Position numbers and translations under genes: made by a program
Origin: Candidatus Pelearchaeum maunauluense
GTDB lineage: Archaea > Thermoproteota > Nitrososphaeria_A > Caldarchaeales > Caldarchaeaceae
DNA length: 64,000 nt
Direction: 5' to 3'
NCBI GenBank assembly: GCA_030059675.1
Contig: JANVYQ010000002.1
Coordinates: 96,001-160,000 of the forward strand
Notes under the pieces: model-generated
Databases searched by the model: none
What the model was told of the DNA's origin: nothing
Seen by the model: only the letters and a program-made list of their open reading frames with translations
Shown here: positions 1 through 64,000 of the stretch, in pieces
Layout: each line of letters starts with the position of its first letter
How positions within the stretch are numbered: the stretch's first letter is position 1

Positions 1-218
1 AAGCCTACCATCAAGCCCGAAGTTCGCAAAACCATCAAACATCCTACACTACTACTCCATTACCTCTGCAAGAAAGTGCAACACGACACTAGTCGCGCCA
101 GCACCGTTGCAGACAAGACTAGCGGGTATGCGCATTATATAACTGTATGCCGCGATTGTTGAGAAAACTCGGTAATGCTACGCTTATTAGACTCTATCAC
201 CAGCTCTAAAGTAGCCGT

Positions 219-1007
219 ATGAAACGCAGTATCTCTCAAATGCTGGTGCTGGCTGGGCTGCTCTTCATGGTGATCATAGCGTATGCTTCTCAGCCAGCCC
301 AGGCACAGGAGCCAGAGGAGCTGACCACATACATCGTGCAGCTCGCCGATGACGGCTCAGCAAGGTGGATTGTAGAATACCGCTTCCTGATAGCGTCTGA
401 GGAGGATGAGCAGGGCTTTATGGAATACGTCAAGACGCTTGGGCAGGACGACGAGGAGATACGCTCCCGCTTCCTAGAGTGGGCTACGGAAATCGTATCC
501 GAGGCCGCGAAGCTGACGGGCAGGGAAATGAGCGTGGAGAACCTAAGCGTGAAGGTGGAACTAGCGGAGACCATCACGGGGAAATTCGGCGTAATTCGTA
601 TAACATTCCTGTGGAAGGGCTTTGCAGAGTGGGTGGATAGGGAGCTTAGGGTTGGCGACGTCTTTGAAGGCGGCCTCTACCTCTTTGAGGGAGATGTATT
701 CACGGTAAGAGCGCCCAGCGGCTTCACGCTGGCTGAAGCATATCCAGAGCCCGATAAGCTCAGCGGCAGCGAGGCCAGCTGGTCTGGAAAGAGGGTCTTC
801 TCGCCTAACGAGCCTAGAGTCATAGCTACACCAATCATCGGCGAGCCTACCACAACCACGCAGACAACAACGGCGGGAGAAACCCAGCCCCAGGCTGCTC
901 CGATGATAACAGACACTAGCCTCCTCACAATACTCGCCGTCTTGGCGATAGTGGTGCTATTCGGGGTCCTAGCAATAGCGGTAAGCAAGAGGCACGGCAG
1001 GCTATAG
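219..1007 (+). CDS. Secreted/membrane-anchored sensor-like protein (extracellular domain, Thr-rich linker, C-terminal TM); N-terminal part of a membrane-bound wHTH regulator
   Basis: Signal peptide, PTTTTQTTT linker, C-terminal TM; in frame with a wHTH beyond TAG 1005-1007. Confidence 0.75.
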   Translation: MKRSISQMLVLAGLLFMVIIAYASQPAQAQEPEELTTYIVQLADDGSARWIVEYRFLIASEEDEQGFMEYVKTLGQDDEEIRSRFLEWATEIVSEAAKLTGREMSVENLSVKVELAETITGKFGVIRITFLWKGFAEWVDRELRVGDVFEGGLYLFEGDVFTVRAPSGFTLAEAYPEPDKLSGSEASWSGKRVFSPNEPRVIATPIIGEPTTTTQTTTAGETQPQAAPMITDTSLLTILAVLAIVVLFGVLAIAVSKRHGRL

Positions 1008-1025
1008 CAGCGGTCAACAGACCTG

Positions 1026-1205
1026 ATGACGGTTATAGAGATAATCAAACGGCATGGGGGAGAGGTTTTGCAGTCAACGATAGTTGCGGAGACGGGATTC
1101 TCAAAGGCCAAGGTGAGCACCATCCTGAAGGAGATGGAGGAGATGGGCTACATAGTGCGCGAGCGCATGGGGCGGGAGAATATAGTACGCCTTCTACGGG
1201 AATAA
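1026..1205 (+). CDS. Winged helix-turn-helix domain (59 aa), in frame with the upstream ORF
   Basis: Manual translation MTVIEIIKRHGGEVLQSTIVAETGFSKAKVSTILKEMEEMGYIVRERMGRENIVRLLRE*. Confidence 0.75.
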   Translation: MTVIEIIKRHGGEVLQSTIVAETGFSKAKVSTILKEMEEMGYIVRERMGRENIVRLLRE

Positions 1206-1213
1206 ACCGAAAT

Positions 1214-1277
1214 GAACCTTTAGAAACTTATGAGAACATTTTTCTGGATTTTCCGTTCTAGAAACCTATTTGAGAAC
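1214..1277 (+). promoter_or_regulatory. Direct repeats, candidate operator
   Basis: TAGAAACTTATGAGAAC (1221-1237) and TAGAAACCTATTTGAGAAC (1259-1277) upstream of ATG 1300. Confidence 0.4.
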
Positions 1278-1299
1278 CGCTCCGCCAGCTCTACTAGGC

Positions 1300-2775
1300 A
1301 TGTATCGGAATGTCGCCGCGTTATTGTTTGTTGCCGCGTTGTTGCTTACTCCCGTAGGGGCTGCGGTTAAGCCAGCCCAGGGAGACGCGCAAGACGAGCT
1401 GGAGCGCCTGCCGCTGGGCATGGAGATACCAACACGCCTTAAAGAACTGATACAGGAACATAGGGGCAGGATAGAGGGCTTCATCATGGAAGTAAGGCTT
1501 CTACAGCTTGACACCCAGGAGAAGCGTTTAGCGTTGTTGGAGGAGTTTCATGACAAGCTTTGGCAGAGGCTTGAGGAGATAGCGCAGGAGCGTGAAGAGC
1601 TGCTTAGGCAGCTCCGCGAGGGGGAGATAACGCCCAGGGACTTCGCGGCGCGTATGAGGCTGCTCCACGCATCCTTAGCTGCGCTGGGCGAGGAGGGGCG
1701 AAGGCTGGGTGAGAGGCTTGGAAAGCTGGGCCGCGAGCTTGCTGGAGAGCTGAGAGACAGGGCTGAACGGCTGGTGGAGTCCAACAAGCTCTTCGCCGAG
1801 GAGATGCGCGAATTCGGGAGGCGTGTAGCAGAAGAAGCGTCGCAGAGAGCCCTGGAACTTAGGATGAACCTCACACGCGAATGTGAGGCGGCCAAAAACC
1901 TCAAGGAGAGACTAGCCAACCTGCTGTCCAGGCTCAGAGACATGCGTCAGCAGCTAGATGATCGGATACAGATGCTTGAGCGCCGTCTGTCCACGCTTAA
2001 CGTTAATGCAAGTCGGCTTGCTGATACGGTGGAGCGGCTTAGGGATGAGCTGGCGCAGCTGAGGCAGGAGAGGCAGAGCTTGGAGGAGAGGTTGGCTGAG
2101 CTTGGCAGGAGTAGGGCTGCCCTGGAGTCTGAGATAAACTCTCTCAGGGAGCAGCTTGCTTCGCTTCGCGAAACGCTGAGCCAGAGGCAGCGGGAGCTGA
2201 GCGGCCTAGAGAATGAGCTGGCCAGCGTGGAGTCTGAGCTTGAAGCACTCAACCAGGAGAGGCGCGGCTTAGAGGATGAGAGGGCAAGCCTCCAGGAGGA
2301 GATGGCATCCCTACCACCGCAGGCTAAGAAGAGGCTTGAGGAGATTCAGGCCAGGCTGAGCCAGATTAGCGAGAGGCTGGCGCAGATTGAGAGGATGGTA
2401 AGCGAGCTCACCAACAGGCGCGCAGATATATCAGAGCAGATAAACCAGGCGCGCCGGAACATAGCGCAGGCCCAGCAGAGGATAGCCGAGATAGAGGCTG
2501 CACTTAACGAGAAGACAAAAGCCATGGAGGCGTTGGTCAGCGAGGAGAGGGAGCTAAGCGATAGGATGCGCTCCATCGCTGGGAAGATTAGCCAGGTCGA
2601 GAGAGGGCTGGAGAGAGATGAGAGAGCAGTAAGCTTCTTCAAGAAGCATATCGCCACTATTGAGAGCGCGCTTAGCAGAGCTATGCAAGAGGCGGGCCGT
2701 ATTGAGGAGCTGATGTCGCAGCCTCAGGAGCAGATTAGCCGCGCCGAGCAGAGGATTGAGGAGCTGTGCAGCTAG
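1300..2775 (+). CDS. Secreted long coiled-coil protein
   Basis: Signal peptide after ATG 1300, ~300 aa of heptad repeats, only two Cys. Confidence 0.8.
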   Translation: MYRNVAALLFVAALLLTPVGAAVKPAQGDAQDELERLPLGMEIPTRLKELIQEHRGRIEGFIMEVRLLQLDTQEKRLALLEEFHDKLWQRLEEIAQEREELLRQLREGEITPRDFAARMRLLHASLAALGEEGRRLGERLGKLGRELAGELRDRAERLVESNKLFAEEMREFGRRVAEEASQRALELRMNLTRECEAAKNLKERLANLLSRLRDMRQQLDDRIQMLERRLSTLNVNASRLADTVERLRDELAQLRQERQSLEERLAELGRSRAALESEINSLREQLASLRETLSQRQRELSGLENELASVESELEALNQERRGLEDERASLQEEMASLPPQAKKRLEEIQARLSQISERLAQIERMVSELTNRRADISEQINQARRNIAQAQQRIAEIEAALNEKTKAMEALVSEERELSDRMRSIAGKISQVERGLERDERAVSFFKKHIATIESALSRAMQEAGRIEELMSQPQEQISRAEQRIEELCS

Positions 2776-3882
2776 ATGAGGGGCTGGAACTTCGGCGAAA
2801 AGCCGCTCCTAGTATTCTGGGAGACCACTAAAGCATGCCTACTCGCGTGCAGGCACTGCCGCGCCGAGGCCATAACGAGGCCGCTGCCCAACGAGCTCAA
2901 CGACGAGGAGTCGTTCAGACTGGTGGAGCAGGTGCACGTGTTCGGAAAAACATACCCAATACTCATATTCACTGGCGGAGACATGCTGATGAAGAGAAAC
3001 ATCTACGACCTAGCGGGGTATGCGCATGAGCTCGGCATCCCCACCGCGGCAGCCCCAAGCGTAACCGGGCTGCTCACGCGCGAGGCTTTGCTGGAGCTTA
3101 AGCGGCGTGGTGTTTCTATGGTTTCCTTCAGCTTGGACGGGGTGAGGGAGACGCATGACCGCATAAGGGGCGTGGCGGGGACGTGGGACGCTACGATGAT
3201 GGCGATAAGAACGGCGGCCGAGACAGGGATGGCGGTTCAGGTTAACACATGCGTTATGCGGCTCAACGTTAACGAGCTTCCCGATGTTTTCGCAGCGATA
3301 AAGAGGGCTGGGGCAAGCGTCTGGGAGGTCTTCTACCTCATCAAGGTCGGGAAGGGCGTCGGTATGGAGGAGCTTAGCAGCGTAGAATGCGAGGAGGTGG
3401 CGAACTTCCTATACGATGCTGCCATGTATGGGCTTAGGGTAAGGACTGTGGAAGCACCGTTCTTCAGGCGCGTGGTGAAGCAGAGGGGTGATGGAGCCAG
3501 CCCGCCCAACACGGGGCTGTATAGCATGCTCGTAAACAGGCTAAGACAGCTATGCGGAGAGCCAGAACGCGAGCCCGACGCCCCCATAACACCAACACGC
3601 GACGGGCATGGGATACTCTTCATAGGCCACGACGGCTCAATAACCCCTGGAGGATTCCTCCCAATACCGCGCGGAAACACGCGCACAACAACGCTAATGA
3701 AGACATACCGCGAGGACACGCTCTTCCAGCTCCTGAAGAATCCCGACAACTTCAAGGGAAGATGCGGCGTCTGCGAGTTTAGAGAGCTCTGCGGCGGCTC
3801 GCGGGCGCGTGCCTACGTAAAGTATCAAGACCCGTTGGAGGAGGATCCAGCCTGCCCGTACAAGCCAGCGGCAGGCGGGTAA
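2776..3882 (+). CDS. Radical SAM/SPASM protein (NirJ/AhbD-related, TIGR04053-like)
   Basis: CxxxCxxC (CLLACRHC), TGGD motif, C-terminal CxxCxxxxxCGGSRARA...EDPAC. Confidence 0.85.
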   Translation: MRGWNFGEKPLLVFWETTKACLLACRHCRAEAITRPLPNELNDEESFRLVEQVHVFGKTYPILIFTGGDMLMKRNIYDLAGYAHELGIPTAAAPSVTGLLTREALLELKRRGVSMVSFSLDGVRETHDRIRGVAGTWDATMMAIRTAAETGMAVQVNTCVMRLNVNELPDVFAAIKRAGASVWEVFYLIKVGKGVGMEELSSVECEEVANFLYDAAMYGLRVRTVEAPFFRRVVKQRGDGASPPNTGLYSMLVNRLRQLCGEPEREPDAPITPTRDGHGILFIGHDGSITPGGFLPIPRGNTRTTTLMKTYREDTLFQLLKNPDNFKGRCGVCEFRELCGGSRARAYVKYQDPLEEDPACPYKPAAGG

Positions 3883-3916
3883 AATTAATTTCCACACGCT
3901 TCACGCTATAATTCCC

Positions 3917-4240
3917 ATGGCGGAGCTTGTGATAGTTCTGGCAACATTCCCAGCGGAATATGACTGCGCAGCCCTAGCGCGCCGCCTGGTGGAGAAAGGG
4001 CTGGCCGCCTCGGTCAACATGATGAGAATAAGCTCCACATACCACTGGCGCGGCGAGGTTGTGGAGAGCGGCGAGACGCTTATGATTCTCAAGACAGAGC
4101 GCGGAGCCTATGAGAGGCTCAAGCAGGAGATTATACGCGAGCATCCATACGAGGTGCCGTTCATAGCGGCGCTCCAGCCGTTGGACGCGCATACACCATA
4201 CCTAGAGTGGGTATTTGAATCAACGACCAGGCGTCTATAG
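3917..4240 (+). CDS. cutA: Divalent-cation tolerance protein CutA
   Basis: SxYxWxG, LKT and HPYEVP motifs. Confidence 0.9.
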   Translation: MAELVIVLATFPAEYDCAALARRLVEKGLAASVNMMRISSTYHWRGEVVESGETLMILKTERGAYERLKQEIIREHPYEVPFIAALQPLDAHTPYLEWVFESTTRRL

Positions 4241-4639
4241 GTTATATGCCACAGCTTTTTTGGGTGTGAGCTTGATTATCACGGACTCGCCCTCCTCCAG
4301 GGGGGCGTAGCGCTCATACTGGCGGTACTTCCTATACAGCAGCTTACGCGCATACCTGAAGCCATCACCGCCATCAAGAAGCTCCGCATCGCATACCAGC
4401 ATAAGATGCTTGAGGCGGCTCCAGTTCTCGTAATAAGCGTCAACCAGCAGCGTCGCCCTAGGATTGGCTCTTAGGTTCTTAACCTTCTTGGAGTCGGCGC
4501 CTGTTCCCACGTATATCGCCTTACCATCATAGGCGTAGCAGATGGGGACTAGGTGTACCGAGCCGTCTTCCGCTATCGTTCCAAGCCGCGCAACACGCTG
4601 CCCGCGGAGAAAACGCGCATATGAGCGTTTCAGCTCCAT
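4235..4639 (-). CDS. Pyridoxamine 5'-phosphate oxidase-like (PPOX class, possibly F420-dependent) protein
   Basis: ARLGT...HLVP, KVKNLRANPR motifs. Confidence 0.85.
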   Translation of the reverse strand: MELKRSYARFLRGQRVARLGTIAEDGSVHLVPICYAYDGKAIYVGTGADSKKVKNLRANPRATLLVDAYYENWSRLKHLMLVCDAELLDGGDGFRYARKLLYRKYRQYERYAPLEEGESVIIKLTPKKAVAYNL

Positions 4640-4651
4640 ACAACACACCCC

Positions 4652-4711
4652 AAGGTCAGAGTGAGCTGGTTCTCTTCACCCAAATCCGAATGAGACAGAC
4701 TCATCATTCCA
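4652..4711 (-). ncRNA. C/D-box guide sRNA (dual guide, 23S rRNA domain V)
   Basis: Minus strand: ATGATGA (C)-GTCTGTCTCATT-CGGA (D')-GGTGAAGA (C')-GAACCAGCTCACT-CTGA (D). Confidence 0.8.
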
Positions 4712-4830
4712 GAGAACAAACAACCACAAGGCAGTAAATTAACGTTAATGCTGAAGCCCCGCGCAGGCCCTTAAACCATAAAACGGGTGTTCAGCTCTGG
4801 AATAGCCTTGTTATCGTTTTCTTCGCTCCC

Positions 4831-6296
4831 CTATATGCTGCCATGCTTATAGCCGCTCCTATGGCGGTTGTTATTAGTGTGGCTGCTTGTATTGGGAGCC
4901 ATTCTGGCTTTAGGGCTGCGTATACGTATAGCGGCGTCGCGGTTGCTGCAAGAGCCGGCCGCGGCTGTTATCATGGTTAGGAACATTCCGAGGGGTCTTA
5001 TGAAGCGCGCCCGCGGCGTTGTTGTGAAGTCTGGAAAACGGGAGCTGAAGTAGGTTCCTATCATCACGGTCTCAACCAGCGCTGTATAGCCTGCCACCAC
5101 CAGAGCCAGCGCAGAACCCCAGCTGGACACGACGGCTGGGATGGTTGCCGCCAGGATGAGCGCCATCGCTGGGGACGCAACTATAATCGTGGTGGCGGCC
5201 TTAGCTCTCACAATCTCACCTGGCCTTAGGGGGCTATGAGGAGGTTTAGGAACGACTCGCCCTCGCGGCCTATGGATGTTGCGGAGAGAAGTAATGCGAA
5301 GAGGAGCAGCCCCACGGTAGGCTGGAGGTAGAGAGCTAGCCTAGCCCTAGACGCTGTGAGGAACGGGATTATCGCCACCGCCGCTGGCACGGCTATAAAC
5401 GCGGCCATCTCACGCCGCCGAAGAAACGACTTAAGCTCCTTCCTGATTATAGCCGAATCACCTGGCGTGAAGCCCAGCTTCGTGAATATACTCGGCTTAG
5501 GCGTGTAGGATTTGCTTGTTATCCTTATCTCAGTCTCATGCACAGCCCAGTATCGTGTCCTAAGAGCCGTGCCGATGAGGAATCCTGAGAAGGCAAAGAG
5601 CGCTCCCAGGAATGTGAAGAGCATGCCACCAGCCAGGTCGGCCTCAAAATACCTTTCTATAGCTATTGAGAGCCATACAGGCGGTATGAACCAAACCAGG
5701 CCAACTATATCCATAATCCATTCAAGAGAGCTTATGAGGACTTGGAAGTTGAACATAACGACGAAGATGAAGATTACCATCGTGTTGAATAGCGTGGCCA
5801 GCGGTAGCGCGAGCCTCCCTTTCCGCCTGTAGATTCGCCTCGCCGCCCTAGAGGTTATGGAGAGTATTATCTCCACGATGAAGCTTCCCGCAGCCAGCGC
5901 TATTCCGAGGGCTGCGCCGAGAATTATGGAGAGGAGAGGCAGCACCGAGTAGGCAGAGGAGAGGGAGGACGCCACCACATACTCGGCTGGCGTTATGGGA
6001 AGCCAGTTAACGGCGTCGACCGAGGGTGTGTTGATGCTGCGGTTAATCTCAAACATTATCGTATAGACTACTGAGAGGAACATCAGAAGGAGCGGGAGCG
6101 CTACCAAGAGCTGGTATAAGGATTGCTGCGGCGGAGACTGGGAGGTTGCGCCTTATGTGGCTAGGGAGGAGCCTATGAAGAGGGTTATTGATAGCCTTAG
6201 GTTTAGACGCAGCCCCCTACCCAGTAGGCGCCTTACAAGGCTCTGGGACGAGGATGCTCTCAAAGAGGATAGTGCGAGAATCTGCGCAAGCCTCAT
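4831..6296 (-). pseudogene. ABC-type exporter permease, fragmented
   Basis: Hydrophobic ORF pieces 5226-6107 and 4831-5211 plus an upstream fragment; IIRKELKSFLR and GREG motifs; broken by stops/frameshifts. Confidence 0.7.
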
Positions 6297-6315
6297 CACA
6301 AGCCTTATGTTCAGC

Positions 6316-7081
6316 CTACCTCACCAACGCCTCTACAAGCTCCCTAACATCCTCCGAGCCTGTGAGCTTCAGGAAAACATCCTCCAACGTGCTGTTAGGA
6401 CTTTCGGAGAGCAGCTTAAGCTCCCCTGGGCTTCCCTCAGCTATTTTCACCCCCTCATACAGTATGGCTATCCTATCGCATATGGCTTCAGCTATCTCCA
6501 AGACATGCGTGCTTATGATTGTGGTTGTACCGTCTAGGGCTAGCTTGTGGAGCATCTCCTTAACTAGACGCGCTGATTTGGGGTCTAAGCCGCTCAGCGG
6601 CTCATCAAGTATTAGGACACGCGGCCTATGGAGAAAAGCAGCCATCAAGGCTATCTTCTGCTTCATCCCACGCGAGTAGCCTGCGAGTAGCTCACCCTCG
6701 CGGCCGCTTAACCCGAAGGCCTCAAGAAACTCAGCAACCCTAGAACGCCAAACAGAGGGGAGACACCATAGGCCTCTCTGATGAAGTCCAGATACTCGGC
6801 TGCCGTAAGGTATTCGTAAAGCCTGGGCGTCTCTGGACGTAGCCTACTATGCGCTTAACCCCGACAGGGTTCTGCGATGGGTCTATCCCATGAACCGAGA
6901 CCATGCCGCTATCTGGCTTAAGAAGCCCCAACATCATGCGCATCGTCGTAGACTTAACAGAGCCGTTAGGCCCTAGGAGGCCGAAGATAGACCCTCCCTG
7001 GATGGTGAGTGAAAGTCCCCTTACTGCCCACACCTCGTCAAACCTCTTGGAGACGTTCTCCAGGATTACGGCGTTGGTCAT
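6316..7081 (-). pseudogene. ABC transporter ATP-binding protein, frameshifted
   Basis: Degenerate Walker A (GPNGSVKSTT) in 6740-7081; Walker B LILDEPLSGLDP and H-loop in 6316-6666. Confidence 0.8.
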
Positions 7082-7122
7082 CTATTTGGTCTGCCTCTAG
7101 CTGCTAAGCGCGGCTTATGAAT

Positions 7123-8220
7123 CTAAACATTCTCAGCTTTGGTCTGGGCTTCAGGCTCTTCGCGCCTCTTCCCAGCTGCTGCGCGTCGCGCCTGCCTGCG
7201 GTAATACTGCATCGGGCTCTTAACATCGCCGCAGAGGCGGCCATTCTCTATACAGAGCCCATGAGTCTGCAACGTGGCGCAGCGCGGGACGGTGTATTTG
7301 GTCCTACTCCCGCGCTGGCCTGCTATATGCTCCACCTGATAACGGGCTATCCGCTCATCAAAATCACCGCGCTGGGAGTACATCTGGATAATCTCGTCTG
7401 TCGTCCATCCTATGTTGATTAGGAACGCAGCTATTGTGAAGTTTCCGAAGTGTGATACCGCCTCGCCAGCGAGTAGGCGTTGCTTGAGCGCCTGCATGCA
7501 TGGCGGCCATAGCTCTGGCGCTAGCCTCTCACCCAGCTTAACCTCGCGCCACCTACGGGTCTCAAGCAGCTGCTTAAGACGCTGGACATGCTCCTTCAGG
7601 AAGTCTGGGACGCCTAACCTACCGACAGCGCGAAGCCTCTCCTCTATATGCGTCTCAAGAGCGTTCTTGATGAGCGTTGCCATCTCTGGGCGTGTTAGGA
7701 GAACATAGCCGCGCTTGAGTGTTCTATTGACAAGCTTCCAGCGCGGCTCGTTGAGGCGCGTGGCGTGCTTTAGATAATCGGCAAAATGCATCTCAAACTC
7801 ATACGGCGGTTGGGCTAGCTTCACACGCATGCCGAGAACCTGCGTAGCCACGTAGTGGAGGATATCCCTGACGCTGCTCCTATCTATCTTCTCAAGTATC
7901 TTAGCGTATCGCTCAGCCTCCGATGCGGCGAAGCGCCTAATGGCGTAGTCATCCTCAAGCATGGCGACCAGCGCTATTGAGAGGGGGTAGGAGAATATCT
8001 CAACCTCAGAGGGAGAGGTGCTGCTCTCCTCCGCAGCCCTAATCCCATGAGCCAGAGAATCCTCAACCCTCTTAACAGCAACATCCACCAACGACCTCAT
8101 AGAAGGGTCGGCGAAATCCTCCAGCTTAATCCCGAAAGAACCCACATACTCGCGTATCTGCTGCAAGAAGGGGAACTCCATCATCAGCCGCTCTATGAAG
8201 TATGGGTCGCTGACCGTCAA
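7123..8220 (-). CDS. priL: DNA primase large subunit PriL
   Basis: WKLVNR, PPCM, YQVEHI, C-terminal Fe-S Cys; start estimated at TTG ~8220 (ORF open to 8307). Confidence 0.9.
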   Translation of the reverse strand: MTVSDPYFIERLMMEFPFLQQIREYVGSFGIKLEDFADPSMRSLVDVAVKRVEDSLAHGIRAAEESSTSPSEVEIFSYPLSIALVAMLEDDYAIRRFAASEAERYAKILEKIDRSSVRDILHYVATQVLGMRVKLAQPPYEFEMHFADYLKHATRLNEPRWKLVNRTLKRGYVLLTRPEMATLIKNALETHIEERLRAVGRLGVPDFLKEHVQRLKQLLETRRWREVKLGERLAPELWPPCMQALKQRLLAGEAVSHFGNFTIAAFLINIGWTTDEIIQMYSQRGDFDERIARYQVEHIAGQRGSRTKYTVPRCATLQTHGLCIENGRLCGDVKSPMQYYRRQARRAAAGKRREEPEAQTKAENV

Positions 8221-8381
8221 GGACCCTTGCCGCCATATATGTTGTGCCCGCCAGCTATATAAAGCGCTCCTACAATAACCAAGCAGAAAATATACAATTT
8301 TTGACAATTAGAGGTCTGAGAAAATAGTGTAAGATTGATGATGAGACAAAACCATACACCGTGGAGGGAAAGGGAGGTTCA

Positions 8382-8954
8382 TCAAATATCTGGCTTCTTT
8401 CCACCCTGTTTTGCTATGCTCTCCATAATCTCCCGCGTGGTGGGGTTTCTAGATGCGTCGCGCATGAAGCGCTCAAGCTTTATGTTCTGTTCTTTCTGGA
8501 GCCTTGAGGCTTCCAGAGCCATCTCAAGCCTATCTAGAGCGTGGAGCAGCCGCGCCTCGCGGCTCCTGCCCTCGACATACTCCCTGTAAAGCTCCAGGTA
8601 TCTCCGCCTAACCCCATCGGGCAGCCCTGAGGTCAGTTCCCTCAATATGCCGCCCTCTATATTGTTGAGCATCTCCTTCCTCACTTTGTTTTTCTCGCGC
8701 GGCGTTAGGTCGTCTGTGAATGCTTCAGGCAGGTCGTGGAGTAGCGCCATGCGCATAGCTTTCTCCGCGTCCATGCCCAGGAGGTCTGCCGCCACCATGC
8801 TGAGCAGAGCTAGGGAATAGCCGTGGTCTGCGACCGACTCTGGGTTCTTAACACCAGCCTCAACCCAGCCGCTGCGCTTCACGCGCTTAAGCCCAAGCCC
8901 AGCCTCAAGCAGCTGTATGGCGCCGGAGAGCTTAGCTGAGCCTCGCCTTGCCAT
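8382..8954 (-). CDS. HD-domain 5'-deoxynucleotidase-like hydrolase (YfbR/HDDC2 family)
   Basis: LKRVKRSGW, ESVADH, ALLHDLPE, LDRLE. Confidence 0.85.
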   Translation of the reverse strand: MARRGSAKLSGAIQLLEAGLGLKRVKRSGWVEAGVKNPESVADHGYSLALLSMVAADLLGMDAEKAMRMALLHDLPEAFTDDLTPREKNKVRKEMLNNIEGGILRELTSGLPDGVRRRYLELYREYVEGRSREARLLHALDRLEMALEASRLQKEQNIKLERFMRDASRNPTTREIMESIAKQGGKKPDI

Positions 8955-10194
8955 CCCTCACCAACCTCTCCACGACGCGCTGGACGCCAGTCCCATACTG
9001 GAGAGCCGACTTCCTGGAGCGCGCGACCTCATCAAGCCCCAGCAGAAGAGCGACGCTCCTTAGAATACGCTTCCTCACGTAGCCCTCAGCCGTCTTAGCT
9101 ACCTTCAGCTCAGGTGGTAAGCTCAGGGCGTAATCCACCAGCTCATAATCCAAGTAAGGCAAGACCAGCTCAACCCCAACAAGGGAGCATGCGAGGACAT
9201 CGCGGGGCAGGCTAAAGGCGTGGAGGCCCATGACATCCTGCCACAACGCCTCCTGCACGGCTTCATGACCATACCTCTCGGCTATCTTCTCGTATTTCAT
9301 GTAGCCGCCGAACAGCTCGTCAGCCCCTTGGCCCGCTACGGCAGACCTAGCGCCCAGCTCTCTGGCGCGCTCAGCCTGGAGCAGAAAGACAGAGCCTATC
9401 GCAGCGTCCATCAGCGACAACCTGCCAAAAACCCCGCGGAGGAGCTCAACAGCCCGCGAAACATCGCTGGGGGATATCTCAACATGCGTTGCCTCAATCC
9501 CCAGCAGCTTGGCGACGCTCTTGATGTTCGCCCAATCCCGCGCGCCAGGGAGGCCTGCTGATACTAGCATGGGCTCAAGCCCAGCCTCTGCGCAGAGCTT
9601 GGCTAGGATGGAGCTGTCCAAGCCGCCTGAGAAGAAGAGCGCAGAGCCGCGCTCAACGTAGCGCTCAACCGAGGAGCGGAGTAGGCCGAGTATCCTACCC
9701 GCATCCCCCTTCACATGACGCCGCGACGGCTTCCAATAAGTCTCCACAACAGAGCCATGTTCGCCCAGCCGCGTTATGCACGCTGGCCGCGCTGGAGTCG
9801 GTTCATACCCAGCGTTGATGATGAACGCAGGAGTGTTGCTGCAAATTATGAGGCCGCGCGTCTCCGCTATGAAGAGCGGCCTACACCCAAGGTGGTCGCG
9901 GACGAGCACAAGCCCCTCGCCGCTTACCATGACCGCGGAGAAGAAGCCACGCAGCCCCCTGGCGTCCTCTACAGAACCAACCCCGAAGGCGGGGTATGCA
10001 TCTACAAGCGTCAGCCTCCCGTCGCTATACTCGGCAGCCTTCACCCCACGCTCCCGCCGCACCATCCCGAAGTATGCCGCAGCCGCCTGTCCCTGGGAGT
10101 AGTACTCAGCTTCCCTGCCCGCTTCTCCCAAAGCCCTCTTAACCGCCTCCCCCGCGCCCCTGCCGTAGGCAGCCACGAAGCCGAACACAAGCAA
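8932..10194 (-). CDS. Asparagine synthetase B-related protein
   Basis: RDHLGCRPLF, FSGGLDSS, GQGADELFGGY. Confidence 0.8.
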   Translation of the reverse strand: MLVFGFVAAYGRGAGEAVKRALGEAGREAEYYSQGQAAAAYFGMVRRERGVKAAEYSDGRLTLVDAYPAFGVGSVEDARGLRGFFSAVMVSGEGLVLVRDHLGCRPLFIAETRGLIICSNTPAFIINAGYEPTPARPACITRLGEHGSVVETYWKPSRRHVKGDAGRILGLLRSSVERYVERGSALFFSGGLDSSILAKLCAEAGLEPMLVSAGLPGARDWANIKSVAKLLGIEATHVEISPSDVSRAVELLRGVFGRLSLMDAAIGSVFLLQAERARELGARSAVAGQGADELFGGYMKYEKIAERYGHEAVQEALWQDVMGLHAFSLPRDVLACSLVGVELVLPYLDYELVDYALSLPPELKVAKTAEGYVRKRILRSVALLLGLDEVARSRKSALQYGTGVQRVVERLVRDGKARLS

Positions 10195-10244
10195 CCCCCA
10201 GCGTATAGTAGCGCTAATTAACCAGTGGCGTCCTCCCTATATTC

Positions 10245-10400
10245 GTGGATTCGGACTGCCAGCATGAGTTTGAATTCCTCGGCGAGCAGAAGACCGACGA
10301 GGGGACGAACAAATACTTCCGCTGCACCCTCTGCGGCGATGTCTTCGTCTTCCCGCCCAACTCTGACATAGCGTATAAAATACCTGGCAGGAAGGACTAG
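10245..10400 (+). CDS. Small putative Zn-binding protein (51 aa), not in ORF track
   Basis: MDSDCQHEFEFLGEQKTDEGTNKYFRCTLCGDVFVFPPNSDIAYKIPGRKD*; CxH...CxxC. Confidence 0.6.
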   Translation: MDSDCQHEFEFLGEQKTDEGTNKYFRCTLCGDVFVFPPNSDIAYKIPGRKD

Positions 10401-10894
10401 ACACCTAGGTTAAGCTCGTCCCAGCTAAGCCCAGCTTGGTGGAAGACCTCCTCGCCAATCCTCGTCGGCTCGGCCGCCTTCTCCTCCGCCGCCTTAAGCT
10501 CACGGTATTTTCTATAAAACGCCTGCCTAACGGTCTCAACCGCCTGGAAAAGCTCCTCAGCATTCCTGTACCGCGCAGTCTTTACGGAGCTCTCCACACC
10601 CTCAGGCGAGATGCGCGCAATCGTGTATGTAACCTCTCCTGGAAGCTCTGCGAAAGACCTCACCAAGCCGCTTCCTGCATCTGCCCTAGCTTCCACTAGA
10701 ATTGAGTATAGCTTCCTAACACCGCCCTCCATACGCACAACATCTATGGCGAAGCCGCAGCGTCCAAAGCGCGAGTATATCATGCGCTCATGCGGGTAGT
10801 GCCTATGCGTGGCCAGCCCCACCACGTCGCGCGACTCAATTAATGAGACAACCTCAGACGTTAGAGAACCAGCGTCAGACGACAACACCAGCAC
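10397..10894 (-). CDS. Hypothetical protein
   Basis: 165-aa ORF with typical codon usage, divergent from the tRNA. Confidence 0.65.
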   Translation of the reverse strand: MLVLSSDAGSLTSEVVSLIESRDVVGLATHRHYPHERMIYSRFGRCGFAIDVVRMEGGVRKLYSILVEARADAGSGLVRSFAELPGEVTYTIARISPEGVESSVKTARYRNAEELFQAVETVRQAFYRKYRELKAAEEKAAEPTRIGEEVFHQAGLSWDELNLGV

Positions 10895-10991
10895 CGACGA
10901 TAGGGGATAGGCTCTAGCTCATAAATCTTGAAAGGAAGGCCGACAACATTAAAACCAAGCCAGCGAAACAGCATGAGCAGAACAACAAGGG

Positions 10992-11076
10992 GCCGGGGTG
11001 GCGGAGCGGACAACGCGCAGGCCTTGAGAGCCTGTGGCCTTCGCGGGCCGCGTGGGTTCAAATCCCACCCCCGGCG
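10992..11076 (+). tRNA. tRNA-Ser(UGA)
   Basis: Acceptor GCCGGGG/CCCCGGC, anticodon arm CAGGC-CTTGAGA-GCCTG, long variable arm, GGTTCAAATCC T-arm; CCA not encoded. Confidence 0.95.
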
Positions 11077-11340
11077 CATTATGGCCTCTCTGGCGTCGCG
11101 CTCAACTATAGCGCCCAAGGTATCTGATATGCCACCCACATTCTTGGCGAGCCACTCCCTAAGCCTGATTTCACCCTCCAAAACCTTCCTCAACCCAGCT
11201 ATTGCGCTAACATTATTTGCAGAGGTCTCCGCAACTTCCCTAAGAATTATATAAACTCCCATAATCACCGTTCTTCTTATTGGCTTCACTCAACGTTTCT
11301 CAAGGCACTTGATTCGGGTTTAGCGTATATAAGCCTTGAT

Positions 11341-12135
11341 TTAGAAGACCATTCTTACTGCGAAGAACAACGCGAGAGAAGCCACGAATGCGGCTACCCA
11401 TATTGTCGTGTTCCAGCTCATTATCTTCTGGCCGTCTAGGGGGCCTATTGGTATTAGGTTGAAGAACGCTAGGAACGCGTTGATGTGCGCTAGCGCTCTC
11501 AGGGGGAATTGGGGCAGTAGCGGCTGTAGTGGGATTAGCGCTATCGCTATCGCTATGTTCGTGAGGGGGCCTGCAAGGGCTACTTTGCCCATATGCCTAT
11601 GCGTGGCCGCTCCCCAGATAACTACTGCCCCAGGGGCTATGATGATGAAGAACGGCAATCCTATGAAGACGATGAGCGAGGTTATCGCGGTCAGCGCGGC
11701 TCCGAAGGCGTAGATCTTGAAGCGGGCGGACAAGCCTCTGCGGAGGGCGACGAATTTATGGGCCAGCTCGTGGGCTATGAAGGATGCTGCGAAGCCGATG
11801 AGCATGAACGCGGTGATTGCTGGCGAGAATATCACCCCGCGCGAGAGGGCGAAGCCAGCCAGCATGACGAGGGCAGCCCCAGCCGCTAAATGGCCCAGCT
11901 CATCGGCGCTGAATACTCTCTCACGCGCTCTCGCAACGTGAGGCGGGGCTACGGCGTATCCCCAGCCAGTCTCATCACGCGCCTCACGCCGCTTAATTTC
12001 CTCTGGGCTCTTCGCCGCAAAAACCCCTGGACAGCTATGCTTCTCAGGAATCCTATGCTCGGCGCAGAAGAACTCGCCGCAATAAGCGCATTTGAACGGG
12101 AGTAGCTCATCTCTTCCACATACACCGCATCTCAT
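11341..12135 (-). CDS. AN1-type Zn-finger fused to an M50 site-2 membrane protease
   Basis: CxxC...CxYCxxxFCxxHRxPExHxC; HELAH, AGP, FNLIPxxPLDG. Confidence 0.9.
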   Translation of the reverse strand: MRCGVCGRDELLPFKCAYCGEFFCAEHRIPEKHSCPGVFAAKSPEEIKRREARDETGWGYAVAPPHVARARERVFSADELGHLAAGAALVMLAGFALSRGVIFSPAITAFMLIGFAASFIAHELAHKFVALRRGLSARFKIYAFGAALTAITSLIVFIGLPFFIIIAPGAVVIWGAATHRHMGKVALAGPLTNIAIAIALIPLQPLLPQFPLRALAHINAFLAFFNLIPIGPLDGQKIMSWNTTIWVAAFVASLALFFAVRMVF

Positions 12136-12254
12136 AACCCAAGGCCTCTTAAACTTCCGTTGCTACAAGCTTAGCCGCCTATTTATTGATAGCTTTCGGG
12201 CTAAAACTCTTTAGGAGGAAGGTGGTTGTAGGGAGTAAGGAAGGGTGCTTTGGC

Positions 12255-12683
12255 ATGTCTAGGGGCTTTGGCGAGGATGTGGGCAGGATAGCTAGGGAGC
12301 TCGCGGAGAAGATACGCGAGGCCGTTGAAGCCTCGCTTTCCGCCGTGCCCTCCACGCTATACGGCGGCTATAGGCGGCCAATAACTGAGATGCGCGTGGA
12401 GGACGGCTACATCTACCTACTCGTGGAGCTTCCGGGATGTAGCCGCGATAACATCTCCCTAACGGTGGAGAGTAGGGAGGTTGAGGTGGAGGCGCGGTAC
12501 AGCGACCCACCATTCCCAGAGATGCGCAACATGGCACGCTACCGCGACGGCGGGTTTAGGAGGAGGATAGACTTCCCACACAGCGTAGATACCAGCGATA
12601 TACAGGCGAAATATGTTGATGGCGTTCTATACCTAAGGCTTAAACTAGCCCAGCCCAGCGGCACTAGGGTTAAGATAGAATGA
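12255..12683 (+). CDS. Small heat shock protein (Hsp20)
   Basis: Alpha-crystallin domain: ELPG...AKYVDGVL, C-terminal VKIE. Confidence 0.9.
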   Translation: MSRGFGEDVGRIARELAEKIREAVEASLSAVPSTLYGGYRRPITEMRVEDGYIYLLVELPGCSRDNISLTVESREVEVEARYSDPPFPEMRNMARYRDGGFRRRIDFPHSVDTSDIQAKYVDGVLYLRLKLAQPSGTRVKIE

Positions 12684-14269
12684 GCGGCGCTCATTATGCC
12701 GCTTTCGTAGAGCTCTGTGAGAAGCTGGAAAAAACACCAGGACGAAACCAGAAGATACAGCTGGTCGCGGCGTATCTCAGGACGCTCTCGCCAGAGGAAG
12801 CGAAGATAGCAGCTTACATGCTGGTTGGCAGGGCTACGGAGGAGAAGGGGAAGACGCCGCTCAACGTTGGCTGGGCGGCTGTGCGCGACGTGCTGGACGC
12901 GGGCATAACGAAGCCCCTCGTTGAAACGCCCCTAACGCTTCTGGAGCTTTGGTCATCCCTCAAGTCGGCGGCGCAGGCAAGTGGTGAAGGCTCGCGGACT
13001 CGTAAGAAGGCGGTCATAGAGGCGCTCCTTTCGCGGATGAGCGAGGTTGAGCGGAAGTGGTTCATCAGGATGCTTTTCGGCGAGATGCGGCACGGCGTAA
13101 GCGCAGGCTTGCTGCTTGACGCAATAGCCCAGGTCTCTGGGCTTGACGCTGAGCGGGTTAGGCGGCTTGACATGGTGATAGGCGACATAGGCGAGCTGGC
13201 CAAGCTGGCCGTTAAGGGCAAACTAACAACAGCTGGCATGAGGCTCTTCAGCCCCGTCAGACCTATGCTGGCAGAGATGAGCGAGACAGCCCAGGACGCG
13301 ATTAGGGAGCATGGCGGCAAGACGGCGTTTGAGCCAAAGTTTGACGGCGTGAGGTTGCAGATACACAAGCAGGGAGACGTGGTAAGGCTCTACACGCGCC
13401 GCCTCTCTGACGTTACCCACAGCCTGCCAGACGTGGTTGATGTCGTCAAGAGGGCTGTAAAGGCCTCCGAGGCCGTGCTGGACGCTGAGGTAGTAGCCGT
13501 AGACCAGGCGGGCAAGGCTCTTCCATTCCAAGAGACCATGCGGAGACTAGGCAGAGAGAGGGACGTGGAGGAGGCGGTAACCCAGATACCGCTACAGCTC
13601 AAGGTCTTTGACATCCTATACCTTGAGGGCGACACGGTTATTGACAAGCCCTACATGGAGAGGCACCGACTCCTGGAGAGGGTTGTAGAGGATGGCTCTC
13701 TCCTAGCGGAGCAGCTAATTACAGACAACGCCGAGGAGGCTGAACGCTTCATGGAGCGCGTGTTGGAGCAGGGGCATGAGGGCCTCATCGCCAAGGACCC
13801 GCGGAGCGCATACACACCTGGCAGGAGGGGCGGGCACTGGCTCAAGATAAAGCCAGCCGAGAGGCTGGACGTGGTTATTATCGCCGCTGAGTGGGGGCAT
13901 GGCAGGAGACAAGGCTGGCTCAGCAACTACCACCTCGCCGTCCTCGACAAAGAGACGGGGAGCTTTGAGATGGTGGGCAAGACCTTCAAGGGGCTTACCG
14001 ACAGGGAGTTTGAGGAGATGACGCGGAGGCTGCAGGAGATTAAGCTCGCGGATACTGAGTGGGGCTTGATCGTCAGGCCTGAGATAGTGGTTGAGGTTGC
14101 CTATAATGAGATACAGCGGAGCCCCCACTATAGGAGTGGCTATGCCCTGCGCTTCGCCCGAATAACGAGGATACGCGACGACAAGCCTCCCAGCGAGGTG
14201 GATACCCTCCAGCGCCTCAGGATGCTATACGAGAAGCAGTTTGAGAAGAAGGGGAGGCTGGAGGAATAG
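12680..14269 (+). CDS. lig: ATP-dependent DNA ligase
   Basis: EPKFDG, VFDILY, EGLIAK, WLKIK, ALRFARI motifs. Confidence 0.95.
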   Translation: MSGAHYAAFVELCEKLEKTPGRNQKIQLVAAYLRTLSPEEAKIAAYMLVGRATEEKGKTPLNVGWAAVRDVLDAGITKPLVETPLTLLELWSSLKSAAQASGEGSRTRKKAVIEALLSRMSEVERKWFIRMLFGEMRHGVSAGLLLDAIAQVSGLDAERVRRLDMVIGDIGELAKLAVKGKLTTAGMRLFSPVRPMLAEMSETAQDAIREHGGKTAFEPKFDGVRLQIHKQGDVVRLYTRRLSDVTHSLPDVVDVVKRAVKASEAVLDAEVVAVDQAGKALPFQETMRRLGRERDVEEAVTQIPLQLKVFDILYLEGDTVIDKPYMERHRLLERVVEDGSLLAEQLITDNAEEAERFMERVLEQGHEGLIAKDPRSAYTPGRRGGHWLKIKPAERLDVVIIAAEWGHGRRQGWLSNYHLAVLDKETGSFEMVGKTFKGLTDREFEEMTRRLQEIKLADTEWGLIVRPEIVVEVAYNEIQRSPHYRSGYALRFARITRIRDDKPPSEVDTLQRLRMLYEKQFEKKGRLEE

Positions 14270-14357
14270 CGTGGGGAATCCCAGCATACTACCAGTGGAA
14301 TTCCATCATGCGCCAGCTAGCCAAACGGTTATTAGAGTATAGGCCGGCGAGGAGGCC

Positions 14358-14924
14358 ATGGCAAGGATACGCCCCGCCCTCTTCGGGTTCTCCATACTCA
14401 CGTTGGCGGGGGCTATAGCCACGCTGGGGACGCAGACAGCTGGCATGATAGCCCCCTCAGACCAAATGCGCGTGTTGGCGACGCTCTTCAACGCGCTGGC
14501 ACCCATGCTCTCACCCCTCTCATCGGCGGCGGGCACTAAGGTGCTCATGCCAATAGGCGGTGAGGAGCTAGCCCTCGGAATAGCTCCCCTAATCGCATGG
14601 GTCGCTGCTGGCGTGGCTATAGGCCTGATGAGCAGGGACGGGAGCGAGGCTGCAACGGCATCACTAGCCCTGGCAAGCCTAACATACATACTATGGCTGG
14701 GCTTGGCCCTGCTGGTTCTCCCAAGCACGGGAGCGGCTATACCCTGGAGCAACTACCTGGACATGGTTGTGAGCAGGATACTCGTCTCAACACCACTGGA
14801 CTTCTTCTCAATCTACATAATACCCACAGCCCTCTCAGCAGCCACCACGTCCCTCTACCAGAAAGCCACCAGGCCGAGAATACATGAGAAGCCTATAGAG
14901 AGAAGGAGGATATGGGACTACTAG
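14358..14924 (+). CDS. Hypothetical membrane protein
   Basis: About 4 hydrophobic helices; GAGG upstream of ATG. Confidence 0.7.
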   Translation: MARIRPALFGFSILTLAGAIATLGTQTAGMIAPSDQMRVLATLFNALAPMLSPLSSAAGTKVLMPIGGEELALGIAPLIAWVAAGVAIGLMSRDGSEAATASLALASLTYILWLGLALLVLPSTGAAIPWSNYLDMVVSRILVSTPLDFFSIYIIPTALSAATTSLYQKATRPRIHEKPIERRRIWDY

Positions 14925-14927
14925 GTC

Positions 14928-14950
14928 AGAAAAAGAAAAGGGGGAAGGGT
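14928..14950 (-). terminator. Pyrimidine/oligo-T terminator
   Basis: CCCTTCCCCCTTTTCTTTTTCT on the minus strand downstream of the basic microprotein gene. Confidence 0.45.
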
Positions 14951-14971
14951 TTCTGGGATGGTGATGGGGAC

Positions 14972-15154
14972 TTAGCCCATCCCAGTCTCTTCCGCCGCGG
15001 CGGGTGAGGGCGCAGCAGCCCTCGCCCGCGCTCCTCGCGCGGATTTCTTCTTGGTGGCTGCTTTCGTCTTACCCGTTTTTTTAGCTCCCTTCTTGCTTGA
15101 TTTCTTAGCTGTCTTCTTTCCCTTCTTTGCTGGCATCTCCGTTTCCTCGTGCAT
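14972..15154 (-). CDS. Small Lys/Ala-rich basic protein (histone H1-tail-like composition)
   Basis: MPAKKGKKTAKKSSKKGAKKTGKTKAATKKKSARG...; own AT-rich upstream region and T-rich terminator. Confidence 0.65.
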   Translation of the reverse strand: MHEETEMPAKKGKKTAKKSSKKGAKKTGKTKAATKKKSARGARARAAAPSPAAAEETGMG

Positions 15155-15265
15155 AATTGATTATGGGAGACATAAAAGATTTTCGGAAAAAATTATTGTC
15201 AAACCTACCCGATAGCATATTGCTTAACCCTTTAAGCAACCACTTTGGCCTTATCTGCGAGGGTA

Positions 15266-15595
15266 ATGAGCAGAATAACGTTAGGAGAGTTTAAGCGCGT
15301 TGAGATACGTGTGGGTAGGGTTGTTGCAGCGGAGCGTGTGAAGGGGACTGATAGGATAATCAAGCTGCGGGTGGACTTCGGCGATAAGCAGATGCAAGCG
15401 CTCACAGGCCTTGGCCACATCTACGAGCCTGAGCACTTCATAGGAAAGAAATACGCGTTCGTAACCAACCTTGAGCCGAAGAAGCTTAGGGGGGAGGTGT
15501 CGGAGTGCATGGTCCTCGCTGCTGTGGAGAGCGATGATAGCATAGCTCCTTTAGTTCCTGAGAGGGATGTGAGGGAGGGCTCTCCCGTATACTAG
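15266..15595 (+). CDS. tRNA-binding OB-fold protein (Trbp111/CsaA/MetRS C-terminal family)
   Basis: EIRVGRV...NLEPKKLRGEVSECMVLA. Confidence 0.85.
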   Translation: MSRITLGEFKRVEIRVGRVVAAERVKGTDRIIKLRVDFGDKQMQALTGLGHIYEPEHFIGKKYAFVTNLEPKKLRGEVSECMVLAAVESDDSIAPLVPERDVREGSPVY

Positions 15596-15648
15596 CCCTC
15601 CTCCTGGGGTCTCTTAATATAATCGGCGGGTAGCAGTAGGCTTGGGCC

Positions 15649-16947
15649 TTGGTGGTGAAGACGCTCTTCGTCAAGGATGTGTTCGGCCTGGCAGGGGGGT
15701 CGCGGGTTGAGCTGCTGGGCTGGGTGAGGAATAGGCGGCTGCATGGTAAGTTGGTCTTCCTAGACGTGCGCGACTCAACTGGGGTTATCCAGGTTGCGGT
15801 TAAGGTGGGCGTCGCGAGCGGCTCTGCTTATGAGAATGCTGTGCGCGTGGGTAGGGAGGCCGCTGTAAGGGTGGTTGGGGAGGCTGTCAAAGACCCCCGC
15901 GCCCCTGGCGGGGTTGAGATAGCCTGCCGCGAGCTTGAGGTGGTGGGTGAGGCTCTTGAGGAGTTTCCGATAAAGCCTGGCGTGGGCGCGCGCTTCCTCC
16001 ACGACCATAGGCACCTCCACCTGAGAAGCCCCAAGGTCTCGGCAGTCATGCGCGTCAGGGCTAAGCTACTTGACGCGGCGCGGCGGTGGTTTGAGGAGAA
16101 CGGCTTCGTGGAGATACACTGCCCCACATTCATAACCGCGGCGGTGGAAGGCGGCGCGACGCTCTTCAAGGTGGACTACTTCGGACGCGAGGCGTACTTG
16201 ACGCAGAGCGTACAGTTCTACCAGGAGGCGGCGATATATGGGCTGGAGAAGGTGTATAGCATACAGCCCAGCTTCAGGGCTGAGAAGAGCAAGACGAGGA
16301 GGCATCTGACAGAGTTCTGGCATGTGGAGGCGGAGCTCGCCCACGCTGGGCTTGAGGACTTGATGAAGGTCGTTGAGGGGCTTGTCAGCTTCTCTGTGAG
16401 GGAGGCCGTGGAGAGGAGCGCGGAGGAGCTCCGCACTATAGGGAGGTCGTTCAACACCTCTTCTGTCGAGCCTCCGTTTGAGAGGATAAAGTATGCGGAG
16501 GCGCTGGAGCTTTTGGAGTCGCGGGGAGTGTCGCTGGAGTGGGGCTCAGACCTAGGGGCTGATGAGGAGCGGATACTCACCCAGCAGTTTGAGAAGCCGT
16601 TCTTCGTAACCCACTATCCGAAGGAGGCTAAAGCCTTCTACCATATGCCAGACCCGCGTGATGGGCGGGTTACGCTCTCAGCCGACCTGCTCGCGCCGCA
16701 GGGGTATGGCGAGATAGTGGGAGGTGGCCAGCGCATACACGACTATAACCAGCTGCTGGAGCGTATTAGGGAGGAGGGGCTTAACCCAGAGGAGTATAAG
16801 TGGTATCTGGACCTGCGTAAGTATGGTTCTGTGCCTCACAGCGGCTTTGGGCTTGGCGTTGAGAGGCTTCTACAGTGGGTTCTGGGGCTGCGGAGCGTTA
16901 GGAGCGCGTGCCTCTTCCCAAGGACGCGGGCGCGCCTCTACCCATGA
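15649..16947 (+). CDS. asnS: Asparagine--tRNA ligase
   Basis: OB anticodon domain, YLTQSVQ, FRAEKSKTRRHLTEFWHVE, PHSGFGLGVERL. Confidence 0.92.
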   Translation: MVVKTLFVKDVFGLAGGSRVELLGWVRNRRLHGKLVFLDVRDSTGVIQVAVKVGVASGSAYENAVRVGREAAVRVVGEAVKDPRAPGGVEIACRELEVVGEALEEFPIKPGVGARFLHDHRHLHLRSPKVSAVMRVRAKLLDAARRWFEENGFVEIHCPTFITAAVEGGATLFKVDYFGREAYLTQSVQFYQEAAIYGLEKVYSIQPSFRAEKSKTRRHLTEFWHVEAELAHAGLEDLMKVVEGLVSFSVREAVERSAEELRTIGRSFNTSSVEPPFERIKYAEALELLESRGVSLEWGSDLGADEERILTQQFEKPFFVTHYPKEAKAFYHMPDPRDGRVTLSADLLAPQGYGEIVGGGQRIHDYNQLLERIREEGLNPEEYKWYLDLRKYGSVPHSGFGLGVERLLQWVLGLRSVRSACLFPRTRARLYP

Positions 16948-17507
16948 CCGAGCCATACTCACCAGCGGAGGATACGCTACTCCTCATCAAGACGCTGGAG
17001 CGTACCGAGGTTGGGGGAGTGGTTGTTGAGATTGGCTGCGGTCTGGGCGCAGTGTTGGAAAGCATAGCAGACCGCGCGGATGAGGTCATAGGGACGGACA
17101 TACAGCTTGAGGCTCTCCTAGAAGCTAGGAAGAGGCTCACAGCTTTCTACGGCTCTACGCACCTAATCAACGCCCGCGGCCTTTCGTGCATCAGGAGGAA
17201 TAACATAATCAGCCTGGTTGTCTCCAACCCTCCCTACCTGCCCGAAGAGCCTGAGATACGCGACCCCACCATACACGCAGGGCCAACAGGCGTGGAGACG
17301 GCGCTGGAAATCGTCTCCGAGGCTGCTCAAATAATGGCTAAGGGATGCAGAATAATACTAATAGCGTCAAGCCTATCCGACTTCAACCGATTAAAGGCTG
17401 AGACCACCGAGAAAGGGATGGAAATGGAGACGTTATCAAAGCTTGACCTGTTTTTTGAAAGGCTTATATGCGTACAAATAAGGGGGAAGTGTTCGGCGAA
17501 ATTTTGA
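16944..17507 (+). CDS. HemK2/PrmC-family protein methyltransferase
   Basis: YSPAEDT, EIGCGLG, SNPPYLP, FFE. Confidence 0.85.
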   Translation: MTEPYSPAEDTLLLIKTLERTEVGGVVVEIGCGLGAVLESIADRADEVIGTDIQLEALLEARKRLTAFYGSTHLINARGLSCIRRNNIISLVVSNPPYLPEEPEIRDPTIHAGPTGVETALEIVSEAAQIMAKGCRIILIASSLSDFNRLKAETTEKGMEMETLSKLDLFFERLICVQIRGKCSAKF

Positions 17508-17553
17508 TTAAAGATAAATTAGCTGGTTTGGTAGAGTCATCCCCCAGCCCCCT

Positions 17554-19485
17554 ATGGGGGAGGCAAGGCGGGGGTTGCACCGCTTCTCGGATGTGGAGCT
17601 TAAGCGGGACGTTGGGTGGTTTGGCTCATTCGCGATGGGGTATGGCGATGTTGGAGCTGACATCTTCATAGCCCTCGGAATAGTAACGCTCTACGCAGGC
17701 GGCGCAGCTCCCCTCGCATTCTTGATAGCAGCCCTCGTTTATGTCGCCGTTGGTCTGGCATACGCGGAGCTGGCTCCCATATATCCCTACGCAGGCGGCT
17801 CTCAGGTATATGCCATGCGCGCATCCAACAGTCTGGCAGGCTTCCTAGCAGGCTGGGCGCTAATGCTCGATTACATCCTCTGCATATCCCTCTTCGCCGT
17901 TGCCGCGGCTGGCTACCTCAAGTTCCTCTTCCCGATTCTAAGCATCCTATCACTGGAGATACCCCAGCTTGGCGTAGGGCTTCCAAGCATAGGCGTGGTG
18001 GGAGCGCTGCTGGTTGCGCCGCTAATATTCCTAAATTATATAGGAATAAAATACTCGGCCAGCTTCATAGCGTTTCTTGTCTGCTTCGGCCTGCTCGTCC
18101 AGGGCGTTATACTCTTCCTAGGGTATGCGCTGGCATTTGAGCCTGAGCGCATGCTGGAGCAGGTCTGGATATTCGGAAGTGATGAACAGCTACCAGAGGT
18201 GGGCTACCTCCCCTGGCTTGACATAAACACCAACAACTTCCTCTACGGCTTGACGCTCGCCATGGCCTCCTTCATAGGGATTGAGTCTATAGCGCAGGCT
18301 GCTGAGGAGACGAAGCGGCCCCACCGCTGGATACCGCGGGCCGCGAAGCTCTCTGTGGTTGCGGTCTTCCTCTCGGTCATACTCTTCGCCGTCCTCTCTA
18401 TGGGTGTGCTGGAGTGGAAGACGCTGGGCAGCGCGTATGAGAATCCAGTAGCTCGCCTGGTGGTGGCTTTCCCGATAGTGGGCATATACCTAGCCCCCCT
18501 AGTTGCGTTCGCGGCCTTCATACTATGCTACGCCTCTTCCAACACTGGGGTTATAGGAATCTCAAGGCTCGCAGCCAGCATGGGGCGTTTCGGGCTACTC
18601 CCAAGGTGGTTCTATAAAATCCACCCACGGTACAGAACACCGACGAGGACGCTCACGGTCTTCGGCATCATAGGCCTGCTAATCGCCATGGTCGGAGACA
18701 TACCGTTCATAGCCAGCATCTACAACTTCGGAGCCCTGCTGAGCTATATGCTCCTCATGTATAGCTTGTTGCTGCTGAGGAATAGGGACCAGGACGTTTA
18801 TAGGCCTTGGAAGATTCCGCTATCGCTTAAGTTCAGGCGGGGCGATGGTGTGTTTGAGCTGCCGCTGGTTGGGCTTCTAGGCCTCGCGGGGACAACAGCC
18901 CTGTGGATTCTAGTAGTCTTCCTACACCCATTCGGCAGGCTCTTCGGCTTCGCCTGGATAGCTGTCGGAATAGCCTTCTACATAATCAGCAGGAGGATAA
19001 CTGGGAAGCAGCTCCTAAGCCATGAGGAGGGTGAGATGATAGCGCCGATGGCTTATAGGATGGATATAGGAATACTCATAAGGCCATACGACGACCTGGA
19101 TGTGGTGAGGAAGACGATAACCCACCACTTGGATAAGCGCTTCAGGGTTAGGCTCATAAGCGTCCTGGACCCCGCAGCCATAGGGAAAGAGGCGATGAGA
19201 AGCCCAGCCGAGGTTCAGAGATACCGCGAGCATCTTGAGGCAGACCTGGCTGAGCTATGCCGAAACCTTAGAGAAAAGGGATACGAGGCTGCCTACTGCG
19301 TCCACGTAGGGGATTTTGACGCGATAGTCGAGCAGGAGCTCCAGTCGGGCAAGATAGACATGCTCGCATACATCAAGCGCTCCACCGAGAAGGCCACGCT
19401 GGAGAAGGGACACGATCCAGCAATACATAAAATAATGCAGAAATACCCAGGTAAGATAATGGTCTTGAAGAGAACGGGTGAGTAG
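17554..19485 (+). CDS. APC-family amino acid permease with C-terminal USP-like domain
   Basis: YAEL...AGG, GIESIAQAAEE, HPRYRTP; soluble tail. Confidence 0.9.
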   Translation: MGEARRGLHRFSDVELKRDVGWFGSFAMGYGDVGADIFIALGIVTLYAGGAAPLAFLIAALVYVAVGLAYAELAPIYPYAGGSQVYAMRASNSLAGFLAGWALMLDYILCISLFAVAAAGYLKFLFPILSILSLEIPQLGVGLPSIGVVGALLVAPLIFLNYIGIKYSASFIAFLVCFGLLVQGVILFLGYALAFEPERMLEQVWIFGSDEQLPEVGYLPWLDINTNNFLYGLTLAMASFIGIESIAQAAEETKRPHRWIPRAAKLSVVAVFLSVILFAVLSMGVLEWKTLGSAYENPVARLVVAFPIVGIYLAPLVAFAAFILCYASSNTGVIGISRLAASMGRFGLLPRWFYKIHPRYRTPTRTLTVFGIIGLLIAMVGDIPFIASIYNFGALLSYMLLMYSLLLLRNRDQDVYRPWKIPLSLKFRRGDGVFELPLVGLLGLAGTTALWILVVFLHPFGRLFGFAWIAVGIAFYIISRRITGKQLLSHEEGEMIAPMAYRMDIGILIRPYDDLDVVRKTITHHLDKRFRVRLISVLDPAAIGKEAMRSPAEVQRYREHLEADLAELCRNLREKGYEAAYCVHVGDFDAIVEQELQSGKIDMLAYIKRSTEKATLEKGHDPAIHKIMQKYPGKIMVLKRTGE

Positions 19486-19765
19486 GGTGGTCCAGCGGGG
19501 AGGACTTAGAGCAATACTCCATGTATTCGTTGATTCCAACTCGCTGGAGAAGGTGGCTCGCGAGATAACCAAGATACCAGAAGTCGTTGATGTCTATGAA
19601 GTAACTGGGGAGTTTGACATCGTGGCTATTATAATGTCGCCAGGCATTGAGCAGTTTAGGGAGCTTCTGAAGGATAAGATACTCAAGATGCCAGGTGTGA
19701 AGAGCGCCGTAACCTCGATAGTTCTCTACACGTATAAGAAGGATGGCGTTGAGACGGGTGAGTAG
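19478..19765 (+). CDS. Lrp/AsnC ligand-binding domain protein
   Basis: PEVVDVYEVTGEFDI...PGV. Confidence 0.85.
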   Translation: MSRVVQRGGLRAILHVFVDSNSLEKVAREITKIPEVVDVYEVTGEFDIVAIIMSPGIEQFRELLKDKILKMPGVKSAVTSIVLYTYKKDGVETGE

Positions 19766-19791
19766 CCTTCTCAACTAGGCGCCGCGTCCTG

Positions 19792-20187
19792 GTGCCCGTC
19801 GTTCTAGAGCCTGATGCTGGTCTTTTAATAAGAGCCCTCAGACTACTTGGATGGAGCGATTGTGAGTATGTTCTTTTTCACGTTATAGAGCTTCCATTGC
19901 CTACGGCTACGTATCGCGAGACAGTCGGATACCTGGTTGAAGATTCTTACAAAAAGCTAGAGGGTTTGAGGAACTGGCTCATGAATGAGGGATACGATGT
20001 GGTGCTTAAGGTTGTCGCAGCGCGCGATGTTGTTGCTGGGATTCTTGAAGAACTTGACCGAAACCACTACTCGCTAGTCCTACTCCAACGAAAGAAACGT
20101 GGTAGATTGGGCATACTTAGCAAAAGCACTACCCAACGACTGCTCAAACGGCTGGCTGCGCCAGTCCTAATCATGCCAGTCGACTAG
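19792..20187 (+). CDS. Universal stress protein
   Basis: LFHVIE...SKSTTQRLLKRLAAPVLIMP. Confidence 0.75.
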   Translation: MPVVLEPDAGLLIRALRLLGWSDCEYVLFHVIELPLPTATYRETVGYLVEDSYKKLEGLRNWLMNEGYDVVLKVVAARDVVAGILEELDRNHYSLVLLQRKKRGRLGILSKSTTQRLLKRLAAPVLIMPVD

Positions 20188-20193
20188 CTGCCG

Positions 20194-20316
20194 TCAGAAC
20201 TCCTCTTCTTCCTCCTCTTCGAAGTCTTCCTCGAAGTCCTCGAACTCCTCCTCCTCAAACTCTTCCTCGAATTCCTCTTCTTCCTCTTCAGCAAGTAGTA
20301 TTCGTGGATAGCTCAT
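20194..20316 (-). CDS. Extremely acidic microprotein (40 aa), not in ORF track
   Basis: MSYPRILLAEEEEEEFEEEFEEEEFEDFEEDFEEEEEEEF*; mixed GAA/GAG codons. Confidence 0.6.
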   Translation of the reverse strand: MSYPRILLAEEEEEEFEEEFEEEEFEDFEEDFEEEEEEEF

Positions 20317-20530
20317 ACCTTCGGCACCGCGCCTATCAGCCCAAAAAGCTTATGATTTATAGTTTTCTAAAGGGCCTGTATGGAGACGAACCCTACAAAG
20401 CCCCAAAACTATAACGGTATATTCCCTCTACAATACTTGGGCAATTACGGCGTTTTCTGGAGGGGTGGATTTATCCTTTACCTTTGTTGAAAGAAACTAT
20501 TTCAGTTGGGGGCGTGGTTCTCTAGTCTCT

Positions 20531-20589
20531 GGGGGATGAGGCCGTCGTCCCAGTCTGAGTTGTGATGCATGAAGAGCCGAGCCGACCCC
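20531..20589 (+). ncRNA. C/D-box guide sRNA
   Basis: GGGATGA (C)-GGCCGTCGTCCCAGT-CTGA (D')-GTGATGC (C')-ATGAAGAGCCGAG-CCGA (D), with GGGG/CCCC termini. Confidence 0.65.
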
Positions 20590-20594
20590 GCGTC

Positions 20595-21848
20595 TTATGT
20601 TGGTGGCAGGTTAACCACCACCTCGGCGCCGCGCTCCACATGCTCGACGCCCTCGTTGATGACTATAAAGCCGTGAGAGCGTACTGGTATGCTCATCCTA
20701 CTAGACTCACCCAGCTGAGGATAGCAGAGATAATCAGCCTCACCACGCTCCTCAAGCCTAACCCAAACAACCTTCTTGAAATCCACATACCTTGAGATGC
20801 GGACATCCTCGGCGAGTCTAGCTCTTAGGCGCTTATGGTATGGTGTTGGCTCAAGCCCCTGCATATACTTGAGGAGAGGATACGCTAGGAAGAGGAAGAC
20901 GTTAATCGTTGACATTATCAGGCCTGGTAGCAGGATTATTGGTTTTCCGTTTGCTATTGCGAAGCCTCCAACCCTGCCTGGCTGTATAGCTAGTCCCTGA
21001 ACAATCCTCTCGGCTCCTATTCTTCTTAGCGCTAGTGATGTGGCGTCCTTCTCGCTGACGGATGAGCCGCCTATCGTGAGGATGACATCATGGCTGGCTA
21101 GGGCTTCCCGCAGCTTCTGGCCGACCAGCTCCGCGTTGTCTGGCATGATTCCCAGGTATCTGACCTCGCAGCCAGCAGCCCTAGTGAGGGGCTCTATAAC
21201 CCTCCTATGCGTGTTGAAGACCTTACCCCGCGCCGCCTCTTCCAGGTCATCAGTAAGCTCGTCCCCAACGACTAGTAGAGCAACACGTGGCCTATGGAAG
21301 ACCTCAACCCAGCGGAGGCCTAGGTAGTGGAGGAGCGCCAAATCCTGTGGCCTTATCCTATGCCCAGCCCCCAGCAGGACTTCACCCTCCCTTATGTCGG
21401 CGCCAGCTGGGTCTATGTTCTCACCCGCCCTGACTGGGCGCTTGACGTGTATGTAATCTCCAGCTAGCTTAACCTCCTCCTGCGCCACTACAGTGTCAGC
21501 ACCCAGCGGGAGAGGAGCTCCAGTAAGCACGCGCATAGCTGCGCCGCGCGCCAGCTCAGGCCTATGCCGCGCGCCAGCCTCTATGGAGCCAGCAATCCTT
21601 AGACGCGCAGGCCTCTCCTCAGAAGCGTTGAGCGTGTCGCGGTGGTTAAGAGCGAAGCCATCCATGTGGGATGTGTCGTACTCCGGATAGTTCCGCTCAG
21701 CAGTTATCGCTGTGGCTAGAACCCTTCCCAGCGAGGCGTCGGCATCAACCCTCTCAACGCGCCTAGCATCCCTGACAGATGCTACAAGTATTGAGACGGC
21801 CTCCTCTATGGGAGTGAAGCTCCTTATCCTCCTCAAGGAACCATCCAC
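20595..21848 (-). CDS. moeA: Molybdopterin molybdotransferase MoeA
   Basis: GRVLA, MDGFA, TGAPLPxGADTVV, GDEL, GGSSVSEKD, LPG. Confidence 0.9.
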   Translation of the reverse strand: MDGSLRRIRSFTPIEEAVSILVASVRDARRVERVDADASLGRVLATAITAERNYPEYDTSHMDGFALNHRDTLNASEERPARLRIAGSIEAGARHRPELARGAAMRVLTGAPLPLGADTVVAQEEVKLAGDYIHVKRPVRAGENIDPAGADIREGEVLLGAGHRIRPQDLALLHYLGLRWVEVFHRPRVALLVVGDELTDDLEEAARGKVFNTHRRVIEPLTRAAGCEVRYLGIMPDNAELVGQKLREALASHDVILTIGGSSVSEKDATSLALRRIGAERIVQGLAIQPGRVGGFAIANGKPIILLPGLIMSTINVFLFLAYPLLKYMQGLEPTPYHKRLRARLAEDVRISRYVDFKKVVWVRLEERGEADYLCYPQLGESSRMSIPVRSHGFIVINEGVEHVERGAEVVVNLPPT

Positions 21849-21923
21849 AACTTCTTCACCAGCCTAGAATCCAAACATGCTTGTCCCTGACGAATAGATA
21901 TATAATTCTCAGCAACCTACTAC

Positions 21924-22853
21924 TTGTGCGGTATGTCCGTTGAGTCGCTGGGCTTCGCCGAGGCTCTTTCAAAGCTCGCGAACGAGCGTAAGCCCTTCGC
22001 AGTCGCTACAGTAGTACGTGTGGAAGGCTCCTCACTCGGTAAGCCAGGCTTCAAGATGATTATAGACGATGAGGGGCGTATAATCTATGGAACTCTGGGA
22101 GGCGTCTGCCCAGAGGGGCCGATAATCGCCGTAGCCCAGGAGGTAATCAAGACAGGAGCGCCTAGGCTAGTTAGGGTCTATCTGGAGAGCACGGAGAACT
22201 CTATAATAGGGATGATTAGGCAACAGTCAAGTGATGAGATTCATGTTGAGACGTTTTGCGGGGGTGTGATGGAGATTTTCGTAGACGCATACCTGCCACC
22301 CAGCAGGCTTATCCTCATAGCCCAGGGTGGGCGCGATGATGTTGAGGAGACGCTAGTCAAGATGGGGAAGCTCCTCGGCTTTGAGGTCTGGGTTATAGAC
22401 CCGCTCCCAGTCCTCGCTACGAAGCCAGACAAGCTGATAACCGAGGTGGACTACGATTTTGGCGAGCTTAAGCTGGGCGAGAGGGATTATGTCGTGGTCC
22501 TCACGAAGGGTGAGCGGGATATCAAGGTGCTGGAAGCTCTCTCCAAGACCAAGCCCCGCTTCGTGGGGATGCTCGCGAGTAGGAAGCGCGTGAAGTATGA
22601 CTTCTCAATACTCCGCGACCGCGGCGTCTCTGAGGAGTTTCTGAAGAGCGTGAGCGCCCCAGTTGGCGCTGACATAGGAGCCCACACACCTGAAGAGATA
22701 GCCCTCTCCATAATGGCTGAGATAGTGGCGGTTAGGAGGGGTAAGCGCGTACCGCGTAAAGATGAAGAGGCGATGGAGGAGGTTAAGGTGACAGGCGTCG
22801 CAGCAGGCCTGGATATAGGCAGCTCATGCGGCCCGACGTACACGAATAAATAG
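21924..22853 (+). CDS. XdhC/CoxF/CoxI family Mo-cofactor maturation factor
   Basis: ATVVRVEGS, GTLGGVC, CGGxM, PVGADIGAHTPEEIALSIMAEI. Confidence 0.9.
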   Translation: MCGMSVESLGFAEALSKLANERKPFAVATVVRVEGSSLGKPGFKMIIDDEGRIIYGTLGGVCPEGPIIAVAQEVIKTGAPRLVRVYLESTENSIIGMIRQQSSDEIHVETFCGGVMEIFVDAYLPPSRLILIAQGGRDDVEETLVKMGKLLGFEVWVIDPLPVLATKPDKLITEVDYDFGELKLGERDYVVVLTKGERDIKVLEALSKTKPRFVGMLASRKRVKYDFSILRDRGVSEEFLKSVSAPVGADIGAHTPEEIALSIMAEIVAVRRGKRVPRKDEEAMEEVKVTGVAAGLDIGSSCGPTYTNK

Positions 22854-22856
22854 CAA

Positions 22857-23981
22857 CTACGCCTTGCGCGCTATAGGCTCTAGCGCAAGCCCGAAGTATC
22901 TCCTATACCCCTTCAAGTTCTGGAGCGCCGAGATTCCAGCGAGAAGGTCTATGTAGGGCATCGCGGTCTCCATACCTATAGTGCGCGGCTTAAAGCCAGG
23001 CTTATCCGCGTGGGGGTTTATCCAGACTATCCTGCCCACACGGGACTTGAGGGCGCGCATGGCCTTATCAAGCAGCTCAGGCTCGCCAGTATCCCAGCCG
23101 TCGCTCACTATCATCACCACAGTCCCACGCGTCAGGAGGCCGCCATACTTCTCCAAAAACGCCTTGAGACAACTCCCTATACGCGTCCCACTACCCCAGA
23201 TATCTACGGCGTGCGATATGCGGGCGGCCGCCGCCTCAGGTCCGTGAAGCCGTAGAATCTCGGTAACCTTCACCAGCTTTGTGCTGAAGACGAAGACCTC
23301 AAGCGCAACCCCCTGGCGGGCAAGGGCGTACATGGATTGCACCAGCAGGCTGGTGTATGTGTCCATGGAGCCGCTTACGTCAAAGAGGGCTACGAGCCTG
23401 CATCGCGTTACCTTCCTCTTTCTGCGGCTCAGCGTTAGGGGCTCGCCGAAGGTTGCGAGGCTTGAGCGGAATGTCTGGGGGAAGTCCAGCTCGCCGCTTA
23501 TGCTCCTGAACGTCCTCCTCCCAGGTAGCAGGGCGAGCCTACGGCGCATTCTCTTCATGACGAGCTTTATCTCGCGCAGAGACTCGCGAGTTGGTGTAGG
23601 TATCTCCCGCTTCATCAAAACCTCCAGCGGGCTGTAGAAAGCCATCTGAGCAGTAGCCTGAGCCTGCTTCGTGGTCTTAGTCTTCTCATGCTCGCCCATC
23701 TTCCCACCGCCCTGCGAGAACATCTCGGTCTCGCGCTGCTGCCTCATCCTCTTCTGCCGCATCAACTCGTCAAAAACCATGTCAAAGATAAGATAGTCTT
23801 CAAAACGCTTAACCATGGTCAGGCGCAGAACCTCGCGGAGATGCTTCACGCTCCTAATCTCAATACTATTCACCGCGGTAAAGGCGTCTATGCTCTCGGA
23901 AGTCCCACACTTAACACCATGCTCCCGAAGCTTCCCCGCGAGCGTTACTATGAGGTGCATCAGGTCTGTTTCCATGCCCAT
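22857..23981 (-). CDS. coxE: CoxE-like VWA protein
   Basis: MIDAS DVSGSM, GSGTRIG, SDGWDTG, WINP. Confidence 0.85.
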   Translation of the reverse strand: MGMETDLMHLIVTLAGKLREHGVKCGTSESIDAFTAVNSIEIRSVKHLREVLRLTMVKRFEDYLIFDMVFDELMRQKRMRQQRETEMFSQGGGKMGEHEKTKTTKQAQATAQMAFYSPLEVLMKREIPTPTRESLREIKLVMKRMRRRLALLPGRRTFRSISGELDFPQTFRSSLATFGEPLTLSRRKRKVTRCRLVALFDVSGSMDTYTSLLVQSMYALARQGVALEVFVFSTKLVKVTEILRLHGPEAAAARISHAVDIWGSGTRIGSCLKAFLEKYGGLLTRGTVVMIVSDGWDTGEPELLDKAMRALKSRVGRIVWINPHADKPGFKPRTIGMETAMPYIDLLAGISALQNLKGYRRYFGLALEPIARKA

Positions 23982-23990
23982 ACCACGAAC

Positions 23991-24851
23991 CTAGAGTATG
24001 CCAAGCTCCCTCAGCCTAGCTGAGTCGTCCTCACTCTTAATCAGGCAGCTCATGGTGGAGCGTATAACGTCTGGGGTTATCTCCGAGATGTTGAGCGCCA
24101 TCAAGGCGTTGGCCCAGTCCAGCGTCTCCGATATCCCAGGCTTCTTTGAGAGGTCATCAACCTGGCGTAGGCGTTGAACAAACTCCACAACCTCGCTGGA
24201 CAGCTTCTCGGAGAGAGAGGGAACCTTCAAACTAAGTATGCGCTTCTCCTTCTCCGCACTTGGATACGTTACGTATAGGTAGAGACACCTCCTCCTAAGC
24301 CCCTCACCAACCTCGCGAGTCCTGTTTGACGTTATTATCACTATCGGCTTCCTCTTGGCGGCGATTGTGCCTATCTCAGGTATAGTAACCTGGAACTCCG
24401 CTAGGAACTCAAGTAGGAAGCCCTCAAACTCCTCATCGCTCCTGTCTATCTCGTCAATCAGCAATACGGGGGGCTTGGGGCCGTCGTGGAGCAGGGCTTG
24501 GAGAAGCGGCCTCTTGAGCAGAAACTTCTCGCTAAATATCTCGGAGGCAATCTCCTCTGGAGACTTGCTCCTCTCCATCAGCCTTATGTGGAGAAGCTGT
24601 CTCGGATAGTCCCATTCATAGAGCGCCTGCGCCGCGGTTATCCCCTCATAACACTGAAGACGTATAAGCTCCGTCCCCAACATCTTGGAGAGAACCTTCG
24701 CAACCTCAGTCTTCCCACAGCCAGGCTCCCCCTCAATCAGTAAGGGCTTCTCCAACTTAAGGGCCAAATAAACTGCTGTTGCTAAACTTTCATCAGCCAC
24801 GTAAAGCTCTTTCTCCATCGCCTGCATTATTGCTGCGGGGCTTAGCTCCAT
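23991..24851 (-). CDS. coxD: CoxD-like MoxR AAA+ ATPase
   Basis: GEPGCGKT, LQCYEG, LLIDEID, TSNRTR, RRRC. Confidence 0.9.
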   Translation of the reverse strand: MELSPAAIMQAMEKELYVADESLATAVYLALKLEKPLLIEGEPGCGKTEVAKVLSKMLGTELIRLQCYEGITAAQALYEWDYPRQLLHIRLMERSKSPEEIASEIFSEKFLLKRPLLQALLHDGPKPPVLLIDEIDRSDEEFEGFLLEFLAEFQVTIPEIGTIAAKRKPIVIITSNRTREVGEGLRRRCLYLYVTYPSAEKEKRILSLKVPSLSEKLSSEVVEFVQRLRQVDDLSKKPGISETLDWANALMALNISEITPDVIRSTMSCLIKSEDDSARLRELGIL

Positions 24852-24968
24852 TCTCTACCCAAATTCTCCTAACCAGCTAGATACAATTTATGTATTCTTC
24901 AGCGACGCTCCAACCCCCAGATAAAGACTATAAAGAGGTGTTTTGGCTAAATAGCGTGAGCTTACAGC

Positions 24969-25844
24969 ATGATTCCAAAGCAGTTTGAATATTTTGCACC
25001 GAAGACTGTCGGGCAGGCAATATCCCTGTTGAAGAAGTATAAGGAGGATGCAAAGGTTCTGGCGGGTGGACAGAGCCTAATACCGATGATGAAGCTACGC
25101 CTAGCAGCCCCCAAATACGTGATAGACCTCAACAACATTAGGGGACTATCATACATTAAGGAGGTTGGGGGAGTTATCCGTATAGGCGCCTTAACAAGAC
25201 ACGCCGAGATAGAGCACTCACCACTCATCAGGCAGAAGCTACCCATCATGGCCGAGGCGGCTGAGTGGATAGCCGACCAGCAGGTAAGAAACCTCGGCAC
25301 AATAGGGGGCGCGATATCCCACTGCGACCCAGCAGGAGACTGGGCGCCCAACCTACTAGCGCTGGACGCTGAGCTGGTAATCCAAGGAGCGCGTAGGAGG
25401 GTCGCTAAGGCTGTAAAGTTCTTCAAGGGGCCGTTTGAGACCGACCTAAAGCCCACCGAGATACTCACCGAGATTAGGATTCCCCTACCGCGCGGAGGCC
25501 GCGTAGGGCAGGCTTACATGAAGTTTGAGCGTAAGGCGGGGGACTTCGCCACCGTAGGCGTAGCTGCAAACCTACTGCTCAACGACAAGAATGAGATAGT
25601 AAAGGCTGGTATTGGAATAACAGCCGTAGCACCTGCGCCATTCAGGGCAAGCGAGGCGGAGAAGATACTCGTGGGAAACCAGCCAACCGCTGAGCTTGTT
25701 GAGCAGGCAGCACAAGCGGCGGCAGACATGGCCGAACCATGGTCAGACCTAAGAGGCTCAGCAGAGTATAAAAAGGAGATGACACGCGTCTTCACCCGCA
25801 GGGCAGTTAAGCGCGCCCTAGAGAGGGCGGGCATAACGCTCTAA
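24969..25844 (+). CDS. coxM: Mo-hydroxylase/CODH FAD-binding medium subunit
   Basis: AGGQSLIPMMKLRL, QVRNLGTIGG, DLRGSAEYK. Confidence 0.9.
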   Translation: MIPKQFEYFAPKTVGQAISLLKKYKEDAKVLAGGQSLIPMMKLRLAAPKYVIDLNNIRGLSYIKEVGGVIRIGALTRHAEIEHSPLIRQKLPIMAEAAEWIADQQVRNLGTIGGAISHCDPAGDWAPNLLALDAELVIQGARRRVAKAVKFFKGPFETDLKPTEILTEIRIPLPRGGRVGQAYMKFERKAGDFATVGVAANLLLNDKNEIVKAGIGITAVAPAPFRASEAEKILVGNQPTAELVEQAAQAAADMAEPWSDLRGSAEYKKEMTRVFTRRAVKRALERAGITL

Positions 25845-25866
25845 AATATGATGGGGTGAGTAAAGT

Positions 25867-26439
25867 ATGGTGAAGAAGAAAGTCAAGAAGAAGGCGGCAC
25901 GCAAGGCTGCGCGCAAACCAGAGGCAGAGTTCCCCAAGAAGCACAGGATAGAGGTTGAGGTTAACGGCGTAAAATACACGCATGAGGTCGAGCCGCGCCT
26001 CCTCCTAGTCCACTATATCCGCGACGTGCTGGGCCTGACTGGCACGCATATAGGCTGCGACACGACACACTGCGGTGCTTGCACGGTCTTGATGGATTGG
26101 GATGACGGCCGATGGAAGGCGATAAAGTCATGCACGATGTTCGCAGTCCAGGCTAATGGTAGGAGGATACTCACGATAGAGGGGCTCGCCAAGGGTGATG
26201 AGCTGCACCCGCTCCAGAAAGCATTCTGGGAGCATCACGGATTGCAGTGCGGCTACTGCACACCTGGAATGATAATGTCCGCCCTAGGCTACCTCATGAT
26301 AAACCCCAACCCCAGCGAGATGGATGTCCGTAAGGGAATATCAGGAAACCTATGCAGATGCACAGGATACCAGAACATAGTCAAAGCAATACTAGCAGCG
26401 GCAGAGGAAATAAGGAGCAGCGGCAAGCCAATACTATAA
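25867..26439 (+). CDS. coxS: Mo-hydroxylase/CODH [2Fe-2S] small subunit
   Basis: [29 protein letters not shown]. Confidence 0.92.
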
Positions 26440-26454
26440 CTGGTGAACGAATAA

Positions 26455-26910
26455 ATGCACTTTGAGGACAAGTTTGAGGTCCAAGCACCCGTAGAGACTG
26501 TCTGGAACTTCATAACAAGCCCCAAAGACTTCGCAAAAATAATACCAGACCTCCAGAAGTTTGAGATAATAGACAAGCGGCAGTTCAAGGCAGCCTTCAA
26601 AGTAGGGCTAGGCATGATTAAGGGTACGATAAACATGACATTCAAGTTCGAGGACATGGAGCCCATGACTAGGGTGAAGGTCGTCGGCCGCGGCTCTGGG
26701 CTACAAAGCACAGCAGACCTAACAATAGACCTAAACCTCCAACCCAGCAACGAAAAGACGCTCATAGCATGGAGCGCAGACCTAAACGTAGGCGGAATGG
26801 TAGCAAGCGTAGGAGCACGCCTCCTAGAATCAACAACAAAAAACAAAGTCAAAGAAATAGTAGAGGGAATAAAGAAAGCAATAGAGAAGAAACCAGGAAA
26901 AAAGAGATAA
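26455..26910 (+). CDS. coxG: CoxG (SRPBCC) protein
   Basis: APVETVWNF...GMVASVGARLL. Confidence 0.85.
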   Translation: MHFEDKFEVQAPVETVWNFITSPKDFAKIIPDLQKFEIIDKRQFKAAFKVGLGMIKGTINMTFKFEDMEPMTRVKVVGRGSGLQSTADLTIDLNLQPSNEKTLIAWSADLNVGGMVASVGARLLESTTKNKVKEIVEGIKKAIEKKPGKKR

Positions 26911-26956
26911 CAGAATACCCCTAGGCTTACTCCTACTCCTCAAAGACTACAGTTAT

Positions 26957-27572
26957 TCATTTATATGTCCTCTCGTTAGGACACCAATACCTCCCGTAAT
27001 GGGCTATATACTGCATGACAGCACCACAAGTGGGACAGACAGCGCTCCCAGCTATGGGAGAACCCCTCGAACCACTAGTGGCTTGCTGATACATCACAAC
27101 TAGCTGGCTGTATACCTCGTGAGTGATTTCGCCGCCATCCACATCTTTTGGTATGAAGCAAAACCTCCTATTTTTCCCATACTCATCCACGAATAGTAGA
27201 TCAATAGCTTCTTTCCCCAACCATAGAAAACTTCCTCCCCAGATTCTTGTTATAGACAACTCACTAACACGTTGGTAGGGTACAGTATAGTCCTTAAGTT
27301 TTTCTTAAATTCTTTACCAAAAGAGAATAAAAATAATATGGGCGCTAGGATTAAAGATAATACTAGAGAAGGGAGTAATAAAGGAAATAATACTGTAATT
27401 AACATGAAAGACAACACAACGATAAAAATAGGTAGAATAATCTTAGCAGACATCTCAGGAACTCTCAATAGACATATTGAGAGTCATACGCAAAGTAGCC
27501 ATGTGCACCGCCGCCCATCCCATAAGGACTTCCTTCTTTAAAGAACGCCCGTCGCCAGCTAAGAGCTGACAT
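26957..27572 (-). pseudogene. Membrane protein with C-terminal Zn-ribbon, frameshifted
   Basis: Fragments from ATG 27572 (stops ~27465), 27250-27468 (TM) and 26957-27259 (CPTC...WCPNE). Confidence 0.5.
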
Positions 27573-27786
27573 GGTTAAGATAATCTTGGGAAAATATTAT
27601 GACTTTTAAGCTTTTAAGGCTAAAAGCCCCAACAAACGACAATATAAAACCCGCCTTGGAAAAATTATTGTAGGATTTAAAATGACCAAAACCCTGAGAA
27701 GAATAACAAACTCATTAAAGAAACGCTTATGGACGCTATTACTTCACGTACTACTAACGAATAATAGCGATTAATGTCACTTATGT

Positions 27787-28307
27787 TTGATGGATAGGAG
27801 AATCAAGCTGGTTGATTATAACGCTCTATGGCCAGAGATGTACAGGGAGGAGAAGAGAAGAATCATGGAAAAGGTAGGACACCTGATAGTTGATGTGGAA
27901 CATATAGGAAGCACAGCAATCCCAGGGATGAAAGCAAAGCCGATAATTGATATAATGATAGCTGTCAAAGACCTAAACATAGCTGACGAGTGTATAACGC
28001 TACTCCAAGAGCTTGGCTACGAATACGTGCCTGAACCAGACTTCCCAGAAAGATGTTTCATGCGCAAAGGCTCCCCCGAAAACAGAACACACCACATATC
28101 CATAGTCAAGCACATGGGACATTCTGGATAGAGCACCTACTCTTCAGAGACTACCTTCGTAAAAACCCCGATGAACGCTTACGATACTCTGCATTGAACG
28201 AAACGCTAGCAACAAAACACAGCTCAAACCGTCGCGCATACACCTTCGCCAAAACAGAATACATCAAAGAAGTAATAGCAGAGGCACGACTAACATCATC
28301 AAAATAA
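27787..28307 (+). pseudogene. GrpB/UPF0157 nucleotidyltransferase-like protein, frameshifted
   Basis: EHIGSTAIPG, AKPIIDI in one frame; HLLFRDYLR...YTFAK in another; apparent CA duplication at ~28111-28114. Confidence 0.8.
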
Positions 28308-28511
28308 GAGCCTAAAGATATCTCACACCTCCTCTATATAAGGGTTAGGGAAGGAAACTACGCATATAGCGAAGAGGTAAACGAGAACGTAGTAATAGAC
28401 CTAGACAACGAAGGCAAAATACTAGCCATAGAAATACTAGACGCATCCTCAACACTAGGCAAAGAATCCCTAGAAAAGACACTAAAAGCAGAAGGAGCAG
28501 TAATAAGATGA
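28308..28511 (+). pseudogene. DUF2283-like antitoxin, 5'-truncated
   Basis: LYIRVREG...SEEVNENVVIDLDNEGKILAIEILDAS*; no start codon after in-frame TAA 28305-28307. Confidence 0.65.
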
Positions 28512-28573
28512 GATATCCACTATCTCATGTGGAATGATAGAATATTTGGATTAGAGAATATTACTAAGCTAGC

Positions 28574-28786
28574 TTACGTTACTACGGATTCTTTCTTGGC
28601 TAGTGCTTCTACCATTAGGGGTATTATTTTGCTGGCCCTCAATATCTCGATGAAGAGTGGTTTCCCATCCTTGCTAAAATGGATTACTAGGTCTCCAGCC
28701 TCTTCCGCGTGGGAGTGCTCTCCATCCTCCGAGATAATTAAGGATAATACGTCGGCTTCCTCGTCATAAGACATCTTATACTCCAT
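28574..28786 (-). CDS. DUF2283-like putative antitoxin
   Basis: YDEEADVL...GKPLFIEILRAS. Confidence 0.8.
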   Translation of the reverse strand: MEYKMSYDEEADVLSLIISEDGEHSHAEEAGDLVIHFSKDGKPLFIEILRASKIIPLMVEALAKKESVVT

Positions 28787-28885
28787 ATCTACTTCTTCTC
28801 ACAGGATAGTAATGTTATGACAAGTAGATAACCATTCGCTCCTCATAAACAACACGAAGAGCATACTTCTCATTAACAGGCCTAG
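28776..28885 (-). pseudogene. DUF4258-like toxin C-terminal remnant
   Basis: Across frames: RPVNEKYALRVVYEE / LLVIT / YPVRRSRYGV*, overlapping the DUF2283 start. Confidence 0.5.
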
Positions 28886-28945
28886 AGCTAAGTATTGAGA
28901 GCCTGGAGTTGATGAAAGATTTTACATCTAAGTCTTTATTTCACT

Positions 28946-29245
28946 CTAGGTTTTAGCCTGTGCTTCCACTAGCTTTGCTAATGCGCTCCATAGCGGCTTC
29001 ATATCCTCCCTAAAGCTCCTTATCTCTGTTGTTAGCGTGTCAAGGCGCTTGTTCATCTCCTCAAATCCCCGCCTCACGGCCTCTTCTGTCCTAGAAGCTC
29101 TGGCCCTTAAGTCATAGAGAAGTAAAAGCGTTAAGTCCTGAGCCGTAAGCCTTCTCTTCCCAGCCCTCTCCAACAACTCCCTAACACCCTTCTCGATAAT
29201 GGCATCAACAGCTGCTGAGGCAGCTTTCTCAACCATCCTAAACAA
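28946..29245 (-). CDS. Small coiled-coil protein (paREP15-like)
   Basis: LTAQDLTLLLL followed by RLD-type coiled coil. Confidence 0.55.
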   Translation of the reverse strand: MFRMVEKAASAAVDAIIEKGVRELLERAGKRRLTAQDLTLLLLYDLRARASRTEEAVRRGFEEMNKRLDTLTTEIRSFREDMKPLWSALAKLVEAQAKT

Positions 29246-29286
29246 TAGTTAAGACCGAGATATATAAACATCCCTAAAGGAAAGGT

Positions 29287-30242
29287 CTACGATATCCTCA
29301 GTCTTGGTGGGTAGCTTGATGGCATTGTCCATGTTTCTCCTTAGCTAGTCAGGTCAATCTGGAGAAATAGCCCCCTAAAAGTTCCTCCGCTGCGCTGGTT
29401 TGGGATGAAGGTCAGGGTTATGTGCGCTCTTCTCCCCTCTGGAACGTTTATGGTTACAGTTTTGACTATGTAGTCCTCGTCTGCTCCAAGAGCTATGTCC
29501 CTCCTTATCCTGATAGTTATCTCGCCTGATAGGTCGCCGCCTTCGGCCCTGATGAATATATGCACCTCAACCCTCTCACCCACCCTAGACTGGCTAATTC
29601 TCAAACCGTCCTTGGCGAAGTATACATCCTCCACTACTGGTATTCCACGCCTAGGTGGTTCTACGTATAGGCGCGGCGGATAGGAGTCTGGCATAGAATA
29701 TATCTTTGCTCCGTTAACATAGACTTCCACGTGATACCCTCTAACAGAGTCTCCACTAGGTAGCTGAGGCGTGAAACTAAGCGTAAGCTCCCAGCCTCCC
29801 TAGCTGCTAGGCTCGCGGTAAAACTAGCCCTTCTAACCTCCACCTCGGGCGACAACGCTATGTCCTGCTTAATCACGACATCTATTTTTCCTGAGAATTC
29901 GCCTCCTACAGCTGTAATCAGAACGTGTGCAGTGACTGGGCTTCCTACCTTCACGCTGGTAACTTGCCTACCATCACTAGACCACCAGACATTAACTATT
30001 GAGAGCCTGCCTTTGGCTGGCATTTGTAAAGCAAGCCTTGGCGGATATCCCTCCTGCTCCCAGACCTCGCCGTTGCTCAAAGTAACCCTCAGGAAGTATC
30101 CCCTAACGGAGCTTGATGGCCTATAGGTGAGGCAGAATCGCTGGCTTAATGAGCCGTATCCCTCATAGGTTGCTACCGTCCTATCAGCCCCCAGCCTAAC
30201 ATCTTCCCTAACCTCGACTACGAAGCTAGTGGCTGGCTCCAC
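29287..30242 (-). pseudogene. Repeat-domain (probably extracellular) protein, 5'-truncated and frameshifted
   Basis: Three repeats containing D(I/V)xL(G/S)xx and ending YPPRL, spread over three frames. Confidence 0.6.
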
Positions 30243-30561
30243 GCTCCGTGAAGTAGAGGTTGATGAAGATGAGCTTGATGAATACTGCCCGTCATGCGCC
30301 TCAAGGCTATACGAACTGAATGAGGGTAAGGTATGCGGTAGATGTAGCGTAGTCTATAAGCTTAGAAAAGCTGAGAAGGTCTATGAGGCTTGGAGACTCC
30401 ACATACCGAAGACAGAGCTTGAGAAATCTCCTCTGCTACTCGTTGTTCTTGAGAATTTTCCCTACTTCGTTCCAGCTAGATTTAGTGTAGAGGTAGAGGG
30501 TCATAGCTGCTCTATCTACAGGATAGATGAATCTGGAAGGGAATGGACGAGGACGAGATAA
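30229..30561 (+). CDS. Hypothetical Zn-finger-containing fragment, probably 5'-truncated
   Basis: CPSC...CGRC; abuts an opposite-strand fragment head-to-head. Confidence 0.45.
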   Translation: MAGSTLREVEVDEDELDEYCPSCASRLYELNEGKVCGRCSVVYKLRKAEKVYEAWRLHIPKTELEKSPLLLVVLENFPYFVPARFSVEVEGHSCSIYRIDESGREWTRTR

Positions 30562-31158
30562 TTGATAGGATCGCAACGAATTGTAAGAGACGTTAACATA
30601 GGTGTAATTCCCGTGCTTACAGCCGTAAGGTATGGCTACGACCCAAGGGCGAACGAATACAGATACATAGAGAGAACTGCGAGAATAATATCAAACATAC
30701 TTAGGAACCCGTCATTATTGAGGAAGAGCGATTTACGATTAGTCGCAGTAGTCTCTAAATCTGTGCTATCAAAGAATACTGCCGAGACATTCTTAGAGAT
30801 GCTTGACGAAGAAGGCATAGAATATAGCACGTATAGCTACGTAATAGATGAGGGGAACGTAGTTAGAAGGTTAATAGATGTTGGTCTAGACCATAAAGAC
30901 GCAACCCTACTCATAGACCTAGTTAAAGCATTCCCAATAATCATAGACAGATTAAGGCGTAGCGATAGAGCATCACCTGAGAGAATTAGAGACTCCTTAA
31001 GGCAGGAGCTTGGAGAAGAATATGACTTCATGGCTGATATATACTCCGAAGCACTAAGGTTAGGTAGAAGATTAACAATAAAGGAGGCCAAGAGAAGGGC
31101 GAATATGAATAAAGCCTTCAGCCTAGACATACTCAAGTCCCTAAAAATAATAGAATAG
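30562..31158 (+). CDS. Hypothetical protein
   Basis: 198-aa ORF directly following the previous stop codon. Confidence 0.6.
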   Translation: MIGSQRIVRDVNIGVIPVLTAVRYGYDPRANEYRYIERTARIISNILRNPSLLRKSDLRLVAVVSKSVLSKNTAETFLEMLDEEGIEYSTYSYVIDEGNVVRRLIDVGLDHKDATLLIDLVKAFPIIIDRLRRSDRASPERIRDSLRQELGEEYDFMADIYSEALRLGRRLTIKEAKRRANMNKAFSLDILKSLKIIE

Positions 31159-31427
31159 GATTGATATAACGGAGTTTCTTAAAGAGATTACTTTTAAGAC
31201 ATTTTTATTCCATCGGAATCGAGTTTAGTTTTTTCTTCAATATATGCTTCATAACATCTAATACTGAGATAATTAAGAAATGGTTAAAGCATGACGAACA
31301 TGAAGTGATAATGTGGTTAGGTTTGTTAAGGATAATTGAAGACGTCCGTGAATAACCAAAAATGTGGACAGCCCATTAAATTAAAACTCGACAACTAGCG
31401 GGTTAAGGTCTTGCTCGTGTAGTCATG

Positions 31428-32825
31428 TCATTTCTCTAGGTGGGATGCCCATTGATTAAACAACTCGTGAAGTCTTATTCGTCTAGTTTCTTTGTATTCG
31501 TCAGAATACTGGATTTTGTTGAGCCTCCTAGCATAGCTTTTAATATTTTCTACTGAGATGTTAGGGAAAAGGAACTTGGATAATTCAAATAATTTATCTA
31601 AATCATCGGAACAACCAGAAGCACTAACAGACCTAGAAACAAATAGCCATCCTTTTTCTATGAGCAACTCTATGGCGTACCAATCTTCTCCATAAATCTT
31701 AAAATGAACCAAAATCAACCATAGAGCTGGGTCAACTTCGGGAAAAAGGTGTAGTGTAATATCATTCAGAGCTTCATCAAAAGCATTTTGTGAACCTAAC
31801 CTTTGGCGAGCAAACTTTAGGTATTCGTTCCATGCTACGTTAGAAATAAGGTTTTTATTTTCCAAGTTTTGTTTCGTTATCTTCCATTCATTTGGGAAGA
31901 CAACCCAAACGTTGTAATCTAGAGGAGCGCATTTAAAGAGTTCTTCAAAGAAGAGAGAGAATAAATGTTTCAGATAATTCTCGTCGGATTTTTTATCGTC
32001 TGCGTGTTGTCTCATTTTGGCCATTAGTAGCGACGCGCGTGAGTTGTTTTTAATTATGTGTGATGTGAGTTGCTTGAAGATCTCGTCTATCTGATCATGA
32101 AACAATCCCCACCACCCCCGAGGATCTAGCGTGTCATAAGCGTTATTGAGTAGTTGTCTTTCACATTGCCAAGCTTTGTAGTGCCAATTGAAAACTTTTG
32201 TGATTAAATCGCCTGAGAGAAGAAGATTCGATCTGTTGGATATGTATTTATTGAAATGGTGTAGCATGTCATAGGCTATTCTCAGCTTCTTAGAATCATT
32301 TTCAAGCTTTTCATCAATATTTTGGGCAAAAATAGAGAACAGCTCTTTCTCAAATTTAAAACTCGGCGCCTCACTTTGCCATACTGCCCTCCAAACATCC
32401 ACTATTTCATTTTCCCTTTTTAGCCCTTTTAGGAATTGAAGTCTGAATTCAGAGGTTGAACCCTTGACCCATTTATAGACGTTCTACATCGTTTTATACA
32501 AATAAACAAGTCCCACAACCATAGGGATCAACAGAATTACTCGGAAGACAGGAGGAATAAAGACCCAAACCAGATTAGTAAAAAACGCTAGTGATACAAA
32601 CAATAGGAAGCGTGGATAATTAATTATGTAGTCTATTATTACACGTAAGTCCAGCTCCGCATATCCCTCTGTTTCTCTGTTCTTTTTCCGATATATTTCC
32701 TCAAAAACAGCAATAGCGAATGGTACAAGGACGACTAGAAGGGCAGTGAGCCAAGCTGTAAATATAGTGTGAAACTCTGTTGTCCCAAGATCTTCAAGGA
32801 ACTTTATTGCAGCTTCAACCATCAA
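31428..32825 (-). pseudogene. AT-rich membrane-anchored hypothetical protein interrupted by one in-frame TAG
   Basis: ORFs 32484-32825 and 31428-32402 are in frame: ...LYKTM*NVYKWVKG...ENEIVDVWRAVW. Confidence 0.65.
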
Positions 32826-32976
32826 TAACGGTGGTATTTGCTCTTACTTAAGTTTATCTTGGGCTAACCTATTACCTACGTTGTCAATTAGTTAGCCATG
32901 TGTCGATTTTTATTCTAATGTTTGTGCTAAATTAGGGAAAACTCATTCAAAATCTTTGAAAATAATAGACTAACCA

Positions 32977-33174
32977 CTATGAGGCCGATTTCAAGGCTCT
33001 CTTAAACTCATCTATATGACTCTTAAGATATTCCTCTATAGCCTCAGTTAGTGCTTGTTGCTCGGTCTTGCCCGTAGCCGAGCAGAACATCTTGAACCGC
33101 TTCCTAAGCGACTCAGGAACCCTACCCGACAACAATACGAGCCTTTCCTCTCCTCTACCCCTCTGCCTCGGCAT
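32977..33174 (-). CDS. Ribbon-helix-helix (CopG/ParG-like) protein
   Basis: LSGRVPESLRKRFK...TEQQALTEAIEEYL. Confidence 0.75.
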   Translation of the reverse strand: MPRQRGRGEERLVLLSGRVPESLRKRFKMFCSATGKTEQQALTEAIEEYLKSHIDEFKRALKSAS

Positions 33175-33184
33175 ACCATACAAT

Positions 33185-33196
33185 CATACATGTATG
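33185..33196. promoter_or_regulatory. Palindromic operator candidate
   Basis: Perfect palindrome CATACATGTATG between a TTATAT box and the RHH start codon. Confidence 0.5.
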
Positions 33197-33364
33197 CAAG
33201 ATATAACGTTGACCGATACTAATGCTTTCACGAAAACAAACGCCTTGCTTCATGTAATCCTTATGTTATAAGGGTAGCCCAGCCCAACACCCATTAATAT
33301 AGCAGACGCCCACTCCCCCTAAACATTAATTTAAATATACCTTGCTTGGACAATCTCTGAGACG

Positions 33365-35551
33365 ATGGGCCGAGTAAAGAAAATCTCAGAAGTCATAGAC
33401 ATACTAAGGCAGAAGGAGCAGATACGGAATATTGGGATAATCGCCCATGTAGACCACGGAAAAACGACGACTACGGACAGCCTTCTAGCCGCCGCTGGAC
33501 TTCTAAGCCCCCAGCTAGCAGGCAGAGCATTAGCCCTAGACTACTTGGAGGAAGAGCAGCAGAGACAAATGACGATTAAAGCCGCTAACATTAGCTTATA
33601 CTACGAAATGAACGGTAAGCCGTATGTCATCAACATGATAGACACCCCGGGGCATGTTGATTTTTCTGGTCGTGTTACTCGTGCTTTGCGTGCTATTGAT
33701 GGTGCTGTTGTTGTGGTTGATGCTGTTGAGGGTGTTATGACGCAGACTGAGACTGTTATTCGTCAGGCTGTTGGTGAGCGTGTTAGGCCTGTTTTGTATA
33801 TTAATAAGATTGATCGTTTGATTAAGGAGCTTAGGCTTTCTCCTGATAAGGTTCAGGAGACTCTTGCTAGGATTGTTAGTGATGTTAATCGTTTGATTCA
33901 TATGTATGCTGAGCCGGAGTATCGTGATAAATGGAAGGTTAGTTTTGCTGATGGTACTGTTGCCATGGGGAGCGCGAAGGATAGGTGGGGGTTCACGGTC
34001 CAGCAGGCTCAGAGGAAGGGGATAAAGTTCGGCGATGTTCTCGATGCCTTTACTCGCGAAGATATTGACTGGCTTCGCGACTCTGTGCCTCTTCACGAGG
34101 CGTTGCTGGAGATGGTGATAAAGCACCATCCGCCGCCGCATGTTGCGCAGAGGTATCGTATTGAGAAGCTGTGGAAAGGTGACTTGGAGAGCGAAGTAGG
34201 CCAGGCTATGCTGAACTGCGACGAGAACGGGCCGGTTGTTATGGCTGTTACAGATGTCCGCGTGGATCCGCAGGCTGGTGTCGTGGCTACTGGAAGGCTC
34301 TTCAGCGGTACCGTTAGTGAGGGAGACACGATACTCCTAGTGGGCAGGAACATCAAGAGTAGGGTCCAGCAGGTCTGCGTCTACATGGGGCCGAGCCGCG
34401 AGCTTGTTGGGAGGCTGCCGGCGGGTAATATACCGGCTCTGCTGGGGATAGAGGAAGCCCGCGCAGGGGATACGATAGGAACCGTGGAGATGATTCCGTT
34501 CGAGTCGCTCAAATATGTGTCGGAGCCCGTGGTTACGATCTCGATTGAGCCGAAGCATAGCCGCGACCTGCCGAAGCTGATTGACTTCCTGAATAAGCTC
34601 ACGATAGAGGACCCAACACTAGTTACCACGGTCAGGCCCGAGACGGGGGAGTATCTAATCAGCGGTATGGGTACGCTCCACCTTGAGATTGCTCTTACCT
34701 GGATTCAGAAGGCTGGCCTGGAGGTTGTGGCGGGTAGGCCGATAATCCTCTACCGAGAGTCTATCCAGAAGGAGGGTAAGGTCTTTGAGGGCAAGTCGCC
34801 CAACAAGCATAACCGCATATACATTAAGGTTGAGCCGCTGGAGGAGGAGGTTATAGAGCTTATCAGGAAGGGTGAGCTCTTCGAGGAGATGGATAGGAAG
34901 CAGATAGCTAAGATACTCCGCGACCATGGGTGGGATGCTGACGAGGCTAGCAACGTCTGGACGATAGACCCGCGCGGCAATATTCTCGTAGACGCCACGA
35001 AGGGGGCGCAGTACCTGCATGAGACGAAGACGATGATTATCGGCGGCTTCCAGCGTGTTATGGGTGAGGGGCCGCTTGCTGGCGAGGCTATGCGCGGCGT
35101 GAAGGCTACGCTGGTGCAGGTGGAGCTGCACGAGGACCCAGTGCACCGCGGCTATGCGCAGATAGCCCCAGCTACTTGGAGAAGCCTCTACGCCAGCGTG
35201 TTGAGCGCAGACCCAATACTCTTGGAGCCTGTCCTGAAGATAGAGGCCAAGGTACCGCCAGACTTGATGGGCGCTGTGACCTCTACGATAAGCAGCAAGA
35301 GGGGCCGCGTGATAGATGTGAAGCAGTCCGAGTATATCACGGTTGTCACTGGCGAGATTCCCGCTGCCGAGACGTTTGACCTCAGCGAGGCTATGCGCAG
35401 CGCGACGATGGGCAAGGCGTTCTGGGCTACCGAGTTCAGCCAGTGGAGGCCCGTGCCAGCCTCGATAAGGGATAAGGTGATTCAGGAGATAAGGAAGAGG
35501 AAGGGTATGCAGCTGGAGGTTCCGACGATATCGCAGTTCGTCGAGGATTAG
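33365..35551 (+). CDS. fusA: Translation elongation factor EF-2
   Basis: AHVDHGKTT, DTPGHVDF, NKIDR, diphthamide loop HEDPVHRG. Confidence 0.98.
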   Translation: MGRVKKISEVIDILRQKEQIRNIGIIAHVDHGKTTTTDSLLAAAGLLSPQLAGRALALDYLEEEQQRQMTIKAANISLYYEMNGKPYVINMIDTPGHVDFSGRVTRALRAIDGAVVVVDAVEGVMTQTETVIRQAVGERVRPVLYINKIDRLIKELRLSPDKVQETLARIVSDVNRLIHMYAEPEYRDKWKVSFADGTVAMGSAKDRWGFTVQQAQRKGIKFGDVLDAFTREDIDWLRDSVPLHEALLEMVIKHHPPPHVAQRYRIEKLWKGDLESEVGQAMLNCDENGPVVMAVTDVRVDPQAGVVATGRLFSGTVSEGDTILLVGRNIKSRVQQVCVYMGPSRELVGRLPAGNIPALLGIEEARAGDTIGTVEMIPFESLKYVSEPVVTISIEPKHSRDLPKLIDFLNKLTIEDPTLVTTVRPETGEYLISGMGTLHLEIALTWIQKAGLEVVAGRPIILYRESIQKEGKVFEGKSPNKHNRIYIKVEPLEEEVIELIRKGELFEEMDRKQIAKILRDHGWDADEASNVWTIDPRGNILVDATKGAQYLHETKTMIIGGFQRVMGEGPLAGEAMRGVKATLVQVELHEDPVHRGYAQIAPATWRSLYASVLSADPILLEPVLKIEAKVPPDLMGAVTSTISSKRGRVIDVKQSEYITVVTGEIPAAETFDLSEAMRSATMGKAFWATEFSQWRPVPASIRDKVIQEIRKRKGMQLEVPTISQFVED

Positions 35552-35880
35552 GAATAGACGAGTGTTATTAGTTGTATCATTACGAGGGCGCCCATAGCTA
35601 TTACAGCCTGCTCTAAGGCTGTTCCAATCTTCCCTTTTATCGACCTCCTTATTATTAGCGCGAGTCCTGCTGTGGAGTGGATTATGGCTAGGCCGCCCGC
35701 TAGTAGGGGTAGCTCCTGGGCGTGGAGGAGGCTGCACATGCTATACGTATCCAGCAGGCCGAAGCTCAGCCTGCGGACAAGCTCAACCCTATTTAGACAG
35801 AATCCTGACAGCATCATCAGGTAGGCTGCAAACACTAGGGGGAGCGAGGTAAGCTCCGTCAATAAGAGATAAATCCTCAT
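35548..35880 (-). CDS. Small 3-TM membrane protein with two His (possible heme b binding)
   Basis: LSGF...LLH...IIH pattern. Confidence 0.6.
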   Translation of the reverse strand: MRIYLLLTELTSLPLVFAAYLMMLSGFCLNRVELVRRLSFGLLDTYSMCSLLHAQELPLLAGGLAIIHSTAGLALIIRRSIKGKIGTALEQAVIAMGALVMIQLITLVYS

Positions 35881-35909
35881 CCCAGCAGTATAGCATGTGC
35901 GCAAGGGCT

Positions 35910-36731
35910 ATGAAGTTTCCCAGGAGGTCTCTGCTTGGGATGCTTATCCTAGCCCCAGCGGTTAGGCTCATCCTCTCATCGTTGGGGCTTGCGGCGCTTG
36001 CTTCATGGCTTTGGCTCAGGGTTGAGACGCTGGCCCAGCCTAGCCAGCCCAGCTATAGGCGTGGAGCCCGCGTTCAGCTGCCCATGCCAGAGCTGAGCGG
36101 TGTAATCGCGTTGGAGCAAGCGTTGGCGAGCAGGCGCTCAATCCGCGAATATAGGTCAGAGCCAATAACTCTACGGGAACTTGGGCAGCTTCTCTGGTCT
36201 GCTTACGGGATAACCGAGACACGGTGGGGGTTTAAGACCATGCCGAGCGCGGGAGCTACTTATCCGCTGGAGATATACGCGGTTGTCCGTGATGTGGAGG
36301 GGCTTGAGCCAGGTGCCTACCGCTACCTACCGCACAGCCACGAGCTTGAGCAGACCCGCGCGGGGGAGCTAAACCAAGAGCTATACGGCGCAGCCCTAGA
36401 GCAAGAGTGGGTTCTAAACGCCCAGCTCAACCTAGTGATTACAGCGGTCTATAGCAGGACTACGCGGCGATACGGTGAAAGGGGTGTGCGCTACGTCTTC
36501 ATGGAGGCAGGCCACGCTTGCCAGAACGTCTATCTCCAGGCAACAGCGCTTGGGTTGGGGGCTGTGGCTATAGGGGCGTTTAATGATGATGAGGTAGCGC
36601 GTATAGTTGGGGCGGGAGAGGAGGAGCACACTATATACATGATAGCGGTGGGCAGGCCTGTAAAACAATATCGGATAACGTTGGAGGAGATTTCCTCCTA
36701 CTACGCGGCTAGACGCTTGACTTCTTCGTGA
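35910..36731 (+). CDS. SagB/ThcOx-family nitroreductase-like flavoprotein with N-terminal twin-Arg/TM segment
   Basis: RRSIR, PSAGATYPLE, EAGHACQN; N-terminal PRRSLL. Confidence 0.85.
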   Translation: MKFPRRSLLGMLILAPAVRLILSSLGLAALASWLWLRVETLAQPSQPSYRRGARVQLPMPELSGVIALEQALASRRSIREYRSEPITLRELGQLLWSAYGITETRWGFKTMPSAGATYPLEIYAVVRDVEGLEPGAYRYLPHSHELEQTRAGELNQELYGAALEQEWVLNAQLNLVITAVYSRTTRRYGERGVRYVFMEAGHACQNVYLQATALGLGAVAIGAFNDDEVARIVGAGEEEHTIYMIAVGRPVKQYRITLEEISSYYAARRLTSS

Positions 36732-37605
36732 GAATCTCCCAGGCCTTCTCATCCTCCAGCAAGACCTTCATCTCGTCAAACGTCAGCTTCCCGCCAGAGT
36801 TTAGCTTCTGTATGGCCTGGAGCTTCATCCTCTCCCTAACCATGTGCTCGCGCGTCTTAGCCTGCTCCTCGCGGACTTTACGCACATAGTCTTGGAGCTC
36901 CACTAGGCGTGAGGAGAGGAGTATGCGCTCAGCCTCAAGCAGCTGAGCCTTCTTCTTCGCCTCCAGATAGGCTTGATGATACTTATCCGCCTTCTCCTTC
37001 ACAGCCATTATCTGCTCCTTAATCTGGTTGAAGCTATCGCGATAATTGTTAAGCTGCTCCCTCTTCTCCGCGAGCTTCTCCTTAAGCTGCTGTATCTCCT
37101 CACGAATCTTAGCAGCTTCCTCGGATATTGCGCGGAGTCTCCCCGTAGCGCTTTTCTTCTTGCGCACATCATTCAGCAACTTGGTTAAGTGTTTCGTCTC
37201 CTCAAAGAGGCGTCTCTCCTCCTCAGGCCTGAGAGGCCTGGTCTCAATCATGGTGTCAATTTCCTGAATCTTCCTGATTATGTTCTCCTCATCTATGTTG
37301 GGTACTCTTAAGCCTGATAGCTGGGCTCTAATGTTCTCGCGCTCTTCTTTCAGGCTTCTTAGCCTCTCAAAAAGCTCTGAGAGTCTGACTCTTATCTCCC
37401 TGGCTTCGTCGCGTATTCCCTTTATAATGTCCAGAACCTCCCTGTTATTCTCCTTAATCTCCCTAATACGCGCATGTAGCGCGTCGCGCTGGGCTACCTG
37501 CCTATTAGCCTCCTCCTCATGCTCCGCAATCCTCCGCTTCAGCTCACTCAGCTTTGACCTGATACTGAAAATCTCCTCCTCTATCTTCTCCAGCTCCATA
37601 CTCAT
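36709..37605 (-). CDS. Archaeal coiled-coil protein (COG1340-like)
   Basis: Heptad repeats, ADKYH, C-terminal GGKLTFDE. Confidence 0.75.
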   Translation of the reverse strand: MSMELEKIEEEIFSIRSKLSELKRRIAEHEEEANRQVAQRDALHARIREIKENNREVLDIIKGIRDEAREIRVRLSELFERLRSLKEERENIRAQLSGLRVPNIDEENIIRKIQEIDTMIETRPLRPEEERRLFEETKHLTKLLNDVRKKKSATGRLRAISEEAAKIREEIQQLKEKLAEKREQLNNYRDSFNQIKEQIMAVKEKADKYHQAYLEAKKKAQLLEAERILLSSRLVELQDYVRKVREEQAKTREHMVRERMKLQAIQKLNSGGKLTFDEMKVLLEDEKAWEILTKKSSV

Positions 37606-38363
37606 CTCAGCTCCAACTCCCCCTCGCCAAGAGTTCTGGAAAGTATTGAATGAAGCTCGACGAACCCCTCAAGGTTCGTCGCGGATACGGGAACTAGCGG
37701 GGTTGATGCTGATAGATGTCTTATCCCGTGCATCACGTCTTTTATCAGAGCCACCTGAAGGCCGCGGAGCTTGGCGTCTGCATCAACCTCAAAGGCTTCC
37801 TCCGACTCGTGCCAGTCCAGTATGCGCTCCACATACTTACGGGGTATAGCGTCTATTTTAGTGAGTACCTGAACGCTGGGAATGCCCAGCACGGCCTGGA
37901 CGGACGCGGAGAGAAAGAGGGATGCCGCGAAGTTCCGCGGGTTAACGCAGAACATGGGGTCTATCAGGAAAAGCATGGCCCTCCTCCCCCGCGTCAGGTT
38001 ATTCGCTATTATCCTACCCTCCTTCCTGAAAGCAAAAAGCTCCAACTGGCCTGGGGTGTCTATTATCAGCCAGTCAGCCTTAACCTCGTTCACCGCCTCG
38101 CGGAGCTCCTCAATATGGCGGGTTATCTCCCTCACCGAGGCGATCAACGCGCCGTTAGGGCCGAGGTTTCGCGTGGCCATGATGCGCTCATAGTCGACGA
38201 ACTCGCGCACGTCTACGTCTGGCTCATACGGTAGGCTGAGGACAGCTGGGTCTAGGTTGACCGTGGCCGCGAGCTGCTCTTGGTCGCGGAGCCAGTCGCT
38301 AAACGCCCCAGTTAAGGCGGTCTTCCCCGAACCAGCGGTCCCGACTACGTAAACCGCGAACAA
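37602..38363 (-). CDS. GPN-loop GTPase
   Basis: GTAGSGKT, NLDP, LGPNG, DTPGQLE, TKID. Confidence 0.92.
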   Translation of the reverse strand: MFAVYVVGTAGSGKTALTGAFSDWLRDQEQLAATVNLDPAVLSLPYEPDVDVREFVDYERIMATRNLGPNGALIASVREITRHIEELREAVNEVKADWLIIDTPGQLELFAFRKEGRIIANNLTRGRRAMLFLIDPMFCVNPRNFAASLFLSASVQAVLGIPSVQVLTKIDAIPRKYVERILDWHESEEAFEVDADAKLRGLQVALIKDVMHGIRHLSASTPLVPVSATNLEGFVELHSILSRTLGEGELELR

Positions 38364-38534
38364 CCAACAGCCCTCCGCAGCATCATACCCCTATACTAGA
38401 TATTGCATTACCGTTAGACAATACACGGTATTTAGGCTTTCCCATTCGGAAAATAAAACAATACAAGGACATTGACCTGTGTGAAAAATCAAAAAACCCT
38501 TAATTTAACCTCTTCCAACGATGCTTGATTGCCT

Positions 38535-38699
38535 ATGAATGTGATTTTGAGGCTTCAAGGGCTGGATAACGATGTTGTATTGGACTTGGCTTTGCATGGC
38601 CTTGAAAATGTTGTTGAGATGGACCGCTCTCTGCTTAACATAGTTTCCATGGATGATGAGCCTGTAACGGTTTTCCGCGTGGTGAGTCTTGAAGGCTAG
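38535..38699 (+). CDS. Small GatC/AtzG-like amidase partner (54 aa), not in ORF track
   Basis: MNVILRLQGLDNDVVLDLALHGLENVVEMDRSLLNIVSMDDEPVTVFRVVSLEG*; overlaps the amidase start. Confidence 0.55.
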   Translation: MNVILRLQGLDNDVVLDLALHGLENVVEMDRSLLNIVSMDDEPVTVFRVVSLEG

Positions 38700-40065
38700 G
38701 CTTGCAGCACTAACCCTACGCGAAGCCGCGCGGCTCGTGGCTGAGCGGGAGGTAGAGCCAAGAGACATCTTCGATGCTTGCATGGAGAACGTTAAACGAT
38801 TCAACGACAGGCTCAGGGCTTTCATAACAATCTTCAACTACGAGCAGCCCAGAGCTAGGCGCGGAAAGCCGCTCTATGGCATGCCCATATCGCTGAAAGA
38901 CCTCATATACACCGCTGGGAAGCCCACCACGGCAGGCTCAAAAATACTGAGCAGCTTCACCCCCTCCTACGATGCGACGATAGTTGAGAGGCTCATGGCT
39001 GGAGGTGCCGTCATAACTGGGAAGACCAACCTACACGAGTTTGCCTTCGGGGTTACCAACAAGAATCCCCACTATGGTGTTTGTAGGAATCCCTGGAATG
39101 AGGATAGAATCTCAGGCGGCTCAAGCGGGGGCTCTGCGGTGAGCGTGGCTGCTGGGATGAGCCTAGCATCCATAGGAACCGACACCGCTGGCTCTGTGAG
39201 GATTCCCGCATCTCTCTGCGGCGTGGTGGGATACAAGCCCAGCTATGGCCTGATAAGCAGGCATGGTATAATACCGCTAAGCTGGTCCCTTGACCATGTA
39301 GGATTCCTAACGCGGAGTGTGGGCGACGCTGCCTTTCTAGCGGCGCTCACCGCAGGCCGAGACAAAAGAGACGAGAGCACGATTCCAGCCAAGCTGGTGG
39401 GGATAGAAGCCGCGATAAGGCCAGCGCAGCTTAGACGACTAAAGATAGGAATACCACGCAACTATTTCCTAGACATCCTAGAGCAGGACGTTAGGCGCGT
39501 GTATGAAGATACAATAGCCAGGGCCGAGGCTGAGGGAGCAACGCTAAGAGAAGTGGAGGTTGAGAAGATAGAGAGCATAAATGCTGTACGATATATCATA
39601 GTACATGCGGAGGCGGCGGCATACCATAGGAGGTTTATACAGGAGAGATTCAACGAGTATGGTGAGGACCTTAAGCGCAGACTCGCGCAGGGCTTGGCTA
39701 TACCTGCTTCAACATACTTGAATGCACAGCGCGCTAGGCGTAGGCTCTCTGAGAGGTTTAGGAGGGTCTTCAAGGATGTGGATATTCTGATTACGCCCAC
39801 AACGCCCATAACGGCTCCCCGCGTGGAGGATAATACTGTGGAGCTGGATGGCCGTGTGATGGATGTAAGGCCAGCGCTGCTCAGGCTGACTGAGCCGATA
39901 AACGTCGTGGGAGCGCCTGCGATAAGCATACCCGCTGGAAAGTCGCGCGATGGCCTGCCGATAGGCGTGCAGCTAGTAGCTGATGTTCTTCAAGACCGTA
40001 AGCTAATGGCTGCGGCTCTTGCGCTGGAGAAGATACTACCCCCTACCGCGACTGCTTCGCGCTGA
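38689..40065 (+). CDS. Amidase-signature family enzyme (GatA/AtzE-like)
   Basis: KD, GKTNLHEFA, GGSSGGS, GTDTAGSVRIPA. Confidence 0.9.
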   Translation: MKARLAALTLREAARLVAEREVEPRDIFDACMENVKRFNDRLRAFITIFNYEQPRARRGKPLYGMPISLKDLIYTAGKPTTAGSKILSSFTPSYDATIVERLMAGGAVITGKTNLHEFAFGVTNKNPHYGVCRNPWNEDRISGGSSGGSAVSVAAGMSLASIGTDTAGSVRIPASLCGVVGYKPSYGLISRHGIIPLSWSLDHVGFLTRSVGDAAFLAALTAGRDKRDESTIPAKLVGIEAAIRPAQLRRLKIGIPRNYFLDILEQDVRRVYEDTIARAEAEGATLREVEVEKIESINAVRYIIVHAEAAAYHRRFIQERFNEYGEDLKRRLAQGLAIPASTYLNAQRARRRLSERFRRVFKDVDILITPTTPITAPRVEDNTVELDGRVMDVRPALLRLTEPINVVGAPAISIPAGKSRDGLPIGVQLVADVLQDRKLMAAALALEKILPPTATASR

Positions 40066-40252
40066 GCCACCACTCAAGATACTCGTTACGCTCACGCTTT
40101 TTCTTCTCATTCTCAAACTTGGAGGCCTGCATCCTCTCCCGCGCAACAAGTAGCTCTTGAGAGGTGTATGTAGAGCCGCAGCTCTCGCAAACATACTGCC
40201 TCGTGCTCCTATCGTAGATGAGCTTTGAACCGCATTCAAGACAGTACGGCAA
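40043..40252 (-). CDS. Small Zn-ribbon protein
   Basis: CLECG...CESCG; C-terminal YLEWWL. Confidence 0.75.
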   Translation of the reverse strand: MPYCLECGSKLIYDRSTRQYVCESCGSTYTSQELLVARERMQASKFENEKKKRERNEYLEWWLSAKQSR

Positions 40253-40305
40253 GGTCTTCTACGCCCCATGACGCCAGCCCAGCGCACTATATATGTTTCA
40301 ACACG

Positions 40306-40566
40306 CTAGCTCTCGGCAGCTCTACGCGAAATCCTCGCAGCGAGGATTAGGAAGAGGATTGGTATGAGGAGCGCCGCGAGCATCGCGGGTATGGCCGTTG
40401 CTGGGTCCTTGCTGGAGAAGATTATGGGAAACGGCCCTATTAGAACCAGCCCACCGAACCACGCCTCACCCCGCCCTCCTACGAGAGCCAGAGGAAGTAT
40501 GAAGAGTATCAGTAGGGCTAGTATCGCTATCAGAAGCAGCCTCGCCCCGATCAAGCCAACCACCAC
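40306..40566 (-). CDS. DUF131-family membrane protein
   Basis: GGLVLIGPFPII motif. Confidence 0.75.
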   Translation of the reverse strand: MVVGLIGARLLLIAILALLILFILPLALVGGRGEAWFGGLVLIGPFPIIFSSKDPATAIPAMLAALLIPILFLILAARISRRAAES

Positions 40567-40784
40567 CCAGCGAGAAGGGCTATGAAGAGCAGTAATACTA
40601 CAGCGACGGCCAGCAAGGCTTTAGCTCCAGAGCCGCCGAGAACTATGGGTATGGGACCTATTAGTATCAGGCCGCCTCCCTTAACGTCTGAGCCGCGCTG
40701 CCCAGCGAGCAGCAAGACGGCAACCAGCATTAGCAGGGCTAGGGCTATAAACGCTATGAAGAACTGGAAAGCAAGCTCCGCCAT
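40551..40784 (-). CDS. DUF131-family membrane protein
   Basis: GGGLILIGPIPIVLG motif. Confidence 0.75.
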   Translation of the reverse strand: MAELAFQFFIAFIALALLMLVAVLLLAGQRGSDVKGGGLILIGPIPIVLGGSGAKALLAVAVVLLLFIALLAGWWLA

Positions 40785-40907
40785 GCCCTAGACAGAACCA
40801 ACATGAGCACGGCTGAATTTATCGTTGCGCCCCAAACTAGAGCCGCGATGTCCGAAATCCTTAATTAAGAGGCGAGGCGGGGGCTACGTAGAGGTGTGTG
40901 AGCATAA

Positions 40908-41654
40908 ATGGCGTTAGGCATAGCTGGAGCGTATGATAGGGCTATTACGGTCTTCTCCCCGCAGGGGAGGTTGTATCAGGTTGAATATGCTCTAGAAACC
41001 GTAAGGTCAGGCTCAACTGCCCTCGCGGTAACGTGTAAAGAAGGTGTAGTAATGGCTGTTGAAGAGAGGATGCACACAAGGCTTCAGAACCCCGACTTCT
41101 CGTGGAAGCTCTTCCAAGTTGATGAGCATATAGGCGCGGCAGCGGCTGGTCTTAATTCTGACGCCCGCGTGCTGGTGGATAACGCGAGAATCTACTCCCA
41201 GACGCTCAGGCTCTCCTATGATGAGGAGCCAACCATAGAGGCCGTGGCCAAACGCGTTGGAGACATAATGCAGATATACACACAGCACGGTGGCGTCAGG
41301 CCATTCGGCGCTGCGCTACTAATAAGCGGCGTAGATAGAACAGGCTCACGCCTCTTCTATGCCGAGCCAAGCGGCTTAGTTCTAGAATACGCTGCATGGG
41401 CCATAGGCAGGGGCGCAGACCGCGTAAAAGAAATGTTTGAGAACTCTTACAAGAAGGAGATGACACTTGACGAGGCTGTAAAGCTAGCCCTCCAAGCACT
41501 CGTTTCGTCAGTTGATAAGATTGATGAGGGCTGGACGGTGAGGCTAGTCAAGATACCCGCGGCAACGAAGACCTACACACAAGTCCCCCCAACAGAGCTA
41601 GACCCAATCCTAGCCCCCCTCCTAGAGGAGAAGAAAAAGGGCGGGCAGAGGTAA
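40908..41654 (+). CDS. psmA: Proteasome alpha subunit
   Basis: YDRAITVFSPQGRLYQVEYA. Confidence 0.97.
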   Translation: MALGIAGAYDRAITVFSPQGRLYQVEYALETVRSGSTALAVTCKEGVVMAVEERMHTRLQNPDFSWKLFQVDEHIGAAAAGLNSDARVLVDNARIYSQTLRLSYDEEPTIEAVAKRVGDIMQIYTQHGGVRPFGAALLISGVDRTGSRLFYAEPSGLVLEYAAWAIGRGADRVKEMFENSYKKEMTLDEAVKLALQALVSSVDKIDEGWTVRLVKIPAATKTYTQVPPTELDPILAPLLEEKKKGGQR

Positions 41655-42346
41655 TGCCGAAACAAACATACACGATAGCAAGGCTTGAGAGGGGAGGAAC
41701 TACATTCGAGATACTGGTAAACCCAGATAACGCGCTCAAGTACAAGATGGGCGAGAAGGTGCCTCTCTCCAAGATAATCATTTACGAGGAGGTCTACAAG
41801 GACTGGAAGAAGGGTACGCGCGCCTCCGAGTCTGAGCTGAAGAAGGCGTTTGGAGCCACTGACTTCATGAAGATAGCAGAACGGATACTGGAGCAGGGTG
41901 AGCTGCAGGTAACGGCGGAGCAGAGGCGCAAGCTCATCGAGGAGAAGAGGAGGCAAATAATCGACTTCATCTCTAGGAACGCTATAGACCCGCGCACCAA
42001 TATGCCCCACCCAGCTCAGAGGATAGAGCTGGCTCTGGAGGAGATAGGGGTCTCGATAGACCCGTTCGTTGATGCGCAACAGCAGGCGATGAAGGTGATA
42101 GAGCGGCTCTCGCGGGTCTTGCCACTGAAGATTGGGATGATGCGCGTAAAGATACGGATGCCTGGCGAGTTCGTCGGCCAGGCTTACGGCATAGTGAGGA
42201 GCATGGGTAAGATACTCCACGAAGAATGGCGCGGGGACGGGAGCTGGGTCTGCGAGGCGGAGCTACCCACAGGCCTACACACAGAATTAATAGAGAAGCT
42301 CAACAAACTATGTAGTGGAAGAGTTGAGGTAACACCTGTCAGCTAA
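41654..42346 (+). CDS. Ribosome maturation factor SBDS/Sdo1
   Basis: FEILV, GELQVTAEQR, DPRTNMPHP. Confidence 0.95.
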   Translation: MPKQTYTIARLERGGTTFEILVNPDNALKYKMGEKVPLSKIIIYEEVYKDWKKGTRASESELKKAFGATDFMKIAERILEQGELQVTAEQRRKLIEEKRRQIIDFISRNAIDPRTNMPHPAQRIELALEEIGVSIDPFVDAQQQAMKVIERLSRVLPLKIGMMRVKIRMPGEFVGQAYGIVRSMGKILHEEWRGDGSWVCEAELPTGLHTELIEKLNKLCSGRVEVTPVS

Positions 42347-42370
42347 TAACGAGAAGGTGGATAGGGGGAG

Positions 42371-43057
42371 ATGTACTACTTCAACGAGAAGGAGATAGTC
42401 GTCCCAGGGCAGCTCTTGGCAGACGACCCTAAGAAGAGCGGGCCTGGCACGTATGTGCTGGACGGGAAGGTATACGCGGCGCACGCGGGGCTGCCCAAGC
42501 TACGGGATGGGGTAGTGGTCGTCATCCCGCTCAAGGGGCCGTATAAGCCCGAAGCAGGCGACTGGATTGTGGGCGTGGTTACAGACGTTAAGCCCAGCTC
42601 CATAGAAGTGGATTTGGGCGGCTACATGACCGCTGTCCTCAAATACCCTGAAAGGCAGGGGCCGCCGGAGGGTCTTACGGTGGGCGATGTGATATACGCG
42701 CGGGTAAAGAGCAGCAACATACGCGGCGTATTCCTAGAATCCGAGGAGATGAAGAAGCTCACCAACGGAATCATAATATCCATGACACCCGCGCGCATCC
42801 CACGCCTAATCGGGAGGAAAGGCTCCATGATAGCCCTGCTCAAAAAGGAGACAGGCTGCAACTTCTGGGTCGGTAGAAATGGTTTAATAGTCGTGAGCGG
42901 GAAGTCGTCGGAAGGGGAGTCCGCAGCAATCTCAGCAATAAGGGTTGTTGAGAAAGAAGCTCATTCTCAAGGTTTAACAGATAGGGTGGCTGCGCTCCTC
43001 AAGTCGGCAAAGGGAAGAAATCATGATGACAGAGAGCAAGGAGATAAAGCTAATTGA
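42371..43057 (+). CDS. rrp4: Exosome RNA-binding subunit Rrp4
   Basis: VVPGQ, S1 domain, [16 protein letters not shown]. Confidence 0.9.
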
Positions 43058-43760
43058 TGAAGAGGGTAGGCGTGTAGATGGGCGTAAGCCTGACGAGCTC
43101 AGGCCTATAAGGATTGAGGCAGGCGTCCTTGAGAAGAGCGACGGCTCGGCTTACATAGAAGTTGGGAGAACCAAGATATTCGCAGCGGTTTTCGGACCGC
43201 GCGAGGTTCATCCCAAGCATCTTGAGCTGCCCGATAGAGCTGTGCTCAACTGCCGATACCACATGGCGAGCTTCAGCGTTGATGAGCGCAAACCGCTGGG
43301 GATGACGCGGAGGGAGATAGAGCTTTCCAAGGTTCTTAGAGAAGCGCTGGAGACCGTCGTCTTCTTGGAGGAGTTCCCAAGAACGATGATTGACGTCTTC
43401 GTGGAGGTCATACAGGCTGACGGTGGAACGCGGACGGCTGGAATTACAGCAGCATCACTCGCCTTGGCTGACGCAGGAATACCGATGAGCGACCTTATAG
43501 CGGCGACTGCCGTCGGCAAAGTAGCTGGAACACTAGTCTTGGACATCAACGACATAGAGGACAAGTATGGCGAGGCTGACATGCCAGTAGCCATGACGCC
43601 GCGTAGAAATTCTATAGTTCTCCTGCAGCTTAACGGTAGGATGACCAGCGAGGAGCTGAAGAAAGCTTTGGAGATGGCTAGTCAGGGAATCAAGAAGATA
43701 TACCAGCTCCAGATAGAGGCGCTGAAAAAGAGGTACAGCGTAGTATCGCTTGAAGAGTAG
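43023..43760 (+). CDS. rrp41: Exosome catalytic subunit Rrp41
   Basis: RVDGR, GSAY, GPRE, ADGGTR, DMP. Confidence 0.95.
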
Positions 43761-43770
43761 GTGGAACAGC

Positions 43771-44601
43771 ATGTCGCTTAGCACGAAATCCCCCAGGATG
43801 TCGCCCATCAAGATAATGCAGAACAGGATTTACGAGCTTCTCAAGCAGGGGAAGCGCATAGACGGGAGGGCTCCACACGAGATAAGGCCAGTGAGCATAA
43901 GCACCTCAGTAATAGAGAAGGCTGATGGCTCGGCTATGGTTTCTATGGGCGGTACAAAGATACTCACGGGTATTAAGGTGGAGACGGGAACGCCCTACTC
44001 GGACAGGCCTAATGAGGGGGTCTTTACGGTTAATGCGGAGCTCCTGCCACTAGCCTCGGCGTCGTTTGAGCCAGGCCCTCCAGATGAACGCGCAGTAGAG
44101 CTGGCGCGTATAGTTGATAGATGCATACGCGAAAGCCGCGCGATAGACTTGGAGAAACTGGTTATAACGGAGGGGGAGAGGGTCTATATGCTCTACATAG
44201 ACATATACGTCCTTGACTATGACGGGAACTACTTTGACCCCGCTGTTCTCTCCGCTGTTGCGGCGCTGGCTACGTGCAAGATACCGCGCTACGAGGTGAG
44301 GAATGGTAAGCTGGAGCGTGTTGAGGGCGAGAGTATGAAAACCCCAATCCGCACAATACCAGTTAGCGTAATGATAGGCGTGATACAGGATAGGCTTTTG
44401 GTAGACCCGTCGCCGATGGAGGAACGCGCCCTAGATACATCGGTAATACTGGGCTACGACTCAGACTCAAACATCGTCTCAATACAGAAGAACGCGCCTG
44501 GGCTTTTATCCCTAAATATAATGGAGCAGATCATCGAGCTGGGTAGCAAGAAGGCGGAGGAGCTTAGGTCTATACTTGTGGAGGCGGTTGGTCTTGGCTA
44601 G
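43771..44601 (+). CDS. rrp42: Exosome subunit Rrp42
   Basis: RIDGR, FEPGPPDE, ELARIVDR, DGNYFD. Confidence 0.95.
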   Translation: MSLSTKSPRMSPIKIMQNRIYELLKQGKRIDGRAPHEIRPVSISTSVIEKADGSAMVSMGGTKILTGIKVETGTPYSDRPNEGVFTVNAELLPLASASFEPGPPDERAVELARIVDRCIRESRAIDLEKLVITEGERVYMLYIDIYVLDYDGNYFDPAVLSAVAALATCKIPRYEVRNGKLERVEGESMKTPIRTIPVSVMIGVIQDRLLVDPSPMEERALDTSVILGYDSDSNIVSIQKNAPGLLSLNIMEQIIELGSKKAEELRSILVEAVGLG

Positions 44602-44818
44602 TAAGCGTAGGGATGTGAATCCTGCGGGTGGCTTTGGGGCCAGGTATGGCTCCACCGTCAGGAAGCGGTGGGTAGAGACTATACTGAGCGTCCGCGACCG
44701 CTATGACTGCCCGCGATGCGAGACGCGCAACGTCCGCCGCGTGGCTGCTGGAATATGGATGTGCAGACGCTGCGGGTATAAATTCGCAGGCCAGGCATAT
44801 ACGCCATCAGCGAGGTGA
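44594..44818 (+). CDS. rpl37ae: 50S ribosomal protein L37ae (eL43)
   Basis: FGARYG, CPRC...GIWMCRRC, AGQAY. Confidence 0.95.
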   Translation: MASKRRDVNPAGGFGARYGSTVRKRWVETILSVRDRYDCPRCETRNVRRVAAGIWMCRRCGYKFAGQAYTPSAR

Positions 44819-45081
44819 GCAGAATGGCGCGGGTTAGGATTCTAGTTAATGTGGGTGCAGCATCCGAGGAGAGGAGAATAGCTCTCGCAGCGCTCAAGCC
44901 TGAGTTAGCCTCCCTCAACACCAGAAGAACCAGCGCCAACCTAAGTCAAGATGAGAATAATCTAAGACTGGAGATAATGGCTGATGATATAGTCGCCGCA
45001 CGCGCAGCCGCTAACTCGTTTATCAGGCTCTTGGATATAGCGTTAGGTGCGAGAGAGGTGGTGAGTAGTGTCGTCGGGTAG
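44815..45081 (+). CDS. pcc1: KEOPS subunit Pcc1
   Basis: ALKPE...ARAAANSFIRLL; conserved operon position. Confidence 0.8.
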   Translation: MSRMARVRILVNVGAASEERRIALAALKPELASLNTRRTSANLSQDENNLRLEIMADDIVAARAAANSFIRLLDIALGAREVVSSVVG

Positions 45082-45430
45082 GGAGATACCGCCCAGCGTA
45101 CAGCAGCAGATAGTACGGCTACAGCAGTTGCAACAGAGTCTAGGGGTATTATTGGCGGAGAAGCAAAGAGTGGAGACGGAGCTAGCCGAGATAAACAACG
45201 CGCTGGAAGAGCTTAACAAGTCAGACGACAACATAGTGGTATTCAAGGCGGTGGGCCCTGTTCTGGTTCAGACGACTAAAGACAAGATGCTGGCTGAGCT
45301 AAACGAGAGGCGCGAGCTGGCTGATACGAGGCTTAAGGTTCTTGAAAGGCAGGAAGCTAGGACACGCTCTCAGCTTGACACCCTACAGAAAGAGGTTCAA
45401 CGCGCGCTAAGCGGACAAACGCCGACATGA
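45068..45430 (+). CDS. pfdB: Prefoldin beta subunit
   Basis: Coiled coil with VFKAVGPVLV hairpin. Confidence 0.92.
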   Translation: MSSGREIPPSVQQQIVRLQQLQQSLGVLLAEKQRVETELAEINNALEELNKSDDNIVVFKAVGPVLVQTTKDKMLAELNERRELADTRLKVLERQEARTRSQLDTLQKEVQRALSGQTPT

Positions 45431-46437
45431 GAAAACCTGAGCTGGTAGCCGCGCTGCATGAATGCCTACTAGAAGAATCACGTGGAAAGAATGTCGCGGT
45501 TATAACGCACTGGGGAGGGGATGCCGACTCAATAGGAGCGGCATATGTCCTCAGGAATCTCCTAAAAGAAGAGTATAACGCGTCGCGCGTGAGCTTTACA
45601 ATACCAGACACGGCAACGGCGCATTCAAAGGCAATATTGTCGCGGCTGGGGATGGAGCTGGAACCCGTGGAGGATTCAAATCTCTTCATCTTGGTTGATG
45701 TGGGCTCCCTTGAACAGTTGGGAGAGCTTCTCCAAGTCGTTATGGATTCGGAGAAAAAGCCCATCCTGATAGACCATCATCTCCATTGCGACTATGGGGG
45801 AAGCATGGTTAGGCAGTTCTGCTCAGACGAGTATCAGGCAACCGCTGAGATAATACTAGACCTGGCGCTTTACGCTGGTAGGAAACTAACGCACGGGGAT
45901 GCGGAGGCGCTCTTTCTCGGCATGTATTATGATACGGCGCGGCTCTCAATAGCTGATGAGGAGACCATGATGAAGGTCTGCCAGCTCGCGAAGATGGGTG
46001 TGAAGCCAGCGGATGTTTTAATAGGCCTAGAGATGGTCATGGACGAGTCGGAGCGGATAGCGCGCCTCAAGGCAGCTAGGAGGATGAGCTTCTACCGCAT
46101 AGCCGGGTGGCTGGTGGCAACTTCAACGGTAAGCGCCTTCCAGACATCAGCGGCCCGCGCCCTCATATCACTCGGAGCACACGTAGCCCTTGTGGCAGGA
46201 CAGGAGAACGACGAGACAACCCTCTCACTGAGAGCGCAGCCAGAGTTTGTCCGTAGAACCGCAATAAGCATGGGAGACGCCCTAACCAGCAGGATTCGCG
46301 AGAAATACGGGGGAACAGGCGGGGGCCACGCCTCAGTAGCTAGGGTGAAATGCCGCGCAGGCGCGGAAGAAGTATTAGAATACGCTCTCAAATTATTAGA
46401 GACGAAGCTGGGCGCGAAGGCTCAGCAGGTGTCATAA
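45427..46437 (+). CDS. DHH/DHHA1 phosphoesterase
   Basis: HxxxDAD, DHH, GGGH. Confidence 0.9.
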   Translation: MRKPELVAALHECLLEESRGKNVAVITHWGGDADSIGAAYVLRNLLKEEYNASRVSFTIPDTATAHSKAILSRLGMELEPVEDSNLFILVDVGSLEQLGELLQVVMDSEKKPILIDHHLHCDYGGSMVRQFCSDEYQATAEIILDLALYAGRKLTHGDAEALFLGMYYDTARLSIADEETMMKVCQLAKMGVKPADVLIGLEMVMDESERIARLKAARRMSFYRIAGWLVATSTVSAFQTSAARALISLGAHVALVAGQENDETTLSLRAQPEFVRRTAISMGDALTSRIREKYGGTGGGHASVARVKCRAGAEEVLEYALKLLETKLGAKAQQVS

Positions 46438-46443
46438 TGACCC

Positions 46444-47295
46444 ATGCCAATAATAGAGGTAAGCTCGCTAAACTACAGGTATGTGGGGCAGAGGGACTAT
46501 GTTCTACGCGATATTAGCTTCATGGTTAATGAGGGCGAGTTCGTCCTAATAGTGGGCCCCAGCGGCTGCGGTAAATCAACCCTATGCAGGTGTCTTAACG
46601 GGCTTATTCCCCATTTTTACGAGGGGGATTTGGAGGGTGATGTATGGGTTGCTGGGCATAGAGTAAGAGAAACACCCACGCATGTCTTATCGCAGCATGT
46701 CGGGATGGTCTTTCAAAACCCGCAAAACCAGCTCTTCTCCCTAAGCGTTGAGAATGATGTCGCCTTCGCGCTGGAGAACCTAAGCCTGCCGAGGGAGGAG
46801 ATAAGGCGACGGGTAGATGAGGTCTTGAGCCTGCTGGGTATAACAGAGCTCCGCGACCGCTCGCCATTTGAGCTTTCAGGAGGCCAGCAGCAGAAGGTAG
46901 CGATAGCCTCAGTACTAGCCATGAGGCCGCGTATAATAATCTTGGACGAGCCAACATCATTCCTAGACCCCGCATCATCCCTCAACCTCATCGAAACAAT
47001 AGATAGGATTAGAAAGAGCCTCGGCCTTACCGTGTTGCTGGTTGAGCATAGAATAGAGCTGGCGGCTCCCAGAGCTAACAGGCTAATCGTAATGAATAAT
47101 GGCCAGATAGTATATGACGGGAACCCAGCCGAATTCTTTGAACGTTATGACGCACATAGCTATGGTGTGTATGTCCCGAAAGTTGTTAGGCTGGCACGCG
47201 AGGTGAATAAGCATGTCCGTCTCTTCAACAAGCCGCCGCTGAGTCCAGAAGAGTTTGAAGAGCGGGTGAGGATGTTTGCCAGCCGTAGAGTTTGA
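46444..47295 (+). CDS. ECF transporter ATPase A1
   Basis: GPSGCGKST, VFQNP, LSGGQQQ, LDEPT. Confidence 0.9.
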   Translation: MPIIEVSSLNYRYVGQRDYVLRDISFMVNEGEFVLIVGPSGCGKSTLCRCLNGLIPHFYEGDLEGDVWVAGHRVRETPTHVLSQHVGMVFQNPQNQLFSLSVENDVAFALENLSLPREEIRRRVDEVLSLLGITELRDRSPFELSGGQQQKVAIASVLAMRPRIIILDEPTSFLDPASSLNLIETIDRIRKSLGLTVLLVEHRIELAAPRANRLIVMNNGQIVYDGNPAEFFERYDAHSYGVYVPKVVRLAREVNKHVRLFNKPPLSPEEFEERVRMFASRRV

Positions 47296-48097
47296 GCACG
47301 TCTCTTACCAGTATAAAAGCGGCGTTAAAGCCCTAGATGATGTTAGCTTCACCATTGAGCGGGGAGAGCTAGTAGTCCTAATGGGCGAGAACGGCTCAGG
47401 AAAGACTACGATACTCAAACATTTAAACGGCTTGCTCAAACCCACCGAGGGCCGCGTGGTAATAGACGGCACTGATACCCGTACAGCGACGGTAGCGCAG
47501 CTGGCCGCTAAAGTTGGGCTAGTCTTCCAGAACGCGGAGGAGATGTTCTTTGAATCAACTGTGAGGGAGGAAGTGGCCTTCGCTCTAAAAAACTTCGGAT
47601 ACAGTGAGGATGTGGTTAAGAGGCGTGTTGAGTGGGCGCTCAGATTCATGGAACTTGACGCCTATGCCGAGAATTCGCCGTTCATCTTGAGCGGTGGTGA
47701 GAAGAAACGGCTAGCCCTGGCGATAGTGCTGGCATGGGGGCCTGAAATAATAGCGCTGGACGAGCCGACGATTGGCCAGGATAGCCTACAGAAAGAGAAA
47801 ATGGCAGAGATGGTTAGGCTCCTCAACACGCAGGGAAAGACTGTGATAATGGCCAGCCATGATGTTGAGTTTGTGGCAGACCTGAGCCCAAGAATAATCC
47901 TACTATCGCGGGGCAAGGTTATGGGCGATGGAGATGCTGAGGAAGTGCTCACAGATATGGAGAAGCTAGCCAAATGCTCCATACTCCCACCACAGGTGGT
48001 AGCGACACTCAACAGACTACAAGACCTAAGCATAACCCGCAGAACCCTAAGCGTAGAAGCGGCAGCACGCGAAGTGGTGGAGAAGATATGGCGCTAA
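47276..48097 (+). CDS. ECF transporter ATPase A2
   Basis: GENGSGKT, LSGGEKKR, LDEPTIGQD. Confidence 0.9.
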   Translation: MPAVEFEHVSYQYKSGVKALDDVSFTIERGELVVLMGENGSGKTTILKHLNGLLKPTEGRVVIDGTDTRTATVAQLAAKVGLVFQNAEEMFFESTVREEVAFALKNFGYSEDVVKRRVEWALRFMELDAYAENSPFILSGGEKKRLALAIVLAWGPEIIALDEPTIGQDSLQKEKMAEMVRLLNTQGKTVIMASHDVEFVADLSPRIILLSRGKVMGDGDAEEVLTDMEKLAKCSILPPQVVATLNRLQDLSITRRTLSVEAAAREVVEKIWR

Positions 48098-48888
48098 GCC
48101 TCTTTGAAGGACTAAGGTTCAAACCAGGAAAAAGCTTTGTCCACAAGCTGGACCCCCGCGCAAAGCTTCTCACATCACTACTCATACTGATAACAGCCTT
48201 CATGTATACTGATGTAGTGATAATATCCATACTACTGTTCCTTGAATATGTTCTGATAAGAGTGGCTGGGGTGAGCGGGATGTGGCTTAAGACACTGCGC
48301 GGAGCACTACCCCTAGCGACTATAATCTTCGTCATAACATTCTTCACGCGCATGACTGATAAGGGGATAACATTCATAACATTCTACGAATCATTCGCCT
48401 TCGCCTACCGTCTAGTTGTCTTCCTCTCGTCCTTCTCCCTATTCTTCCTCACCACCACGCCAGAAGAGATAACGCTAACCCTAACGAAACTCAGAATACC
48501 ATATCAATACACATTCGCCTTCGTATCAGCGATAAGATTCACGCCAGTACTTGCGGAAGAGATGCAGAGCATAATGGACGCGCAGCGGGCGCGGGGTCTT
48601 GAGCTGGATAAGGGCGGTTTCCTACAGCGTATCAGAAAAATGATACCCGTGCTAGTTCCGTTATTGGTAAATGTCTTACGCCGCTCCTATGAGCTGGCCG
48701 AGGCTATGGAGGTGAAGTGCTTCGGAGTTTCAAAGAATAGGACATACCTTAAAGAGCTGAGACCAACGGGCAAAGATTATGCGTTTACTGCGGTGGTTAT
48801 CGCGCTCTTTACCATAGTTGTCGTAGCTAGGATTTTCTACATTCAGCCAGCTCTCCACATCTTTGGTTCTCTCGGCCTTTTAGGCTAG
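48088..48888 (+). CDS. ecfT: ECF transporter T component
   Basis: LDPRAK, RFTP, AQRARG. Confidence 0.9.
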   Translation: MALSLFEGLRFKPGKSFVHKLDPRAKLLTSLLILITAFMYTDVVIISILLFLEYVLIRVAGVSGMWLKTLRGALPLATIIFVITFFTRMTDKGITFITFYESFAFAYRLVVFLSSFSLFFLTTTPEEITLTLTKLRIPYQYTFAFVSAIRFTPVLAEEMQSIMDAQRARGLELDKGGFLQRIRKMIPVLVPLLVNVLRRSYELAEAMEVKCFGVSKNRTYLKELRPTGKDYAFTAVVIALFTIVVVARIFYIQPALHIFGSLGLLG

Positions 48889-50050
48889 ATAGACGAGCAA
48901 GCCTCCTACCAGCCTCCTCCAGAATGTCCAGATGACGCGCAAACTGGAATCTCACAATATCTTTACGCCATCCATCATGGTAAAAGCTGCTCCCAGGAAC
49001 TACCGCCACACCAACCTCCCTAACCAGAAACTCGGCAAAAGAGCTGTCATCTTCGAAGCCGAATTCAGTTATGTCGGCCAAAACAAAATATGCGGCCTGC
49101 GGCTTATAGTATTTGAACCCATTTTCCCCAAGAACGCGTAGCATCACCATCCTCCGCTTGTTGTACTGTTCCACCAGCCAGCGATAGTATTCGTCAGGCA
49201 AGGACAGGGCGGTAGCGGCGGCCTCCTGAAGCGGATTAGGCGCCCCCACAGTCAAAAACTCATGTATCTTCTTCACACCCTCCAGAAGCCCCTGCTCGCC
49301 GATAACCCAGCCAACACGCCATCCAGTAGCGTTATACGTCTTCGATATCCCACTTATCGTGAGAGTACGCTCAAACATCCCGTCAAGAGAAGCCAGACTA
49401 ATATGCTTAAGCCCGTCATATATTATGTATTCATAGACCTCATCAACTATCGCTATTACATCATAATCTATGCAGAGGTCTCTGATTAGTTTAAGTTCCT
49501 CGCATGTGAAAACCTTACCAGAAGGATTGTTAGGATTGTTGAGTATCACAAGCTTCGTCTTGTTAGTAAAGGCGTTTTTCAGCTCCTCTTCATCAACCGC
49601 GAAGCTGGGCGGCTTAAGCTCAACAAACCGCGGAACACCACCAGCCAATAATGTGTCTGGCACGTAATTCTCGTAGAACGGCTCAAAAACAACAACCTCC
49701 TCACCAGGCTCAACCAACGAGAGAATCGACGCAACCATTCCCTCCGTGGTTCCGCAAGTAACCACAACCTCCGTCTCTGGGTCAATCTCTATGTTATTAT
49801 ACTTCCTAACACGCTCCGCCAGGGCTTGACGTAGCCGCGGACTACCCCACGCTATCGCGTATTGATTATAGCCTGCGTCAAGCGCCTGCTTAGCGGCATC
49901 CAAGACTTCTCTGGGAGGGTTGAAGTCAGGAGACCCCTGAGCAAGGTTGACTGCACGGTATTTGGCCGCGAGCTGTGACATCAACCTGATCACCGACTCA
50001 GGGAAGTAGCCAACTCTAGAAGCAAGATACTTGCTCATACAGTAATACAC
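48827..50050 (-). CDS. PLP-dependent class I/II aminotransferase
   Basis: NLAQG, NNPNNPSG, DEVY, SKTYNATGWRVG. Confidence 0.92.
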   Translation of the reverse strand: MYYCMSKYLASRVGYFPESVIRLMSQLAAKYRAVNLAQGSPDFNPPREVLDAAKQALDAGYNQYAIAWGSPRLRQALAERVRKYNNIEIDPETEVVVTCGTTEGMVASILSLVEPGEEVVVFEPFYENYVPDTLLAGGVPRFVELKPPSFAVDEEELKNAFTNKTKLVILNNPNNPSGKVFTCEELKLIRDLCIDYDVIAIVDEVYEYIIYDGLKHISLASLDGMFERTLTISGISKTYNATGWRVGWVIGEQGLLEGVKKIHEFLTVGAPNPLQEAAATALSLPDEYYRWLVEQYNKRRMVMLRVLGENGFKYYKPQAAYFVLADITEFGFEDDSSFAEFLVREVGVAVVPGSSFYHDGWRKDIVRFQFARHLDILEEAGRRLARLSSLKGRENQRCGELAECRKS

Positions 50051-50088
50051 CTACTATCAATCCAATTCTGTGCGGGGGAGCCAGCTCA

Positions 50089-50652
50089 CTAATGATAGGT
50101 TATAAGCTCCTTCTCTTCAAGCATCTCTTGTAGGCGATGGACCGCGTCGTAGACGTCGCGCTCGTATTTCGCACCCGTACATACTAGCTTGCCGCTGGCG
50201 AACATCAGGATAACCACCTTGGGGTTATTCATCCTATATATGAGTCCTGGGAACTGCTCAGGCTCGTACATAACGTTCTCCAAGATTGTAGCTGCCTTCT
50301 CCAAATCTATTCTGCCGTGAAGGTCTATTGAAGCTACTATGTTCTGTATCTCTATTTGGGGCTCCTCGCGTATAAGGAAGTTCTCCTTCCTCAGGAGTTT
50401 GACTACGGTCTTCACAGCCTTAATGGATTCCTCCTCGTTTTTCGCTCCTGTACAGACCATCTTGCCGCTGCTGAAGATTAGCGTGGCTGTCTTGGGCTTT
50501 GCAAGCCTAAAAACAAGGCCTGGAAACTGGGCTGGCTTATACTCCACATCTGGGAAAGTACGCTGTATCTGCGCCAGGTCTAGACGCTGGAACAAAGTAA
50601 CGCTGGCAACAACATTCTGTATCTCTATCTTTGGCTGTGGCCCTTTAGGCAT
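50089..50652 (-). CDS. tbp: TATA-box-binding protein
   Basis: Two repeats IQNxVAS...QFPGL...SGKxVCTGAK. Confidence 0.97.
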   Translation of the reverse strand: MPKGPQPKIEIQNVVASVTLFQRLDLAQIQRTFPDVEYKPAQFPGLVFRLAKPKTATLIFSSGKMVCTGAKNEEESIKAVKTVVKLLRKENFLIREEPQIEIQNIVASIDLHGRIDLEKAATILENVMYEPEQFPGLIYRMNNPKVVILMFASGKLVCTGAKYERDVYDAVHRLQEMLEEKELITYH

Positions 50653-50678
50653 GTAGCTGGCTCGCCTTGTCTGCTCTG

Positions 50679-50707
50679 TTTAAAAACCCTTTATAAGCCT
50701 TTATAAG
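50679..50707 (-). promoter_or_regulatory. Tandem TATA-like boxes upstream of tbp
   Basis: Minus strand: CTTATAAAGG twice, then TTTTTAAA ~27-34 nt before the ATG. Confidence 0.5.
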
Positions 50708-50776
50708 CACGGCATAGAATGCAGCCCAACAAAGGCGCCATAGGGTGTAGAGGCATCTGGTTGGCCGTCGCTGGCC

Positions 50777-51445
50777 TTAAACAGCCTCGGCGGGGAGTAG
50801 AGACTCAAGCATGACATCCTCTATGTCTGACTCTAGCCTACGCGCAAATTCCTCCTTAAACAGAATCTTCACCTCATCTAGATTGTAACTTCGGCCTTTA
50901 ATTTTCTGAAGCGATGTTATCACGCTACTCTCCATACCACAAGGCCTTATACGTGTGAAATATGAGAGGTCTGTATTCACGTTGAGCGCTATACCATGGT
51001 ATGTTACCCAGTGTTTTACCGCAAGTCCTATTGATGCTATCTTTTTCCCACCAACCCACACACCAGGCATACCCTCAACACGCGAGGCCTCAACGCCCAG
51101 CCGACGTAGGGTCGCTATACAGCTCTCCTCAAGAATATTCACAAACTCTTTAACACCCAGCCCACGCTTGTTAAGGTCTATTATAGGATACGCAACCATC
51201 TGGCCTGGCCCGTGATAGGTCGCGTCCCCGCCTCGCTCAATACGATAAACAGGAATACTCCAGTCCAGTATGTTATGCTCGTCGCCTTTCCTGCCTAATG
51301 TGAAGACGTGGGGGTGCTCCACGAGAAGTAGCAAGTCTCCGACTTTTTCTTGTATTCTTAGCTCAACCAGCTTTAGCTGAAGGTTCCAAGTCCATTCATA
51401 GTCCGCATACCCAAGGTCGCAGCATACTATTTTAGCGCGGGGCAA
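50777..51445 (-). CDS. lipB: Octanoyltransferase LipB
   Basis: EHPHVFTLG, RGGDATYHGPGQ, KIASIG, HGIALN, PCG. Confidence 0.92.
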   Translation of the reverse strand: MPRAKIVCCDLGYADYEWTWNLQLKLVELRIQEKVGDLLLLVEHPHVFTLGRKGDEHNILDWSIPVYRIERGGDATYHGPGQMVAYPIIDLNKRGLGVKEFVNILEESCIATLRRLGVEASRVEGMPGVWVGGKKIASIGLAVKHWVTYHGIALNVNTDLSYFTRIRPCGMESSVITSLQKIKGRSYNLDEVKILFKEEFARRLESDIEDVMLESLLPAEAV

Positions 51446-52829
51446 GGTGTATCGCCCTCCTTAAAACGGCGTGGGCTGCTTCATTAATTGACTCTGCGAA
51501 TGTTGGGTGTGCGTGTATCGTGTATCCCACGTCCTCGGCGGTGGCCGCCATCTCCAGCGCGAGCGCGGCCTCGTTTATAAGCTCCGTCGCATGCGGCGCC
51601 GCTATGTGAATCCCAAGAATACTACCAGACTCACCCTCGGCAACTATCTTAACCACACCCTCAGTTTCGTCCTCCAGAACACCACGCCCAAGGGCAGAGA
51701 GGGGAAAACGCGCAGACGTTACAGAGAAGCCAGAGTTTCGCGCCTCAGCCTCGGTATAGCCGACAGACCCTATCTCAGGGTCGGTGAATATGGCGTTGGG
51801 AACCGCTCTATTATCAAAGACGGAGTTCTGGCCAGCTATGACCTCCGCCGCGACTATCCCCTGTCTGGAGGCTCTATGAGCTAAGAAAGGCGGGCCCGTA
51901 GCGTCGCCTATCGCATAAACCCCGTCAACGCTAGTGCGCATCCTATCATCAACCTTAATGAACCCCTTACCATCCAGCTCAACTCCCAACTCGCGGAGCT
52001 TCTCCACCCACTTAGTTGGTCTCTTTCCAACAGCAACCAATACACGATCCACAGCATACTTATCTCCAGACGTTAAATTAACACGCACCCCATCATCGTC
52101 TTTTCTATAGTTTTCAACGGTGGTTCCCAAATGTATCTTGACACCCCTCCTCTCCAGTGAGCGTTTTACTATTCTGGCGAGCTCTGGCTCCACTCCAGGA
52201 AGAAGCTGCTGCATGAGTTCTATGATTATTACTTCGCTACCTAGTTTGGAGTAGGCTGTACCTAGCTCCAGCCCTATGGGGCCTCCGCCGACTACGAGGA
52301 GGCGCTTGGGTAGTTCGCGTAGTGAGAGAGCCTCGGCAAATGAGATTACATGCTTTCCGTCAAAAGGTATGCTGGGTAGCTCTGTGGGGGCTGTTCCAGA
52401 TGCTATAACTATGCTGCTGGCGGAAACTACCTCGCGGGAGCCGTTGGTAGTTATCTCCACACTACTATTATCCACAAGCTCCGCGTGTCCTTTCACAATC
52501 TTTACACCATTTGACTTTAAGAGGAACGCTATACCATCACGGAGGCGTTGTATCACCTTATCCTTCTTCTCCTGAAGCTTTGCCAAGCTGGGTTGAAGCT
52601 CGCCTGAGAGAGCGCCGTCGTTGACGAGCTTCTTAGCTTCGTAGAACTTGTTGGCAAACGATATTATGACCTTGGAGGGGATGCATCCAGCGTTGGTGCA
52701 TTCTCCCCCAAGCTCCCTCTCCTCAACGAGGAGAGCCTTCTTGCCCAACTGGCCCAGCCTTATGGCGCATACATAGCCGCCTGGCCCGCCGCCGATTACC
52801 ACGGCGTCATACTTCTCAGTCAATACCAC
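51432..52829 (-). CDS. lpdA: Dihydrolipoyl dehydrogenase (E3)
   Basis: GGGPGG, GGECTNAGCIPSK, HPTFAE. Confidence 0.95.
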   Translation of the reverse strand: MVLTEKYDAVVIGGGPGGYVCAIRLGQLGKKALLVEERELGGECTNAGCIPSKVIISFANKFYEAKKLVNDGALSGELQPSLAKLQEKKDKVIQRLRDGIAFLLKSNGVKIVKGHAELVDNSSVEITTNGSREVVSASSIVIASGTAPTELPSIPFDGKHVISFAEALSLRELPKRLLVVGGGPIGLELGTAYSKLGSEVIIIELMQQLLPGVEPELARIVKRSLERRGVKIHLGTTVENYRKDDDGVRVNLTSGDKYAVDRVLVAVGKRPTKWVEKLRELGVELDGKGFIKVDDRMRTSVDGVYAIGDATGPPFLAHRASRQGIVAAEVIAGQNSVFDNRAVPNAIFTDPEIGSVGYTEAEARNSGFSVTSARFPLSALGRGVLEDETEGVVKIVAEGESGSILGIHIAAPHATELINEAALALEMAATAEDVGYTIHAHPTFAESINEAAHAVLRRAIHLAPR

Positions 52830-52868
52830 ACCCCAACACCAGCATAGCTAGCTTATAGTTATGCGTTT

Positions 52869-54038
52869 TTAGATTATCATGAGGGCTGGGTTCTCAAGAT
52901 ATCGTTTGAGCCTGTTCATGAAGCGGCTTACGTAAGCGCCATCCACTACACGATGGTCAAAAGTTAGTGCTAATGTTATCTCTGGTCTTATTATGAGCTG
53001 GTCTCCCTCTACTGCTGGCCGTTTCTCCACACGGCCCACGCCGAGTATGGCTACCTCTGGATAGTTTATTATTGGCGTTCCGCTAAGCCCCCCTATCGCC
53101 CCGTAGTTGGTTATGCTGAATGTACCGCCGCTAACGTCTTCCAGCTTTAGAGCACCGCGCCGCGCCCTGTCTACCAGCTCGCTAATCTCAACCGCAAGAG
53201 TTATGACATCCTTACTCTCAACATTCTTAACGACGGGAACCAGAAGCCCCTCAGGCGTATCAACAGCGACGCCAAAATTATAATGCTTGTAGACTACTAT
53301 CTCCTGCTTTTCATCATCAACCGTAGCATTAAGCATGGGGAATTCCCCAAGACTCTTAACCAGCGCCTTCATGATGAATGGCAGGTAGGTTATCTTGACG
53401 CCGCGCTCCTCGGCAATTTGCCGCGCCTCGTCGCGAAGTCTTATCAACTGAGTCACATCAATATACTCGAAAATCGTTACTGGGGCAGCGCGGGATACTG
53501 ATTTTACAAGCCTTTCTGCTATCATTCTACGTAAGCCGCGGAGCGGTATTCTCTCCTCGCCGACGATGGTCTCAGGCCTGGTGGCTGTTATTGTTGGTGG
53601 CGAGCTTGCCGCCTTTCGCACATCCTCCTCGGTTATCCTTCCACCAGGTCCCGTACCCTTGATGATAGAGAGGTCTACTCCTAACTCGCGAGCTAGCTTT
53701 CTTACTGCTGGCGTTGCTAGGACGCGCTGTTCTTGCGGCCTTGTTGGCTGTGCCGTCTGTGTTGCTGGTTGCCTAGGTGTTGTTGGGGTTTCGGCTTGTT
53801 CCTGGCTTGTCTGAATCTCTGCTATGGGTTCGCCTACCTTGACCACCTGCCCCTCGCGAGCGAGTAGCTTGACTACCTGCCCCTCATATGGGGATGGAAT
53901 CTCCACATTCACTTTCACCGTCATAACCTCAACGAGGGGCTGATACTTCTTTACAAAGTCCCCCTCCTTAACCAGCCACCTGATAATCTCGCCCTCGCTA
54001 ATACCTTCACCAATATCAGGAAGTTTTAGCAGGGTCAT
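52869..54038 (-). CDS. Dihydrolipoamide acyltransferase (E2)
   Basis: Lipoyl domain, PSBD GTGPGGRI, DHRVVDG. Confidence 0.93.
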   Translation of the reverse strand: MTLLKLPDIGEGISEGEIIRWLVKEGDFVKKYQPLVEVMTVKVNVEIPSPYEGQVVKLLAREGQVVKVGEPIAEIQTSQEQAETPTTPRQPATQTAQPTRPQEQRVLATPAVRKLARELGVDLSIIKGTGPGGRITEEDVRKAASSPPTITATRPETIVGEERIPLRGLRRMIAERLVKSVSRAAPVTIFEYIDVTQLIRLRDEARQIAEERGVKITYLPFIMKALVKSLGEFPMLNATVDDEKQEIVVYKHYNFGVAVDTPEGLLVPVVKNVESKDVITLAVEISELVDRARRGALKLEDVSGGTFSITNYGAIGGLSGTPIINYPEVAILGVGRVEKRPAVEGDQLIIRPEITLALTFDHRVVDGAYVSRFMNRLKRYLENPALMII

Positions 54039-54051
54039 GGGAGTTCACCGC

Positions 54052-55029
54052 TTAGAACGAGACGGCCCTTTTGATAGCATCTAATATACGCCTCTCGTTG
54101 GGTAGGTATAAGTGTTCATGAACTAGGGGGAATGGTGTGTCGTAGCCCGCCACGCGTATAATCGGCGATTGTAGGCTCAGGATTTCCCGCTCTGCTATGA
54201 ACGCCGCTATCTCCGCACCGAATCCACATATCTTCGGAGCTTCATGGACTATAATAGGCCGTCCAGTCTTGCGCACGGTCTTTATTATCGCCTCACCGTC
54301 GAAAGGAAGTAGAGACCTCAAATCAAGGACTTCTACGCTTATTCCTTCTTTCTCGGCTTTCTCCGCTGCGGCTTCACACTCATACACCATCGCTCCATAC
54401 GTTATCAGAGAAACATCACTACCCTCGCGAACGAGGCGTGAAACGCCTATTGGGACTGTATAATCACCTTCGGGAACCTCGCCCTTCACGCTGCGGTAAA
54501 TCCTCTTAGGCTCAAAGAATATTACGGGGTCTTCATCCCTTATGGCTGAGATAAGTAGCCCCTTGGCGTCGTATGGCGTTGATGGTATAACTACCTTAAG
54601 CCCAGCGGTGTGTATAAAATATGCTTCTGGGCTTTGGGAGTGGTGTAGCCCTCCCTTCACACCTCCGCCGTAGGGTGCTCTTATGACGAGTGGTGCAGAG
54701 AACTGCCCACCAGACCTGTAGCGTATCTTCGCTATGTTTGAGACTATCTGGTCAAACCCGCCGTATATGAAGTCGGCAAACTGTATCTCGGCAACAGGCC
54801 TAAGGCCGTAGATTGCCATTCCGAGCGCAACGCCTACTATAGCTGATTCTGCTAGAGGGGTGTCTATAACCCTGTCGGGACCAAACTCCTCATACAACCC
54901 CTCGGTGCAGAGGAAGACGCCGCCTCTACGGCCCACGTCCTCGCCCATCACGATAACCCTATCGTCGCGCCGCATCTCCTCGCGGAGAGCCTGATTTATC
55001 GCCTGGGCGAGTGAAATAACCGCCAACAC
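54052..55029 (-). CDS. 2-oxoacid dehydrogenase E1 beta
   Basis: GEDVG, DTPLAE, EIQF, HHSQ. Confidence 0.93.
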
Positions 55030-55039
55030 CTCTCACCTC

Positions 55040-56128
55040 CTAAATAAATCTAGAGAACTCATCACGCTCTTCAGCCAAGTGCCATGGCTCGCTTTCATAG
55101 ACATCGGCAAATATTACATCAGGCTTGAGTGGCCGTTTTCGCTCCGCTTTCTCAATCTCGAGCTTAATGTCTTCTTCAATCTCCTCATGGAGCTTTGCGT
55201 CATCTTCCTCGCTCCACAGGCCGCGCCGTATTAAAAAGCGCTTAAACCTTGCTATGGGGTCTCTCTCCCGCCATTTCTCAACCTCCGCATGTTCCCTATA
55301 GCGGCTGGGGTCGTCTGCCGTTGTGTGAGGACCAAGCCTATATGTGAAGGCCTCTATGAGGGTCGGCCCCTCACCCCGCCGCGCCTTCTCAATAGCGCGT
55401 TTAGTCGCGGAATAGCAGGCAAGAACGTCGTTTCCATCAACCCACACGCCCTCAAAACCATACGCAACAGCCTTCTCGGCTATTGTTTTAGTAGCGGTCT
55501 GCCGCGAGAACGGGCATGATATTGCATATTGGTTATTCTGGCAGAAGAAAACTACAGGTGCTTTGAAGACGCCAGCGAAGTTAAGTGCTTCATGGAAATC
55601 ACCCTTGGATGTCGCTCCATCGCCAAAGTATGTTATCGCAACGGCTTTCTCTCCCCTATACTTTGCGGCCATAGCAAACCCTACAGCCGTAGGTATCTGC
55701 ATACCCACAGGAACAGGAGCGGGAACTATCTTATGCCGCCTACTGCCATAGACAGCCATATCATGACCATGTAGTGGGTCTTCCTCGTTGCAGAATTGGC
55801 GGTTTAGTATCTCTGAAATCGGGACTCCCCGCGCTATGTAGACAGGTATCTCGCGGTATGAGGGGAAGACCCAGTCCTCTGACTCCAGTGTGTGCGCGCT
55901 TCCCACCATAGCGGCTTCCTGCCCCTCGCTGGGAGCATGTATGGCTACGCGACCCATGCGTTGAAGCCGCATAAGCCAGCTATCAAGACGGCGGGCAAGA
56001 ACCATATCCCGATACATCTTCAACATCTGCGAGGTGGAGAGTTCGGGTAAGTGCTCCTCGTCAGCTGAGCCGTCTAATGAGATTATCTGAAACGCCCCCA
56101 TCACGCATCCAACTATAGACATTTGCAT
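55040..56128 (-). CDS. 2-oxoacid dehydrogenase E1 alpha
   Basis: GQEA, TPP motif GDG...NN, HTTADDP; start may be ATG 56101. Confidence 0.93.
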   Translation of the reverse strand: MQMSIVGCVMGAFQIISLDGSADEEHLPELSTSQMLKMYRDMVLARRLDSWLMRLQRMGRVAIHAPSEGQEAAMVGSAHTLESEDWVFPSYREIPVYIARGVPISEILNRQFCNEEDPLHGHDMAVYGSRRHKIVPAPVPVGMQIPTAVGFAMAAKYRGEKAVAITYFGDGATSKGDFHEALNFAGVFKAPVVFFCQNNQYAISCPFSRQTATKTIAEKAVAYGFEGVWVDGNDVLACYSATKRAIEKARRGEGPTLIEAFTYRLGPHTTADDPSRYREHAEVEKWRERDPIARFKRFLIRRGLWSEEDDAKLHEEIEEDIKLEIEKAERKRPLKPDVIFADVYESEPWHLAEERDEFSRFI

Positions 56129-56170
56129 GCATGCTTATAATTTCTTATACAACTACCTATAGGCGAGATT

Positions 56171-57052
56171 TCATCTACCATGCCTTATTAACATCTCTAA
56201 GAAGAACTCCCCAGCCCTGTACGAGCTTCTAACAAGCGGCCCGGAGGCTACGTACAGGAACCCCATACGTTCAGCCTCCCTACGGTAATACTCAAACACG
56301 GAGGGATGAACATACTCGCGCACGGGTATGTGGTTTAGGGTAGGCCTAAGATACTGGCCGAGGGTAACGATATCCACACCAGCCTCGCGTAGCCGCCTTA
56401 ATGTGTAAAGAACCTCTTCAACGTTTTCACCAAGCCCCAACATTATGGACGATTTGGTATATATCGCTGGGTCAAGCTCCTTAACCATCCTTAAAACAGT
56501 TAGAGACTGCTCAAATGACGCCCTCCTATCGCGTATTTGCGGCGTTAAGCGCGGTACCGTCTCCACATTATGCGCTATCACCTCTGGCTTAGCCTCCACT
56601 ACCTTCGCTATTGCCTCGCGAGAGCCGTTAAAGTCGGGTATGAGCGTCTCAACTAGTATGTTGGGGTCTTGCTGCTTTATCGCGCGTACTGTGGCGGCGA
56701 AGTGCGAGGCCCCTCCATCTGGGAGGTCGTCGCGACATACTGATGTGAGAACGACAAACCTTATCCCCATCTCCTTAACTGCACGAGCCACACGCTCAGG
56801 CTCGTCATCCTCAACTATCCCTCCAGGATGGCCGGTCTTAACTGCGCAAAACCTACAGCCACGCGTACATATGTCGCCCATCAACATTATCGTGGCCGTA
56901 CCACCGCCCCAACACTCACCCAAATTAGGGCATAACGCCTCTTCACAGACAGTATGCAGCCTATAACGCTTGATTATACCCCTAAGCCTGAGATACTCAG
57001 GCCCAGCAGGTATCTTGGCTTTAATCCACTCAGGCTTTCTCAGCGTCTGCAT
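56171..57052 (-). CDS. lipA: Lipoyl synthase
   Basis: [24 protein letters not shown]. Confidence 0.96.
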
Positions 57053-57271
57053 TTCCTAGAAAAGACAGATAGATGACTTTTAAACTCTAACAAACCCGCC
57101 AAATAGCTAAAAATCCGCCACATGGAAAAATACGTATATTCGCATATAAGATGCCACTAAAACATCGTAAAAATTCAATGAATAGCCATACAGACCCGTA
57201 GGGGATGATGTTTAAGCATATATGCTACTCTCATACGTTGGATTTCTGGAATTAGGAAAGGTGCGTCACGC

Positions 57272-57709
57272 GTGATATACGAGGAATCAGCAGGCGCCGT
57301 TGTCTTCTATGACTCAGAGAGGGGGCCTGAATATCTGGTTTTACTCTACGATGCTGGCCACTGGGACTTTCCAAAAGGTGGTCTGGAGTTCGGAGAGAGC
57401 GAGATAGACGCGGCTATACGCGAGGTTCGCGAGGAGACGGGCCTGGAGAATATTCAGATAATAGAGGGATTCCGCAAAGAGATAGAATACATGTACCACA
57501 AGAAACGAGACCTGGTGAAGAAAAGGGTTGCCTTTTATCTGGCTAAGTCAGATACGAAAGAGGTGAAGCTCTCTTACGAGCATAAAGACTTTGCCTGGCT
57601 GGACTATGAAAACGCCATGAGGCGGCTAACATTCAAGACGGCCAAGGATACACTGGCTGAGGCCCATAGATTCCTTATGCAGAACCAGAAAAAGCTGAGT
57701 GAGACTTAA
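57272..57709 (+). CDS. Nudix hydrolase (Ap4A hydrolase-like)
   Basis: HWDFPKG, Nudix box REVREETG, SYEH. Confidence 0.9.
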   Translation: MIYEESAGAVVFYDSERGPEYLVLLYDAGHWDFPKGGLEFGESEIDAAIREVREETGLENIQIIEGFRKEIEYMYHKKRDLVKKRVAFYLAKSDTKEVKLSYEHKDFAWLDYENAMRRLTFKTAKDTLAEAHRFLMQNQKKLSET

Positions 57710-57757
57710 ATGATGAGAAATTGAATCGCCAACAGCCATACAGGTGATAAAGACGCT

Positions 57758-59461
57758 ATGCGGAGCATCACAGTCATTATAATCGTCGCACTACTCGTCG
57801 TAACAGTATTAACAATAGCTAACGCCCAGCCAGAGGGTACTCTGCTCATACAGGTATTAACGCCAGATGGAAAGGGTAAGGATGGAATAACAGTAGAAAT
57901 AAGTCGGGGAGAATTTACCCAGCAATTCGTATCCAACGCCACGGGTTGGGCTATATTCAAGAACATAGAGCCTGGAGATTATCTTGTTAAATTGGTTATG
58001 GGTGATATAATATTAAATGAGACATCGGTAAGCTTTCCAGAACAGAATGAAGTAAAGATAGTCGCCCCACTTGCTAATCTGTTAGTGAAGGTTGTTGACC
58101 TGGGCGGGAAGGAAGTTCCCAATCTTCAAGTGAAGATAACCGCGCCCTCCGAGTTACTGGTTAAGAGTAGGGGAACATCACCCCAAGGTACCGCGGTATT
58201 TGAGAACATACCATTTACGGCTGTGCCAGATATAGGTGGAAACTATAAGGTTGAAGTACTACTAGGTAATATAACGGTAGCAAGCGAAAACATAGAAGTA
58301 GACGAGCCGGCCGAAAATGCTACGCTCACAGCACAGATACTAAGCCTAAACCTAACAATAACAAATCTGGAGGGAAAGAGGCCTGTTAGGGATTTGGAGG
58401 TAGTCTTCAGCACCGAGAGGTATAACAAGACCTTTACAGCCAAGAATGGTTTTCTAAAAGCTAGTGAGATTATATCCTCAGAGCTTGTTGGGCCATATAG
58501 GATTGAGATTTTTACGCGGTTCCTTGACAAGCGTATAATGGTTTATGAGGATTCTAGGAGCTTAACGCGATATGAGGATTTTAGCGTAGTTGCAGACTTG
58601 GGTACGCTTACTGTGAATGTGGAGGATAGTGATGGAAATCCCCTGCCAGATATAACGTTACTTATGGGTAATGAGCTGGTGGGTAATTTTTCACGAATAG
58701 CGACTAGTGAGGATGGCTCTGCCGTTTTTAGAGACCTACCTCTCTCAACCACCGCCGCAGGAACTTATAGAGTCATGTTCTTTAGAGGTGCGGCCAGCCT
58801 GGGAAGCATAGATGTAGAGCTCAACAGGGCTGAGACTGCCGTGAGCTTCACAGTACCTCTCCTAAGCCTCACTCTAAAGATAACCGACTATCAAGGAAAG
58901 CCAGTAGCTGATGCGCAGGTAAAAATCATAGACCCATTCACGGAGCGTGTCAGCGAAGCAACAACAGACAGCGCTGGAGAATCAAATCATAGAATATTCC
59001 CAGGCCCTAACGATGTTGTAATAGAATATGATGGAAAGACTGTCTTCTCTAGGCGCATAGACCTACGCGATAACGAGGTAGAGCTACGCATCATGGCGAT
59101 AAACTTCCCCATAACGATAAGGGTCGTTGACGCGTTGAATAACTATGTGAGTGGTCTCACACTTCTGGTTAAGTCTGGTGACAAGGTATTGTTTGAGGGA
59201 ATGTTGGCCGGCTCTCCCATAACTATAACGCAAAGCGCTCCTAGCTATATAACTGTGGATGTGCTGAAGGCTGGGGATTTACTAGTTAGAGAGCGGCTGT
59301 TCGTGGAGGGAGCGTCTGACGTTGAAGTCAGGTTGGTTCCCTACATAGTGGCTGGCGGCGCCCTAATGCCTGTTGATACTCCCTTCCTAGCTGCGTCGGC
59401 CTTAATTCTAGTCCTACTCATAGGGCTAGCGGCCTGGAATTTTGTCAAGCGGCAACCTTAA
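57758..59461 (+). CDS. Cell-surface protein with tandem beta-sandwich (carboxypeptidase-regulatory-like) repeats and C-terminal TM
   Basis: Signal peptide, repeated VxDxxGxP...G motifs, TM anchor. Confidence 0.75.
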   Translation: MRSITVIIIVALLVVTVLTIANAQPEGTLLIQVLTPDGKGKDGITVEISRGEFTQQFVSNATGWAIFKNIEPGDYLVKLVMGDIILNETSVSFPEQNEVKIVAPLANLLVKVVDLGGKEVPNLQVKITAPSELLVKSRGTSPQGTAVFENIPFTAVPDIGGNYKVEVLLGNITVASENIEVDEPAENATLTAQILSLNLTITNLEGKRPVRDLEVVFSTERYNKTFTAKNGFLKASEIISSELVGPYRIEIFTRFLDKRIMVYEDSRSLTRYEDFSVVADLGTLTVNVEDSDGNPLPDITLLMGNELVGNFSRIATSEDGSAVFRDLPLSTTAAGTYRVMFFRGAASLGSIDVELNRAETAVSFTVPLLSLTLKITDYQGKPVADAQVKIIDPFTERVSEATTDSAGESNHRIFPGPNDVVIEYDGKTVFSRRIDLRDNEVELRIMAINFPITIRVVDALNNYVSGLTLLVKSGDKVLFEGMLAGSPITITQSAPSYITVDVLKAGDLLVRERLFVEGASDVEVRLVPYIVAGGALMPVDTPFLAASALILVLLIGLAAWNFVKRQP

Positions 59462-59506
59462 AATCCCACCGACTATGCTGTAAATCCGAGGGGCCAAGGG
59501 AAGAGT

Positions 59507-59824
59507 GTGGAGGTAACTCCTTTGAGTTGGACTCTTAGCCGAGAACCGACCCCCATCTGCAACCCGCTCTGCAGATTCTTTAGATGCGCTAAGAAGGCGT
59601 TGGATTTTAAACGCAACCCGCCGTGGTGCAACTGGGTAAATGCAGCATGCATAGGCTATAAATGCCCCTACGCCGAGTGCGTCCAGATTAAGCTCCTACA
59701 AGACGGCCGCTGTGGGCTTTTTGTGAAGCGCCGTACAGAGGAGACTGAGCATCCTGAAACAGCCCGCCTAATCCCAGCTGTGGGAGTCAAGGCGAAGAAG
59801 AAGCTTGATAAATTTGGAATCTAG
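59507..59824 (+). CDS. Small Cys-rich hypothetical protein
   Basis: 8 Cys: CNPLCRFFRC...WC...CIGYKCPYAEC...C. Confidence 0.7.
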   Translation: MEVTPLSWTLSREPTPICNPLCRFFRCAKKALDFKRNPPWCNWVNAACIGYKCPYAECVQIKLLQDGRCGLFVKRRTEETEHPETARLIPAVGVKAKKKLDKFGI

Positions 59825-59872
59825 CGGATGCGGGGATTAAGTTAAGAGGCAACAACCACACTATATCTATCC

Positions 59873-60631
59873 TTGATGAAGAGCATAAGGATAATAGGCC
59901 TAGCTGGAATACCCCTTATAAAGCCTGGGGACAGGCTAGGCTATCTAATAGTTGAAGCAGCCGAACGGATGGGAGAGTCCATTCTTGATGATGATATAAT
60001 AGTAGTTACGCATGTAGCGGTGGCAAAGGCTGAGGGATGCGTGATAGATGCTGATAGTGTTGTGGCCTCGGATTTTGCCAAGCATATAGCGGCTCTAACA
60101 GGTAAAGACCCGCGCTATGTTGAGATCATCTTAAGAAATTCTAAGACGATAGTTAAGATTAGACGCGGCGTAATCATATGCGAGACGCATCACGGCTTTG
60201 TTTGCGCTAATGCGGGCGTTGATGCCTCTAACGTTTCTGGGGGCTCTCAGTTCGCACCCATACCACCTGACCCAGATGCCTCAGCAGCTAGAATAAGACG
60301 CGAAATAGCAGAGCTCACGGGAAGAGATGTCGCAGTGATAGTGAGCGACACTCATGGACGCCCATTCAGAAAAGGAACGATAAACGTGGCTATTGGATGC
60401 AGCGGCATAGAGCCGCTCTGGGATAGACGCGGTGAAAAAGACCTATATGGGCGAGTGCTGGTGTCTAAGATAACCTGCGTAGCGGATGAAATATGTAGCG
60501 CTGCAGAGCTTGTCATGGGCCAAGCCGCTGAAGGAATACCCGCAGCAATAGTGAGGGGATATCAGTACAGGAAATCCGAAGTCTCCGCACGCGAAATAAT
60601 CAGACCAGAAGAAGAGGATATATTCCGATGA
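59873..60631 (+). CDS. cofE: Coenzyme F420-0:L-glutamate ligase
   Basis: ANAGVDASN, PPDPDASA, DTHGRPFR, ADE, DIFR. Confidence 0.92.
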   Translation: MMKSIRIIGLAGIPLIKPGDRLGYLIVEAAERMGESILDDDIIVVTHVAVAKAEGCVIDADSVVASDFAKHIAALTGKDPRYVEIILRNSKTIVKIRRGVIICETHHGFVCANAGVDASNVSGGSQFAPIPPDPDASAARIRREIAELTGRDVAVIVSDTHGRPFRKGTINVAIGCSGIEPLWDRRGEKDLYGRVLVSKITCVADEICSAAELVMGQAAEGIPAAIVRGYQYRKSEVSAREIIRPEEEDIFR

Positions 60632-61326
60632 ACCAGCGCATAATCAGCGAAGTTCTGGTAGCAGTTCTCCAGCTCTCCAAAAATGGAGCAACACCAACTC
60701 CCAATGCTATAGCCGAGCTGGCTGGCGTTGGGAGAGAGTTAGTAACTGAGGCTATTAGAATGTATGTTCCAAATCTAGAAATTTTATCACCTGACACGCG
60801 GGTAGAGTTAATGCTTGAGGCCGTCAAGCTTGGTTATGAGCCTGAAAGAGTAGCCCGCTACCTGGATTGGCGGGAGATGGAGGCATATACAGCCAAGATT
60901 GTTGAAAAAATAGGATACAAGCCGCTGAGGAACGTTAGATTCAAAAGACTGGGAAAACGATTTGAAGTTGATGTGCTCGCTGTAAAGGAGTATGGCGCGA
61001 TTGTTTTAGATTGTAAGCGTTGGAAGAATAGACTAGTAGGAAAGACTTTACGGAGTGTTGTTGAGAGGCATAAGGCTAGAACAGAAGCCCTTGTAAGCCT
61101 TCTTGAAAACGCGCTAACGGGGAGGAATATGGTGAGTTTTCTCCCAACAATACTAACGCTATACGAGCCTGAGACTAGAATGGCTGAAGGATGCTATATA
61201 GTTCCAATACATACATTCATGAGCTTCCTATCTAATGCTGACGCTATAATAGTTGTTGAAGGAATACGAACAAACCTAAGAAAAGGATGGACAGAAGAAC
61301 TACGAGTCTCCTCTCTCCTTATATAG
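60628..61326 (+). CDS. HTH plus PD-(D/E)XK (Mrr-like) nuclease domain protein
   Basis: WxEME, EVDVLA, LDCKRW. Confidence 0.7.
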   Translation: MNQRIISEVLVAVLQLSKNGATPTPNAIAELAGVGRELVTEAIRMYVPNLEILSPDTRVELMLEAVKLGYEPERVARYLDWREMEAYTAKIVEKIGYKPLRNVRFKRLGKRFEVDVLAVKEYGAIVLDCKRWKNRLVGKTLRSVVERHKARTEALVSLLENALTGRNMVSFLPTILTLYEPETRMAEGCYIVPIHTFMSFLSNADAIIVVEGIRTNLRKGWTEELRVSSLLI

Positions 61327-61339
61327 ACCCAAACCCCAC

Positions 61340-61843
61340 ATGCATAACGCCTTGGACAGGCTTTGGGCCCCTTGGAGAATGGCTTACATAAAGTCAGCAA
61401 AAGAAAACGACGAAGAATGTATCTTCTGCGTAAAACCAAAGCAAAATAAAGATGAAGAGAATCTAATCCTCAAGCGGGGGGAGAAGGCTTTCATAATAAT
61501 GAATAGATTTCCCTATAATAATGGTCATGTTATGGTAAGCCCATATAGACATGTGGCCAGCATGGTGGATTTAGACGATGAGGAGGGGCTTGAAGTTATG
61601 AAGCTTATTAGTCTATCTATCCGCGCTTTGACCGAGGCGCTTAACCCTGATGCGTTTAATATCGGTATAAACTTGGGCCGCGTAGCTGGCGCTGGAATTG
61701 CCGACCATGTTCATATTCATGTGGTCCCGCGCTGGCAGGGTGATACGAACTTCATGACAGTTATAGCAGATACGAAGGTAATGCCCGAACTATTGGAAGA
61801 AACTTACAGAAAGCTACTCAACGCCATCATGAAGCTCGGCTAA
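61340..61843 (+). CDS. HIT-family hydrolase
   Basis: LWAPWR, CIFC, HVHIHVVPRW. Confidence 0.93.
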   Translation: MHNALDRLWAPWRMAYIKSAKENDEECIFCVKPKQNKDEENLILKRGEKAFIIMNRFPYNNGHVMVSPYRHVASMVDLDDEEGLEVMKLISLSIRALTEALNPDAFNIGINLGRVAGAGIADHVHIHVVPRWQGDTNFMTVIADTKVMPELLEETYRKLLNAIMKLG

Positions 61844-62950
61844 TACCGCCAAGGCTGTAGCGCATCCAGTTCTAAAAGGCTTAGGCCCCCTCCCGCTTTC
61901 ATTATCAGGATTAACCCACTCATAAAGACAGTACTTCACAACGCTACGCATTATGCGCCAAGACTCTTCTATGAAGCCAAGTCGGTTAAGGACGAGTGCA
62001 TGCATGCTGGAGAACCATGGCCAGAAAGCTCCGTTATGATAGGTGCCCCATTTTCTTGAGCGCCAGCTACTTATGGGAAGTTGCGGATGAACCACGCGTG
62101 GGCCTATTTTATCATCTAGCTTCTTTGAGAGCTGCTTCACAATATCCTCGGACTCTACATGCTCGGCGGCTAATACGGTGTCTTGCCAAACATGCTTTTT
62201 ATATGCTCTTAATCCAACAACCCCTACTGGCTCACTGCTATCAAGCTTGAATGTCTTAACAACAGCTTTCCGAGTCTCACGATAAACATCATACCATTCC
62301 TCGCGTTTCCCGTCAACCTCGGCTAGGGAGCGGAGGGCAGAAAGCCAGCAGACATTAGAGTAGAGAACTTTTCCATATCTATAAGCGGTATCCATCCAGT
62401 CCTCGTTAGGCCCCTGCTCAAGAACCATATCACCATCAACATCCTTATTCAAGAGAGCTGTTGCGGCGTTTTCAACAAGAGGTAAAAGCTCACTACGCTT
62501 CGTAGGCGAATCAACTTGCCTCAAAAACCTACAAGTGATGTCTATCATTAGTGCTGTGGAATCTATGTCGGGCTCCGCGCCATAAACTTATGGGCAGGCC
62601 TTGAGTATAGTTGTGGGGAGGATGCCTTGGAAGCGTTTCTTAAACTCGCGGCCTGCTATTTTGTATGGCACGAATGTATTTCGGCTTCTTCCAGCCACTA
62701 TCAAGGAGGACTCGCGTATTCTATGCATCCATATTTCGCTACACGCATTTAGCCCACGCTCATACTCGCCCAGAGCAAGCCAGCCATAGAGGATAAAAGC
62801 GGCATCCCGCGGCCATATGCCGAGATAGCCAGCCCCAGGTGTTATGCTACTCAGTATAAACCTGCCTAGGAAATGGTGTAGATATTCTAACCAACTGTCA
62901 TATGGTCTCTCCAATACCTTATCTATCTGCTGTTGTACGGCTTGAATCAT
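61814..62950 (-). pseudogene. (alpha/alpha)6 glycoside hydrolase (amylo-1,6-glucosidase-like) split by an in-frame TAA
   Basis: WPRD, DWMDT, YHNGAFWPW; ...KACP*VYGAEPDIDSTALM... in frame at 62588-62590. Confidence 0.65.
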
Positions 62951-62976
62951 CTCACTACTCTCTAGCTGTGTCTCCT

Positions 62977-64000
62977 CTACGCGCTCGCTGTGCAGCCCTC
63001 AACACCATCTAACGGATATGCATTATCCTCATTACCGGCCTGCCGCATTCTGCTGAGCTGCTCCTGGTAATACCGCGAGCTTGGGTCTGCTAATAGAACA
63101 ACCCGACTAGGCTCATCATCAGCTATTACTATGTAGCCCAGCTCTGAGGCAAGCTCGTTGGCGAATACTCTAATCTCATTCATGCTTGGCATGGCTTTGC
63201 GCGGAAGCCTCTTTTGCGACTCACCAACATGCATATAACCTTTACATTCCACAAAATCTGGCTGCGCTATCCTAATAAGCTCGGCGTATTTCGCTGTAGA
63301 GTGCATATTATAGCCCTTAACCAGCGTAAGCCTAATCACCTTACGAGAGCTGAATCCACGCATTATCTCCAAGCTACGTAGTATCCTCTCCCAGCTATCG
63401 GGTATAAGCGGCTTATTAGTCCTTAGATGGCTCTCCTTATCGGGGCCATAGAGGCTTATGTAAAGGCTTGTCGGCTGGGCTTTTTCACGTAGCTCCAATA
63501 GGCGCTCAGGCATTGTTCCATTTGTAACTAAGAATGTGGTCATGCCGCGGCGTGTCGCTTCTTGAATAAACTCGGCAAGCTTAGGATAAAGTGTAGGCTC
63601 CCCATCAAGCGAGATGGCAATATGCTTAGGCTCCATAGCTTCTATAAACTTCTCCCTACTAACTTTCGGATTCCCCTTAAACCCTGAGAGCAGCTGCCTC
63701 TGTGCCTTGATAGCCTCGTCAAGAATCGCTACAGGCTCGTCCCACCGCCCATCATAGGGCGCTACCCTGTTGGGCGTATGGAAACGCCAGCAGAAAACAC
63801 ACATAAGATTACAGTACTGGACGCTTGGGGTTAGCTGGATGCAACGATGGCTATCTATACCATACCAGCTCTTATAGCACATCTTTCCCCCGCGGAGAGC
63901 GGACTTTGTCCAGTGGCAGACCTTTACGGCTGAGTGTTTCCCTATTATTCGGTAGCCTGACTGCTTAAACCTCTCCACATCCCTAATTTCACTTCGCGCC
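62977..64000 (-). CDS. taw1: 4-demethylwyosine synthase Taw1/TYW1 (5' end may lie beyond the window)
   Basis: HSAVKVCHW, CYK, CNLMCVFCWR, GEPTLYP, LVTNG. Confidence 0.93.
   Translation of the reverse strand, partial: ARSEIRDVERFKQSGYRIIGKHSAVKVCHWTKSALRGGKMCYKSWYGIDSHRCIQLTPSVQYCNLMCVFCWRFHTPNRVAPYDGRWDEPVAILDEAIKAQRQLLSGFKGNPKVSREKFIEAMEPKHIAISLDGEPTLYPKLAEFIQEATRRGMTTFLVTNGTMPERLLELREKAQPTSLYISLYGPDKESHLRTNKPLIPDSWERILRSLEIMRGFSSRKVIRLTLVKGYNMHSTAKYAELIRIAQPDFVECKGYMHVGESQKRLPRKAMPSMNEIRVFANELASELGYIVIADDEPSRVVLLADPSSRYYQEQLSRMRQAGNEDNAYPLDGVEGCTASA

Follow-up and report, generated by a model that had tools for sequence, protein, structure and literature searches.

The window, the 64-kb stretch of hot-spring archaeal DNA analysed here, carries coxG and the essential translation-factor gene fusA on the two sides of a low-GC island. 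In 14 relatives coxG lies directly upstream of fusA, and in the window the island is interposed between them. The features of the locus are as follows.

26680..26907, + strand: mirror tract, the last 76 codons of coxG (26455-26910), A/C-ending almost throughout and A-maximised
26911..33323, no strand: low-GC island between coxG and fusA, 6.4 kb, GC 0.36-0.49, mostly ORFans plus GrpB, DUF2283 and a ribbon-helix-helix (RHH) gene
32977..33183, - strand: the RHH gene, at the right end of the island (Pfam 56B_RHH at 1e-6)
33121..33646, + strand: exchangeable 5' module, ~240 nt upstream of fusA plus codons 1-94, K3 0.38
33365..35551, + strand: fusA, encoding archaeal elongation factor 2 (EF-2), a mosaic gene
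33647..33961, + strand: T/G-ending tract, fusA codons 95-199, in frame, T-maximised, 104/105 codons G- or T-ending
33962..34219, + strand: fusA codons 200-285, of discordant ancestry in the window and T/G-rich in the relative L001 (79/86 codons)

The open reading frame at 33365..35551 and its translation (728 aa) give an EF-2 that is 78-96% identical to those of Caldarchaeales MAGs and 92% identical to protein P0001 of a close relative; the database proteins matched by it carry the EF-2 Pfam domain set. CoxG is 63% identical over its full length to that of the relative L006. Homology to L006 and to L013 stops at the coxG stop codon, and the L006 alignment to the window runs through 26875 and resumes from 33324. 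This synteny sets the right edge of the island at ~33323, ~41 nt upstream of the fusA start codon, so that the fusA tract begins ~323 nt inside the fusA side of that edge. The composition switches at the Pro/Gly codons of the DTPGH motif, in agreement with a first-pass annotation of this DNA, which had placed an abrupt switch at DTPGH about 300 bp inside the island edge. The stretch between island and tract (41 nt plus 94 codons) is not T-rich (K3 0.38), a point against the explanation that we favour below.

Comparison of 13 island ORFs with Pfam, and of 12 with PHROGs, NCBIfam and PADLOC, revealed no integrase or recombinase, no replication initiator and no defence genes, and a look-up of two island ORFans in the Atlas returned nothing usable. 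No att-type direct repeats at the island borders were found among nine short two-copy families, and tblastn and blastn detected no second or displaced fusA piece within the window. A replication origin in the island was also considered and is without support, since the window has no Orc1/Cdc6 gene and no repeat set. The site itself is variable: different fusA-flanking content occupies it elsewhere, and the island is missing where its flanks are kept (14 loci). In L030, a Terraquivivens species, the DNA upstream of fusA is low in GC over at least 10 kb and different in content, and ORF 9732..9869 (-) is a truncated RHH homologue at the same position as the RHH gene of the window, with N-terminal residues in common and alignable DNA.

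Composition of the fusA and coxG tracts

The first-pass annotation had described a 105-codon tract within fusA that ends almost exclusively in G or T, and the tract proved to be real. Third bases over codons 95-199 are A1 C0 G29 T75, the exception being one AAA, and the segment score of 99 was reached by 0/20000 synonymous-codon shuffles of fusA, the best of which scored 39. As was also claimed, the remainder of the gene employs all four third bases (A47 C141 G236 T106 at codons 200-728; T3 = 0.20) and the 5' end is richer in A and C (A29 C29 versus G24 T12 at codons 1-94). Sliding-window analysis of the 64 kb further placed the tract at the top of all 300-nt windows in keto skew (+0.38; mean -0.014, sd 0.093), with a peak of +0.49 at 33650-33799. 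T3 per gene ranges from 0.05 to 0.39 across the 78 ORFs of the window, and tract-like usage occurs in no whole gene.

The signature of the fusA tract is T at any synonymous site and G failing that. The bias is strongest at four-fold sites (T36 G5 A0 C0, compared with G75 T51 C47 A16 in the rest of the gene), where G is scarce (5/41 vs 75/189); the two-fold pyrimidine sites all carry T (T17 C0), ATT encodes Ile in 7/7 cases, and the Arg codons are CGT (8) and AGG (3). G-ending Glu, Lys and Gln codons are ordinary throughout fusA and no tract-specific trait, two-fold purine sites being G14 A1 in the tract and G93 A5 elsewhere in the gene. The excess extends to codon positions 1+2, at which the G/T fraction is 0.538 in the window and 0.548 in the related species L057, as against 0.505 +- 0.010 (maximum 0.524) in 55 other relatives; this excess of 3-4 sd is restricted to the fusA tract, where E>D and I>V replacements each occur twice. 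The G/T bias peaks at the inner edge of the tract; simple end resection predicts a maximum at the outer edge, and the observation tells against our preferred explanation. Within the tract we found only chance-level short repeats and one weak 9-nt array as tandem structure. The antisense ORF 33596..34141 was rejected as a gene: it shares the register of the fusA codons, has a low-complexity product, and is open because the G/T third bases of fusA rule out stops there, making it a by-product.

New in this analysis is a second tract, at the coxG end across the island, which mirrors the fusA tract in nearly equal proportions on the opposite strand. Its four-fold sites are A19 C7 G2 T0, its two-fold pyrimidine sites C7 T0 and its two-fold purine sites A11 G6, and all five Ile codons are ATA. 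Its A3 is the maximum among 16356 windows of 76 codons, and coxG codons 83-151 have M3 0.87 and A3 0.61, compared with 0.36-0.63 and 0.09-0.29 in 14 orthologues. Polarity inverts across the island: on the + strand, A and C predominate at 26680-26907, G and T at 33647-33961. Each tract is confined to a few hundred nucleotides (228 nt in coxG, 315 nt in fusA). The co-occurrence of the two is visible in one genome only, the contigs of L057 and L001 ending short of coxG, and this weighs against the explanation favoured below.

Relatives and the ancestry of fusA

The fusA tract occurs in three relatives and is absent from all 55 others examined. In L057 it begins at the same codon as in the window and is decayed (K3 0.85), 16/105 codons not ending in G or T. 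In L001 it covers codons 198-285, where 79/86 codons are G/T-ending and 7 are not, and in L030 a fragment remains, with codons 101-113 in common with the window; over codons 101-110, 29/30 nt are identical, including three CGT codons where the congeners of L030 have AGG or AGA. Its occurrence in these three genomes marks the tract as old, inherited or transferred, and as predating the present island; the first-pass view of the tract as a scar of that island is contradicted.

The protein encoded by the tract in the window is closest to that of L057 (94%), which is also the nearest relative for the remainder of EF-2. The core at 33667-33819 is highly identical between these two species, which elsewhere differ at 63% of their four-fold sites, and a 19-nt patch with seven differences lies amid identical runs of 45, 39 and 47 nt. 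Synonymous identity in the core is 0.84 (51 codons), only the 99th percentile among 1638 pairs, a level at which shared bias and recent exchange cannot be told apart; this is another count against our explanation. Synonymous diversity at codons 95-151 is not lowered among the 55 other relatives.

The contigs of both nearest relatives break off within the 5' third of fusA, before coxG: that of L001 starts at 33956, within 5 nt of the tract end, and that of L057 at codon 40. We count these breaks among the signs of recombination. Assemblers evidently break there, and strains' reads might have been joined at 33647 and/or 33961; an artefact of this kind is extremely improbable, given the same 5' edge in the independently assembled L057, part of the tract in L030, and an intact reading frame and protein. 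The window is possibly a metagenomic assembly, and its junction at 33961 coincides with the L001 contig end; this too belongs on the debit side of our explanation.

Segment trees conflict within the gene. The window pairs with L030 as its sister at codons 1-94 (96/88) and codons 1-127 (100/98), and L030 groups with its congeners for codons 131-727 (100/100). AU tests, in which the groups were chosen after the trees had been inspected, reject congruence of the 1-127 and 131-727 trees (p 0.0056, 9.5e-5 and 0.0004) and reject L030 with its congeners for the 5' segments (p 0.0088 and 0.0056), bearing out the earlier proposal of recombination anchored in fusA. Homology between the window and L030 (72-74%) likewise takes in the ~240 nt that precede fusA, with the start of the RHH gene, and a conserved TATA-like box lies near 33326-33339, within the 5' module. 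Segment trees and AU tests show exchange of the fusA 5' end between families, along with the DNA upstream of it. The suggestion that the island brings its own fusA 5' end is thereby upheld insofar as that end moves with upstream DNA, and fails in that the island edge lies ~41 nt before the start codon.

A further replacement seems to have affected codons 200-285 of the window. Four-fold differences there number 16/28 between the window and L001 and 11/28 between L001 and L057, compared with 73/210 and 116/181 at codons 286-728, and the window matches L001 at 80% identity over the first 300 nt and at ~92% downstream.

A tract of comparable strength occurs in a gene with no adjacent island: DUF7388 in L046 and L042 has 213/230 G/T-ending codons in conserved synteny, which speaks against our preferred explanation. 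In L042 the G/T excess runs on into non-coding DNA upstream, the one tract in which such an extension was seen and a point in favour of that explanation. In L028 both genes of a divergent pair carry G/T tracts on their sense strands; this pair is explicable by transcription alone and also counts against that explanation.

Origin of the tracts

The data show two tracts that mirror each other, how these are distributed across relatives, and recombination at the locus. All this would be accounted for by strand-asymmetric, T-directed mutation whose polarity is opposite on either side of a hotspot for recombination and insertion, with the region made mosaic later by homologous recombination. We give this explanation about an even chance. 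The bias at codon positions 1+2, the replacements and the complementary coxG tract indicate mutational pressure rather than codon selection; they uphold the strand-specific mutation proposed by the first-pass annotation, and the C>T and A>G spectrum it invoked is insufficient. C>T plus A>G cannot yield T36:G5 from G75 T51 C47 A16, so G>T is required, and A>G leaves no visible trace in fusA, a gene whose purine codons end in G as a rule. Expression-linked codon usage was not seen: T3 is 0.14-0.19 in the genes for L37ae, proteasome alpha and prefoldin, and coxG favours the opposite codons.

According to this proposal, the fusA tract would be the best-kept piece of a T-saturated allele segment that formerly spanned at least codons 95-285. 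Prolonged strand-asymmetric pressure would push tolerated sites on one strand to T, or else to G, and selection at the protein level would purge non-synonymous changes. The affected strand would be the + strand in fusA and the - strand at the coxG end, each with its 3' end directed away from the junction. Such a geometry might arise from single-stranded 3' tails of linear DNA carrying the island and flanking homology, from lagging-strand templates of forks departing the junction, or from non-template strands of transcription departing it. The likely chemistry, inferred like the cause of strand exposure, would be heat damage to exposed single strands, with cytosines deaminated and purines lost or oxidised so as to be read as T. 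Homologous recombination would also replace the island content and carry the fusA 5' end between families, and the tract edges may be sharp because it reshuffles the region. Saturation of this kind with the protein intact cannot be attributed to one or a few damage events; ~100 saturated codons need very many cycles of damage and fixation, or a permanent local bias, a demand that weighs against the explanation.

Among the alternatives, transcription-associated asymmetry alone would let T and G accumulate on the non-template (sense) strand wherever a gene is heavily transcribed or R-loops form, with the island irrelevant and the edges made by later recombination. High expression is expected of fusA, and the L001 branch shows C>T against T>C at 10 to 0 over codons 401-728, with downstream genes symmetric; the sense-strand tracts in DUF7388 and its upstream spacer and in both L028 genes, and a small 5' excess in K3/T3 (about +0.03) across 450 genes, fit as well. 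However, the coxG sense strand is A/C-rich, which would require strong antisense transcription, the promoter-nearest codons 1-94 lean to A/C in the window, L057 and L030, usage is normal in further genes of the window that are presumably well expressed, and 55 relatives have the same gene and promoter box with no tract. We consider this alternative unlikely.

Import from an unsampled replicon or lineage with T-rich synonymous sites, such as a rolling-circle or single-stranded-DNA element bearing a fusA fragment, would make the tract foreign codon usage. T-ending codons driven by C>T are known in ssDNA phages, according to PMC4032129, and the sharp edges and the patchy occurrence in three genomes, exemplified by the 19-nt patch in L057, suit an import; by estimate, the tract of the window (1/105 non-G/T) is also purer than decay since the split at the L001 rate (7/86) predicts. 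Yet the tract protein is native, its nearest match being L057, the window holds no second fusA fragment, no island gene shares the bias, and the coxG mirror tract is left unexplained. A blastn search of phage and plasmid collections with the tract returned only bacterial fusA at ~70%, matches that arise because T-rich codons are laid on a conserved protein. An imported tract is very unlikely.

Selection on the nucleic acid itself would treat the G/U-rich mRNA or the A/C-rich template as functional, in pausing, protein binding or a block to recombination. The identical start codon of the tract in the window and L057, their highly identical core amid 63% four-fold difference elsewhere, and the purity of the tract in the window could be read this way. 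Against it, no Rfam family was found in 26000-36500 or in the L042 tract, RNA folding of both tract strands is like that of shuffles (z -1.73 and -0.68), the 55 relatives without the tract show no synonymous constraint there, and the loss of 16/105 G/T endings in L057 approximates neutral decay as estimated from four-fold divergence. The fusA and coxG tracts prefer opposite codons, so no single translational logic suits both. Such selection has little probability.

The first-pass annotation had itself proposed a C>T and A>G deamination scar, left by repeated recombination of the present island supplying the fusA 5' end. The polarity of both tracts suits 3' tails of an incoming fragment, and the 5' end is exchanged along with upstream DNA; but the spectrum needs G>T, the tract is older than the island as judged from L057 and L030, the island edge lies upstream of fusA by synteny, and no integrase, att repeat or displaced fragment was found. 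This reading, partly supported as a whole, is in its original form no more probable than an import or selection.

Known systems and implications

Several known systems share traits with the locus. In vertebrate mtDNA, DNA that spends time single-stranded acquires a strand-asymmetric skew. Comparable skew is described in PMC4316638 for mitochondrial genomes, including that of the thermoacidophile Galdieria, and in PMC4032129 for ssDNA phages, where C>T drives synonymous sites towards T-ending codons. In the skew so described, as in the window, the synonymous sites of one strand move to T (and G), amino acids follow, and the inverse appears on the other strand. The window differs in that the bias affects short stretches (315 nt and 228 nt) of a cellular chromosome rather than a replicon arm, is saturating, involves G>T besides C>T, and has its mirror image on the far side of a 6.4-kb insertion, not across a replicon. 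Transcription-induced C>T on the non-transcribed strand (Beletskii and Bhagwat 1996, as cited in PMC12999951) resembles the T/G excess on the fusA sense strand; unlike it, the tract in coxG is found on the transcribed side of that gene, and the 94 promoter-proximal codons of fusA are spared. For archaea, PMC12999951 describes mutational skews as generally weak.

The window also resembles two systems shaped by breakage or exchange. Kataegis-like clusters at resected breaks or in break-induced replication are one-stranded and strand-switching, arise from damage to long single strands, and represent sparse single somatic events. They are likewise strand-confined with a switch at a defined point, whereas the window shows an evolutionary end state after selection and the polarity of a resected incoming fragment, not that of a chromosomal break between coxG and fusA. 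The prophages e14 and phage 21 replace the end of their target gene icd. As in these cases and in flexible-island exchange, a conserved gene beside a variable island is mosaic, its island-proximal end having other ancestry; unlike icd-type cases, the locus yielded neither an integrase nor att repeats nor a displaced piece of the gene, and the ordinary synonymous divergence of those systems stands against one-directional saturation here.

A more specific version of the proposal holds that the mirror tracts are the fixed single-stranded ends of a ~7.3-kb segment (26680-33961) made up of the island and homology arms from host genes, repeatedly mobilised among Caldarchaeales as a linear 3'-tailed intermediate. 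This version we regard as quite unlikely; if true, it would mean an unrecognised, integrase-free transfer of islands at high temperature that leaves a readable damage signature in the homology arms.

For phylogeny the locus carries a warning, as EF-2 is a standard marker and yet its first third is swapped between families here. If the explanation by strand-asymmetric mutation at a recombination hotspot is true, sequence alone would reveal which DNA strand lay exposed, and how long a stretch of it, while uncultured thermophilic archaea exchanged genes. Direct tests would then be possible of how islands turn over and of what single-stranded DNA costs in mutations at high temperature.

Mirror-image synonymous tracts on either side of an island

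The affected genes and the DNA between them occupy the following positions in the window.

33365..35551, + strand: fusA, ORF for archaeal EF-2, 728 aa
33647-33961: fusA codons 95-199, the G/T-ending tract
26911-33323: low-GC insertion of 6.4 kb (the island), placed by synteny with locus L006 of a relative and by coxG-fusA adjacency in 14 relatives
26680-26907: last 76 codons of coxG, the mirror tract, complement of the fusA tract

The first-pass annotation had reported a run of almost exclusively G/T-ending codons in fusA, and this is borne out. The third bases of codons 95-199 (exactly 33647-33961) are A1 C0 G29 T75, those of codons 1-94 are A29 C29 G24 T12 and those of codons 200-728 are A47 C141 G236 T106; none of 20000 synonymous-codon shuffles within the gene reached the tract's score of 99 (top shuffle, 39). 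Its keto skew, +0.38 per 300 nt vs a mean of -0.014 (sd 0.093), is unmatched elsewhere in the window, and the skew passes from -0.19 to +0.49 across neighbouring 150-nt bins. No window gene shows such usage over its entire length (T3, the fraction of T-ending codons, 0.05-0.39 across 78 ORFs), and the L37ae, proteasome alpha and prefoldin genes are ordinary (T3 0.14-0.19). The antisense ORF 33596..34141, which overlaps the tract, is long automatically, because the G/T third bases are in register.

Synonymous usage in fusA by degeneracy class
Class; tract (codons 95-199); codons 200-728
Four-fold sites; T36 G5 A0 C0; G75 T51 C47 A16
Two-fold pyrimidine sites; T17 C0; C44 T29
Two-fold purine sites; G14 A1; G93 A5
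Ile; ATT 7/7; ATA 21, ATT 12, ATC 8
Arg; CGT 8, AGG 3; AGG 16, CGC 13, CGT 2, CGA 1, AGA 1

These counts give the rule of the tract: T at any site where it is synonymous, and otherwise G. The spectrum proposed earlier, C>T with A>G, is therefore insufficient on its own, since four-fold G has been converted to T as well. At codon positions 1 and 2 of the tract, 40 C residues are still present.

The coxG mirror tract has A19 C7 G2 T0 at its four-fold sites, C7 T0 at two-fold pyrimidine sites and A11 G6 at two-fold purine sites (vs A4 G15 in the gene's first half); all five Ile codons are ATA, and the fraction of A-ending codons (A3) is the highest among 16356 76-codon windows of the 64 kb. Read on the - strand, its four-fold sites (T19 G7 C2 A0) resemble those of fusA on the + strand. 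Codons 83-151 have an A/C-ending fraction of 0.87 and an A3 of 0.61, vs 0.36-0.63 and 0.09-0.29 in 14 orthologues, and the protein is 63% identical to that of L006, evenly along its length. The two tracts were seen together in one genome only.

The insertion is evident because the L006 alignment runs to 26875, at the end of coxG, and resumes at 33324, and because coxG ends 59-141 nt upstream of fusA in 14 relatives. ORFans make up most of the island, which also encodes GrpB, a DUF2283 protein and an RHH protein; searches of it gave no integrase, no att repeats and no defence matches. Its GrpB gene is probably frameshifted: the ORF at 27787-28131 covers only profile positions 2-102 of 159, and the ORF at 28053-28307 overlaps it in another frame and resembles the absent C-terminal part. 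Within 29341-30242 (-) lie two adjacent, overlapping ORFs of 129 and 193 aa, mutual paralogues (32-33% identity, tblastn) for which no family match was found. A TATA-like box, AATTTAAATA, lies in a 14-nt block at 33326-33339 and precedes the start codon of fusA by ~30-40 nt; it is identical in the window and in loci L030, L043 and L006, with diverging flanks.

The fusA and coxG tracts prefer opposite codons, which excludes a translational cause. No synonymous constraint was detected in codons 95-151 of 55 other relatives (mean pairwise difference 0.551, within the range of other segments), and neither an Rfam match nor an unusual RNA fold was found for the tract. Within the tract, codon positions 1 and 2 have a G/T fraction of 0.538 in the window and 0.548 in the relative L057, vs 0.505 ± 0.010 (max 0.524) in 55 relatives; no such rise was found in codons 286-728 of either sequence. 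Clade-specific replacements in the tract include two E>D (GAR to GAT) and two I>V.

Relatives and recombination within fusA

The source organism was placed in Caldarchaeales (Aigarchaeota), and its fusA was compared with those of 58 relatives, 8 of 66 loci being left out for stops in straight translation. In L057 (89% aa identity), whose contig starts at codon 40, the tract begins at the same codon as in the window (G/T-ending fraction, K3, 0.85; T3 0.51) and is almost pure across codons 97-151. L001, 92% identical to the window in DNA across 11.6 kb, starts at window position 33956, and 79 of its first 86 codons (198-283) end in G or T. L030 (Terraquivivens tikiterensis) carries a tract fragment, codons 101-110 being identical to the window at 29 of 30 nt, with three CGT where congeners use AGG/AGA. 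The top K3 among the other relatives is 0.74. Three Wolframiiraptor species (L002, L003, L005) show a weaker, differently placed bias in the same gene, with T3 0.34-0.38 and K3 0.71-0.77 in codons 1-94 and T3 0.13-0.18 further downstream.

The window and L057 differ at 5/33 four-fold sites in codons 95-151 vs 114/181 in codons 286-728, and share three identical runs (45, 39 and 47 nt) within 33667-33819. Among 1638 pairs this surplus of synonymous identity ranks no higher than the 99th percentile, so shared bias may suffice to account for it without recent exchange.

Recombination anchored in fusA, which the first-pass annotation had proposed to trace by separate segment trees, was supported: trees of codons 1-127 and 131-727 (27 sequences, selected among loci with full-length, stop-free or insert-removed fusA) disagree. 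In the 5' tree the window and L030 are sisters (100/98), both beside L043, and the remaining Terraquivivens form a separate clade; in the 3' tree L030 joins its congeners (100/100) and the window the Caldarchaeaceae/HR01 group (100/99). AU tests rejected congruent groupings with p values of 0.0056, 9.5e-5 and 0.0004, and 0.0088 for codons 1-94 alone, all optimistic as the groups were named post hoc. The ancestry of L030 switches between codons ~127 and 131. A stretch of ~240 nt directly ahead of fusA, with the RHH gene start in it, is common to the window and L030, and thus the fusA 5' end travels with island-side DNA. Upstream of fusA, L030:6100-9900 is low in GC and mobile-looking, with transposase-like ORFs, small paired toxin-antitoxin-like ORFs and a DUF2283 homologue (translations and one tblastn match).

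Judged from four-fold differences, codons 200-285 of the window are discordant in ancestry: window-L001 16/28 and L001-L057 11/28, an order reversed in codons 286-728 (73/210 and 116/181). Identity between the window and L001 is 80% over the first 300 nt vs ~92% beyond. We read the sharp right edge of the tract, 33961, as a recombination junction. The L001 contig has its end at this edge; the coincidence may reflect a breakpoint at the population level or a mis-assembly risk. The window may have been assembled from a metagenome.

In four Terraquivivens MAGs, fusA codon 28 is directly followed by a 31-33-nt insert, which separates the codons for His and Val in the P-loop motif AHVDHGKT.

L061:10085-10115, fusA insert
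L062:10085-10115, fusA insert
L064:10085-10115, fusA insert
L053, ~9460-9492, fusA insert

It breaks the frame or introduces a stop codon, and its fold comprises a hairpin, whose 8 bp are conserved and whose loop varies, and an adjoining 3-nt bulge and GCCC/GGGG helix; the stems showed no covariation. We regard it as a candidate for a spliced intron (bulge-helix-bulge-like), or for a bypassed element, within the gene of an essential protein; a literature search returned no paper on such an intron in EF-2. L030, of the same genus, is without the insert; its 5' end is imported.

Biased tracts away from the island

Several tracts do not fit an island-centred account. The DUF7388 gene has 213 of 230 codons G/T-ending in L046 (14956-15645; K3 0.88) and a K3 of 0.81 in L042 (14828-15241), with normal usage in the closer orthologue of L048 (K3 0.57); its locus has conserved synteny and no island nearby, and in L042 the skew continues into a 500-nt spacer upstream. 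In L028, G/T tracts lie on both sense strands of a divergent gene pair, 4652-4831 (-) and 5172-5384 (+), and mirror each other. L001 has a C>T excess throughout fusA that is absent from downstream genes. Scores of the G/T class over the window and ~1.23 Mb of loci are heavy-tailed (128, 99, 54 and 44), and those of the A/C, purine and pyrimidine classes are at most 36. Taken together, these patterns suggest that a sense-strand, transcription-linked component may be present in Caldarchaeales as well.

On the L001 branch, fusA codons 401-728 count 10 C>T vs 0 T>C (L001:1-1593 vs window 33956-35548), and the 5 kb downstream of fusA are symmetric (59 C>T, 67 T>C). Shorter G/T-ending runs recur in two genes, each in several genera: the 5' part of a Mrp/ParA-like gene, and a gene for a small basic protein (putative names, from translations). 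These two genes form the divergent pair of L028, and the other runs are at L035:16168-16350, L015:9270-9425, L003:8436-8537 and L002:9173-9253.

Candidate mutational processes

In both tracts the 3' end of the T-enriched strand is directed away from the coxG-fusA junction. By this strand polarity, resection at a chromosomal break lying between coxG and fusA would give the opposite pattern. The T-enriched strands could be the 3' tails left by resection of a linear fragment in which homology arms flank an island, the lagging-strand templates of replication forks departing from the junction, or the non-template strands of transcription departing from it. A drift chiefly to T and secondarily to G would be compatible with heat damage to single strands, in which cytosine is deaminated and purine loss or oxidation is copied as T. 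A single passage is ruled out as the cause by the persistence of C at codon positions 1 and 2; many rounds, or a permanent local bias, must therefore have acted under purifying selection.

Strand-coordinated mutation clusters at resected ends are among the nearest described phenomena. So are the T-ending codons of ssDNA phages (in passages of PMC4032129), the extreme strand skews of organelle genomes (in passages of PMC4316638) and transcription-induced C>T mutation as cited in PMC12999951, which emphasises how weak such skews are in archaea. A keyword search of open-access titles and abstract starts found no description of saturating, mirror-image synonymous tracts on both sides of an island.

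By a rough estimate from four-fold divergence, the loss of G/T-ending codons in L057 and L001 is about that of neutral decay from a pure state. The window tract, with 1 exception in 105 codons, is purer than such decay would leave it, which suggests that in this lineage the process either continues or has been renewed recently.
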